The notes: a model not told the origin generated them from the letters alone. A stretch of DNA of 64,000 nucleotides from Anaeramoeba ignava BMAN (GCA_028826165.1 JAPDFW010000001.1:41355-105354), one strand, 5' to 3'; shown: positions 1 through 64,000, numbered from the stretch's first letter. A program made the numbers and translations.

Positions 1-2032
1 GATGATGGCAAGAATAATCCTGTTAAATTAGCAGATGATAATAAATTAGAGGAAGATTTCGCAAATCTTGTGAATTTAAAAAATGAATCAACCACAAAAC
101 AAAAAAAACCAGTAATTAATTATTTCAAAAATTAATTGAAAAAAAAAATATTTCAAAATATTTAATTCATTATTCTTTTTGCTTCTTTATTAGGATTCAA
201 AAAAAAACAAATCAAAAAAGAAATCAAAAAAGAAATCAAAAAAAGGACAAATAGTTTCAGAAATTTCAATTATTACTGAAATTCCACAACATGGAAACTA
301 TTCTCGAAACAAAAACACACAATATCAAAAAGGAAACCAAAATAATACAACACAAAGAAAATTTGAAAATCAAAATCAAAATCAAAATCAAAATCAAAAT
401 CAAAATGAAAATGAAAATGAAAATTTAAATCAAAATCAAAATCAAAATCAAAATCAAAATCAAAATTTAAATCAAAATCAAAATCGAAATCAATATCAAT
501 TCCAACATTCAAATGAAAATCATCAAAGAGAGGAAAGAGGACAAACCCAAAGATTCAATAACAAGAAAAATTTCAATCATCAATATCGACAAAATAATAG
601 AAATCAATACCAAAGACAATACAAACAAAATAAAAGAGTTCATGGAAATTTCAATTCAAGAAATTACAATATATATCACAAAAACCAAGATAACTCCTCA
701 AATTATTATCAACAAAGTTATCCACAATATCAAAATGAAAATTATTCATTTAATCCACAATTTACCTCTCAAATTAATCCTCAGTTCAACACGCATTTCA
801 GCTCACAGCAATTCAGTAATCAGCAATTTCCGCAACAATTTAATGATTTTCATGATTTAAATCTCCAATATAATGAGTTTAATCCCCCATTGAATCTCCA
901 ATTTAGCAATGATTTTTATTCTAATAATATTGTTAATATTCATGACGAACAATATTTAGAACAACCTCAATTTTCTCCTCAAATGAACCCAAATATTCAA
1001 AATTTTGAGCAAAGCCAATATATGTATGAACAAAATCAACAAAATCAACAAAATCAACAAAATCAACAACAACAAAATCAACAACAACAAAATGAACAAC
1101 AAAATCAACAACAAAATGAGCAACAAAGTCAACAACAAAATGAGCAACAAAATCAACAACAAAATGAACAACAAAATCAACAACAAAATGAACAACAAAA
1201 TGAACAACAAAATCAACAAAATCAACAACAAAATGAACAACAAAATCAAGAACAAAATCAAGAACAAAATCAACAACAAAATCAACAACAAAATCAAGAA
1301 CAAAATCAACAACAAAATCAATTTAATAATCAACAAAATGAACAACAAAATCAACAACAAAATGAACAACAAAATCAACAAAATCAACAACAAAATCAAC
1401 AACAAAATGAACAACAAAATCAACAACAAAATCAACAACAAAATCAACAACAAAATGATCAACAAAATCAATTTAATAATCAACAACAAAATCAATTTAA
1501 TAATCAACAACAAAATCAATTTAATAATCAACAACAAAATCAAGAAAACCTATTTAATAATCCACAACAAAATCAACAAAATCTATTTAATAATCAACAA
1601 CAATTCCAGCAATTCAATTCACAACTTAATTCACCTCATTTGAATCAGGAATTCAATCTATCTCATTTCAATCCACAATTTAATCAATTCACTCAATTCA
1701 ATCAACAAATGATGAATGATCAAAACTTTACAAATAGTAACCACTCATATCAAAATCAATATTGGAATAAAGTAAGATTAAATAAAATGCATCAATCTTA
1801 TCCTCATTCATCTTATCAACAAAACAATAACTATCAAGATAATCGTAATTTTCATTATAATTATCATCATGATCGCCAGAAAAATTTTCAAGATCATCAA
1901 AGAAATTTCAATAAACCAAAATTTAATTATACAAACCAACAAAATCAAGAACAAAACCAAGAACAAACTCAAGAACAAAATCAAAACCAACAAATTAAAG
2001 TGACAGAATCAAATTTCCCAACACTTAAATAA
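1..2032 (+). CDS. 3' part of a Q/N-rich low-complexity protein ending in an NFPxL motif (possibly SERBP1/Stm1-like)
   Basis: Exon 1-111 (DDGKNNPVKL...KQKKP), GT-AG intron 112-193, then one open frame 194-2032: DSKKNKSKKKSKKKSKKG, an R/Q/N/Y-rich segment, a long QQQN/NEQQ tract, and the C-terminus VTESNFPTLK*. The start lies upstream of the window. Confidence 0.7.
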
Positions 2033-2325
2033 TGAAAACAAAAAAAACACAAAGAAATAATTTTTTTTTTTTCATTTAGAGACAACTTCTTAATTTCTTT
2101 TCTTCTTTTCTTTTCTTTTTCTTTTCTTTTCTTTTCTTAATTTCTTTTTCTTTTTCTCTTCACTTTTTTTTCTTTTTCTTTTTCTCTTTTTAGATACAAT
2201 TCTAATCTTCAAATTAGGATAGATAAACAAAATCCAATAAACAATTCATTTCATTCTTTTTTTTTTGTTTTTAAATTTATTTTTATTTTTATTTTTATTT
2301 TTATAATAATATTATTATTATTATT

Positions 2326-3640
2326 CTAAACTTTAATTAAATTTAATCTAGAAATTTTTGGAATTGTCGGAAGAAATATAACAAAATATGGATCTTTTTT
2401 TATATTTTCTAAAAGAGTTTTTCTTTGATAATTAATCCAATTTTGATCTAAATCTGAATCTAAATTTAAATCTTTATTTAATTTTGAACTTAAATCATTA
2501 TATAAAACACGAAGATTAGCATAAAGAATAGAGAAAGAAGATATTGCGAAACGGATTGAAAGAAGAATTGAAAAACAAGAAGGTACAAGAAACTATAAAA
2601 ATTCGAATTAAGATTTAAAATAAAAATTAATTTTAAAATTAATCTTACTTTAATTACTCCTTCATAATTATTTCTTGTAAAAATACTAAACAAATTTGCT
2701 AAAATATTAATAATAGAAAATGTAAACAAATAAAAAAGAAGAAGAAGAAATGCTTTATAATTTCGAAAACCAATGCAATTTGGAATTTAATTTTGCAAGC
2801 CAATTTAATTTTTAAATTTAATTTTAATTTTAATTTTGAATTTAATTTTGAATTTGAATTGAATTTAAATTTGAATTTAATTTTGAATTTAATTTTGAAT
2901 TTAATTTTGAATTTAATTTTGAATTTTGAATTTAATTTTGAATTTAATTTTGATTTTAATTTTGAATTTAATTTTGAATTTAATTTTGAATTTAATTTTG
3001 AATTTAATTTTGAATTTAATTTTATTTAGATTTTGAATTTAATTTTGAATTTAGATTTTGAATTTAATATTGAATTTAATGTTGAATTTAATATTGAATT
3101 GAATTTGATTTTAATTTTGAATTTAATTTTAATTTTGAATTTAATTTTGAATTGAATTTAATTTTGAATTTAATTTTGAATTTTGAATTTAATTTTGAAT
3201 TGAATTTAATTTTGAATGAAAAAAATACATGATGATCATATGAAAGAACACATCTATTACAAATCATACAATGAACTGTTCCTTGAGGTTGAGAAACATG
3301 GCATACATTACAAGTACGCTTTTTAGATAATTCAATATCCTTAATTTTTCAATTGTCATTATTTCAATTTATTAAATTAAAAAAATTCTGTTATTGATTT
3401 TCCTTTTACATTTTTTATATTTGGTTTTCCTGGATTTATAAATGCTGTAATTATAAAAGAGATTAAAATCATTAAAAACAAAACATGAAAAAGAGCACAA
3501 AAAATTGAGCGTGAAATGTGATAATTTTCACTTATTGAAGATATAGGAATAATAAAAGGTTTGTAAATAATAAATATCAATAAAATCCAAAGAAAAGGAA
3601 TAATTTTTCGTGATAAATTTGCATTAATTATTTTATCCAT
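2326..3640 (-). CDS. DHHC-type protein S-palmitoyltransferase (multi-exon)
   Basis: Two TM helices then FINPG; cysteine-rich exon KRTCNVCHVSQPQGTVHCMICNRCVLSYDHH (~3230-3325); WLA...NCIGFRNYKAF (~2750-2803, locally garbled); C-terminal YFVIFLPT..KV*. Confidence 0.85.
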
Positions 3641-3749
3641 TTAAATTTTTTGGAGTAAAAGAAAAAATTAAGAAAAAAGAAACGATTAAAAAAAAAAATG
3701 AAAAAAAAAATTTTTGATTTAAATTTTCTTTATTTAAAAATTTTTTTTT

Positions 3750-4088
3750 TTAATTTGTTTTTTCTTTATTAAAAAAAGCATTTCCTCGATGAGAAAAAGT
3801 AATAAAACTTGGTCGCATTATTTCTAATCTATCTTGTTTTTGTGCTTGTTTATCAATATGAATTGGTATAAATTCCCATGATTTTTCATATAAAAATCCT
3901 GTTATGCAAAAAACCAATGAAGTTATTAATGAAAAAATTAAAATAATTGGATATTTTTTTTGTTCTTGTTTTTCTATTGGATCAAGAAGTCTTGTTTTTT
4001 TTTGAATTGAAAATCCAATCCAAATACCATAAATTAAAAAAGAAATGCAAAGAACAAATGAAATTTGTGAAAAATATTTATTTGACAT
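3750..4088 (-). CDS. EMC5: ER membrane complex subunit 5 / membrane magnesium transporter
   Basis: About 112 aa with two TM helices. C-terminal RPSFITFSHRGNAFF matches the MMGT1/EMC5 signature (PSFxxFxHRG). Confidence 0.8.
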   Translation of the reverse strand: MSNKYFSQISFVLCISFLIYGIWIGFSIQKKTRLLDPIEKQEQKKYPIILIFSLITSLVFCITGFLYEKSWEFIPIHIDKQAQKQDRLEIMRPSFITFSHRGNAFFNKEKTN

Positions 4089-4175
4089 GAATTTATTAAA
4101 CAAAATGAAATGAAAAAAAAAATGAAAAAAAAAATTGAAAAAAAAATTTGAATTTCTTTTTCTTTTTCTTTTTTT

Positions 4176-4527
4176 TTACATAAATTGATTAAAATAACTT
4201 GAATCTTCAAAAATCCAACTTTCTTGTTCAATATTTTGACTTAATTCTCTTAAAGAAGAAAGGATTTCTTTTTGAAATTCTATTTAAAAAATATTTTTTT
4301 GTTTTTTTATTATTTTGTTTTTGTTTCGTTAAAAATGATAATAAATTTTAATTTGAAAAAATTAATTAAATTTAAAAACCTTGTTTAATTTTTTCTGGTG
4401 ATTCTATTTTTGTTGTTAATGTCATTAATTCTCTATAAGAATTTATTAAATTAATTTCTTTTTTCATAATTTCTGGAATTGAATTTGAATTTGAATTTGA
4501 ATTTGAATTTGAATTTGAATTTGACAT
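4176..4527 (-). CDS. Small two-exon protein (83 aa), possibly APC16-like; absent from the ORF track
   Basis: ATG at 4527, exon 4527-4380, GT-AG intron 4379-4280, exon 4279-4176. Splices in frame: MSNSNS...KIKQ|EFQKEILSSLRELSQNIEQESWIFEDSSYFNQFM*. Confidence 0.6.
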
Positions 4528-4603
4528 TGATTTAAATTTTTAAAAAAGAAAAAAGAAAAAAAATGAAATTTTAATTTTTTCATTTTTTTTCTTTTTTTAA
4601 AAA
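4528..4603. promoter_or_regulatory. Minimal bidirectional promoter with back-to-back TCATTT initiator-like elements
   Basis: 76 bp between divergent ATGs; AAATGAAA (minus-strand TTTCATTT) at ~4561-4568 and TTTCATTTT at ~4578-4586. Confidence 0.5.
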
Positions 4604-6725
4604 ATGGAATTTTCTGAAATTACTTTTTATTATTCTATACCTTATTATCGAACTGAACATACAGTTTATATTACAGGAAATATACTTGAATTAGGATATT
4701 GGGATACAAAAAAAGCATTTAAATTAGAAACAAATGAAGAACTGTATAAAAAAAAATAATAAAATAATAAGTTAAAAATTTTAATTAAAATTTTCTTTTC
4801 AAAAAAAAAAAATTTAATTTGTAAAGTTTTCCAATTTATACAACAAAAATTTTCCTTCCAAAATTCGTTCAAATTGAATATAAATATATTACAAAAGATA
4901 AATATTTAAATGTTACTTGGGAATCATTTGGAGCATATAATAACAGAAAGTTATATCTTGATAATCAACCAAAAGATGTTTGCATTGATGGTTTTTCAAC
5001 AACTTCTTCTATTTCTCCGTCTTCTTTAAAATTTTTTGCTCAAAGAGGATATTCTTTAACTGTTTTTAATCTATTTTTTTCTTTCTTCTTTTTTTTTTTA
5101 AATTGAAAATTGATTGGAAATTTTAATTTATTTTTTATAATTTAGACTGAAGTAAATCATTTTTTTTTTGAATTCATTTAGAAATTGAATTTATTATCAA
5201 ATATAAATATATAGACTGCTTTCCGAATTTTATATAGTGCAAATAATACATTTGTTGATAGAGAAAAATTGATGGAAGAATTTATTCATTTAGGGGGAGA
5301 TATTTTAGGACAAGATGAAGTATATTAATTAGCAGCAAATAATAATCATAATAATTTCTCAAAATACTTATACATTTTATTTATAGGGTGTAAATTTAAA
5401 TTTTATAAATGAATTTTAATTATAATTTAAATTTTATAAATGAATTTTAGCAAAATACTCTTTTAATTATTCTTTTCAGACATTGTGACTCCGCTAATCT
5501 TGTTTCTATTTTATTGGAAAAAGGTTCAGATCCTAATCATTCAAATGTATTTTTGTTTTATTTATATATTTATATAAAAGAAAATTTTAATTAAATTATT
5601 ATTAGAATGTAAAAATAATTCCCAAAAACAAATTTAGGTTTTAAAAATCAATTCTTTTTTATTTTTATTCTATTCTTTTTGATTTAGTACGTAAATTGAA
5701 TTTTCTTTATTATTTCTTTTTGGAAAATTAATGAATTTTTTTTTTGTAAAAAAAAAAGCTTGAAACGCCACTTTATTATGCATTATGCTCACAAGAAAGT
5801 AACTCAAAATTGAATCAACTAAGATTACTTCTGTTATATGGAGCTGATGTGAACAAACCGTTCAGAAAAGACCTAAATGTATCGTCGTTTGAATTTCTTA
5901 TGAGCCAATCAAATTTCAAGAGAAGATTTTTCACAATGCTTCTTGATTTTGGACCTAATTTTGATCTTTTAGCGAAAATATTAAAAACCGAGAATTTTAA
6001 AAAACAAGAAGTAAAGGTTCTTGTTGAAAGATATATAACTATTCAAATAGAAATGGAGCATTTTTTTCAAGAAAGATTGGGAGCCAATTTACAATTTTTT
6101 GATAAAGAGAAAACATGAAATTAAAGTGCATGATTTCATACTGAAAATTAGGAAAATAAATGAAGAAAAATTTCAGGAATTGATTGAAAATAGCAATAAT
6201 TTAGAGGAAATTCTAATGTTTGTGAAATGGGTTTATACAGGATTAATTGAAGATTTTGAATCTCAATTTAATTTTGCGAAAAAATGCATTGATTCAATTA
6301 CTTGCAAATATGATTTTTTTAGTGCTTCTTATAGACAAGGTTTAATTAATGCTTTAAAGGAATTATATTTTGATGAACAATCTAAGAACTTGGTTATCAA
6401 GACAGAAAATTATGAGATTCCGATTCATCGGGAAATATTATATTTTCGATGTGAAAAATTTCGGGATTTGATTTCTTTTAATAATGATGAAAAAAAAGAT
6501 TTAAATTATATTGAAGTTCCTCAACTTAACAAATTTTCATATGATTTAGTAGAAAATTTTATTCAATATTTGTATATTGATTTTCTTGATTCAACTATAA
6601 TTGAGAAGTATTTTGGAGATTTAAAAGATTTGATGGAAATATTTAAATTGAATGAAAAGAATATGCTTGAATATTACATTATATCATTTCAAAGAGTTCA
6701 TCAAGAATATTTTGAGAAATTTTAA
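4604..6725 (+). CDS. CBM20 (starch/glycogen-binding) - ankyrin repeat - tandem BTB/POZ protein (multi-exon)
   Basis: Exons 4604-4743 and 4827-~5047 give VYITGNILELGYWDTKKAFKL...LFPIYTTKIFLP...IEYKYITKD...VTWESFGAYNNR (CBM20). Ankyrin motifs: LVSILLEKGSDPN, ETPLYYA...LLLLYGADVN. BTB motifs: IKVHDFILKIR...FVKWVYTG and IPIHREILYFRC...FIQYLYID. One frameshift near 6100-6118. Confidence 0.8.
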
Positions 6726-6837
6726 ACAATTTGAACCAAAAAAAAAAAAAAAAAAGAATTTATTTTTCTATTTATTTTTAAAAAGTAATCAATCAAAAAA
6801 GAATAAAAGAAATTTATTCTAATTCAATTTATATTTT

Positions 6838-9800
6838 CTATTTAATTTCTGTAACAATAAATTTTTGTCTTGCAGGAATTTTTTTGATTTTTTTAGATCT
6901 TGAGTGTTTTTGTATATTGTCTAATTTTCTTCTTGAAGATTGAATCATTTCTTGTTTCATTTTTTTTAGATTATAAAGTATTTTTGGTAAATGACGATGT
7001 CTTGCTATTCTTCTAATTTCTGGCATGTTTTTATATCTTTGTTTTAGTTGATTTCGGTATCTCATTGATTGAACTTCTCTTCTTGAAGTTACTATTAATG
7101 GTTCACTTTTTCTTGCTTTCCAAATTCTTATATTTGCATCATCACTACCTGAAAAAATAAATTTTGCATCCATACTGTATCTAACAGTGAAAATTCTATT
7201 ATTTATAAAATTTATTTATAAAATTTAATATAAAATTTAATATAAAATTATTTATAAAATTATTTATAAAATTATATATAAAATTATTTATAAAATTATT
7301 TATAAAATTTATTTATAAAATTAATTTATAAAATTATTTATAAAATTATTTATAAAATTATTTATAAAATTATTTATAAAATTAAATATAAAATTATTTA
7401 TAAAATTTATTATAAAATTAAATATAAAATTATTTATAAAATTATTTATAAAATTATTTATAAAATTATTTATTTTTAATTTTTAATTCTATCAAAATAT
7501 AAGAATAAATACTTTTGCATTCTTCTTGTATGATAAACTTCTTTGCTCCTTCCGCTATCATATCCAAATATTCTAATTGTTTTATCATAAGATCCTGAAA
7601 CAAATTCTTTGCCAGTTGGGGAATAATCAATATCCATAACTGCTGATAAATGGTCCATATGAACACATAAAGCTTCCTTCATTTTTCTCATATCAAAAGT
7701 ATAACAATTATTATCTTCATTTGCAACAGTAAAATTAAAAGCTTCCATTGGATTCCAAGCAATTGAATTTGATCGATTCTTTTTTTATATAAAAAATTCA
7801 AACAAATATTTAAATTCAAATTCAAATTAAATAAATAAATATTCAAATTCAAATTCAAATTCAAATTCAAATTCAAATTCAAATTAAATAAATATTCAAA
7901 TTCAAATTCAAATTCAAATTCAAATTCAAACAAATATTTAAATTCAAATTCAAATTCAAATTCAAATTCAAATTCAAATTCAAATTCAAATTCAAATTCA
8001 AATTCAAATTTAAATTCATATTAATATTGATATCAATTTACATCTAATATTAATTTTCTTATTGGGGTTCTTGATTTAACATCATATAAAGCAATACTAT
8101 TATCAGAACCAGTTGTTGCAAAAATATTATGTTCAACTGGATTAAATTTTGCAGAAATTGTTGATTCAGATGTTTCCCAAGAAAATTGTTGAATAGGTTG
8201 TGATCTATTAAATTAAATTTAAATCAATCAATAAATCAATCATAAAAAAATAAAAAAATAAAAATTCAAATCAAAAAAAAAACCTGTTATAATCCCATAA
8301 ATGAAAATAATCTTAAAAATAAAAATAAAAAAAATAAAAACCTGTTTCCCCAAGAATGAAGATAATTCAGTACTCTCAAGAATGATCAATTAAATTTATT
8401 AAATTTTTTTTCAATTTATGAATTAAATATTTTAAATTAATTGTAAAAGAAAAAAAAACCTTAAAGTTGATTGAGTAATAAAAGTTGAAAATGGAACAAT
8501 TTCTTGATTTATTGATTCAAGATTTAATGGCCAATGCTTAATTGTTCTATCATCTGCACATGTAAGAAAAGATGTTCCATTGGGTCGAGATATTGTTAAT
8601 CCTCTTATAAAACTATTATGTGCTTGAACTGAAAAAAAAGTATTTCTTTCAAGAACATTCCAAATTTTAACCTCTAAATTTAATAAATAATTTAATAAAT
8701 AAATTTAATAATAAATTAATAAATAAATTAATAAAAAATTAATAAATAATTTAATAAATAAATTTAATAATAAATTAATAAATAAATTAATAAATAAATT
8801 AATAAATAAATTAATAAATAAATTTATAAATAATTAAATAAATAAATTAATAAATAAATTAATAAATAATTTATAAATAAATTAATAAATAAATTAATAA
8901 ATAATTTAATAAATAAATTAATAAATAAATTAATAAATAAATTTAATAAATAAATTTAATAAATAATTTAATAAATAATTAATAAATAAATTTATAAATA
9001 ATTTAATAAATAATTTAATAATAAATTAATAAATAAATTAATAAATAAATTTAATAATAAATTAATAATTAATTTAATAAATAAATTAATAAATAATTTA
9101 ATAAATAATTTAATAAATAAATTAATAAATAATTTAATAAATAAATTAATAAATAATTTAATAAATAAATTAATAAATAAATTAATAATTTAATAAATAA
9201 ATTAATAAATAAATTAATAAATAAATTTAATAATAAATTAATAAATAAATTAATAATTAATTTAATAAATAAATTTAATAATAAATTAATAAATAAATTT
9301 ATAAATAAATTAATAAATAATTTAATAAATATTTTAATAAATAATTTTATAAATGTTTTTATAAATAATTTAATAAATAATTTAATAATAATTTAATAAA
9401 TAAATTAATAAATAAATTAATAAATAAATTAATAAATAAATTAATAAATAAATTAATAAATAAATTTATAAATAATTTTATAAATAATTTAATAAATAAT
9501 TTAATAAATAATTTAATAAATAATTTAATAAATAAATTAATAAATATATTAATAAATAAATTAATAAATAAATTAATAAATAATTTAATAAATAAATTAA
9601 TAAATAAATTAATAAATAAATTAATAAATAAAATTAATAAATAATTTAATAAATAAATAAATAATAAATTAATAAATAAATTAATAAATAAATTAATAAA
9701 TAAATTAATAAATAAATTAATAAATAATTTAATAATTAATTTAATAAATAATTTAATAAATAATTTAATAAATAAATTAATAAATAATTTAATAAATAAA

Positions 9801-11144
9801 TTAATAAATAAATTAATAAATAAATTAATAAATAAATTAATAAATAATTTAATAAATAAATTTTATAAATAAATTTAATAAATAATTTAATAAATAAATT
9901 AATAAATAATTTAATAAATAAATTAATAAATAAATTAATAAATAATTTAATAAATAAATTAATAAATAAATTAATAAATAAATTAATAAATAATTTAATA
10001 AATAATTTAATAAATAATTTAATAAATAAATTAATAAATAAATTAATAAATAATTTAATAAATAATTTAATAAATAAATTAATAAATAAATTAATAAATA
10101 ATTTAATGAATAAATTAATAAATAATTTAATAAATAATTTAATAAATAATTTAATAAATAATTTAATAAATAAATTAATAAATAATTTAATAAATAAATT
10201 AATAAATAAATTAATAAATAAATTAATAAATAAATTAATAAATAAATTAATAAATAAATTAATAAATAATTTAATAAATAAATTAATAAATAATTTAATA
10301 AATAAATTAATAAATAAATTAATAAATAAATTAATAAATAATTTAATGAATAAATTAATAAATAATTTAATAAATAAATTAATAAATAAATTTAATAATA
10401 AATCAATAAATAATTTAATAAATAATTTAATAAATAAATTTATAAATAAATTAATAAATAAATTAATAAATAAATTAATAAATAATTTTATAAATAAATT
10501 AATAAATAATTTAATAAATAAATTAATAAATAATTTTATAAATAAATTAATAAATAAATTAATAAATAAATTAATAAATAAATTAATAAATAAATTAATA
10601 AATAATTTAATAAATAAATTAATAAATAATTTAATAAATTAATAAATAAATTTAATAAATAAATTAATAAATAAATTTAATAAATAAATTAATAAATAAA
10701 TAAATAATTTTAATAAATAAATTAATTAATAAATTAATAAATAAATTAATAAATAAATTTAATAATAATTTAATAAATAAATTTAATAAATAAATTAATA
10801 AATAAATTAATAAATGTTTTAATAAATAATTTTATAAATGTTTTAATAAATAATTTAATAATAATTTAATAAATACCACCATCAGCACTTGCAGAAAGTA
10901 AACAAGATAAATTTTTTGGGTGTTTTTCAATTGAATAAACACCATCTAAATGACCAGATAAAGCACCAATAAATGGTTTAGCAAACATAGAATCAATTTT
11001 AACTGCAGCAAGTGCTCTTGTATATTCTCTTGGTTTTTCAAAAGGATGTAATGAAGGTTTGGGATTTCGATGAATTTTAGGCAATTCTGCTTGATTTGTT
11101 CTTGCAAATTCATTTCTAGATCGATAAATAACTTTAATTTTCAT
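6838..11144 (-). CDS. SOF1: WD40 U3 snoRNP/SSU processome protein Sof1 (DCAF13), multi-exon
   Basis: PSLHPFEKPREYTRAL..AKPFIGALSGHLDGV; NPMEAFNFTVANED; DYSPTGKEFVSGSYD; YHTRRMQ; SGSDDANIRIWKA; EIRRIARHRHLPK. One internal exon near 8284-8395 is garbled. Confidence 0.95.
8674..10876. repeat. 2.2-kb SOF1 intron 1 filled with a ~12-bp A/T tandem repeat (AATAAATAAATT / AATAAATAATTT)
   Basis: Bounded by GT (10876) and AG (8674) on the minus strand; almost no G or C. Confidence 0.9.
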
Positions 11145-11224
11145 TTTTTTTAAAGAAAATAAAAAGAAAAAAAAAAAAGAAAAATAATAAAATTTTTTTT
11201 CATTTTTTTCTTTTATAAAAAAAA

Positions 11225-11492
11225 ATGCCTCGTTATATTTGTGCTGAATGTAAAACAGAAAATGAATTTAAACCAAAAGACCCACTTCGTTGTCATAATT
11301 GTGGTGCTGTTATCTTTTATAAAAAAAGAACAACACAAAGTAAATTTTTTTTTAAAACTAAAACTAAAATTAAAATTAAAATTAAAATTAAAATTAAAAT
11401 TAAAATTAAAATTAAAATTAAAATTAAAATTTAAATTAAAATTTAAATTTAATTGAATTTTTTTAATAGCTATTCAATATGAAGCAAGATGA
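11225..11492 (+). CDS. RPB12: RNA polymerases I/II/III shared subunit RPABC4
   Basis: YICAEC...[16 protein letters not shown] zinc ribbon; intron 11340-11469; exon 2 gives TIQYEAR*. Head-to-head with SOF1 (80 bp apart). Confidence 0.95.
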
Positions 11493-11619
11493 TTTACTTT
11501 TTACTTAATATTATTTTATCAAATTTTCCAAACTAAATTTAAAAAGAAAAATTTTTTCATTCTTTTTTTTTTAAATCAACAAACAATAATAAAATGAAAT
11601 GAAAACAAAATTATATTTA

Positions 11620-12370
11620 CTTTTAAATTTAAATTTATTTTGTGATTGATTTTGAATTTAAATTTAAATTAAATTAGATTTATTCCACTTTTTATTTTAT
11701 GATTAAATTTTGTTTTGATTTTAAATTAAATTAGATTTATTTTATGATTAAATTTTATTTTAATTTTAAATTAAATTAGATTTATTCCACTTTTTATTTT
11801 ATGATTAAATTTTGTTTTAAATTTAAATTAAATTAGATTTATTCCACTTTTTATTTTGTGGTTAAATTTTGTTTTGATTAAATTTTTGATTTTTAATTTT
11901 TAAATTAAATTTTATTTTATTTTATGATTTATTCCACTTTTTTTTTTTTAAATTTTGTGATTAAATTTTTAAAATTAATTTATTCTACTTTTTATTTTAT
12001 GATTAAATTTTGTTTTAAATTTTAAATTAAATTAGATTTTTATTTTTGTGATTAAATTTTAATTTGATTTTAAATTAAAAATTTATTTATTTTTATTTTA
12101 TGTTAAATTTTTGTTTTAAATTTAAATTGTGATTAAATTTAAATTTAATTAGATTTATTTTATGATTAAATTTTGTTTTAAATTTAAATTAAATTAGATT
12201 TATTTTATGATTAAATTTTATGATTAAATTTTGTGATTAAATTTAAATTGAATTAGTTTTATTTTATGATTAAATTTTAAATTAAATTAGATTTATTTTG
12301 TGATTAAATTTTGTTTTAAATTTAAATTAAATTAGATTTATTTTGTGATTAAATTTTAATTTGATTTTTT
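11620..12370. repeat. Degenerate intergenic minisatellite (AAATTAAATTAGATTTATTCCACTTTT...TGATTAAATTT)
   Basis: Recurrent TTAGATTT and TGATTAAATTT blocks; several TTATTCCAC copies (reverse complement of GTGGAATAA). Confidence 0.75.
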
Positions 12371-12484
12371 ATTTATAATAATTAGTCATAATTAATTAAA
12401 AATTAGTAAAAAAAATAAAAAAAAAAAGCAAAAAATTTTTTTTTTCATTTTTTTTTCATTTTTTTAATTTTAAATTAAAAATAA

Positions 12485-15472
12485 ATGTCAAGAACAGGAA
12501 GAACTGCAGGACCAAGAAGCCAAGAATGGGTACGATTACAACGAAAAATTTTTTCGCGATGGGTTAAACAAAAATTATTAAGAACCAGACCAGAAATCCA
12601 AGTGAACGATGTAGTAGATGATTACAAAGATGGAGTAATGCTATTGAATCTAATCGAAGTATTAAGCGAATCAAAATTTGAAGGGAAATACAATCAACGA
12701 CCCAAAATGTCAGTTCATCGAATAGACAATTTAAACAACGCATTAAAATTCGCATGGAGTAAGGGAGTTGATATGAAGGTGAAACCGTCGGCAGAGCAGC
12801 TAGAAAAGGGGGACCAAAAGGCAGCACTAGCTTTGACTTGGGGAATCATGATGAAATTCATTAAGATTGACGATGGATCGGGCGGAGAAGCCTTGAATGC
12901 AAAGGATGCACTTATGATGTGGTGCAAAAACAAAACCGCAGGATATAAAGGAGTCGAGATTACTGACTTCAAGAAGAGTTTTGCGGACGGATACGCTCTG
13001 TGCGCAATCATCCACAAACACCGTCCAAAATTAATTGATCTTTCCAGTTTGGATCCAAATGATCCAATTAAGAACCTGCAGATTGCCCAGGACGCTGCGG
13101 AGAAGTACTTTGGCCTGGAAAAATACATCACGCCTGATGAGATTAGAAAACTTGATGAGAACTCAATGGTTGTTTATGTCAGTGAATACTACTACGGAAT
13201 TGCCGAGCAAAGAAAACTTGATTTGGCAGCTAGAAGAATTAAAAAGCTAATTGTTTTGACAAAAGAAAATGACAGGCTAAAAACTGAATATAATAAAACC
13301 GCCAAAAATTTCAAAGACACGCTCAAGCGCGTCGAGGTTGTTCTCGAGGACAGAACAATCGACAACACCATGGCGGGTGCAAAGCTGCGTCTGGAGAAGT
13401 TCTACGAGTACAAGACAAAGGAAAAAAGCTCGCTCATTTCGGATCAATTGGATCTTGAGTCAAATTACAACAATTTGGCTATGCGTCTCGCCCATCACAA
13501 AAGACCCGAATTCAAACCCGAGAAAGGGTGCTCCCTCAAAGAGGTTGCCCAGGATATGCTCCATCTCGAGGAGTGCGAGCAAGAGAGGAAAGTGGCTCTT
13601 CATGCTGAGCTCAACCGCCAGCTCAAACTCGTCAACCTTGCGACACAACACGAGTCACGCTTCAACAAACTCTCAGACTACTTCAACGAAAAGCAGGCTT
13701 ATCTTAATCTCAGAGAGGAAATCGACTCCGTTTCTGCCGCTCATTTCCAACTTAGACTCCTCGACCGTTACCAAAAGGAGAATGAAACTATGATCAAAAC
13801 CGGAGTCGCTAATTTGAAGAGTTTGTCCGCTGAATTGAAACAAGAAAAATACGAATACCAGGCCCATATCGAAGACCACGACAAAGATATCGATGCTAAA
13901 TTCAAAAAACTTGATGAGTTGGCTAGGATCAAGAAACCCATTCTTGATGACCATTTGAAACGTGAGGAATTTATCGTTAAAGTCAGACAAATGAATGATG
14001 AGCATAAAGACAAATACAACAAACTCGTCAAATGGTTCCAAATCAAAAATGCTTATTTGCTCATCAAAGAGGAAATTGACTCCGTTACTCTTGCATCCAA
14101 AAACTTGAATATCTTCGGTTCTTACGTCAAGGAATATGAGAAATATAAGGACTATGATCTTGTTGAATTTATCAAATTGGGAAAAGAAATTTTGGCTCAA
14201 GAATACAAAACAGAACATTCTCATTATGTTTATGATATTACTGAATACCAAGGCAAATCATTCAATCAAAACAGATTTGCTGATATCACTAACAGACACG
14301 ACGACATGGATGCTAAATTCAAGCAATTATCAGAATTGGCAAACGAAAAGAAAGGATATCTTGATGAACAGCTGAGACTTGAAACCAAGAAGGAAGAATT
14401 GCGATTGGAATTTGCAAATTTGATTTCGGAATTCACGGCTTATGTCAAATTGGAAATTGAAAATGCAAGTCTTCGTGAGTTTGGATTTACACTTGAAGAA
14501 GTTGAGGCGTACAAGAAAGTGATTGACGAGACTGATAAACAAGTTTTAGGAAATGCAAGCAAGATGAAGGAGTCATGCGAGAAGGTGAAAGTTGAGATGG
14601 ACGAGTACAAAGTGACGAATAATCCGTACACTGGGCTCACAATAAAAGACTCCGCAACCTCCTTCCAGACACTCCAAGACGCACTTTCGGAGCGAACAAA
14701 AGCCTACGAAGCTGAGCTTAAGCGCCAGCGAGAAAACGACGAGTTGTGCAAGAAATTTGCGCAGTTGGCAGATCCGTTCTCGAAATGGATCACTGAACAA
14801 AAAGATCAAATCACAGCTTCAAAGGAGTCGCTTGAAGTGCAGCTTGCGTTTGTGGACAAATGCATCTCGAGCTTGTCGACAGAGCAAGCCAAGTTGCAGC
14901 CCTTGAAGGATCTCCAGGAAAAGATGGACAAAGCAGGAATCCAAAACAACAGACACACTACATTGACATTAAAAGATTTGCTAGTTCAATGGGGACAATA
15001 TGAGAACTTTTTGAAACGCAAGAAGAAGATGCTTGAGGAGGAGATTGAGCACCAGAAACTGCGCGGTATTACTGCCGAGCAGATGCAGGAAATTGAAGAG
15101 AACTTCAAGCAATTTGATTTTGACAATTCAGGCACTATTGATAGAAAAGAGCTTACTGCTTGTCTTTATTCTCTTGGGGAAGAGAGAACCCCAAAGGAGA
15201 TCAATAAAATCATGGAGGAATATGGTGATGGCAAGGATATTTCTTATGAGCGCTTCAAGGATTTCATGATTGTTTTGTTTGGTGATACAGATACTAAAGA
15301 CGAGATTATTAATTCCTTTATTTTGATTAATCGCGGCCACAAAGTTGCTAAGAAAGATCTTATGGAATTAGTTATGGATGACCAAGATATTGAGTATATT
15401 CTCAAAACTGCTCCTCAAGTTGATGAGGGTTATAATTATCATGCTTGGACTGAAGAAGTTTTTTCACGTTGA
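12485..15472 (+). CDS. ACTN: Alpha-actinin (two CH domains, spectrin-repeat rod, EF-hands), intronless, 995 aa
   Basis: QRKIFSRWV and DYKDGVMLLNLIEVLS (CH1); AKDALMMWCKNKTAGY...SFADGYALCAIIH (CH2); helical rod; EF-hand DFDNSGTIDRKE. Confidence 0.95.
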   Translation: MSRTGRTAGPRSQEWVRLQRKIFSRWVKQKLLRTRPEIQVNDVVDDYKDGVMLLNLIEVLSESKFEGKYNQRPKMSVHRIDNLNNALKFAWSKGVDMKVKPSAEQLEKGDQKAALALTWGIMMKFIKIDDGSGGEALNAKDALMMWCKNKTAGYKGVEITDFKKSFADGYALCAIIHKHRPKLIDLSSLDPNDPIKNLQIAQDAAEKYFGLEKYITPDEIRKLDENSMVVYVSEYYYGIAEQRKLDLAARRIKKLIVLTKENDRLKTEYNKTAKNFKDTLKRVEVVLEDRTIDNTMAGAKLRLEKFYEYKTKEKSSLISDQLDLESNYNNLAMRLAHHKRPEFKPEKGCSLKEVAQDMLHLEECEQERKVALHAELNRQLKLVNLATQHESRFNKLSDYFNEKQAYLNLREEIDSVSAAHFQLRLLDRYQKENETMIKTGVANLKSLSAELKQEKYEYQAHIEDHDKDIDAKFKKLDELARIKKPILDDHLKREEFIVKVRQMNDEHKDKYNKLVKWFQIKNAYLLIKEEIDSVTLASKNLNIFGSYVKEYEKYKDYDLVEFIKLGKEILAQEYKTEHSHYVYDITEYQGKSFNQNRFADITNRHDDMDAKFKQLSELANEKKGYLDEQLRLETKKEELRLEFANLISEFTAYVKLEIENASLREFGFTLEEVEAYKKVIDETDKQVLGNASKMKESCEKVKVEMDEYKVTNNPYTGLTIKDSATSFQTLQDALSERTKAYEAELKRQRENDELCKKFAQLADPFSKWITEQKDQITASKESLEVQLAFVDKCISSLSTEQAKLQPLKDLQEKMDKAGIQNNRHTTLTLKDLLVQWGQYENFLKRKKKMLEEEIEHQKLRGITAEQMQEIEENFKQFDFDNSGTIDRKELTACLYSLGEERTPKEINKIMEEYGDGKDISYERFKDFMIVLFGDTDTKDEIINSFILINRGHKVAKKDLMELVMDDQDIEYILKTAPQVDEGYNYHAWTEEVFSR

Positions 15473-15539
15473 TTTAATTAATTTTTTTTAAAAAAAAAAC
15501 ACAATAATAATAAATCAACGAACTTAACCAAAACATTTA

Positions 15540-18500
15540 TTAATTTTAAAAATATGAATTAAAAATTAAATAAAAATTAAATAAAATATGAAATAAAAAT
15601 TAAATAAAAATTAAATATAAAATGAAATATAAATTAAATAAAATGTGGAATAAAAATTAAATATAAATTAAATAAAATGTGGAATAAAATGTGGAATAAA
15701 AATATTAAATAAAAATTAAATAATAGAAATAAAATTAAATAAAAATTAAATAAATATTAAATATAAATTAAATAAAAATTAAATAAAAATATGAAATAAA
15801 AATGTGGAATAAAAATATTAAATATAAATTAAATAAAATGTGGAATAAAATGTGGAATAAAAATATTAAATATAAATTAAATAAAATGGAATAAAAATAT
15901 TAATTATAAATTAAATAAAATGTGGAATAAAAATATTAATTATAAATTAAATAAAATATTGAATAAAAATATTATAAATTAAATAAAATGTGGAATAAAA
16001 ATATTAATAATAAATTAAATAAAAATATTAAATAAAAATGTGGAATAAAAATGTGGAATAAAAATATTAATTAATTTATTTATTAAAAATTAAAATTATT
16101 ATTTAAAATATTAAATTTTAAAAAATAAGAAAAAATTAAATTTAATTAAAAAGCCATAGTTTAATTTTAAATAAAATATGGAATAAAAATGTGGAATAAA
16201 AATGTGGAATAAAATATTAAATATAAATTAAATAAAATATGGAATAAAAATGTGGAATAAAAATATTAAATATAAATTAAATAAAAATGGAATAAAAATA
16301 TTAAATATAAATTAAATAAAATGTGGAATAAAAATATTAAATAAAATGTGGAATAAAATATTTAAATAAAAATATTAAATATAAATTAAATAAAAATATG
16401 AAATATAAATTAAATAAAATATTATTTATTAATTAAATAAAATGTGGAATAAAAAATAATAATAAATTAAATAAAATGTGGAATAAAAATATTAAATATA
16501 AATTAAATAAAATGTGGAATAAAATGTGGAATAAAAATATTAATTAATTTATTTATTTATTAAAAATTAAAATTATTATTTAAAATATTAAATTTTTAAA
16601 AAAAATAAGAAAAATTAAATTTAATTTAATTTAAAAAGCCACCTTAGCTCAGTTTTAATTTATAAATTAAATATAAATTAAATAAAATATGGAATAAAAA
16701 TATTAAATATAAATTAAATAAAAATATTAAATAAAAATGTGGAATAAAATATTAAATATAAATATTAAATAAAAATGTGGAATAAAAAATTAATAAATAA
16801 AATAAAAAAAATGTGGAATAAAATGAATAAAAATATTAATTAAAAATTAAATAAAATGGAATAAAAATATTAAATATAAATTAAATAAAATGGAATAAAA
16901 ATGTGGAATAAAAAATTAATTTAAATTAAAAAAATGGAATAAAAAGCCAAATATAAATTAAATAAAATATGGAATAAAAATATTAATTATAAATTAAAAA
17001 AATGTGGAATAAAAATTAAAAAAAATAAATGTGGAATAAAATGTGGAATAAAAATATTAAATATAAATTAAATAAAATATGGAATAAAAATATGAAAATA
17101 AAAATATTAAATAAAATGTGGAATAAAATATTAATATTAAATTAAATAAAATGTGGAACAAAAATATTAATTATAAATTAAATAAATATGGAATAAAAAT
17201 ATTAATTATAAATTAAATAAAAATATTAACATAAATTAAATAAATATTAAATAAAATGTGGAATAAAAATATTAAATATAAATATTAAATAAAAATGTGG
17301 AATAAAAATATTAATTATAAATTAAAAAAAAAATAAAAATTAAAATAAAAAATAAAAATGTGGAATAAAAAATATTAATTATAAATTAAATAAAATGTGG
17401 AATAAAAATGTGGAATAAAAATATTAAATATAAATTAAATAAAATATGGAATAAAAATTAAATAAAAATATTAAATAAAAATATTAATTATAAATTAAAT
17501 AAAATGTGGAATAAAAATATTAAATACAAATTAAATAAAATATGGAATAAAAATATGAAATAAAATAAATAAAATGTGGAATAAAAATATTAATAATAAA
17601 TTAAATAAAAATGTGGAATAAAAATATTAAATATAAATTAAATAAAATGTGGAATAAAAATATTAATTAAATAAATTAAATAAATAAAATGTGGAATAAA
17701 AATATTAAATAAAAATATTAAATATTAATTAAATATAATGTGGAATAAAAAATGTGGAATAAAAATATTAAAATAAAATGTGGAATAAAAATTAAATAAA
17801 AATATTAAATAAAATATGGAATAAAAATATTAATTATAAATTAAATAAAACAAAAATAAAAACATTAATATAAATAAAATAAAATGTGGAACAAAAATAT
17901 TAAACATAAATTAAAAAAAAATGGAATAAAATGTGGAATAAAAATATTAATAATAAATTAAATAAAATGTGGAATAAAAATACAAATATAAATTAAATAA
18001 AATGTGGAATAAAAATATTAAATAAAAATGAAACAAAAATATGGAATAAAATGTGGAAAAAAAATATTAAATAAATTAAACAAATGTGAATAAAATGTGG
18101 AATAAAAATATTTAAATATAAATTAAATAAAAATATTAAATACAAATTAAATAAAAATATTAAATATAAATTAAATGAAATATGGAATAAAAATATTAAA
18201 TAAATTAAACATAAATAAAATAAAAAAAATAAAATAAAATTAAAAAAAAAAAAATAAAAATTAAATATAAATTAAATAAAAATATTAAAAAATAAAACGA
18301 AAAAAAATGTGGAATAAAAATATTAAATATTAATTTAAATAAAATATGGAATAAAAATATTAATTATAAATTAAATAAAAATATTAAATAAAATTAAATA
18401 ATAATTAAATAAAATGTGGAATAAAAATATTAATAAAAATTAAATAAATATTAAATAAAAATGGGAATAAAATGTGGAATAAAAATATTAATTATAAATT

Positions 18501-19362
18501 AAATAAAATATTAAAATAAAATATTAATTATAAAATTAAATAAAAATATTAAATAAAATATTAATTATAAATTAAAAAAAATATGGAATAAAATGTGGAA
18601 TAAAAATGTGGAATAAAATGTGGAATAAAAATATTAAATAATAATTAAATAAAATGTGGAATAAAAATATTAATTAATTTATTTATTAATTGAATAAAAA
18701 TATTAAATATAAATTAAATAAAATGTGGAATAAAATGTGGAATAAAAATATTAATTTATTTATTTATTAAAAATTAAAATTATTATTTAAAATATTAAAT
18801 TTTTAAAAATAAGAAAAATTTAAAATTTAATTTAAAAAGCCACCTTAGCTCAGTTTTAATTTATAAATTAAATATAAATAAATAAAAATATGGAATAAAA
18901 ATATTAAATATAAATGAAATAAAATGTGGAATAAAAATATTAAATATAAATTAAATAAAATATGGAATAAAAATATTAAATATAAATTAAATAAAATGTG
19001 GAATAAAATGTGGAATAAAAATATTAATTAATTTATTTATTTATTTATTAAAAATTAAAATTATTATTTAAAATATTTAATTTTAAAAAAATAAGAGAAA
19101 AAAATTAAATTTAATTTAATTAAAAAAGCCACCTTAGCTCAGTTTTAATTTATAAATAAAATATAAATAAAATATAAATTAAATATAAAATGAAATAAAA
19201 ATATTGAATATAAATTAAATAAAATGTGGAATAAAATGTGGAATAAAAATATTAATTAATTTATTTATTTATTTAATAAAAATTAAAATTATTATTTAAA
19301 ATATTAAATTTTTAAAAAAAAAAATAAGAAAAAAAAAATTAAATTAAATTTAATTAAAAAAA
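15540..19362. repeat. 3.8-kb intergenic satellite built on AAATGTGGAATAAAA / ATATAAATTAAAT, with higher-order units ending in tRNA 5' fragments
   Basis: Dozens of TGTGGAATAAAA and TATGGAATAAAA copies, all on the + strand. GCCACCTTAGCTCAGTTT occurs at 16638, 18839 and 19128. Confidence 0.9.
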
Positions 19363-19436
19363 GCCACCTTAGCTCAGTTTGGCAGAGCGCTTGTCTTGTA
19401 AACAAGAGGTCCCTGGTTCGAGTCCAGAAGGTGGCA
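19363..19436 (+). tRNA. tRNA-Thr (anticodon TGT)
   Basis: Cloverleaf: GCCACCT/AGGTGGC acceptor stem, GCTC/GAGC D-stem, CTTGT-CTTGTAA-ACAAG anticodon arm, GGTTCGAGTCC T-arm; no intron. Confidence 0.95.
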
Positions 19437-19460
19437 TTTATATTTTTTTTATTTTTTTTA
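19437..19460 (+). terminator. Pol III oligo-T terminator
   Basis: T8 run at 19443-19450 just after the tRNA discriminator base. Confidence 0.6.
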
Positions 19461-19514
19461 TTTTTTTAATTTTTTAATTAATTTTTTTTCATTTTTCTCT
19501 TTTCTTTTAAAAGA

Positions 19515-22500
19515 ATGAAATTAAGAATTCATCAAACAAGAACTCTTTTAAGAAAGAATTGGATTCAATCAAAAAGAAATTTAAAAAGCACTTTGTAAAC
19601 AATTTTTAAAAAGATTTTAATAATATTTCTTTATATTTTTTTGATCAAAATTAAATGAAATTAAATGAAATTAAATGAAATAAATTTTTTTGATACGTAT
19701 CAATTAAATTTTTTTTCTTTATTTGATCATTTAATTACATTTTTAATCAGAAACCATTTTTTTAAATACATCAAATTTTATTAATTTTCACTAATTAAAT
19801 TAATTTGATTTAAACTTATAAATTTTTCATTTTAAATTTTTAAACTTAATTTAGATGCACAATTTTGGTTCCAGTTATTTTTAATGTTCTTCTTCTGATA
19901 TTTGGAGCAATTATTAAAGCATCAAGATTAGATGCTAATAAAGGAAAGTAAGCTAAAAAATTTTAATTTTAATTTTAATTTTAATTTTAATTTCAAAATG
20001 AATTTTAATTTCAATTTCAATTTCAAAATGAATTTCAATTTCAATTTTAATTTCAAATTGAATTTTAATTTCAATTTTAATTTCAAAATGAATTTTAATT
20101 TCAATTTTAATTTTAATTTCAATTTTAATTTCAATTTTAATTTCAAAATGAATTTTAATTTTAATTTTAAATTGAATTTTAATTATAATTTCAAAATGAA
20201 TTTTAATTTTAATTTCAAAATGAATTTTGATTTCAAATTTAATTTTAATTAAAAAAGACAGAAATCCAAAACTTGAACCAATTAATTTCCCAAAATGTGA
20301 TACAGTAAGTTAAATTCAAAATCAAAATTAAAAAATTTTTTTAAATTAAAAAAAAATATTTCTTTATTTACAGATAGCATGTTATGACTTTGTTTACAAT
20401 GAAAAAAACAACACAAAAGTTCAAGAAATTGTTCAAAAAGTATTTTCGTTTATTTAAAACTAAAAAAAAGACAATATAATTTAAAAAAAAAATCAATTTA
20501 AAGATTTGTGATAATGAAGGAATAAATAAAGCAACTAGTACTTTGGGTTTTGATACAGCGAATGAAGTAGATTATTATCTCTCAAATAATACCAACAAAA
20601 CTTATGTTGGATATATGTTTTTACTACCAAATGGATCTTATAACGATATACCAGATACAACAAATGTAATCATTTTTTTTTAGGAAAAAAATAAAAAGAA
20701 GATCCAAAGAAGAATAAAAAAAAATGAAACAAAACAAAAAGAAGAAGTTATCAAAACTTGAACTAACCAAAAAAAAATAACAAAAAATTTGAACTAATCA
20801 AAAATAAAAAGTTCTCAGTAGTAGTGAATCAATCAACCATATATCAATCTACAGGACTTGATGATTTTTTGGATGTTTTTGTTCCTGCTCAATATGCTTT
20901 ACAGAAAGCCTTGTTTGAAGTTCTTCAAAATAAATCAATGAGTTTTGATGTGACGACAATGAAATATCCTCATCCTCAATTAACACCTACAGATGCTATT
21001 CCTATAATGGCTCCTACTTTTTATTTTTGGTCAGCTTTGTTTCAGTTGGTTATTCAGATGACACAAATTGTTCAAGAAAAAGAATATCGGCAAAGATTTG
21101 GGATGATTGTTATGGGGTTGAAGGGTAGTTTTATTAAAATCCATTTTTAAATTAAATTTAAAATTGAAATTCATTTATAAATTAAAATCCATTTATAAAT
21201 TAAAATTAAAATTGAAATCAAAATCAAAATCAAAATTGAAATTAAAATCAAAATCAAAATCAAATTTAAATTAAAATTAAAATTAAAATTAAAATTAAAA
21301 TTAAAATTATAATTAAAATCAAAATTAAAATTAAAATCAAAATTAAAATCAAAATTAAAATTAAAATCAAATTTAAAATTAAAATTAAAATTAAAATTAA
21401 AATTAAAATTCAAATCAAAATTGAAATTAAAATCAAAATTAAAATTAAAATTAAAATTCAAATTGAAATTAAAATTAAAATTAAAATTAAAATTAAAATT
21501 AAAATCAAATTTAAAATTAAAATTAAAATTAAAATTAAAATTCATTTATAAAATTTAATAAAAAAGGTACATCTTATTGGATATCATGGTTCATCGCTAA
21601 CTTCATCACAATTGTGATCTCAATATTCTTACAAATCGCAACTGGAGCAATGTTTCAATTTGAATTCTTTTTAGAAAACGCATTTGGAACATATTTCTTT
21701 TTATTTTTCCTTTTTGGATTAACAACGATCTCATTAGCATTTTTTTTCACTTCAATTCTTGGAAAAACAAAAACAACAACAACAGTAGGATTTGTGATGT
21801 TTTTCTTTTTCACTATACTAAACGCAATAACAACGAACGTAATCTTCCAATCGAGCGTACCAAGCTGGGTGCGTACTATACTCTCTTTTCTTCCGCCAGT
21901 GGTTTTCTCGAAGGGAGTGTTTGATCTCGCGGATAAAACTTCAGCTCCGCAATTTCACGGAATCAGATGGGCCGATCGCGGGCACAACGCAAGTATGTAC
22001 TCGCTTACGACAATATACAACTGGCTCATCTTGGATTTCGTCATCTTCTTTGTTCTCGCGCTTTATCTGGACAACGTCGTTCCCTCTTCTTCAGGAATAG
22101 CAAGACATCCGTTATTTTTCCTGCAGAAATCTTATTGGACTGGAAAATATAAGAAAAAAAAACAAACACAAATCTCTTCAGAAACAGACAATTTGCTCGA
22201 TGCAGATGTTCTCCAGGAAAAGAAGATGATTGCAGACGGCGAGTCTCCAGAGACAACCGCAGTCTCCATTGTCAATCTGACCAAAGTGTTCAAAAAAACA
22301 CTTTTCCAAAAAAAAACCGATTTCAAAGCAGTTGATTCTCTGTTCCTAACGCTGCGCAACGGTGAGCTACTCGGCTTGCTCGGACCCAACGGATCGGGCA
22401 AATGCCTTGGTTTGGGAACGCCTGTCATAAAGTACAACGGCGATGTTGTTCCCGTGGAAACAATCTCGATCGGCGATGTTCTTCTTGGCGACGATTCTTC

Positions 22501-25291
22501 TCCTCGTCGTGTCCTTGCAACAACACGAGGCACAGGCCCTCTCTTTAATATCACTCCCCTCAAAAACCCCAACTTTGTTCTTCCGTATACCGTCAACGAT
22601 AAGCATATTCTTTCTCTCAAACTCGTCCAAAATATCTCCTACACTTATGATCCCCTCTCTTCTTCCGTTACTGTCCGTTGGATCCAAAACCATACTCTTA
22701 TGTCTCGCATATTCCCCAATGTCTCTTCTTCTTATCTTCCATTCTCAACCCCTCATATTGCTAAATTCATCCGCAAGCTCAGAAAATCTGATAAAATCAA
22801 CCATTGTGGCGATGTTGTCGATATTTCCGTTACAGATTTCATCCAAAAACCTCATGAGTGGAAATCAATGTACCACGGATACAAAGTCGGCGCCTCTTTC
22901 GCCAAGCAACAATCCTCTCCCAAAAAGGGCACTCTCCATCATCTTGGTGTTGTTCTCGGCAATTTCATCCGCGATCATCGAAACTCCCAAAATTTCTCCT
23001 CAATTTCCTCGCAAACACATCCCCAACTCGCACAGCTTCTCTCAGCAATCTCCCCGCAAGGCATCCCCAACATAGACAATCTCAGAAAAATTGCGCTTAC
23101 TGACGAGCAAGATCGCCGCGAATTCCTATCTGCAGTTGTTACCAGCGCAGGTTCTGTGATTTCCAACAAAGAAAACATTGCTGAAATTGATTGCGGAAAT
23201 CAAAAAGAGATCAGAAACAGTCTCGAGTTCATTGCTCGCTCTTTGGGTCTTGCATTTGTCAGTGTTCCCAATCAAAAACAACACCGCGAAACAATAAGAA
23301 TTTTTGGATCACGAATTGAGAACTTTTGGATCAATAACGGAAAAAAACGTCAAAAAACAAACGAAAAAGCAAAAACAAGAAAATCAATGGAAGAAGAGCA
23401 TCTCAGCTGCGAAATACGTGTTGAGCCCGCAGGAATGGGAGAGTACTATGGATTTGAGATCGATGGCAATGGACGGTTTCTTCTTGGCGATTTCACAGTC
23501 ACACACAACTCAACAACAATCAACATGCTGATCGGGTTATTTCGACCCACAAGTGGAGATGCGTTTATTCTCGGGCGTTCCATCATCACAGATATCGATG
23601 CTATTCGTCGGCAGCTCGGTGTTTGTCCGCAGCACGATATCTTGTGGGATGAGCTTACTGCGAAGGAGCATTTGGAGTTATTTGCAAAACTCAAAAATAT
23701 GAAAAGCAAAGAAATCAAAGATGAAATTTCTCAAAGACTCGAAGAAGTAGAGCTTTCTGATGTTGCTAATTTAAGAGTAGGAGCTTTTTCTGGTGGAATG
23801 AAACGTCGTTTATCTCTTGCTATTGCTTTGACTGGCTCTCCTAAGATTTGTTTGTTTGATGAATGCACAACTGGTTTGGATCCTGTTGCTAGAAGACAAG
23901 TTTGGAATATTATTCAGAAAGCGAAGAAGGATCGTGTTATTTTGTTAACAACTCACTGTAAATCCAAAACCAATTTCAATTTAAAATTCATTTCAATTTA
24001 AAATTCAATTTGAAATTAAAATCAAAATTCATTTCGAAATTCAATTTGAAATCAAAATTCAATTTGAAATTAAAATTCAATTTGAAATTAAAATCAAAAT
24101 TCAATTTAAAATTCAAATTGAAATTAAAATTCAATTTGAAATTAAAATTCAAAAATTTAAATTTAAAATTAAAATTCAATTTGAAATTAAATTTAAAATT
24201 TAATTTGAAATCAAAATTTGAAATTAAAATCAAAATTAAAATTCAATTTGAAATTAAAATTAAAAATTCAATTTAAAATTCAATTTAAAAATCAAAATTC
24301 AATTTAAAATCAAAATTCAATTTGAAATCAAAATTCAATTTGAAATTAAAATTCAATTTGAAATTAAAATCAAAATTCAATTTAAAATCAAAATCAAAAT
24401 CAAAATCAAAATTCAATTTGAAATTGAAATTAAAATTCATTTCGAAATTCATTTTGAAATTAAAATTAAAATTCAATTTGAAATTGAAATTAAAATTAAA
24501 ATTCATTTCGAAATTCATTTTGAAATTAAAATTAAAATTCAATTTGAAATTGAAATTAAAATTAAAATTCATTTCGAAATTCATTTTGAAAATTAAAATT
24601 AGCAATGGAAGAAGCAGATATCCTTTCAGATAGAATCGCTATTCTTGCAGCTGGAAAACTTCGTTGTTTAGGAACATCTCTTCATTTAAAAAACAAATTT
24701 GGAGCTGGATATAGAATTAATATTATTATCGAAGAAGAATCAAATATTCAACCATTACGTACAGGAATTCTTAAACAATTTCCCGATTTCCAAATTTATA
24801 ATGAAACTCAATCAACAATTACAATCACAGTTCAAAGACATTTGAATCAAAAACTTCCTTCATTCTTTCGTTTTTTGGATGATAATCGCGAAAATTTCAA
24901 AATTAAAGATTTTGCAGTTAGTTTAACAACACTTGAAGAAGTATTCTTGAATATTGCTAATCAAGCTCAAAGAGAACAAGCACAAAAATTAAAAGAACAA
25001 TTAGGAAGTAATTATTAGAAAACTCAAAAAAAAATTTTTTTTGCTAGTTCAAATTTATTTACTTTTTTTTTCTTTTAATTTATATTCTTTTTTTTAGTTA
25101 ATAATTTAATGGGACAAACTTTAACTGATCCTTTATTAATGTCTCAAGAAGAAATGAAATTTTTGGAACATTCTCAACAAAAACCTATCGATAATCAATA
25201 TGTTCCTTATCAAAAACAAGGACAATTTCATCCTCCAAAAGATAAAAGTAGTGATCCTTTAAGTTTATCTGATGATGATGATGATAATTAA
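19515..25291 (+). CDS. ABCA: Half-size ABCA-family transporter (TMD-NBD) containing an intein; multi-exon
   Basis: N-terminus HQTRTLLRKNWIQSKR; IVQEKE..MGLK|GTSYWISW; LALYLDNVVP; Walker A GPNGSGK[intein]STT; LGVCPQHDILWDELT; signature FSGGMKRRLS; Walker B CLFDECTTGLDP; LLTTH|SMEEAD (intron 23958-24602); TTLEEVFL. Last exon 25098-25291. Confidence 0.92.
22403..23509 (+). mobile_element. Intein (369 aa) with a degenerate LAGLIDADG homing-endonuclease domain
   Basis: Block A C1-LGLGTPVIKYNG; block B TVNDKHILSL; block F GEYYGFEIDGNGRFLLGDF; block G TVTHN followed by Ser+1. Removing it restores GPNGSGK-STT. Confidence 0.96.
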
Positions 25292-25657
25292 TCAAATTTA
25301 ATTTTCTTTTTCTTTTTCTTTTTCTTTTTCTTTTTTAAAATGAGGATTCCACTTTTTTTTTCTTTTTTAATTTTTGCATTTCAAATTTAGAACACAACTT
25401 ATTCTATTTTAAAAAAATAATAATAATAATAAAAACAACTTTTCTCCTTTTAAATTAATTTATTATTTTTTTCTCCTTTTAAAAAAAAAAATGAAAAAAA
25501 ATTTTTTTTGCTTTTTTTTTTAAATTTAAATTTTTCTTTTTGTTTAAATTTAAATTAATTTAATAATTTAATAATTTAAAGCATTTTTAAAGCAATTTTA
25601 AAGCAATTTTAAAGCAATTTAAAGCAATTTAAAGCAATTTTAAAGCAATTTAAAGCA

Positions 25658-28600
25658 ATGTTTTCACGTTTTATTGAACCAAGTCAAAAAGTTTTAAAAA
25701 ATTTAGCGTTTCAAACTGTTCAAAATTTTTCAAGAACATTAACAGTAAGAAATCATTTGAAATATTTCAAAAATTAATTATAAAATTGATTATAATATTA
25801 AATATAAAATTGAATATAATATTAATTATAAAATTAAATATAATATTAATTATAAAATTAAATATAAAATTAAATATAATATTAAATATAATATTAAATA
25901 TAAAATTAATTATAATATTAAATATAAAATTAATTATAATATTAAATATAAAATTGATTATAATATTGATTATAATATTAAATATAATATTAAATATAAT
26001 ATTAATTATAAAATTAAATATAATATTAAATATAATATTAAAATTAAATATAATATTAAATATAATATTAATTATAAAATTAAATATAATATTAATTATA
26101 ATATTAAATATAATATTAAATATAATATTAAATATAATATTAAATATAATTATTAATATTAAATATAAAATTAAATATAATATTAATTATAATATTAATT
26201 ATAAAATTAAATATAAAATTAAATATAAAAATTAATTATAATATTAAATATAATATTAATTATAAAATTAAATATAAAATTAATTATAATATTAAATATA
26301 AAATTAAATATAAAATTAAATATATAATATTAAATATAAAATTATTAATATAAAATAAATTAAATTAAAATTAAAATATAAAAATTAAATATAAAATTAA
26401 ATATAATATTAAATATAAAATTAAATATAATATTAATTATAAAATTAAATATAATATTAAATATAAAATTAAATATAATATTAATTATAATATTAATTAT
26501 AATAATAATTATAAATATTAATTATAATATTAATTATAATATTAAATATAATATTAAATATAATATTAATTATAAAATTAAATATAATATTAATTATAAT
26601 ATTAAATATAAAATTAAATATAATATTAAATATAAAATTAAATATAATATTAAATATAATATTAAATATAATATTAATTATAATATTAATTATAATATTA
26701 ATTATAATATTAAATATAAAATAAATTAAATATAATATTAAATATAATATTAAATATAATATTAAATATAATATTAATTATATAATATTAATTATAATAT
26801 TAATTATAATATTAAATATAATATTAATTATAATATTAAATATAATATATTAATAATAATAATAAATATAATTAATTATAATATTAATTATAATATTAAT
26901 TATAATATTAAATATAATATTAAAATATAAATTAAATATATTAAAATAAATATTAAATATAATATTAAATATAATATTAAATATAATATTAAATATAATA
27001 TTAATTACAATATTAAATATAAAATTAAATATAAATATTAATTATAATATTAAATATAATATTAAATATAATATTAAATATAATATTAAATATAATATTA
27101 AATATAATATTAAATATAATAATATAATAAAATTAAATATAATATTAATTATAAAATTAAATATAATATTAAATATAAAATTAAATATAAATTTATAATA
27201 TTAAATATAAAATTAAATATAATATTAAATATAAAATTAATATTAAATATAATATTAATTATAATATTAAATATAATATTAATTATAAAATTAAATATAA
27301 AATTAATTATAAAATAATATAAAATTAATTATAAAATTAAATATAATATTAAATATAATATTAAATATAAAATTAAATATAAAAATAAATAAATTAAAAT
27401 TAAATATAATATTAAAATATAATATTAATTATAATATTAAATATAAAATTAATTATAAAATTAATTATAATATTAAATACAAAATTAATTATAATATTAA
27501 TTATATTAATTATAATATTAAATATAATATTAAATATAATATTAAATATAATATTAAATATAATATTAAATATAATATTAATTATAATATTAAATAAATT
27601 AATTATAATATTAATTATAATACTAAATATAAAATTAATTACAATATTAAATATAATATTAATTACAATATTAAATATAATATTAAATATAATATTAAAT
27701 ATAAAATTAAATATAATATTAAATATAATATTAATTATAATATTAAATATAATATTAATTATAATATTAAATATAAAATTAAATATAATATTAATTATAA
27801 TATTATTTATAATATTAATTATAAAATTAAATATAAAATATTAAATATAAATATTTAAAATATTAAATAAAATTAATTAAAATATTAAATATAAATATTT
27901 AAAAGACAAACAACACTTACGATGCAATTGTAATTGGAGCAGGATCTATCGGACTCCAACAGCAATGGAACTCCAAGAAAGTGGAATGAAAGTAGTAGTT
28001 CTAGATCGTAAACCATCACCAGGACAAGGAGATAACAAATGTGCTATTGGAGGGATTCGCGCAACACACTCCAATGCATCAAAAATTCTAGCAGGATTGC
28101 GTTCACTTGAGATTTTCTCAACATGGAAAGAAAAACACGGATTTGATATCGAATGGAAAAAGGGAGGCTACTTGTTCCCAGTGTATCAGAGAAGTGGATG
28201 AAGAAGCACTTAAATCGTTAATCCCTTATCAACGATCATTCGGAATGGAAATCGGTTTTGTTGATGCAGATCGTGTCAAACAACTCGTTCCTGGAATTAA
28301 TACAGATAGTTTGCGAGGTGGGATTTGGTCGCCAAATGATGGCTCAGCTTCCCCTTTATTATCTGCACTTGCATTTTATAGATACGCAAAGGAACTCGGT
28401 GCAGATTTCCATTTCAAAGAAGAAGCACAAGAAATACTCAAAGATTCTCACGGAAAAGTATCTGGCGTTAAAACCGAAAAAAGCACTTTCCACGCTCCTA
28501 TTGTGATTGATGCTGCTGGTGCTTATTCAACAAAACTCATGAAATCACTAAGACTCCAAGTTCCTGTCACTCCAGACTCTCATGAAGCAGGAATCACAGA

Positions 28601-29069
28601 GCCTACAGAGCATTTCTTCTCTCCAATGGTCGTCGATATGAGACCTAGTACAGGATCCAAAAATTATTACTTCTACCAAAACTCTCATGGCCAGATTGTG
28701 TTCTGTATCACTCCAGACCCAGTTATTCCAGGAACTGACCGCGAAGAAACTTCCGTTTTCCTTCCACAAGTCTCGAAACGTATGATATCAATCCTCCCCC
28801 GTTTACAGAACGTCAGGGTCAGACGTACTTGGCGTGGTCTTTACCCAATGACTCCAGATGGCAATCCTCTTCTTGGCTGGAATCGTAATCTTCCAGGCCT
28901 ATTTACTGCAACTGGTATGTGTGGTCAGGGATTCATGCTTGGTCCTGGATATGCAAAGACAATCCGCAATTCAATTACTAACAATCTCGATGATAATGAT
29001 AAAACTATCCTCAAATTTGTTGATCCTCACAGATCTTTTGCTGATCAAAAAAAGGAAGTTTTCAAATAG
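25658..29069 (+). CDS. FAD-dependent oxidoreductase (DAO family; sarcosine oxidase beta / proline dehydrogenase beta-like) with a putative mitochondrion/hydrogenosome presequence
   Basis: Exon 1 (25658-25744) MFSRFIEPSQKVLKNLAFQTVQNFSRTLT; intron 25745-27905; exon 2 YDAIVIGAGSIG (Rossmann fold), VIDAAGAYS, RTWRGLYPMTPDGNPLLG, GMCGQGFMLGP. Frameshifts near 27955 and 28190. Confidence 0.88.
25745..27905. repeat. 2.2-kb intron filled with a 12-bp A/T repeat (ATTAAATATAAT / ATTAATTATAAT)
   Basis: GTAAGA...AAAAG-bounded; nearly pure A/T tandem repeat. Confidence 0.9.
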
Positions 29070-29724
29070 GAAATTTACTTTTTCCTTTTTTTTTCTTTTC
29101 TTTTCTTTTCTTTCTTTTTCTTTTTTTACTTTGAATTCCTTTTTTCCCAAATTAAATGTTTTTTTTGGGATATTCCAATGAAGGTTTTCAAAAATTAAAA
29201 ACTAATTTTTTTTTCCGATTTTTCAATTTTCTCAATTTTCTCAATTTTCTAATTTTCTCAAATTTTTTTTTTCTTTTTGTTTTTTTAAAAGGAAAAAATG
29301 ACCCTTTTTCAATTTTACTTTTAGTTTCATTTTTGGATTTTTTGATCATTTAAATTTCAAAAATCTTTTTTTAATTTTTCTTTTTTTTAAATTTGATTTT
29401 TCTTTTCAAATTTTCTTTGTTGGAAAAATTTTTTTTTTTGGATTTTTTTTTTAATTAATCAAAAAGAAAGCAAAAATTAAATATAAAAACAATTAGAAAA
29501 AGGTTTTTTTAACCATTTCAAAAAGAAATTTTAAAAAAGAGAATTTGGAAATTTGATTAAAAATCTAATTAAAATTTTTAAATTTGAATTTTTTCCATTT
29601 CAAATTGTTTTATAAAAAATTTTTTTTTGCATTTTTTTTGAATTATTTTTTTTTTTGTATTTTCTTTCAAAAAAAATTTTTTTTGGAAATCTAATCAAAA
29701 TATAATAGTAATAATTAAAAAAAA

Positions 29725-32609
29725 ATGGAGGAAAAAGTGATCAAACAAGGTTTTATGACAAAACAAGGTAAAAAAAACATTAAAAATTAAAAACATAAAA
29801 ACCAAAAAAATCAAAAAACATTTGACTTTTATAACAATAAATTTTTTTTTATTTTAAACAAAATTTCATTATAAAATATTATTTTTGCTTCTTTGAATTG
29901 GCATTGAAAATTAAATTGAACATCATTTGCTAAAAAAATTTGCATTATTGATTTTTATTTTTTCGATTTTTTTTTTCAAATTAAATTTTCTAATTTTTTT
30001 TTTCAAATTAAATTTTCTATTTTTTTTTTCAAAGGTGGAAGATGGAAATCATGGAAAAAGAGGTGGTTTGTTCTTCGAGGCAAAATTATCTTTTATTATA
30101 AAAACCCAAAAGTACGTTTTTCTTTTTTTAATAACAAAAAAAAATTATTTAAAATTTAAATTAATATTAAATTAAAATTAAAATTAAAATTAAAATTAAA
30201 ATTAAAATTAAAATTAAAATTAAAATTAAAATTCATTTATAAAATTAAAATTAAAATTAAATTAAAATTAAATTCAAAATTAAAATTAAAAATTAAAATA
30301 AAATTAAAATCAAAAATTAAATTAAAAAAATTAAAATTAAAATTAAAATTAAAATTAAAATTAAAATTAAAATTCATTTATAATATTAAAATTAAATTAA
30401 AATTAAAATTAAAATTAAAATTAAAATTAATATTAAAATTCAATTTAAAATGAAAATTAAAATTTAAATTAAAATTAAAATTAAAATTAAAATTAAAATT
30501 AAAATTAAAATAAAAATTAAAATTAAAATTAAAAATTAAAATTAAAATTAAAAAAATTAAAATTAAAATTAAAATTAAAATAAAAATTAAAATTAAAATT
30601 AAAATTAAAATTAAAAATAAAATTTAAAATTAAAATTAAAAGAAACGATCACCTATTGGAATGCTTCCAATTACTCAAGCTTCAAAAGTTTATGTATCAC
30701 AAGCAAAAACAAAGAAAAAATTTTGTTTCAACTTAGAAATTCCAGGCCAAAGAACATATTTAATTTCAGCACCTTCAGAAGAAGAAATGAATTCATGGAT
30801 TGAAATAATTAATCAAATTATTAAATCAGAACTTCATGATAAAGTTAGTATGAAAGATTTCAAAAAAATTCGAGTTGTTGGAAGAGGAACATTTGGAAAA
30901 GTAAAATTAAAATTAAAATTAAAATTCATTTATAAAATTAAAATTAAAATTAAAATTAAAATTAAAATTAAAATTAAAATTAAAATTAAAATTAAAATTA
31001 AAATTAAAATTAAAATTCATTTTAAAATTAAAATTAAAATTTAATTTTAAAATTGAAATTAAAATTAAAATTAAAATTCATTTTGAAATTAATATTTATA
31101 GGTTTATTTAGTTCAAAAACTATCAAATCAAGAATATTATGCAATGAAAAGTTTACAAAAAGGAAAAATTGCAGAATGTGAACAAATTGAACAAACAATG
31201 GCTGAAAGAAATGTTTTAATGAGAACTAAACATCCTTTTCTTGTTTCTTTGCATTTTTCTTTCCAAACTGAAGAAAGACTTTTCATGATTCTTGATTTTA
31301 TTGATGGTGGTGAATTGTTCTTTCACTTAAAAAATGAAGGTAGATTTGATGAAGAACGTGTTATTCTTTATTCTGCTGAAATTGTCCTTGCTTTAGAGCA
31401 TTTGCATAAAATGGATATTGTTTATCGGTTTGTTTTTAAAATTCAAACAACAAATAATTACAATTTTATTTATTATTTAATTTTGAATTTAATTTTGAAT
31501 TTAATTTTAATTTTAAATTTAATTTTCAATTTAATTTTCATTTTAATTTTTCATTTTGAATTTAATTTTGAATTTAATTTTGAATTTAATTTTGAATTTA
31601 ATTTTGAATTTAATTTTGAATTTAATTTTGAATTTAATTTTGAATTTAATTTTATTTATTATTTAATTTTGAATTTAATTTTGATTTTAATTTTAAATTT
31701 TTCATTTTAATTTTAATTTTAATTTTTGAATTTAATTTTGAATTTAATTTTCAATTTAATTTTCAATTTAATTTTCATTTTTCATTTAATTTAGTGATTT
31801 AAAACCAGAAAATATTTTAATTGGATCAGATGGTCATATTAGACTCACAGACTTTGGACTTGTTAAAATGAATATTTCAAAAAAAAAGGATGGAAAAACA
31901 TCTACATTTTGCGGAACACCTGAATATTTAGGTAAAAATTTAAGAATAAAAATAAAAATAAGAATAAGAATAAGAATTTTTTTATTTATTTATCATTTTA
32001 TTTTTGAAATAAAAGCACCTGAAATTTTAAAGGATGAAGGATATGGAAAAGCAGTAGATTGGTGGAGTTTAGGCATTCTTATTTATGAAATGCTTGTTGG
32101 ATTGCCTCCTTTTTATTCAGAAAATTTAAATGTGATGTATCAAAAGATTTTAACTGCTCCATTAAAATTTCCACCAGGTCTTTCTCTCTCAGTTAGAGGT
32201 TTAATTTCAGAAGTAATTATTTATAAAATTATAAAATAAAATTATTTATAAAATTATAAAATTTATTTATAAAATTATTAATAAAATTATTAATAAAAAA
32301 AAAAAGCTCTTGAACAGAGATCCTGCAAAACGATTAGGAAGTGGAGGTGATGATTCTTCTCCAATTAAAAAACACAAATTTTTTGAAAAACTTGATTGGG
32401 AAAAAGTATTCAATAAAGAAATGACACCAACTTTTAAACCTGAAGTAAAAAACCCAACAGATACTAGATTTTTTGATCGTGAATTTACAGAAGAAAATTT
32501 AGCAGAATCTGTACCTGAAATTAGCTTTATGGGTAGAGACTCTAATGCTTTTAAAGGTTTTACTTTCGAAGAAGAAGTTGAAGGAATTGGGAATGTAAAA
32601 AACTTTTAA
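29725..32609 (+). CDS. PH-domain AGC kinase (PKB/Akt-like), multi-exon
   Basis: PH domain KQGFMTKQG|GRWKSWKKRWFVL...EEEMNSWI; kinase motifs VGRGTFGKV, DLKPEN, DFG, TFCGTPEYL|APE; AGC C-tail with hydrophobic motif FKGFTF. Confidence 0.92.
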
Positions 32610-32894
32610 AAAAAATTTTTTTTAATTGGAATTTTTTTTTTGTTCCACTTTTATTTTTTGCCTTTTTTTTTTTTGAACGTTTGTTTGTTTCTTTCACCTT
32701 TTTTTGTTTTGTTTTTTTTTCACTTTCCCAATTTGATTTTTGCTTACTTTTTTCTTTTTTTTTTTTCAAACAAAATAAAAGTAAAGAAAGATTTTTTTTT
32801 TTAAAATTTTGATTTTTTGATTTTTTGCTTTTGCTTTTGTTTTTGCTAATTCAAAATAATTTTTTTGCTAATTCAAAATAATGCTTTTGCTAAT

Positions 32895-35800
32895 TCAAAA
32901 TAATGCTTTTGCTAATTCAAAATAATTTTGTAAATCACTTATAAAATGATTTTCAAGCCAAAGTTTTGCTTTATCAATCAATAAACACCATTCATCTTCA
33001 TTTTCAATAAAATAAGTTTCAATAAAAACGATTGCAATAATTGTTGACCAAGATTGTTGAGAAATTTCATTAGGAGCAGAATTAAGAACATTATCCATTT
33101 GCAAATCCAAAATGGATAATAAACTTGAAGTCATTTCCCAAGAACCATCAGCTTTTTGTAAGCGAATAACTTGATTTAAATGGTTAAAAGAAAAAGTTTT
33201 TTGTTTGTTTCTTTTGATTTCTTCTTCATGTTTCATTTTCATTTCATGTTCTTGTTTTTTTTTGAATTCTTCTTGTTTCATTCTGACTTCTTCTTGTTTT
33301 TCTGCAATTTGAACTTCATCTTTTCTCATCACTTCTTCATGTTCCATCATAATTTCTTCAATTTGTCTAGTAATTGTTTCATATTCTAATTGAGATGCTT
33401 GTTTTTCCAGATTGATGTTTTTTCTTTTTTGTTCAATTTCTTCAATATACATTACCATATCTTGAATTTTTGTTGTTGATTCCAATAACTGTTGTTCAAA
33501 TCTTTGTTTTTTTTCTTGTGATTCAGCTTCTTTTAATTTTGTTTCAATCATCTTAATTTCTTTTTGCATTTGATTTTTTTGATCATATAAAACTTGAATT
33601 TGTTGATTCAAAGTCTGATCAACAGCTTGAAGTTTTTGCAATCTTTCGTTCAATGATGATTTTGCTGCTTGCAATCTTTCTTGTATCATTTCCATTTCTT
33701 GTTTTCTCACCATCATTATCATTTCTTGTTCTTTCATTATCATTTCTTGTTCTTTCATCATCATTTCTTGTTCTTTTTTCATCATTTCTTGTTGTTCTTT
33801 CATTCTCATTTCTTCTTTCATTCTCATTTCATGTTCTTGTTTTTTTCTTTTCATCTCTTCTTCCTCTTCTTTCATTTTCATTTCTTCTAAAACTTCTTCT
33901 TCTTCTTTTTCTGCCATTTCAACTAATTTTTCTCATGATTTCTTGTTCTTGCATAATAACATTTTCCATTTGACTTTTTGCTTCTTGGATTTTTAATCTA
34001 ATCTGTTCCATTTCTTTTTGTAACATCAATCTTTGTCTTTCCATCATTTCAGTTTGTTTTTTAATTACTTCAAGTTCTTTCATAAGATCCATTTTATGTT
34101 TTTGAATGTTTTGTTTTTTCTCTTCTGATTCCAAAGTGTGTTGTAATTCAAGATCTTGAGAAACCTTTTCAATTTCTATGATTTGTTTTTGCATTTGTTT
34201 TTGTTTGGCTAATAAATCTTGAAGTTTTTGATCCAATGATTCTTGAACAGCTCTAAGTTGGTGAGATTTTTCTGCAAGCATCTTTTGCATCATTTCCATC
34301 TTTTCTTGCATAAGTTGAATTTCTTTTCTTTTTTGTTCTATTGCTTCTTTTTGTATTTTTTTTTTCTCCAATAATATTACTTTTTTTTTCTTCAATTTCT
34401 TCTTTTTTTTTTAAATCTTCTTCATCTTTAGTTTGAAGTTCTTTGAAAAATAAATCTTGTTCTTCTTTTCTTCTTGCAGCTTCTCTTTGCATTTGTTTGT
34501 CTTCTTTCATTCTTTTTTCATAATCTGCTTTTCTTCTCATTTCTTCTACTTTTTTTCTTTTTTTCTCTTCTTCCATTCTTCTCATTTCTTCTATTTTCCT
34601 TACTTCTTCATCTCTTATTTTTCTAATTTGGAATTCTTCATCTTCTTTTATTTTTCCCATTTGGAAATTTCTTTCTTTCAATTGAATATCTCTGAAAATT
34701 GCTTGTTCTTGCATTCTTCTTTCATTTTCTTGTTTCTTCTTCTTTCATTTTCTTGTTCTTCTTTTTTTCTTCTTTTTTGTTTTTCGTATTCTTCTTTTTT
34801 TCTTCTTTCATATTCTTCTTTCATTCTTCTTTCATATTCTTCTTCTTCTTTTACTTGTCTCATTTTGATTTCTTCTTCTCTTCTTCTAATTTCTTTTACA
34901 ACCTCTTCTTCTTTTTCTGCCATTTCAACTAATTCCTTTCTCATATTTTCTTCTTTTTGCATTATTACTTCTTCCATTTCATGTTTCAATGCATGTTCTC
35001 TTTCTTTAAGTGAATCGATTTCTTGCTGGATTTGTTCTCTTTGCATTTGCATATCTTGTGTTTGCATTTCCATCGCTTTTATTTGCTTCGTTAATTGCAT
35101 TTTTTCATCTTCAATTTTTTGTTTTTCTTCTTTAGATTTGGAAGTGTCTTGTAATAAAGATTTTTCTAATTTTTTTTTCAATTCGTTTTTGTGTTTTGAT
35201 AACTCAACAAATTCTTTTTCTAATTCCTCTTCAACATTTGTAAGTTCTGCTAATTCCTTATTCAGCATTAGTTGCATTGCTTTCATTTCCTCTTGAATCA
35301 TTGCCATTTCCATTTGTCTCAATCTCATTTCCTCTTCTTTTTTTTGTCTTTGATATTCGATATCTTCGAGATATTTTCTTTGTCTATAACTTTGGTCTTC
35401 ATCTTGTTGTTTTCTAATTGCTTCTTGTCTTCTTCTTCTTTCATCTTCTTCTTGTTTTCTTCTTCTTTCATATTCTTCTTGTTTCTTTTCTTTCATATTC
35501 TTCTTCTTGTTTTTTTCTCATTTCATATTCTTCTTGTTCTTCTTCCATTCTTCTTTTATATTCTTGTTCTTCTTGTTTTTTAACTTCTTCCATAATATCT
35601 TCTTCTTTTTCTGCCATTTCAACTAATTCTTTTCTTATTTGATCTTCTTGTTCCATTATAGCATTTTCAATTTCATGTTCTCTTTCTTGAATTGCTCGAA
35701 TTTCTTCTTTTATAGCTTGTCTTCTCATTTGAAATTCTGCTGTTTGCATTTCTATCATTTTCAAGTTTTTCATTAAATTTATTTTGTAATTTTCAGTTTT

Positions 35801-38800
35801 TTGTTTTTCTTCTTCAGATTTGAAATTTTTTTTTGATTCCAATTCTTTGATTTCTTCTTGTACTTTCTTGTTTTTTTCTGTGAAAAGTTCCATTTCTTTA
35901 TCCAAATCAACTTCGAAATGTTTCATTTCTTTTAATTTTTGATTTAATAATATTTGCATCTTTTTCATTTCTTCTTGTCTCTTTTGCATTTCTTTTTGTC
36001 TCTTTTGCATTTCTTTTTTTCTTTTTGTAATTTCGAGTGTTTGTTTCAGTTGTTTTATTTTTTTCATTTCTTGCATTTCTTTCATTTTTTTGATTTTTTC
36101 CATTTCTTCCATTTTCTTCATTTTTTCCGATTTCTTCCATTTGTTTGATTTTTTCGATTTCTTTCATTTTCTTAATTTTTTCCATCCTTAATTCCTCTTC
36201 TTTTTCTGCTTTTTCGACTAATTGTTTTCTCCTTTGTTCTTCTTCTTCTACCATAACATTTTCAATATCACTAGCTAATTTTTGTTTTATTGCTTCTAAT
36301 TCTTGACTTCTTTTTATCATTGTTTTTCTTTTCATTTCAATTTGATCGATTTTTACTTGTAATTGTTTTATTCTATCAACAATTTCCATTTTTTGGTCTT
36401 GAATTAATTTTCTTTCTTCTTGAGATTCAAAATCATTTTTGGATTCAAGCTCTTCATAAACAGATTCAAGTTCTTTTAATTCTTCTTGTAAACTTTCTTG
36501 TTGTGCAGATAAATCTTCTATTACTTTTTCAATTTCCATTCGCATATCTTCAATTTTTGCAAGTTCTTTTGAGAGTCTTTCTTTTATTAACATATTTCGA
36601 TATCTTTTTTCTTCTTCTTCTTTTCTTCTTAATTCCATTTCATATTCATTTCTTCTCATTTCTTCTTCATCTTCTTTTTGTTTTTTCATTTTCATTTCAT
36701 ATTCTTCTTCTTTTCTTCTTAATTCCATTTCATATTCATTTCTTCTCATTTCTTCTTCTTCTTTTCTTAATTCCATTTCCATTTTTTTTTTCATTTCATA
36801 TTTTTTTTGTTTTCTCATTTTCATTTCTTCTTCTCTTCTTTTCATTTCTTCTTCTCTTCTTTTCATTTCTTCTTCTCTTCTTTTCATTTCTTCTTCTTTT
36901 TCTTTTCTTTCATATTCTGATCTCTTGCTTCTCATATCATATTCTTCTCTTCTTCTTTCTTCTTCTTCTCTTCTTCTCATTTCTTCTTCTTTTTCTCATT
37001 TCTTCTTCTTTCATTCTTTTCATTTTTTCTTCTTCTTCAATTCTTCGTTTTTCTTTTTCCATCTCCAAATTAATCTGATTTAAAACCATTTCTTGTGATT
37101 CTTTCTGCGAATCAACATCTTCATTTTCAACAACAGCAATAAAACTAGTTTTTGAAGAAACAAGATTGTATTTTTTTGCCAATTCAATTATTTTTTGATC
37201 CACATCTTTTTGTGAGAATTCTTTTTTCAACTCTCCATTTTCATCATGAAACAAACTTGTTCTTTCTTCCAAATCCTTTATCATTAACTTTGCGCCCAAA
37301 ATATGGAAAAGAGGAATTTTTTCAACATCATTAAATTTATTTGCCAGTTCAACTTTATTTTTCCCCATTTCAAGAATCCATTGAATTTTCTCATTTCCAA
37401 TAAACCCAGATAAAACAACCTTAGAATTACTGAAGAGATAAAAGGAGTCACTAAGAGAGGCACCCCAAAAAACGAAGAAGAGAAAACGTTGGTTTGCAAA
37501 AATTGGGGGAAGTTTAAAGGGAGCTATGGATTCTGGTTTGTGTGATAAATTTTCGAAATTGATTTCCAAATCAGTAATTGTTTTTTGAATGGCTTTTTTT
37601 AATTGTTGAACAACTTTTCTTCGGATATCTTTTGTTTCCAAAATAAACTCAGCTTCACCACGACCCGCGCGTGCCACTCCTTCAACAAGAGCCTTAGAAG
37701 CACCGTGTCCGATTCCGAATGTGAATACTCTTGCAAGTTGCGAGTTTTTTTGAACTATTTGGATCACTTCTGAAGTATTACTAACATCTCCATCTGTTAA
37801 TAAGAAAATTTGTCTTGAATAACCATCAACAGGATTTGTCTGAAAGACCTCATTCAGCACATTACCAATCTCTGTGCCTCCGAGATCAGCTTGCAAATTT
37901 TCTGCATGGTTCTTAGCTTTCTCGAGTGTGGCATCGTTGTATTTCTCGCTTTTGTCGAACAACTTCTCGAAATTTGATCCAAACCCATAAATATTGAAGT
38001 ATGAATTCTGCGGGAGTGAGTGGAGAAACACGTTCAATGTTTCTCGTACAGATTGTATTCGTAAGCCTGACATGCTCCCACTTCTGTCTACTAAGAAAAT
38101 TATCTCAACATTATTTTGATATTCTGATAAAGTTGGAAATAAAGTAATCATTGAAACTGATGAATCTTTATCAAATTCAGTTAATATTCGTGGAACATTT
38201 GGGTCTTGTTCATGAATAATTATTTCCAGATCCTTTTGTGATTCATTTTCCTGTGGTTTGATAGAAAATTCGCAGTTTTGACCCAAAATATTCGGATAAA
38301 TTTTGTGTGTAGTTGACTCAACTGAGACGATGTTACTTGTCATTTCAATATGGAAGTTAGCTGTATAACCACCTGGGATTTCCTTCAAATTCCAGAAGTA
38401 GCTTGGGTTTGTTTCTCCGTATTTTTGTGGGATGTATCTTGGTGAGATTATTGTTGGGAGGAAAAATCGATATCCTTTATCTGATGTTTCTTTTAGAATT
38501 GTTGTGTATCGGATTATCACAATACATTGTGTTTTTGGAAGTAGATTACCAACGTTCATTGTGAAAATGTCTTCTTTTTCTTCTTCCATTTTGATTCTAT
38601 TTTTTTTTTATTATTTAAATTAAAATTAAAATTAAAAATTGATATAAAATTGATTTAAAATTGATATAAATTTGATATAAAATTGATATAAATTTGATTT
38701 AAATTTGATTTAAATTTGATTTAAATTTAAATTAAATTTATTTAAAATTGATTTAAAATTGATTTAAAATTGATTTAAAATTGATTTAAAATTGATTTAA

Positions 38801-39743
38801 AATTGATTTAAAATTGATTTAAAATTGATTTAAAATTGATTTAAATTTGATTTAAATTTGATTTAAAATTGATTTAAAATTGATTTAAAATTGATTTAAA
38901 ATTGATTTAAAATTGATTTAAATTTGATTTAAAATTGATTTAAATTTGATTTAAATTTGATTTAAAATTGATTTAAAATTGATTTAAAATTGATATAAAA
39001 TTGATTTAAAATTGATTTAAAATTGATTTAAAATTGATTTAAAATTGATTTAAAATTGATTTAAAATTGATTTAAAATTGATTTAAATTTGATTTAAAAT
39101 TGATTTAAAATTGATTTAAAATTGATTTAAATTTGATTTAAAATTGATTTAAATTTGATTTAAAATTGATTTAAATTTGATTTAAAATTGATTTAAAATT
39201 GATATAAATTTGATTTAAATTTGATTTAAAATTGGTTTAAATTTGATTTAAATTTGATTTAAAATTGATTTAAAATTGATTTAAAACTGATTTAAAATTG
39301 ATTTAAATTTGATTTAAATTTGATTTAAATTTGATTTAAATTTGATATAAATTTGATTTAAAATTGATTTAAAATTGATTTAAATTTGATTTAAATTTGA
39401 TTTAAATTTGATTTAAAATTAAAATAGGAATTAAAATTAAAATAATAAATTAAAATTACGCAGTGTGGCCTTGAGCAATTGCATCATCATAAATTTCTCT
39501 TGCTTTTTCTTTTTCTTTTACTTTTCCAATAATATGTTTTTCACCAAGAAAAACTTCAAATTGACAAATAGCAGAAGAAGAATCCAAAGGAAAATTAAAA
39601 ATAGTTTCAATTGGAAAATTTGATTCATTTTCATATCTTTGACTAACAGAAACAATTCCAGTAAAATCACGAATTGAACAATCAATTACTGTTCCTTTAA
39701 GTGGAATTTGTGATCGTGTTTTTAAATCAATTAAACCTGTCAT
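32895..39743 (-). CDS. VIT-VWA (VWA5A-like) protein with a very long E/K/R/M/Q-rich helical insertion
   Basis: VIT domain (PIETIFNFPLD, GKVKEKEKAREIYDDAIAQG|A, FTMNVGNL); VWA MIDAS FLVDRSGSM, GGTEI, LLTDG, VFTFGIG; C-terminal LQKADGSW...WSTIIAI...EDEW..KAKLWL. Intron 39459-38597; several homopolymer frameshifts in the insert. Confidence 0.85.
38597..39459. repeat. Intron filled with an 11-bp repeat (TTGATTTAAAA / TTGATTTAAAT)
   Basis: Regular tandem array between the GT and AG ends of the VIT-VWA intron. Confidence 0.9.
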
Positions 39744-40041
39744 TTTGAATTGAAAATAAAAAATAAAAAATGAAATAAATTTTTTTAATTAAAAAATTTT
39801 TTAAAGTAAGAATTTGCTTTTTTTTTTTGCTTTTTTGTTTTTTAAAGTGAACTTTTTTCTTTTTAATTTCTTTTATTTTCTTTTTTAAATTCTAATTAAA
39901 ATTTCTTTTTAAATTTGAAAAAAATTTTTTGGATTTTAAAAAAAAAAAATTTTTTATTGTTTGGGAAAATTGAATTATTGAAAAGAAAAAAGAAAAAGAA
40001 GAAAGAAGAAAGAAGAAAGAAGAAAGAGAAAGAAAATTCAA

Positions 40042-42908
40042 TCATTTATATTGTGCAATATTTCTAATTTCTTGATCAACTCGAGCTAATAAATTTAAAT
40101 AAAAAATTAAATTTAATTTTAATTTTATTTTAATTTTATTTTAATTTTAATTTTAATTTTAATTACGATGATTTGATAAATAGATTAAAGTTTCTGAAAC
40201 AATTTGTTGTAAACTTTGATCTTCTGAATTTAAAAGAGCTAATAATTTAGGAACAACACCTAAATTAACTAAGTCATCAACAGTTGACACTAAAATATTT
40301 TTTAAATTAATTTTAATTTGAAATTTTGATTTTGATTTTTGATTTGAAATTTTGAATTTTACTCCAAAATTGTGATGGTTTTTCTCCAGAAAATCTTGCT
40401 ATATTTCTAATTGTAATAACTGCTCCAATTAAAACAAATACATTTTGAGATTCTAATAATTCAACAACTATTGAGAGTGAATCTGTTTTCTTAATCTGTT
40501 TTTGATTTTGCTCTTTTTAAATATAAAATAAATTTGAATTTGATTTAATTTAAATATTTTAATTTTGATTTTTGATTTGATTTTTGATTTGATTTTGATT
40601 TGATTTTGATTTGAATTTGATTTGGATTGATTGAATTTGATTTAATTTGATTTAATTTGATTTGATTTTGAATTGATTTTAATTTGATTTAATTTAATTT
40701 AATTTGAATTAATTTAATTTAATTTGATTTTAATTTGATTTGATTTTAATTTTAATTTGAATTTGATTTTAATTTGATTTGATTTAATTTGATTTAAATT
40801 TGATTTGAATTTAATTTGATTTGAATTTGAATTTGATTTTAATTTGATTTTGAATTGATTTTAATTTGAATTTAATTTGATTTTAATTTGATTTTGATTT
40901 TAATTTTAATTTGAATTTGATTTGATTTGAATTTGATTTAATTTGGATTTAAATTTGATTTGATTTAAATTTGAATTTGAATTTTGATTTAAATATTTGA
41001 TTTTGATTTGAATTAATTTAATTTGATTTAAATTTAATTTGGATTTGAATTTGAATTTAAATTTGATTTGATTTAATTTGAATTGAATTTGATTTTGATT
41101 TGATTTAATTTAAATTTGATTTAATTTGATTTTGATTTTGATTTTGATTTTGATTTTGATTTTGATTTAATTTGATTTTGATTTAATTTGATTTTGATTT
41201 TAATTTGATTTGATTTGAATTTGATTTTGATTTGATTTGAATTTGAAAATATCAACCATTCATAGCACAATTTGAAAGAGCACAAATTGCATTTGATTTA
41301 ACTTTCTCTTGCTCTGATCTAATAAATTGTAAAAGAAGATCCAAACCACCAACTTCACGAATTTTTTCTCTATAATTTTCATCTTTAATAAAAAAAAGAA
41401 TTATATAAACAGGAATATAAAAGATCTAAGAAAGTAAAGTATGACAAACCTGCATAAGCACAATTGCCAATAATAACTGCAGCATCAGCCAAAACATCAG
41501 GATCAGTAAATTCATCGATTCGGGAGAGAATTTTTTCCAGCATTCCCAATTCAATCATAATATCAACATTCTTAGTATTTCTGGAAGAGATTGTACAAGC
41601 TTTAGTGGCATGAATAACTTCGCGATAAACTTTTGATTTTGTCTTATCCAAATTTTCGAGAAGAAGAGGAATAACTTGAGAATCACGAATCAAAATTTTA
41701 TTTTCATCAGAAGCCATAGCAACGGCATAAATAAAAGATGCGCCTGAAAAAACAAGTTTTTGGGCTTCTGGGGATCCATCATTATTGGCTAGAAAATGCT
41801 TTTCAACAACCGAAAGTAAATTTTCGTTTTTGCATAAACGAACACTAAAATCTTCGTTAATAAGTGATAAACTAGAAAGTACTAATAGAGAGTCGCATTT
41901 GGCTTTTATGTCCTTGTTTTGTGTTAAAGAGACTAATATGCGCACTGTGTCTTCGGTGATGTCCTCAATTGTGTATTTGTTTTGCATAATGCAATCATTT
42001 AATAAACTGCAAACCCAACTTTGGAATTCAATATCATCAACTTGAATTAAATTTAAAAGTCTTTTTAAAAAGGATTTTGTGGATATCTCGTGTATTATTC
42101 TTGGGTTGTATTCAGCCATCCAACTTATGCATTGAATACTTGCAAATTGCAATTCTTTATTGTCATCTTCGATTAAATTTGATAATATTTCTGTTCCTTT
42201 GAATTCAATAAATTTTTCTATTATTTCCGTATTTTTTTTTAGTTTTGTGAGATTTTGAAATATTTCAATGTTTTTTTTGATTGTTGATATTTCTTTTTTT
42301 TCTTGTTCGCTCAATGTTTTTAAGGTTTTGATTAGTATCTCTATGTTGTCGTTTTGCAACATATAGTTAACATTTTTTTCTACAATTTTTTAAATTTCAA
42401 AATGAATTATAATTTTAAATTTGAATTTCAAATTGAATTTTAATTTATAAAACAAACTAAATTTTAAAGAAATTAAACTGAAATCTAAAAATTTATCTAA
42501 AATAGAAGCTTCATTTTTTAAAGTAGGAATTTGATTAAAAACAGCTTCAAAAATTTCAAATTGATCTGTTTCATTTAATTTTTCTAAATTAAAATTTAAT
42601 TTTGATTTTTTTTTGATTTTTTTGAAAGAAAAAAAAAATTTTTTTTATGAATAAAATTAATTAATAAAAATAATAAAAATAATAAAAATAATAATAAAAT
42701 CACCATCATTCATTTGTTTATTCAAATTTTCAATAAATTCAATTTGAGCTTCTTTTTCTAATTCCTTTATTATAGGAATTGAATCAATATTTGATTTCTT
42801 AAAGTATTTATAAGCTAAATAACTTCCAATTCCAACAATTATTCCTCCAATTACAAAAATTTTTAATTTTGATTTTCCATTTGATTTTTCTGTATTTTCT
42901 TTTTCCAT
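40042..42908 (-). CDS. Armadillo-repeat protein with an N-terminal transmembrane anchor (multi-exon)
   Basis: IFVIGGIIVGIGSYLAYKYFKK anchor. ARM-like repeats: VIPLLLENL, LGMLEKILS, EVGGLDLLLQFIRS...VKSNAICALSNCA, LGVVPKLLALLNSED. Confidence 0.75.
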
Positions 42909-43158
42909 TATTATTCTATTATTCTATCTTTTTCTTTTTATTTAAAAAAAAAAAATAAAAAAAATGAAAAAAATGAATTTGAAAAAAAATTTTTATTTTT
43001 AAATGAAAAGATTGTTTATTAGAAAATTATTTGTGATCTAAAAAAAAATGTTGAAAAAAAAGAAAAGGAAAAAAAAAGTTGTTGTTGAAAAAAATTTTCT
43101 TGTTTTTTTTTTTTGTTTAAAGATTTGGAAAGAATAGATCTTTTTTTTAAAAGGAAAT

Positions 43159-44826
43159 TTAAAATTGACGGAATTGTTTTTTGTTAACGATACCAACATG
43201 AGGAACATGTTTGATAACATTAAATCTGATAGTTTTTGATAAAGGTCTATTTTAATTAAAAAATTAATTTAAAATTAATTTAAAAATTCAATTTAAAAAT
43301 CAAATTAAAAATTCAATTTAAAATTCAATTAAAAATTCAATTAAAATTCAATTAAAAAAATTCAATTTAAAATTCAATTTAAAATTCAATTTAAAATTCA
43401 ATTTAAAATTCAATTAAAAATTCAATTTAAAATTCAAATTAAAATTAATTTAAAAAATTCAATTAAAATTAATTATAAAATTCAAATTAAAATTCAATTT
43501 AAAAAATTCAAATTAAAATTCAATTTAAAAAATTCAATTTAAAATTCAATTTAAAAAATCAAATTAAAATTAAATTCAAAATTCAATTTAAAAAATTCAA
43601 TTTAAAATTCAAATTAAAATTAATTTAAAAATTCAATTTAAAATTCAATTAAAAATTCAATTAAAAATTCAATTTAAAATTCAATTTTAAATTGATTTAA
43701 AAATTCAAATTAAAAATTAATTAAAAAATTCAATTTAAATTCAATTCAAACCTGCATTGTCCAATTGTTACTTCATCTCCTTCTTTTACTCTAAAACAAG
43801 GTGAGCAATGTGCTGGAATGTTTCTATGTCTCTTTTCGAATCTATTATATTTTGAAACATAATGAAGATAATCTCTTCTAACAATAATTGTTCTTTTCAT
43901 TTTTGTGCTGACAACAATTCCTCGAATAATTCTTCCTCTAATACTCACATCTCCAGTAAATGGACTATTAATTTAAATTAAAATTAAAATTTAAATTAAA
44001 ATTCATTTTGAAAATTAAAATTCATTTTGAAATTAAAATTAAAATTAAAATCAAAATTGAAATTAAAATTAAAATTAAAATTAAAATTAAAATTAAAATT
44101 AAAATTAAAATTAAAATTAAAATTAAAATTAAAATTAAAATTAAAATTAAAATTAAAATTAAAATTAAAATTAAAATTAAAATTAAAATTAAAATTAAAA
44201 TTAAAATTAAAATTAAAATTAAAATTAAAATTAAAATTAAAATTAAAATTAAAATTAAAATTAAAATTAAAATTAAAATTAAAATTAAAATTAAAATTAA
44301 AATTAAAATTAAAATTAAAATTAAAATTAAAATTAAAATTAAAATTAAAATTAAAATTAAAATTAAAATTAAAATTAAAATTAAAATTAAAATTAAAATT
44401 AAAATTAAAATTAAAATTAAAATTAAAATTAAAATTAAAATTAAAATTAAAATTAAAATTAAAATTAAAATTAAAATTAAAATTAAAATTAAAATTAAAA
44501 CTCTTTTTCCTAAAAAATTGAAAATTAAAATTAAATTAAAATTAAAATTAAAATTAAAATTAAAATTTAAATTTAAAATTAAAATTAAAATTAAAATTAA
44601 AATTAAAATTAAAATTAAAATTAAAATTAAAATTAAAATTAAAATATAAAACTTACCATTTACGATCAATATAAGTTCCCTCAATAGCTTCTTTTGGTGT
44701 TTTAAAACCTAAGCCAATATTACGATAATATCTTAATTTACTTCCTTTTTTAGATCCTAAAACTCTTTTTTTTCCTAAAAAAATTGCTTCTTGTTTTTGA
44801 AATGATTTTTCAGATTGTTCAGTCAT
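43159..44826 (-). CDS. RPS11: 40S ribosomal protein S11 (uS17), three coding exons
   Basis: [30 protein letters not shown]|[34 protein letters not shown]|[10 protein letters not shown]. Probable 5'UTR intron 44942-44830. Confidence 0.97.
44061..44500. repeat. Essentially perfect (AAAATT)n hexamer microsatellite in the RPS11 intron 43965-44656
   Basis: About 440 bp of uninterrupted AAAATT. Confidence 0.95.
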
Positions 44827-45129
44827 TTTCTATTCAAAAATGAATTAGAAATTTGAATTTGAATTAGATTTTGAATTTGAATTTGAATTTAAATTGATTT
44901 TAAATTTAAATTTTTTCTTTTTTATTTAAAATTTTCAATTACAAATTATCAGTTGGAAATGAACAAAAAAAATGAAAATAAAAAAATGAAAAAAAAAAAT
45001 TTTTTTTTTAATTAATTAATAAAAAAAAAAATTAATTAAATAATATAAAAACATATGTATAATAAAAAATATAGAAATAATTTAAAAAAATTTTTTTTCT
45101 CCTTTTTATTTTTTTTCTCCTTTTTTATT

Positions 45130-46320
45130 AAATCAAATTTATTTCTTAATTTAGTAATAAAATAAATAAAGTGGAATTAAATAAAATGATTTACTTTAAT
45201 TTAAATCAATCAATTTAATAAAGTGGAATAAATTTATTTCTTAATTTAAAAATAAAATAAATAAAATGGAATAAATTTATTTCTTAATTTTAAAAAAAAA
45301 AATAAATAAATTTTGGAATAAAATTAATTTTAATTTTAAAATTGGAATAAAAAATAAAATAAAAATAAAAATGGAATTAAATAAAAATAAAATGAATAAA
45401 ATTATTTTTATTTTTTTAAAATAAAATAAAAATTTAAAATAAATAAAGTGGAATTAAATTTATTTTTTTAAAAATTGGAATAAATTTATTTCTTAAAAAT
45501 AAAATAAATAAAAATGGAATAAATTTATTTCTTAATTTAAAAATAAAATAAAATAAAGTGGAATAAATAAAAAGTGAATAAAATTTATTTCTTAATTTAA
45601 AAATAAAATAAATAAAGTGGAATAAATTTATTTCTTAATTTAAAAATAAAATAAATAAAGTGGAATAAAATTATTTCTTATTTTTAAAAAGTGGAATAAA
45701 AAATTTAAAAATAAAATAAATAAAGTGGAATAAATGTATTTCTTAATTTAATAATAAAATAAATAAAATGGAATAAATTTATTTCTTAATTTAAAAATAA
45801 AAATAAATAAAATGGAATAAAATTATTATTTTAAATAAATAAAATAAAAAAATAAAATTAAATAAATTTATTTAATTTTAATTTAAATCAATCAATTTAA
45901 TAAAATGGAAATAAATTTATTTTTAATTTAAAAATAAAATAAATAAAATGAATAAAAAGATATTTTTTAATTTAAAAATAAAATAAATAAAATTTATTTT
46001 TTTTTAAAATAAATAAAAATGGAATAAAAAATAAAATAAAATAAATAAAATGGAATAAAATTTAATAATAAAATAAATAAAAGTGGAATAAATTAATTTC
46101 TTGATTTTAATTGGAATAAATTAATTTCTTGATTTAAAAATAAAATAAATAAAGTGGAATAAACTTATTTCTTAATTTAAAAATAAAATAAATAAAATGG
46201 AATAAATTTATTTCTTAATTTAATAATAAAATAAATAAAGTGGAATAAAAGTATTTCTTAATTTAAAAATAAAATAAATAAAATGGAATAAAAGTATTTC
46301 TTAATTTAAAAATAAAATAA
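45130..46320. repeat. Intergenic minisatellite, ~40-45-bp unit (AAATAAATAAAGTGGAATAAATTTATTTCTTAATTT)
   Basis: Many [AG]TGGAATAAA and ATTTCTTAATTT copies between the RPS11 promoter and the MINDY 3' end. Confidence 0.85.
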
Positions 46321-46411
46321 TTTGTTTCTTTTTTATTCAATTCAAAAGAAAAAAAAAAGGATTTTTTTTATAAACAAAATGAAAATAGAAAATAGAATGA
46401 AAATAACTTAA

Positions 46412-48819
46412 TCAACTTAAATTGCAACCTCCTTTTTTGGTTGGAACTTTTCTTCTTTGTCTAACTCTTGGAGGATTAATTTGTTCTCTTGCCAATCTTT
46501 CTTGCATCAATTGTTGATGTTGCAAAGCTTGGGCTTGATACATTTCATTTGGAGAATTATAAAAACGTTGTTGATTTACGTGTTGATTTTGATATAACAT
46601 AGGATTATCATAAACAATATCAGAATCAAAAGCTTGATTTTGAAGAGCAGCTAATTGACGTTGTTGTATTTGTTCTTCTTGTTGTTGTTCTCTTAATAGT
46701 TTTAATGCAAGTTGTCTATCTTTCTCAATTTGATTTGAATTTTGATTTGAATTTTGATTTGATTTTTGATTTGAATTTTGATTTGATTTTTGATTTGATT
46801 TTTGATTTAATTTTTGATTTAAATTTTGATTTAAATTTTGATTTGATAAATTTCTTGAAACATGAAATCTATGATTATAAAAATCATTATCTCCTCCAAC
46901 TGTTGTTAAACTTTCCCATACAATATGTGGTGAATCTTTATATCCTTCATCTGTCAAAAGTGAAAATAAATGGAATTTATACTTGAAAATTGTCATAAAA
47001 TGATTATTTCTAAAAAGAACCGCAATTTCATGATCTTTCAATTTGGAATGAAGTTGTGTTATTCCATAGAAAGTTAATTGTGATGGATTATCTTCAAGAA
47101 ATTTTTCAATGATTTTTCCTTCATAAATAATTTGGTTTTTTTGTTCTTCTGTCATATCTTTAAATGCTTCTTCTCTTTCCTTTTGAGTTTGTTTTTTAGT
47201 TTTTTCATTTTGAAAATTTCTCAGTTGCTCTTGAATTTTTTTGGCAAATTCTTCTTCTTTATTTTGTTCTTCAATTTCTTTAGTGAATTCTTGTTCTTTA
47301 TTTTGTTCTTCAATTTTTGGTTGATTTTGAATTATATTAGTGTCTTCACTATCACTACTTTCATCGAAATCGAGATCAACATTAAATTTAGGTTTTTCTC
47401 TTTCTTTTTCTTTAATTTCTTGAATTCCTTTTTCTTTTTCTTTTTCTTTTTCTTTAAATTCTTTTTCTTTTTCTTGAATTATTTGACTTAAATTTTCACT
47501 TTTTGAATTTGAAATTAATAAATCTTTTTTCAGTTTTATATCAACCATTTGATTATAAGATAATGGTGAAATAACTTTATGTGATTGAGGATCATCTGGA
47601 TCAGCAAGCCAACCTAAGTTAATTTAATATAAATTCATTTTAAAATTCATTTTGAAATTAAATTGAATTTAAAATATAAATTCATTTTTAGAAATTATAA
47701 ATTCATTTTGAAATTAAAATAAAATTATAAATTCATTTTGAAATTAAAATAAAATTATAAATTCATTTTGAAATATAAATTCATTTTGAAATTAAATTTA
47801 AAATTATAATTCATTTTGAAATTATAATTCATTTTAAAATATAAATTCATTTTAAAATTATAATTCATTTTGAAATTAAATTAAAATTAAAATTCATTTT
47901 AAAATTCATTTTGAAATTATAATTCATTTTAAAATATAAATTCATTTTGAAATTAAAATTAAATTTAAAATTAAAATTTAAAATTATAAATTCAATTTAG
48001 AAATTCATTTTGAAATTAAAATTAAATTTAAAAATTTGAAATTAAAATTCATTTTGAAATTCATTTTAAAATTATAATTCATTTTAAAATTTATTTTAAA
48101 ATATAAATTCATTTTTGAAATTAAAATTTAAAATTATAAATTCATTTGAAATTAAATTTTTAAATTAAATTCATTTTTTAAAATATAAATTAAAATTTGA
48201 AATTCATTTTGGAAATTCATTTGAAATTCATTTTTGAAATTCATTTTAAAAAATTCATTTTGAAATTCATTTTGAAATTCATTTTGAAATTCATTTTGAA
48301 AATATAAATTCATTTTGAAATTAAATTTAAAATTATAATTCATTTTATAATTCATTTTGAAATATAAATTCAATTTGAAATTAAAATTCATTTTGAAATT
48401 CATTTTGAAATTCATTTTAAAATTAAAAAAATACCATGAACAAGTCTTATATTTAACATATCAAACAAAGAACAACCAACAGTATATTCAAAACTTGTAA
48501 CAGAAGTAAATTTAACATTAACATCTAAACCAAAACCAAGAGAAGGCATTAATTCCATAATATCAGCTAAAATTTTTTCTTGATTAATTCTTAAATTTTC
48601 ATTTTTAAACGGTCTATTATTTGCAAGTAGAAAATTTGTTAATAAAGAAAGAAGTTGTGAATGTGAAATAATTTCAAGATTTAATGGTATTGGTATTTGT
48701 CCATTTAAATGTAACGCATTAATAATTGCTACTAACGGACATGGTCCATTTTGATTTTGAAGAACAATATTTTTTTCTTGTTTAAGAAATCTTGTTCTTT
48801 TTAAATAATAAAAATCCAT
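46412..48819 (-). CDS. MINDY1: MINDY-1/2 (FAM63) family deubiquitinase
   Basis: Catalytic QNQNGPCPLVAIINAL; IRLVHG|WLADP; QLTFYG; FRNNHF; LLTDEGY; MIU-like DRQLALKL; C-terminal CaaX (KKGGCNLS). Confidence 0.92.
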
Positions 48820-49185
48820 TTAAAAAAAAAATAAAAAAAAATAAAAAAAATGAAAAAATGAAAATGAAAAAATGAAAAAATAAAAAAAATAAAAAAATAA
48901 AAAAATAAAAATATGGTTCTGATTTTTTTTTTGATTAGAAATTTTAATGACGAATCAATTTTTATTTTTGAAATTTGTTCTGAAAAATAAAAAATAAATA
49001 AAAAAATTTGTGATCAATAAAAGATCAATTTTTATTTATTTTTTTATTTTTATTAAAAAAAGAAAAATAAAAAGAGGGGTTTGTTTTCTGGCAAAAAAGA
49101 TTAATAAAAAATTTTAAAACAAAAATCCAAAAAATAAATTTTTCATTTTTTTCATTTTTTTCTTCTTTTTTTTCTTCATTTTTTT

Positions 49186-52100
49186 ATGAATACAACTACT
49201 CAAAAAATTATTAATAATTTAATTATAAGAATTACTCCAGAAAAAGGAAATCCAACAAGCCAATCAATTTCTAGACTTGAAACTTATTTAAAAAATGAAA
49301 AGAATCGAGATTTTAGTAAAAAAAAAAAAGGCAAATTTTAATTGTTTTATTAAAATTAAATTTTTTTGTGTTTTTCTTTTTTATAAAAAAAAAGTTTATA
49401 GAAAATTAATTGAAAGAAGTAAATTAAACAAAAAAGGCATTACTTTGAAAGTTTTTGAATTGATTCAAAAGTTTATTAGTCATTATCAACCAAGCAATGA
49501 AGTTATAAATCAAATATCAGATTTTTGTTTAAAAATAAGTCAAAATCCAAAAAATAATTTATTAATTGAAGTAAAATTTCAATTTAAAAAAATTCAATTT
49601 AAAAATTTCAATTTAAAAAATTTCAATTTAAAAATTTCAATTTAAAAAAATTCAATTTAAAAAAATACAATTTAAAAATTTTAAAGAAAGCTCAAAACGT
49701 TACTTCAATTTTGGATAATATTACTCACAAAAATATTCCTAAAAAACAAGAATTAAATTTCACCACAAATTTTCTTCCTTTTAAATTTGATTCTTTTAAT
49801 GCTTTCGAAAAAAAACAAGTTCCTTCTTTAATTTTCGCTCCATACTTTTCAGGACAATTTCGATTGGAATCAATAAATGATAACAAATCCAAAAAGAAAT
49901 CCATGTCACTCAAATCAAAAAAGGTTATTCAAGCAAAATTAGGAGATTCAATCCAAACAAAACTAACGGAAATCCAAAAATTCAAAGCAAATCAATTGAA
50001 CGAACAAAAACAGAAGATGAAAATGTTTCAAAAAAGAAAATACAAAATGTTTGTTTATAAAAACTATGTTGAACAAGATTTACTAATTTTGCCAGAAGAA
50101 GATTATAAAATGATACTTGATTGCGTTGTCAACTCAAGAAACCAAGAAGCACGAATTATTGCGTCGAGATTATACATCAAGATTGTTATGGATTGCTTTA
50201 AGATCCATGATTTCGAATCCGTTTTAAATTCCTTTATCGTGTTTTTGGAGTTACTGAATTCCAAAATACAAGAAAACAAAAAATTTGCTTTTGATCTTCT
50301 TCTAAATCTTGCCATTCATTCAAATATATATTCAGAGGCGTGTAAAGTTCCGTTTAAAAACAATCCAGAACTGAAAAGTAATTTGGAAAATTCAAACAAG
50401 AGAAATTCGCAAGAAGTGAAAAACACAAACATGAACAATGTAGAAAATATAATAAAAAATTTGTTCCATTTATTGAACCAAATGATACTAATTCTGGCAA
50501 CGAAAAACGAAAAAAACAAAACCATCTGGACTTATGCTCTTAAATCCTTTCTTTTTTTCACGTTTTCTCAAGGCAAATGCGATCCGGATAAAATTAAGAT
50601 TGTGCATCCCCAAGTTCTTTTGAGTCTTTATAATCATTCATTCAATCAAAGCGATTCGATTCAACGTGTTTTAATCCAGATCATTATGAACAAAATTTAT
50701 ACAAAATACATCTTCGATCATCCTCTTTTTGATCGTTATTTCGGAGTGAATTTCCTTTTTGATACATTAAGAGATTCTCGTTCTTTTGAGATTAGAGAGA
50801 ACATGTTTTTCGTATTGTTTGATATTTTGGCAAGTGATTTAAGCTCCGAATTCAAATTATTGGATCAGAACTTGATCTCTTTATTTTATCAACTTTTGAT
50901 TCATTTGCATTTCCCTCATGTGTTACCCCAATTACTCAAATATTCTTCAGAGGATACGAATCGATATTTAATAGAATTCATTGTTGCTCAAAAGAAGAAT
51001 CCACAAATCGGGAAAATTATTGAATCAATACCAAGCAAAATTATAGAATTATTTTTTAAACGAGTGAATTATTACATCATCAAATATGGAAAAGTATTTA
51101 TATATAAATATATATTTAAATTTAAAAATATTTAAATTCAAATTTATATTTATTTTAGTATGAACTTGAATTCCAAAATTTTACTGGAAATTTTTCTCAA
51201 TTTGAAAGAATTCTGGAAACTTTATTGAATTCATCAGATTTAGATAACAGAAATAATGGACAAGTAAATTTATAATTGAAGGAAAACAAAAACAAAAACA
51301 AAAACAAAACCAAAACCAAAACCAAAAACAAAAATTATTTCTTTTTTTTTAGAAATGGCTTTCAGATTTAATTATTAAGGATAAATATATTTTCAAATTG
51401 AATATTCAAAAAGTTGAAAAAAAAGGAATGAAAAAAATCAAAAAGAAATCACCTTATTTAAATTTATTTTTTGAATTAAGTACATCAAGTAATCAAAATA
51501 CACGTTATTCATATTTAGTAATATCAGAACAATTACTTCAAGCATTAAAAGGATCGATGGTATCAAAAATGAAAATGAAAATTAAAATCAAAAATTAAAA
51601 TTAAAATCAAAATCAAAATTAAAATTAAAATGAAAATTAAAATTAAAATTAAAATCAAAATCAAAATCAAAATTAAAATTAAAATCAAAATTAAAATATT
51701 TATAAAAAAATATTTATAAAAAAATCAAAATTTAGGTTTCAAAAAAACATTCTGATACTTGGAAACCTGGATCAAGAATCGCTTCTTTTTTAAATTTATT
51801 ACTTATTCAAATTGTCCATAATTATGAAACAAATACTAGAAATATTCTTAAAATGCTGGATTTAATTTTTCTTATTCTTGGATTTGATTTGCCTTCTGTT
51901 CCAACATTTCCTATTGAAAATAATGAACCTGATAATATTTATTTAAGATTTTTAAATGGAAAAATAACCATTCCAAATGATTTACTTGAACCAATATCTA
52001 TTCAGTAAATTATTTTATGAAGAAAAAAAAAATTCAAATTGAAAATTCAACTTAAAAATTTCATTTTAAATTTTTAAAAGAATTTTAAAGCACATTTTCC

Positions 52101-52435
52101 AAAATTTACCAGATACAAAAAATTTAATTCATGCAAAATCATCTTGTTTATTTCTTATATCACAAAAATGTATTCAAAACCCAAAAAATTTGGAAGTTGT
52201 TGGAGGAGAACCATTTTTTAAAGTATTATCAGTTGGAAATAATTCATTAATTGCTTATCAATCTTCAAAATTTCTTGTTGAATATTTCAAACTTAAACAT
52301 GCAGATAAATATAATAAAATATTAATCAAAATATCAAAGAAAAAAGAAAAAAATCCAAAAAATATTAAAAATGCTTATTTTTTATTTCTTGAAATTGAAA
52401 AAATTTTATCAAATTTAAAACGTTCCAAAAAATAA
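49186..52435 (+). CDS. Conserved uncharacterised alpha-helical protein (multi-exon)
   Basis: Spliceable exons from MNTTTQKII to ...LKRSKK*. Motifs ARIIASRLYIKIVMD, AFDLLLNLAIH and VGGEPFF...IAYQSSKFL...KY...NAY recall plant At3g12590-type proteins (from memory). Confidence 0.7.
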
Positions 52436-52637
52436 TCTTATTGTTTTGTTCTTGTTTTTGTTGTTTTTTCAAATGACGTCAATTCAAATCTTAGTTGAAA
52501 ATTAAAAGCAGAAAAGGGAATCTCTATTTTTTTTTTTAAATGATGTCATTCATTAATTAACAATTTGATTAAAAAGAAACAAAAAAATTATTTTTCATTT
52601 TTTTCATTTTTCATTTTAATTTATTTGAATAATAAAA

Positions 52638-55206
52638 ATGATTAGAGAAATTGTTATAAAAAAAAGATATGCAGATCTTCCTCTTCAATTTGAAGAACTT
52701 CCTAGTGAAATGTTACTTGAAGTTTTTTCTTATTTATCAGCTGAAGAAAGATATAGACTATCACTTACAAACAAAGAGTAAATTAAAATTTAAAATCAAT
52801 TTAAAATTTAAAATCAATATTTAAATCAAAATTAAAATTAAAATTAAAATTGAAATCAAAATTAAAATCAAAATTTAAAATTTAAAATTAAAATCAAAAT
52901 CAAAATCAAAATCAAAATCAAAATTAAAATCAAAATTTAAATTAAAATTTAAAATTAAAATTAAAATCAAAATTAAAATCAAAATCAAAATCAAAATCAA
53001 AATTAAAATTAAAATTAAAATCAATTTAAATTTAAAATTCAAAATTAAAAATAAAAATCAAAATCAAAATCAAAATCAAAATCAAAATTAAAATCAAAAT
53101 TTAAAATCAAAATAAAAATTAAAATCAAAATTAAAATTAAAATTAAAATTAAAATCAAAATTAAAATATTTAAAAATATTTAAAAAAATTTAAATGAAAA
53201 GGTTCTTTTGGTTCGCTTTTGATCCTTCTCTATGGAGAAAATACTCTATAACATTTCCACAACAAGAAACTAACTCACAAAAAAAAATTCGATCATTACT
53301 TAAAAGATTCACATTTACAAAAGATTTAAAACTCAATAATTTAATTTCAGAAGAAATTTTTGGAATAATTCTTGAATCTCTTCCAATTTCATTAAAAAGT
53401 CTTGAAACATTAAGAATATATCAAGATTATCGTCAAGATTTAGAAATCAATCCATTTTTACACTTTTTTTCCAAACAAACTCAAATCAAAAAGCTTAATT
53501 TTCATAACTGTTCTTTTAATACAAAATATTCACCAAATATTTTCAATTTTGGATTGGAAAAAATATCAATATTTGCATCAGGTGGATCTTCATGGTTTCA
53601 CTTTTCTTCATCTGAAAAATTTTATCAAAAAACCTCAAATCTCAAATCATTAAAAGTTACAAAACAAATCATAAAAAGTATTTCGGAAGAATTTTGCAAA
53701 AATGCAAAATCACTTGAAGTTTTATCACTCAAAATGCATTCAAATTCTTATTATAGATTTGAGATTTCTCCACTTAGTTTGCCAAAAAACTTCCAAGATT
53801 TATCAAATTTGAGGAAAATTAGACTTGAAATTACTGAATCACCTTTACCTAATGGATTGTTAGAATTGATTATTCTTTTCCCCAAATTGGAAGAGCTTTA
53901 TTTAAGACACAACAATATTAGTTCTTTGTTGGATAAATCAATTTATCAAAATCTATTTGATCATCCTTTAAGAAAACTAACTTTGAAATACCAAAATATT
54001 GTTAATTTGGATTTTGGATTTATTCGACACTTTAACAAACTAAAACATTTGAGTTTATCTCATAATAGAATCTCATCTTTTCAAGATGTTATCAAAGAAG
54101 AAACTTTCCCTTTAATTACTCATCTCAATCTTGGATTCAATGATATTAAAAATTCCGATTTCAGAATCATTTTACTCAGTTTTCCTAACTTGAAATTCCT
54201 TAATGTTGCTGGCAATTTAATAACAATTATAACTGAAATCAATCGATTGAAAAATTTGAGAAAAATTTCTTTTGGATTCGATAAATGCTCGAAATATTTT
54301 GAGCGGCAAGTGTTTCAATGCTCTAAATTAAAGAGTATTAGATGTGATTATGGAATATATAAAGTTATTCCAAATGGATTGGTTGAACTTCAGCAAATTG
54401 AGGTTTTGATGATTAGAATGCATAATTTTGTACAATTTCCAAGAGATACTGAAAAATTGAAAAATTTGAAATTTCTTGATTTAAGTTGGAATCAAATTAT
54501 TTTAATTCCTGAAGATTTATATCAATTAAAGTATTTGGAGTCTTTGATTCTTCATCATAATAAAATCAAAGTAATAAATCCAAAAATAGAGAATTTGAAA
54601 AGTTTAATTCGTTTAGAAATTGATCACAAGTAAGGAAAATTAAATATAAAATTATTTATTAAATTAAATATAAAATTATTTATAAAATTATTTATAAAAT
54701 TATTTATAAAATTATTTATAAAATTATTTATAAAATTATTTATAAAATTATTTATAAAATTATTTATAAAATTATTAATAAAATTATTTATTAAATTAAA
54801 TATAAAATTATTTATAAAATTATTTATTAAATTAAATATCTTTTAAAATACTTTTAGTTTAATTGATACTTGGCCTCAAGAATTTTTTCATTTAACTCAA
54901 TTAAAATTCCTTCATATTAATTTAACCCAAAAAGAACTCGATCCAAGATTTTATTCATTTGTTAATTTACGATATTTTTTGATTTTTGGATCTCCTTATT
55001 ATCTTGATAGAAATCTTTCAACATCATTTCCAAAATTAAAAAATGATAATAACAATTTGAAATCAAGATTTAGTCAAAGAGAAAATTATTGGGAAAAAAT
55101 TTGGTTACAACCTCATAGAGATCCAATTACAACCAGTAAATTATCACACAGAAAACGAGAAATGAATTTACATCAAGCTTCTTATTATTATCATTATTAT
55201 TATTAG
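52638..55206 (+). CDS. F-box / leucine-rich repeat protein
   Basis: F-box FEELPSEMLLEVFSYLS...LSLTNKE|FFWFAFDPSLWR; LRRs LEELYLRHNNI, LKHLSLSHNRI, LKFLDLSWNQI. Confidence 0.88.
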
Positions 55207-55401
55207 AATTTTTGATTTTTGATTTTTGATTTTATTTTCTTAAATTTCATTGTTTTCTGGCAAATATTAAAAAAGTTTAATGAAAAAAAAACAAAAACAT
55301 TGAAGATCATTTAAAAGAAAAAAAATTTTTTTTTGTTCCATTTTTTCATTCCACTTTTTTTTGTTTTTTTTTCTTTTTATTCCAAAAAAAAAAAATCAAA
55401 A

Positions 55402-56691
55402 ATGAAAGAAATTGAAGAAGAATTTTCTTCAAATGATTTTGATTCAAATGATTCTGATTCAAGTGAAAAAGAAATAAAATATAAAAAAACAAAACAACTT
55501 CCAATTTTATCATTTAAAAGTGAAGAAAATTGTAAATTAAAAATTGAAATGAAAAATTTAAATTAAAAATCGAAAATTTAAATTAAAAAAGTATCAAATT
55601 TGCATAAAGAACCTTCTCAAATGTTATTCAAACAAATTCAAAAAGTTTCAATAATTCCTTCAAATGTAATTCTCAAAAGTAATTCAACAAGTTCATTATT
55701 TGTTGATCACACGTTAATTTCTCCAATTCCAAAAATAATTATTGAAGGAATTTCTCAAGCTTTATTTTTTCAAATTGGAAAAGAAGAAAATATAAAAGAA
55801 GAATTTGAAATTTTTGAAGAACCAATTAATTGGAGAAAAGTAAGAAAAAAAAAGCAAAAAAATTTTAAGATTTTTTTTTTGACATTTTTTTTTCTTTTTA
55901 GAAAAATCCAAATTTAAAAGAATTGAGAACTTTTATCGAAAATATTCAATCTTCAGCTGAAGTAAGAAATTTTTATTTTAAAAATTAACCCAAAATATTT
56001 CAAAAAAAAATTGAGAAAAAAAATTTTAAAATGATTTTTCAAGTTGCCTTCTGAAGTTCTTATTATTTCCTTAATTTACATTGAAAGATTAATTAAAAAA
56101 ACAGGAATCAAACTAAATAAATTTAATTGGAGGAAAATTGTTTTATCAAGTTTATTATTATCTCTTAAAGGTATAAATTAAAAAAAAATTAAAACAAATT
56201 AAACAATTTTGAAAAGAAATAAATTTTGAAAAGTGGATTTTTTTTTTATTTTATTATTTTCAAGTTTGGGATGATTTTTCAGTTTGGAATATTGATTGGA
56301 TTGAAATGTTTCCTGAAATTTCAATTCAAGAAATGAATGAACTTGAAAAAAAATTTCTTGAATTCATTTCTTATCAAGTTTTAGTTTCAGGAAATACTTA
56401 TGCAAAATATTTTTTTGAAATTGAATCCTTATGTTATTTATTAAACAGAAAAGATGTAATTAAACCGTTAGATAAAGATTCTCAACAAGAAATTGAAGTA
56501 AATAATTTTTTTTTTGGAACAAAAATTGAGGAAAAAAAAATTTTTTTTTTCTTGTTTTTTAGGAAAGAGCAAAAAATATTCCTTTTATTGAAGAAAATGA
56601 TCCAAATTTAAGAGGGATTCGATCATTTGGAAGTGATTCTGATTTTATTTTTAGGAAAACATTTTATCCAGCAAATATTAAAAAAGTTTAA
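55402..56691 (+). CDS. Cyclin Y-like protein (multi-exon)
   Basis: KSNSTSSLF; LIYIERL...NWRKIVLSSLLLSLK|VWDDFSVWNID; MNELEKKFLEFISYQVLVSGNTYAKYFF. Confidence 0.9.
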
Positions 56692-56982
56692 AAGAAAAAG
56701 AAAAAAATTTTTTTTTCAAATTTTTTTTTCATTTTTTTTCATTCAGATTTTTGGTTTGTTTCATTTTTTTTTTAAAATGAAATCAAATTAAATCAAATTA
56801 AAACAAAACCTTTTTTTTTTCTTTTAATTAGGTTAATTAATTTTGATTTGATTCAAAAGTCTGAAAAATTTAAATTGAAAACATCTGACTTTTCATTTAA
56901 AGAATTAAAATGAAGAGCTCGTTCCGTTTTCAGATATTATTTTAATTTTAATTTATTTTTTAAAAAGAAAAAAAAAAATGAA

Positions 56983-59929
56983 CTATTTCTTTTCATTTTC
57001 ATTTTCATTTTCATTTTCATTTTCATTTTCATTTTCTTTTGTTCCACTTTTTTTTGATTTTCTTTTTGATTTTTTTCTTTTCATTTTTTGATTTTTATCT
57101 CTAAGAAAAGCTCTTTTATTAATCCATTTTGGAACAAGAAAAGAAACAATAATTGTTAAAATAGCCAATAAAAAATTGAAAAAGAAAGAGAAGTAATAAT
57201 TAAATGGGAATTTTGCATTGTTTGTCATTGACCATGAAAATAAAGATCCTGCCACTATTTTTTATTTTAAATTTTTAATTTAAATTTGATTTTTAATTTT
57301 GTTATAAATGTTTACAAGTTGGACCAAATGCTCTAAAAAAAGCTGAAAAAGTTTGTCCAATTCCATTTATTCCTCCAATTCTATTTTGATTTATTTTAAA
57401 TTTTGATTTTAATTTTGATTTTAATTTTGATTTTGATTTTGATTTTTATTTTAAATTTTTATTTTAATTTTAATTTTGATTTTTTTCAATTTCAATTTTG
57501 ATTTTGATTTTGATTTTAATTTTAATTTTGATTTTAATTTTAATTTTAATTTTAATTTTAATTTTGATATTGATTTTAATTTTAATTTTCTAATTGATTT
57601 GTGTTATAAAAATAAACCTGGATGGTTTTGCACTATTATTAATCAATAAAAATGTGCTTGAATAAGTTAAACTTTCAAATAAAGAACGAACAACCATTGT
57701 TGACAAATAAAAAGTCCATGCAGCTTTTGAACCAAATTTGATATAAACTGGATTAATAAAAGGAAAAATAAGAAAAACTAAAGAAGCTGAACCAACACCA
57801 ATTCTATAAACATTTAAAGGTGAAAGATGTTTTGCCATTTTTGGATAAAGAATAATTTGAAAAAATAAAAAAGATCCACTAGAAACTGATGATCCTGTTG
57901 CAAGATTATTTGGTTGAAATTCAAGTCCTCCATCTTTTTTGTCTTGGAAAAGTAATAATGGAACAATTGTATCAAAAACTATAAAAGTGAATCTATTTTT
58001 TTGATTTGAAATTTTTCCAATTTTTTGATTTGAAATTTTTTGATTTGAAATTTTTTGATAAATAAAACTAACGCAATTAATCCATAAAGAAGACAAACTA
58101 AAAAAATATATTTATGTGATTTTAAAAAAGTTCCAAAACTTTTTTTTCCATCATCTTTAAAGTTTTTATCAAATATTTGATAATTTAATTCATCCAATTC
58201 ATCTTTAAATTTTGAAATTTTAAATTTTTGAATTTTTGAAATAAATAAAATAGATTATTACCATCTTTTTTATCAAATTTTCTATCATTTTCATATTCAT
58301 ATTCATTTTCAGATTCATCTTCTGAAATTGAACTTGGATATAATTTATTATTTGATTTTTTATCTAATTTTTTTTTTGATTTTGGGAAATTTTTTGTAAA
58401 TGATATTTCAGCCCAATCATTTTCATTTTGACTTTCATAATAATTTTCTTCTTGATGATTTTTATTTAAAAAATCTATATCAGAAACAGAAGTAAAATTT
58501 TCAAATTCAATTTCTTCAAATTCATCCATTGAAATTATTTCATCATTTAAATTATTTGGAGAACAAATTAAAAAATTTGGATCAAGAACTAAATTTGAAA
58601 GTATTTTATTTTCTTTTGGAATTTCAAAATTTTTATCAGACATTAATCCACAACTAAATAATGGTCTTTTTCTTTTCAATGTTTCTTTCAAAAATAAAAT
58701 ATTAGAAATAAAACCAATAATTGAAATTCCAGCACAAATTCCATTTGGAAGAAAATAAGGATATTCATCTAAAAAACTTCCTTTTTTCACATCTAATTCA
58801 ACAGTATATCCTCCTAACATTGGTCCTCCAACTTTTTATTATTAAAATTTAACATTTATTATTTTGAATTTTGAATTTTAAATTTAAAATCATTTTATTT
58901 GATTTTTGATTTTGAATTTGATTTTGAATTTGATTTTTTTTTGAATTTTGATTTTAATTTTGATTTTGATTTTGATTTTGATTTTGATTTTGATTTTAAT
59001 TTTAAATTTAATTTTGATTTTTGATTTTGATTTTGATTTTGATTTTGATTTTAAATTTAATTTTGATTTTTGATTTTGATTTTGATTTTGATTTTGATTT
59101 GATTTTGAATTTTGAATTTGAATTTGAATTTGAATTTGATTTTGATTTTGATTTTAATTTTAAATTTAATTTTGATTTTGATTTTGATTTTGATTTTTGA
59201 TTTTAATTTTGATTTTGATTTTAAATTTGAATTTGATTTTTTCAATACCATTCCCAATTCCAATTGAAAATCCAACAACTGACATACAAAGTGCTTGATT
59301 TCCTGAACTACATATTTCATTTAACATTGTCTAATTTTTATTTAAATAATCAATAAATAATTAATAAATCCATTTTTTTTTGGAAATTAAATACTTTTGC
59401 AATTCCAATATTTCCTATTTAATTATTTATTTAATTATTTATTATTAAAATAAATGAATAAATGAATAAATCATTAAAATAAATAAATCAATAAATAAAA
59501 ATACCATATAAAAGACCTGATAAACCTTTTGTTAAAAAAACCCACCAAATATTAAAAGTAAATCCAAATAAAAAATTTGTAATAGCTAAAGTAAGATTTC
59601 CAAATATCATAATTTTCCTTCTTCCAATTTTATCAGAAAGAATTCCAAAAAAGAAAGCTTTTGATTTTGTTTTTAAAATTTAATCAATTCAATCAAAATT
59701 TTTTTTACTTTTTTAAAAATAAATTATAATTATAAAATCAATAAATACAACTAAATATTTGACAAATATGATAAGTTGAGATCAATAAACCAGCTAAATA
59801 ACCAACTTGCTTTTTGGAATCTGTGACATGAAATGATTCAATTAAAAAGGGAATATAAGGGTTTGGTTGAGTAAATCCAAGAGCATCAGTTACAACTGAA
59901 AATGCAATAATAAAAACTTGACCCCACAT
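56983..59929 (-). CDS. MFS transporter (ZIFL/YCR023C-like), tandem paralog 1
   Basis: PYIPFLI, VGYLAGLL, FGILSDKIGRRKIM (motif A), GNIGIAK, GPMLGG, YPYFLP, GGLEF, RAFGP. Confidence 0.88.
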
Positions 59930-60226
59930 TTAAAAATCAATTTAAAAATCAATTCAAAAATCAATTTAAAAAAGAAAAATTTTCTTTTTAGGTTTTTAGT
60001 TATAATCCTAAATATAAAAATTTAATTCTAATTTGTTTCTATTTTATAAAAGAAAAGAGGAGAAAAAAAGAGAAAAATGAAAAATGAAAAATGAAAAATG
60101 AAAAATGATCTTTTTGGACTTAAATTGATTTAAATTTTTCAACAAAAAAAATTTTTTTTTCTTTTTTTCTTTTATTTTCAAATTTAAAAAAAAAATATTT
60201 TTATTCAAAAAAATAATCCTTTTTCT

Positions 60227-63200
60227 CTAAAATTTTTCTGTTAAATCTATTATTTCATTTTCATCTTCACTTTTTTCTTGTTCCACTTTTTGTTTTTGCT
60301 TTTGTTTTTGTTTTTCTTTTTTTAATTTTCTTTTCATTTTATTTCTAATAAAAGCTCTTTTATTAATCCATTTTGGAACAAGAAAAGAAACAATAATTGT
60401 TAAAATAGCCAATAAAAAATTGAAAAAGAAAGAGAAATAATAATTAAATGGGAATTTTGCATTGTTTGTCATTGACCATGAAGATAAAGATCCTGCCACT
60501 AATTTAAATTTAATTTTGATTTTAATTTTGAATTTGATTTTGATTTTGAATTTAATTTTGAATTTTAATTTTGATTTAGATTTTGAATTTGATTTTGAAT
60601 TTAATTTTGAATTTGAATTTTATTTTGATTTTGATTTTGATTTTAATTTTGATTTTGAATTTAAATTTGATTTTGAATTTGATTTTGATTTTGATTTTGA
60701 TTTTGATTTTGATTTTGAATTTGATTTTGATTTTGATTTTGATTTTGATTTTGATTTTGATTTTGATTTTGAATTTGATTTTATTTTGATTTTGAATTTG
60801 ATTTTGAATTTGATTTTGAATTTGATTTTGATTTTGAATTTGAATTTGATTTTGAATTTTGAATTTGATTTTGATTTTGATTTTGAATTTGAATTTGAAT
60901 TTGATTTTTAATTTTGTTATAAATGTTTACAAGTTGGACCAAATGCTCTAAAAAAAGCTGAAATTGTTTGTCCAATTCCATTTATTCCTCCAATTCTATT
61001 TATTTGAATTTAATTTTGAATTTGAATTTGAATTTGAATTTGATTATGATTTTGATTTTGAATTTGATTTTGAATTTGATTTTGAATTTGATTTTGAATT
61101 TGATTTTGAATTTAAATTTTGATTTTGATTTTGATTTTGATTTTGATTTTGATTTTAAATTTTCTAAATGAATTTGATTTTAAATTTTCTAAATGAATTT
61201 GATTTTGATTTTGAATTTTCTAAATGATTTTAAATTTTGAATTTTAATTGATTTGTGTTATAAAAATAAACCTAAATGATTTTGCACTATTATTAATCAA
61301 TATAAATGTGCTTGAATAAGTTAAACTTTCAAATAAAGAACGAAGAACCATTGCTGTTAAATAAAAAGCCCATCCAGCTTGCCAACCAAATCTTACATGA
61401 ATTGAATTAATAAAAGGAAAAGCAACAAAAACCAAAGCATTAGCACCAACTCCAATTCTATAAGCATTTAAAGGTGAAATATATCGTGAAATTTTTGGAT
61501 AAAGAAGTATTTGAAAAAATAAAAAAGAAGCACCAGAAACTGATGATCCTGTTGCAATTTCATGTGCTTCAAAATCAAGTCCTCCATCTTTTTCTTCTTG
61601 GAAAAGTAATAATGGAACAATTGTATCAAAAAATATAAAGATGAATCTAATTTTCAAAATTTTGATTTGATTTTTTAATTTGAATTTTTCCAATTTTTTG
61701 ATTTGAAATTTTTTGATAAATAAAACTAACGAAATTAATCCATAAAGAAGACAAAGTAAAAAAATATATTTATGCGATTTTAAAAAAGTTCCAAAACTTT
61801 GTTTTTCATCATCTTTAAAATTTCTTTCAAATATTTGATAATTTAATTCATCCATTTCTTCATCTAATTCATCTTCATCTTCATCTTCTTCATAATTATC
61901 ATGTTTGGATTTGAGTTGAATATTGATTTTCCATTAATTTTGGATTTTGGATTTTTATTTATAAAAAAATACCATCTTTTTATTAAATGTTGTAGCATTT
62001 TCATTTTCAACTTCTGAAATTTCACTAGTAATTGAAGTTGAAATAGAATTCATTTTTGATTTTGGGAAATGTGTGACTAACAATATTTCAGCCCAATCAT
62101 TTTCATTTTTGATTTTCATAATAATTTTCTTTTGTGTTGATTTTTATTTAAGAAATCTGTATCAGAAACAGAAGTAAAATTTTCAAATTCAATTTCTTCA
62201 AATTCATCCATTGAAATTATTTCATCATTTAAATTATTTGGAGAACAAATTAAAAATTTGGATCAAGAACTAAATTTGAAAGTATTTTATTTTCTTTTGG
62301 AATTTCAAAATTTTTATCAGACATTAATCCACAACTAAATAATGGTCTTTTTCTTTCAAAGTTTTATTGAAAAATAAAATATTAGAAATAAGCGCCAATA
62401 ATTGAAATTCCAGCACAAATTCCATTTGGAAGAAAATAAGGATATTCATCCAAAAACTTCCTTTTTTTGCATCTAAATGGACAGTATATCCTCCTAAAAT
62501 TGGTCCTCCAACTTTTTATTATTAAAATTTAGCATTTAGAATTTTGAATTTTATTTTGAATTTGATTTTTGATTTTGATTTAGATTTTGGTTTTGATTTT
62601 GATTTTGAATTTTGAATTTGATTTTGAATTTGATTTTGATTTGATTTTAATTTTGATTTTGATTTTAATTTTAATTTTAATTTTGATTTTCAATTTGATA
62701 TTAATTTTGATTTTAATTTTATTTTGAATTTGATTTTGATTTTGATTTTAAATTTGATTTTAATTTTGATTTTGATTTTGATTTTGATTTTGATTTTGAT
62801 TTTAATTTTATATTTTGATTTTGATTTTAATTTTGATTTTCAATTTGATTTTGATTTTAATTTTAATTTTGATTTTGATTTTAATTTTAATTTTAATTTT
62901 TTTGAATACCGCTTCCAATTCCAAATGAAAATCCAACAACTGACATACAAAGTGCTTGATTTCCTGAACTACATATTTCATTTAGAATTGTCTAATTTTT
63001 ATTTAATAAATAAATAATTAATTAATTAAATCAATAATAATTTTTTGGAAAATAAATACATTCGCAATTCCAATATTTTCTATTTATTTTTGAAAGAATA
63101 AAAATATTTTTTTTTATGTTAATAAAAAGAAATCATTAAAAGAAAGAAAGAAATAAAAATACCATATAAAAGACCTGATAAACCTTTTGTTAAAAAAACC

Positions 63201-63597
63201 CACCAAATATTAAAAGTAAATCCAAATAAAAAAGTTGTAATAGCTAAAGCGAAATTTCCAAATATCATAATTTTCCTTCTTCCAATTTTATCAGAAAGAG
63301 TTCCAAAAAAAAAAGCTTTTGATTTTGTTTTTTTAAAATTTAATCAATTCAATCAATCAATCCAAAAATTTTTTTCTTTTTTAAAAATAAATTATAATTA
63401 TAAAATCAATAAATACAACTAAATATTTGACAAATATGGGAAATTGACATCAATAAACCGGCTAAATAACCAACTTGCTTTTTAGAATCTGTGATATGAA
63501 ATGATTCAATTAAAAAAGGAATATAAGGAATTGATTGGATTATATTTAAAGCATCTGATACAACTGAAAATGCAATAACAAAAACTTGACCCCACAT
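60227..63597 (-). CDS. MFS transporter (ZIFL/YCR023C-like), tandem paralog 2
   Basis: Same exon structure as paralog 1 with high identity; apparent frameshifts in 61930-62470 (sequence error or decay). Confidence 0.8.
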
Positions 63598-63771
63598 TTA
63601 GAAATCAATTTAAAAAAAAATAGATACAAAAAAAAATTTTTCTTTTTCCGTTTTTTTTCTGTTTGATTAATAAACCAAAAATGAAAAATGAAAAATGAAA
63701 AATTTTAATTTTAATTTTAATTTTAATTTTAATTTTTATTTTAATTTTAATTTTAATTTTAATTTTAAATT

Positions 63772-64000
63772 TTAATTAATAAATTTCCTAATTAATAAAT
63801 CAAATAAATTTGGATTTGTTTGATTTAATTGAAAATAATCAATTCCAATTTTAATTTCATTAATTATTTCTTGTGTAATTTGAATTTCATCTTTAATTTG
63901 ATTTGAATAAATCCAATATTCAAATATTTGAAATGATTTATTACTTAATTCACCCCTATAATCTGCTTACATTAGAGTATCATCTGTTACAGATAAAGGG
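63772..64000 (-). CDS. 3' end of a BTB/POZ-domain gene (possibly degraded)
   Basis: ELSNKSFQIFEYWIYSNQI...IGIDYFQLN...FIN* resembles the C-terminal half of a BTB domain, comparable to 6540-6700. An in-frame TAA lies ~63968-63970. Confidence 0.5.

Follow-up and report, generated by a model that had tools for sequence, protein, structure and literature searches.

A probably immobile class-1 intein in the Walker A motif of a half-size ABCA transporter from Anaeramoeba ignava

The Walker A motif of a half-size ABCA transporter encoded by Anaeramoeba ignava BMAN is interrupted by a 369-aa intein, which we regard with considerable confidence as a selfish class-1 element of the VMA/PI-SceI type that is now immobile. 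The window that we analysed is a 64,000-nucleotide stretch of DNA (GCA_028826165.1 JAPDFW010000001.1:41355-105354); the intein is encoded on its plus strand at 22403..23509, between the codons for the Lys and the Ser of Walker A. The intein is genuine but already annotated in GenBank. A search with the exon that carries it returned a 1248-aa protein (GenBank KAJ5080784.1, UniProt A0A9Q0RI37), 100% identical over the exon searched, which is named [quoted passage not shown]. This is the same protein, but the name of the record is silent on the dead endonuclease, the insert within the splicing domain and the second gene copy described below. An earlier note on this DNA had allowed that the allele might be new; given this record, and a genome published with 103 inteins, that novelty falls away.

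The published account of strain BMAN describes these 103 inteins together with 18 novel host families and viral links (PMC10710043), and reports homing among the P-loops of unrelated proteins for inteins of this strain (PMC10710043). The genome examined here also has AKWK/TAEE, the Prp8-f site reported from strain BMAN. The main text of that paper (Gallot-Lavallee et al. 2023) makes no mention of ABC transporters, nor do the main texts of earlier prokaryotic and eukaryotic intein surveys mention ABC hosts, and a literature search of incomplete coverage for ABC transporters with inteins gave nothing relevant; that the ABCA intein was included in PMC10710043 we infer from its GenBank name. It probably belongs to network cluster 15 of that paper, whose 28 sites are spread over 24 proteins of A. 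ignava and which has Prp8, VMA and viral members: in a quick version of the intein tree it groups with Prp8 inteins of the same genome, a grouping that is suggestive only. The P-loop inteins highlighted in PMC10710043 (cluster 1) are class 3, whereas the ABCA intein is class 1. Our additions (the endonuclease loss, the second ABCA copy, the P-loop-preferring family, the AP2-like insert and the inteins of phage-like ABC ATPases) are modest and of use to intein specialists. The intein itself is a clear, though previously annotated, case in which a family that prefers P-loops has reached a membrane transporter, here in the eukaryote with the most inteins known.

The host gene occupies 19515..25291 on the plus strand, as mapped from KAJ5080784.1, and has nine exons. 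Exons 1 to 6 lie at about 19515-19595, 19856-19948, 20263-20304, 20374-20439, 20504-20665 and 20812-21126; exon 7, which bears the intein, at about 21569-23956; and exons 8 and 9 at about 24605-25006 and 25100-25288, all on the plus strand. The precursor of 1248 aa, or 879 aa without the intein, has one membrane domain (ABC2_membrane_3), one ABC ATPase domain and an R1 domain, the composition of a half-size ABCA, and in the extein tree it groups with plant and amoebozoan half-size ABCAs. The ATPase domain has a Walker A motif, split by the intein, and its Walker B, signature and H-loop are intact. A contaminant or viral contig was considered and rejected: the gene is intron-rich, its neighbours are eukaryotic and include alpha-actinin, and the GenBank record is that of A. 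ignava.

On translation, the 1107 nt of the insert give 369 codons in frame and free of stops. Upstream stands GPNGSGK (22382..22402, plus strand), the N-terminal part of Walker A and the end of the N-extein; downstream stands STTINML, and all of it is contained in one long exon. Immediately 3' of the insert, the ABC_tran profile match picks up at profile position 25. A spliceosomal intron was rejected, since the insert has the ends TGC...AAC and not GT-AG, an open frame, and 44% GC as against 6-12% in the flanking introns. The GenBank gene model likewise treats the insert as coding sequence. Five sequencing runs, none of them recorded as RNA, contain 85-97% of the exon's sampled words.

The residues that class-1 splicing requires are all present, as alignment with relatives confirmed. 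The N-terminal splicing region (22403..22618, plus strand) contains Cys1 of block A at 22403 and Asn65-x-x-His68 of block B at 22595-22606; the C-terminal splicing region (23402..23509, plus strand) contains Asp354 of block F and His368-Asn369 of block G at 23504-23509; and Ser+1 follows at 23510..23512 on the same strand. Ser+1 presumably acts both as a nucleophile in splicing and as the Mg-binding residue of Walker A. Cys1, Asn65, His68, Asp354, His368, Asn369 and Ser+1 are invariant across ten aligned relatives, and those that define class 1 (Cys1, His68, His368, Asn369 and Ser+1) are the ones that the earlier note had listed, with block B represented by its His. Assignment to class 3, as in Anaeramoeba cluster 1, was rejected because the insert begins with Cys and has Asp354, not Cys, in block F. 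Using profile searches, we obtained a Pfam Hom_end_hint match over residues 1-368 (E 6e-13, 49.7 bits with the cut-off at 32.1) and a weak Hom_end match below the cut-off (17.7 bits); an NCBIfam search with the intein gave zero matches. The reading of the insert as an intein is thus upheld by a Hint profile above cut-off, by the class-1 residues and by a PI-SceI-like fold.

The fold was assessed on an AlphaFold model of the intein (mean pLDDT 76), whose input was an alignment of the same intein relatives, so that the model is biased toward their fold. Its best PDB match is the yeast VMA1 intein PI-SceI (E 7e-21, TM about 0.7), with Prp8 inteins next; the VMA-type style that had been read from the N-terminal region accordingly finds its counterpart in the top structural match of the model. 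The Saccharomyces VMA1 intein shares with the ABCA intein the class-1 residues, the two-domain fold of Hint and LAGLIDADG parts, and insertion in a P-loop. The two differ in sequence (about 17% identity), in the endonuclease residues, which the ABCA intein is without, and in an insert within the Hint domain of the ABCA intein, whose copies in relatives look AP2-like.

This insert of about 67 aa (22619..22819, plus strand) follows block B and appears to be a decayed version of an AP2-like insert that giant-virus-type inteins carry. A profile built from the long inserts found in public relatives recognises it (E 1.5e-6), and the profile of the relatives' inserts in turn matches the Plasmodium AP2 structure 6sy0 (E 2e-9). 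Six of 21 inserts of relatives match Pfam AP2 (PF00847), all below the cut-off and with a best E of 6e-5; the ABCA intein's own insert gives no direct Pfam AP2 match, and in the model its secondary structure consists of three strands and a helix. Its location corresponds to that of the DNA recognition region of PI-SceI. A literature search of incomplete coverage for an AP2 domain in any intein gave nothing relevant.

The LAGLIDADG endonuclease region (22898..23401, plus strand) is degenerate. In relatives, block C reads WLGDG and block E reads LDSDG; in the aligned ABCA intein, the Asp of block C is replaced by Asn187 and that of block E by Ala249, and the block D motif is lost. Most public relatives retain both catalytic acidic residues (113 of 158 inteins), whereas neither of the two ABCA copies has both. 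The acidic residues of blocks C and E that mark an active LAGLIDADG homing endonuclease are thus missing from the ABCA intein, and with both of them gone the intein is probably immobile.

The other ABCA copy is a second gene of the same genome, on the minus strand at about 867900-870200 of G000:C126, with a related intein at the identical site. This intein is 1012 nt long and hence frameshifted in the assembly, near C126:868800, and protein searches found no protein for the gene. Since the window gene at 27903-29069 contains two similar slips, an error of the assembly may explain the frameshift. The extein tree places the two A. ignava ABCA genes as sisters (support 100/99) beside an A. flamelloides clade of four proteins; in the intein tree, the two ABCA inteins are likewise sisters (99/95). 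Separate invasions of the two genes are unneeded, the copies being sisters in both trees, and the simplest reading is a single insertion in the A. ignava line with gene duplication afterwards. The earlier note had proposed a comparison with intein-free ABCAs, and these exist: the four A. flamelloides co-orthologs have an empty GK-TTT site and other ABCAs are also empty, while the A. ignava sister gene carries the intein. Precise intein loss in A. flamelloides, instead of a gain in A. ignava, might also account for this distribution, and tree counting does not distinguish the two.

Between the two ABCA inteins, the splicing regions are 58-69% identical (58% for the N-terminal and 69% for the C-terminal region) and the endonuclease region only 23%. 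Conserved splicing blocks and a diverged endonuclease are what is expected if splicing is still needed and homing is not. They bear directly on another reading, namely that the insert is dead for splicing or only cleaves and that the gene is on its way to becoming a pseudogene, as might be suggested by the long terminal branch of the ABCA intein and by the frameshifted sister copy at C126. This we consider highly improbable: the reading frame is intact, all catalytic residues are present, Walker B, signature and H-loop of the host are preserved, the splicing blocks are strongly conserved between the paralogs, and the assembly has other small indels. On the simplest reading, the element has a datable history of one insertion, gene duplication and endonuclease decay.

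The splicing steps can be taken from established class-1 chemistry, self-excision in this protein being a prediction. The precursor would be translated with the intein inside its cytosolic ATPase domain. Cys1 would undergo an N-S acyl shift at the Walker A Lys, Ser+1 would accept the N-extein through transesterification, Asn369 would cyclise with the assistance of His368, and an O-N shift would rebuild GSGK-STT. Since the intein is located after the membrane segments, in the cytosolic ATPase domain, a polytopic host should present no special obstacle. With the Walker A Lys and Ser 369 residues apart in sequence, the precursor is not expected to bind ATP properly; splicing would consequently be obligatory, not regulatory, and is expected to be constitutive. 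The intein would persist because the P-loop survives exact deletion only.

That splicing could gate transport had been proposed in the earlier note. In its full form, the proposal would be that the intein has been domesticated, with splicing dependent on redox, metal or stress and controlling ATP binding and transport. If true, this would be the first case of a eukaryotic membrane transporter controlled post-translationally by an intein, which would switch on a lipid exporter. An unspliced precursor with a split Walker A should be inactive, the intein has been retained in both ABCA paralogs after endonuclease decay, and conditional splicing has been reported for other inteins (introduction of PMC10710043). 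However, the difficulty of exact loss already predicts retention, the same intein family occupies many unrelated P-loops of the A. ignava genome, the A. flamelloides co-orthologs function without an intein, and the ABCA intein has no allele-specific feature suggestive of sensing. We found no sign of conditional control and consider it very unlikely.

The family to which the intein belongs numbers 6502 representatives at E 0.001 and favours P-loops, with GK|S/T (GK or RK before S/T) as the insertion point in 157 of the 180 public relatives that were extracted. In the A. ignava genome (42.8 Mb, 147 contigs) we counted 41 Hom_end_hint matches, and the comparison covered some 29 of its inteins. 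Members of the family are found in the Walker A sites of three SMC proteins, Lon, dynein, RecQ, translation GTPases and others, the hosts being assigned from flanking motifs. An ABC exporter, which the earlier note had called an atypical host, appears less atypical in view of these unrelated Walker A sites and of two phage-like ABC ATPases discussed below.

A giant-virus affinity, also suggested at the outset, gained support from viral structural matches and from the AP2-like insert common to giant-virus-type inteins. Among viral structures in BFVD, the best matches (E 1e-29 to 1e-26) are the inteins of a Catovirus RFC, a Marseillevirus LCMAC101 packaging ATPase, Pithovirus LCPAC304 AAA ATPases and a Moumouvirus MutS-like protein. 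Two metagenomic relatives with the same insert adjoin viral-type RNA polymerase genes. P-loop inteins of Nucleocytoviricota share the insert, but their hosts are DNA and nucleotide enzymes, not a transporter. The AP2-like insert marks a giant-virus-type intein subfamily. On our preferred reading, an endonuclease-active intein of this P-loop-preferring family, common in giant viruses, would have entered the ABCA site a single time within the A. ignava line, arriving either from a virus or via a different P-loop gene in that genome, with gene duplication and endonuclease decay after its entry. The intein trees, of which the 85-row one is a quick version, have a poorly supported backbone and long Anaeramoeba branches, and they single out no immediate donor.

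One specific donor within the genome would be an SMC gene, which has the identical P-loop motif, GPNGSGK-S, and a related intein. In the genome, only the ABCA paralog outscores the SMC1-like intein at C82, the SMC and ABCA inteins have the AP2-like insert in common, and 18 of the 24 bases upstream of the two sites are identical. Nevertheless, only 6 of the 24 downstream bases agree, no supported branch joins the SMC and ABCA inteins, and Lon inteins score nearly as high as the SMC1-like one. We regard a jump from SMC as a tentative possibility.

A donor of another kind is suggested by two ABC ATPases on phage-like metagenome contigs (P0017 and P0021), which carry a related intein at the same position of Walker A, between GK and S/T; the ABCA intein might have arisen by allelic homing from such phage-like or bacterial proteins and not from the giant-virus-type pool. 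The AU test did not reject a joint clade of the four ABC inteins (p 0.146). In contrast to the ABCA host, however, P0017 and P0021 are stand-alone prokaryote-type ATPases, and their inteins have intact endonuclease motifs and are without the AP2-like insert that is common to the ABCA intein and the giant-virus-type inteins. In both trees they group with other insert-free inteins, and they are absent from the best 30 scorers. Allelic homing is therefore unlikely in our estimation, and the phage-like ABC ATPases were probably invaded separately. As a side observation on the empty ABC genes, we found introns within their Walker A motifs, which fits a published idea that introns block homing.

The second ABCA gene of A. 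ignava, on contig C126 of the genome assembly (G000), carries an intein related to that of the window at the same site (C126:868360-869371; L061). This intein is 1012 nt long with a frameshift near 868800, and protein searches found no annotated protein for the gene. In intein-free ABC genes of A. ignava, the Walker A motif is interrupted by spliceosomal introns in three families or genes: the second ATPase domain of ABCC proteins (L063-L065, L067 and L069), ABCG-like genes (L075-L078 and L080) and a third ABCA gene (L036). In two of the families the intron precedes the intein site by 5 nt; in the third ABCA gene the distance is about 15 nt. Given assumed intron densities, the probability of such placement by chance was roughly estimated at 0.0003-0.002, a figure subject to selection bias. 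These Walker A introns fit the published intron-barrier idea.

Inteins were also found beyond ABCA genes. Two stand-alone ABC ATPases on phage-like metagenome contigs (L031:5001-6872 and L032:5001-6833), with an OmpA-domain gene nearby, have in their Walker A motif inteins of the homing type that look intact. In A. ignava itself, an AAA ATPase contains an intein (L013; C46, about 651330-652350) whose sister in the intein tree, at 100/99 support, is the RFC intein of a virus-like contig (P0227, L085). The branches are short, and the A. ignava intein is probably a more recent acquisition. Three phosphatase-like genes (L010, L026 and L029) contain sister inteins at the site VAVH-CKAG, where the catalytic Cys would serve as the +1 nucleophile.

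Within the Hint domain, giant-virus-type VMA-like inteins carry an insert of three strands and a helix that is AP2-like; its profile matched Plasmodium AP2 structures in a profile comparison. The insert is present in the window intein (22619-22819) and in P0001, P0006, P0200, P0204 and others in alignment A2. A literature search found no published description of it in inteins.

Elsewhere in the window, an alpha-actinin-like gene of 995 aa (12485-15472), with CH, spectrin and EF-hand domains, is without introns. In a gene for an FAD-dependent oxidoreductase (Pfam DAO; 27903-29069), the reading frame appears to shift twice, near 27950 and near 28190; these shifts are either slips of the assembly or signs that the gene is a pseudogene. 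Inspection by eye suggests a tRNA-like gene (Thr) just upstream of the ABCA gene (about 19363-19436); short segments matching its 5' end seem to recur at about 16637, 18838 and 19128, within the upstream AT-rich repeat array.
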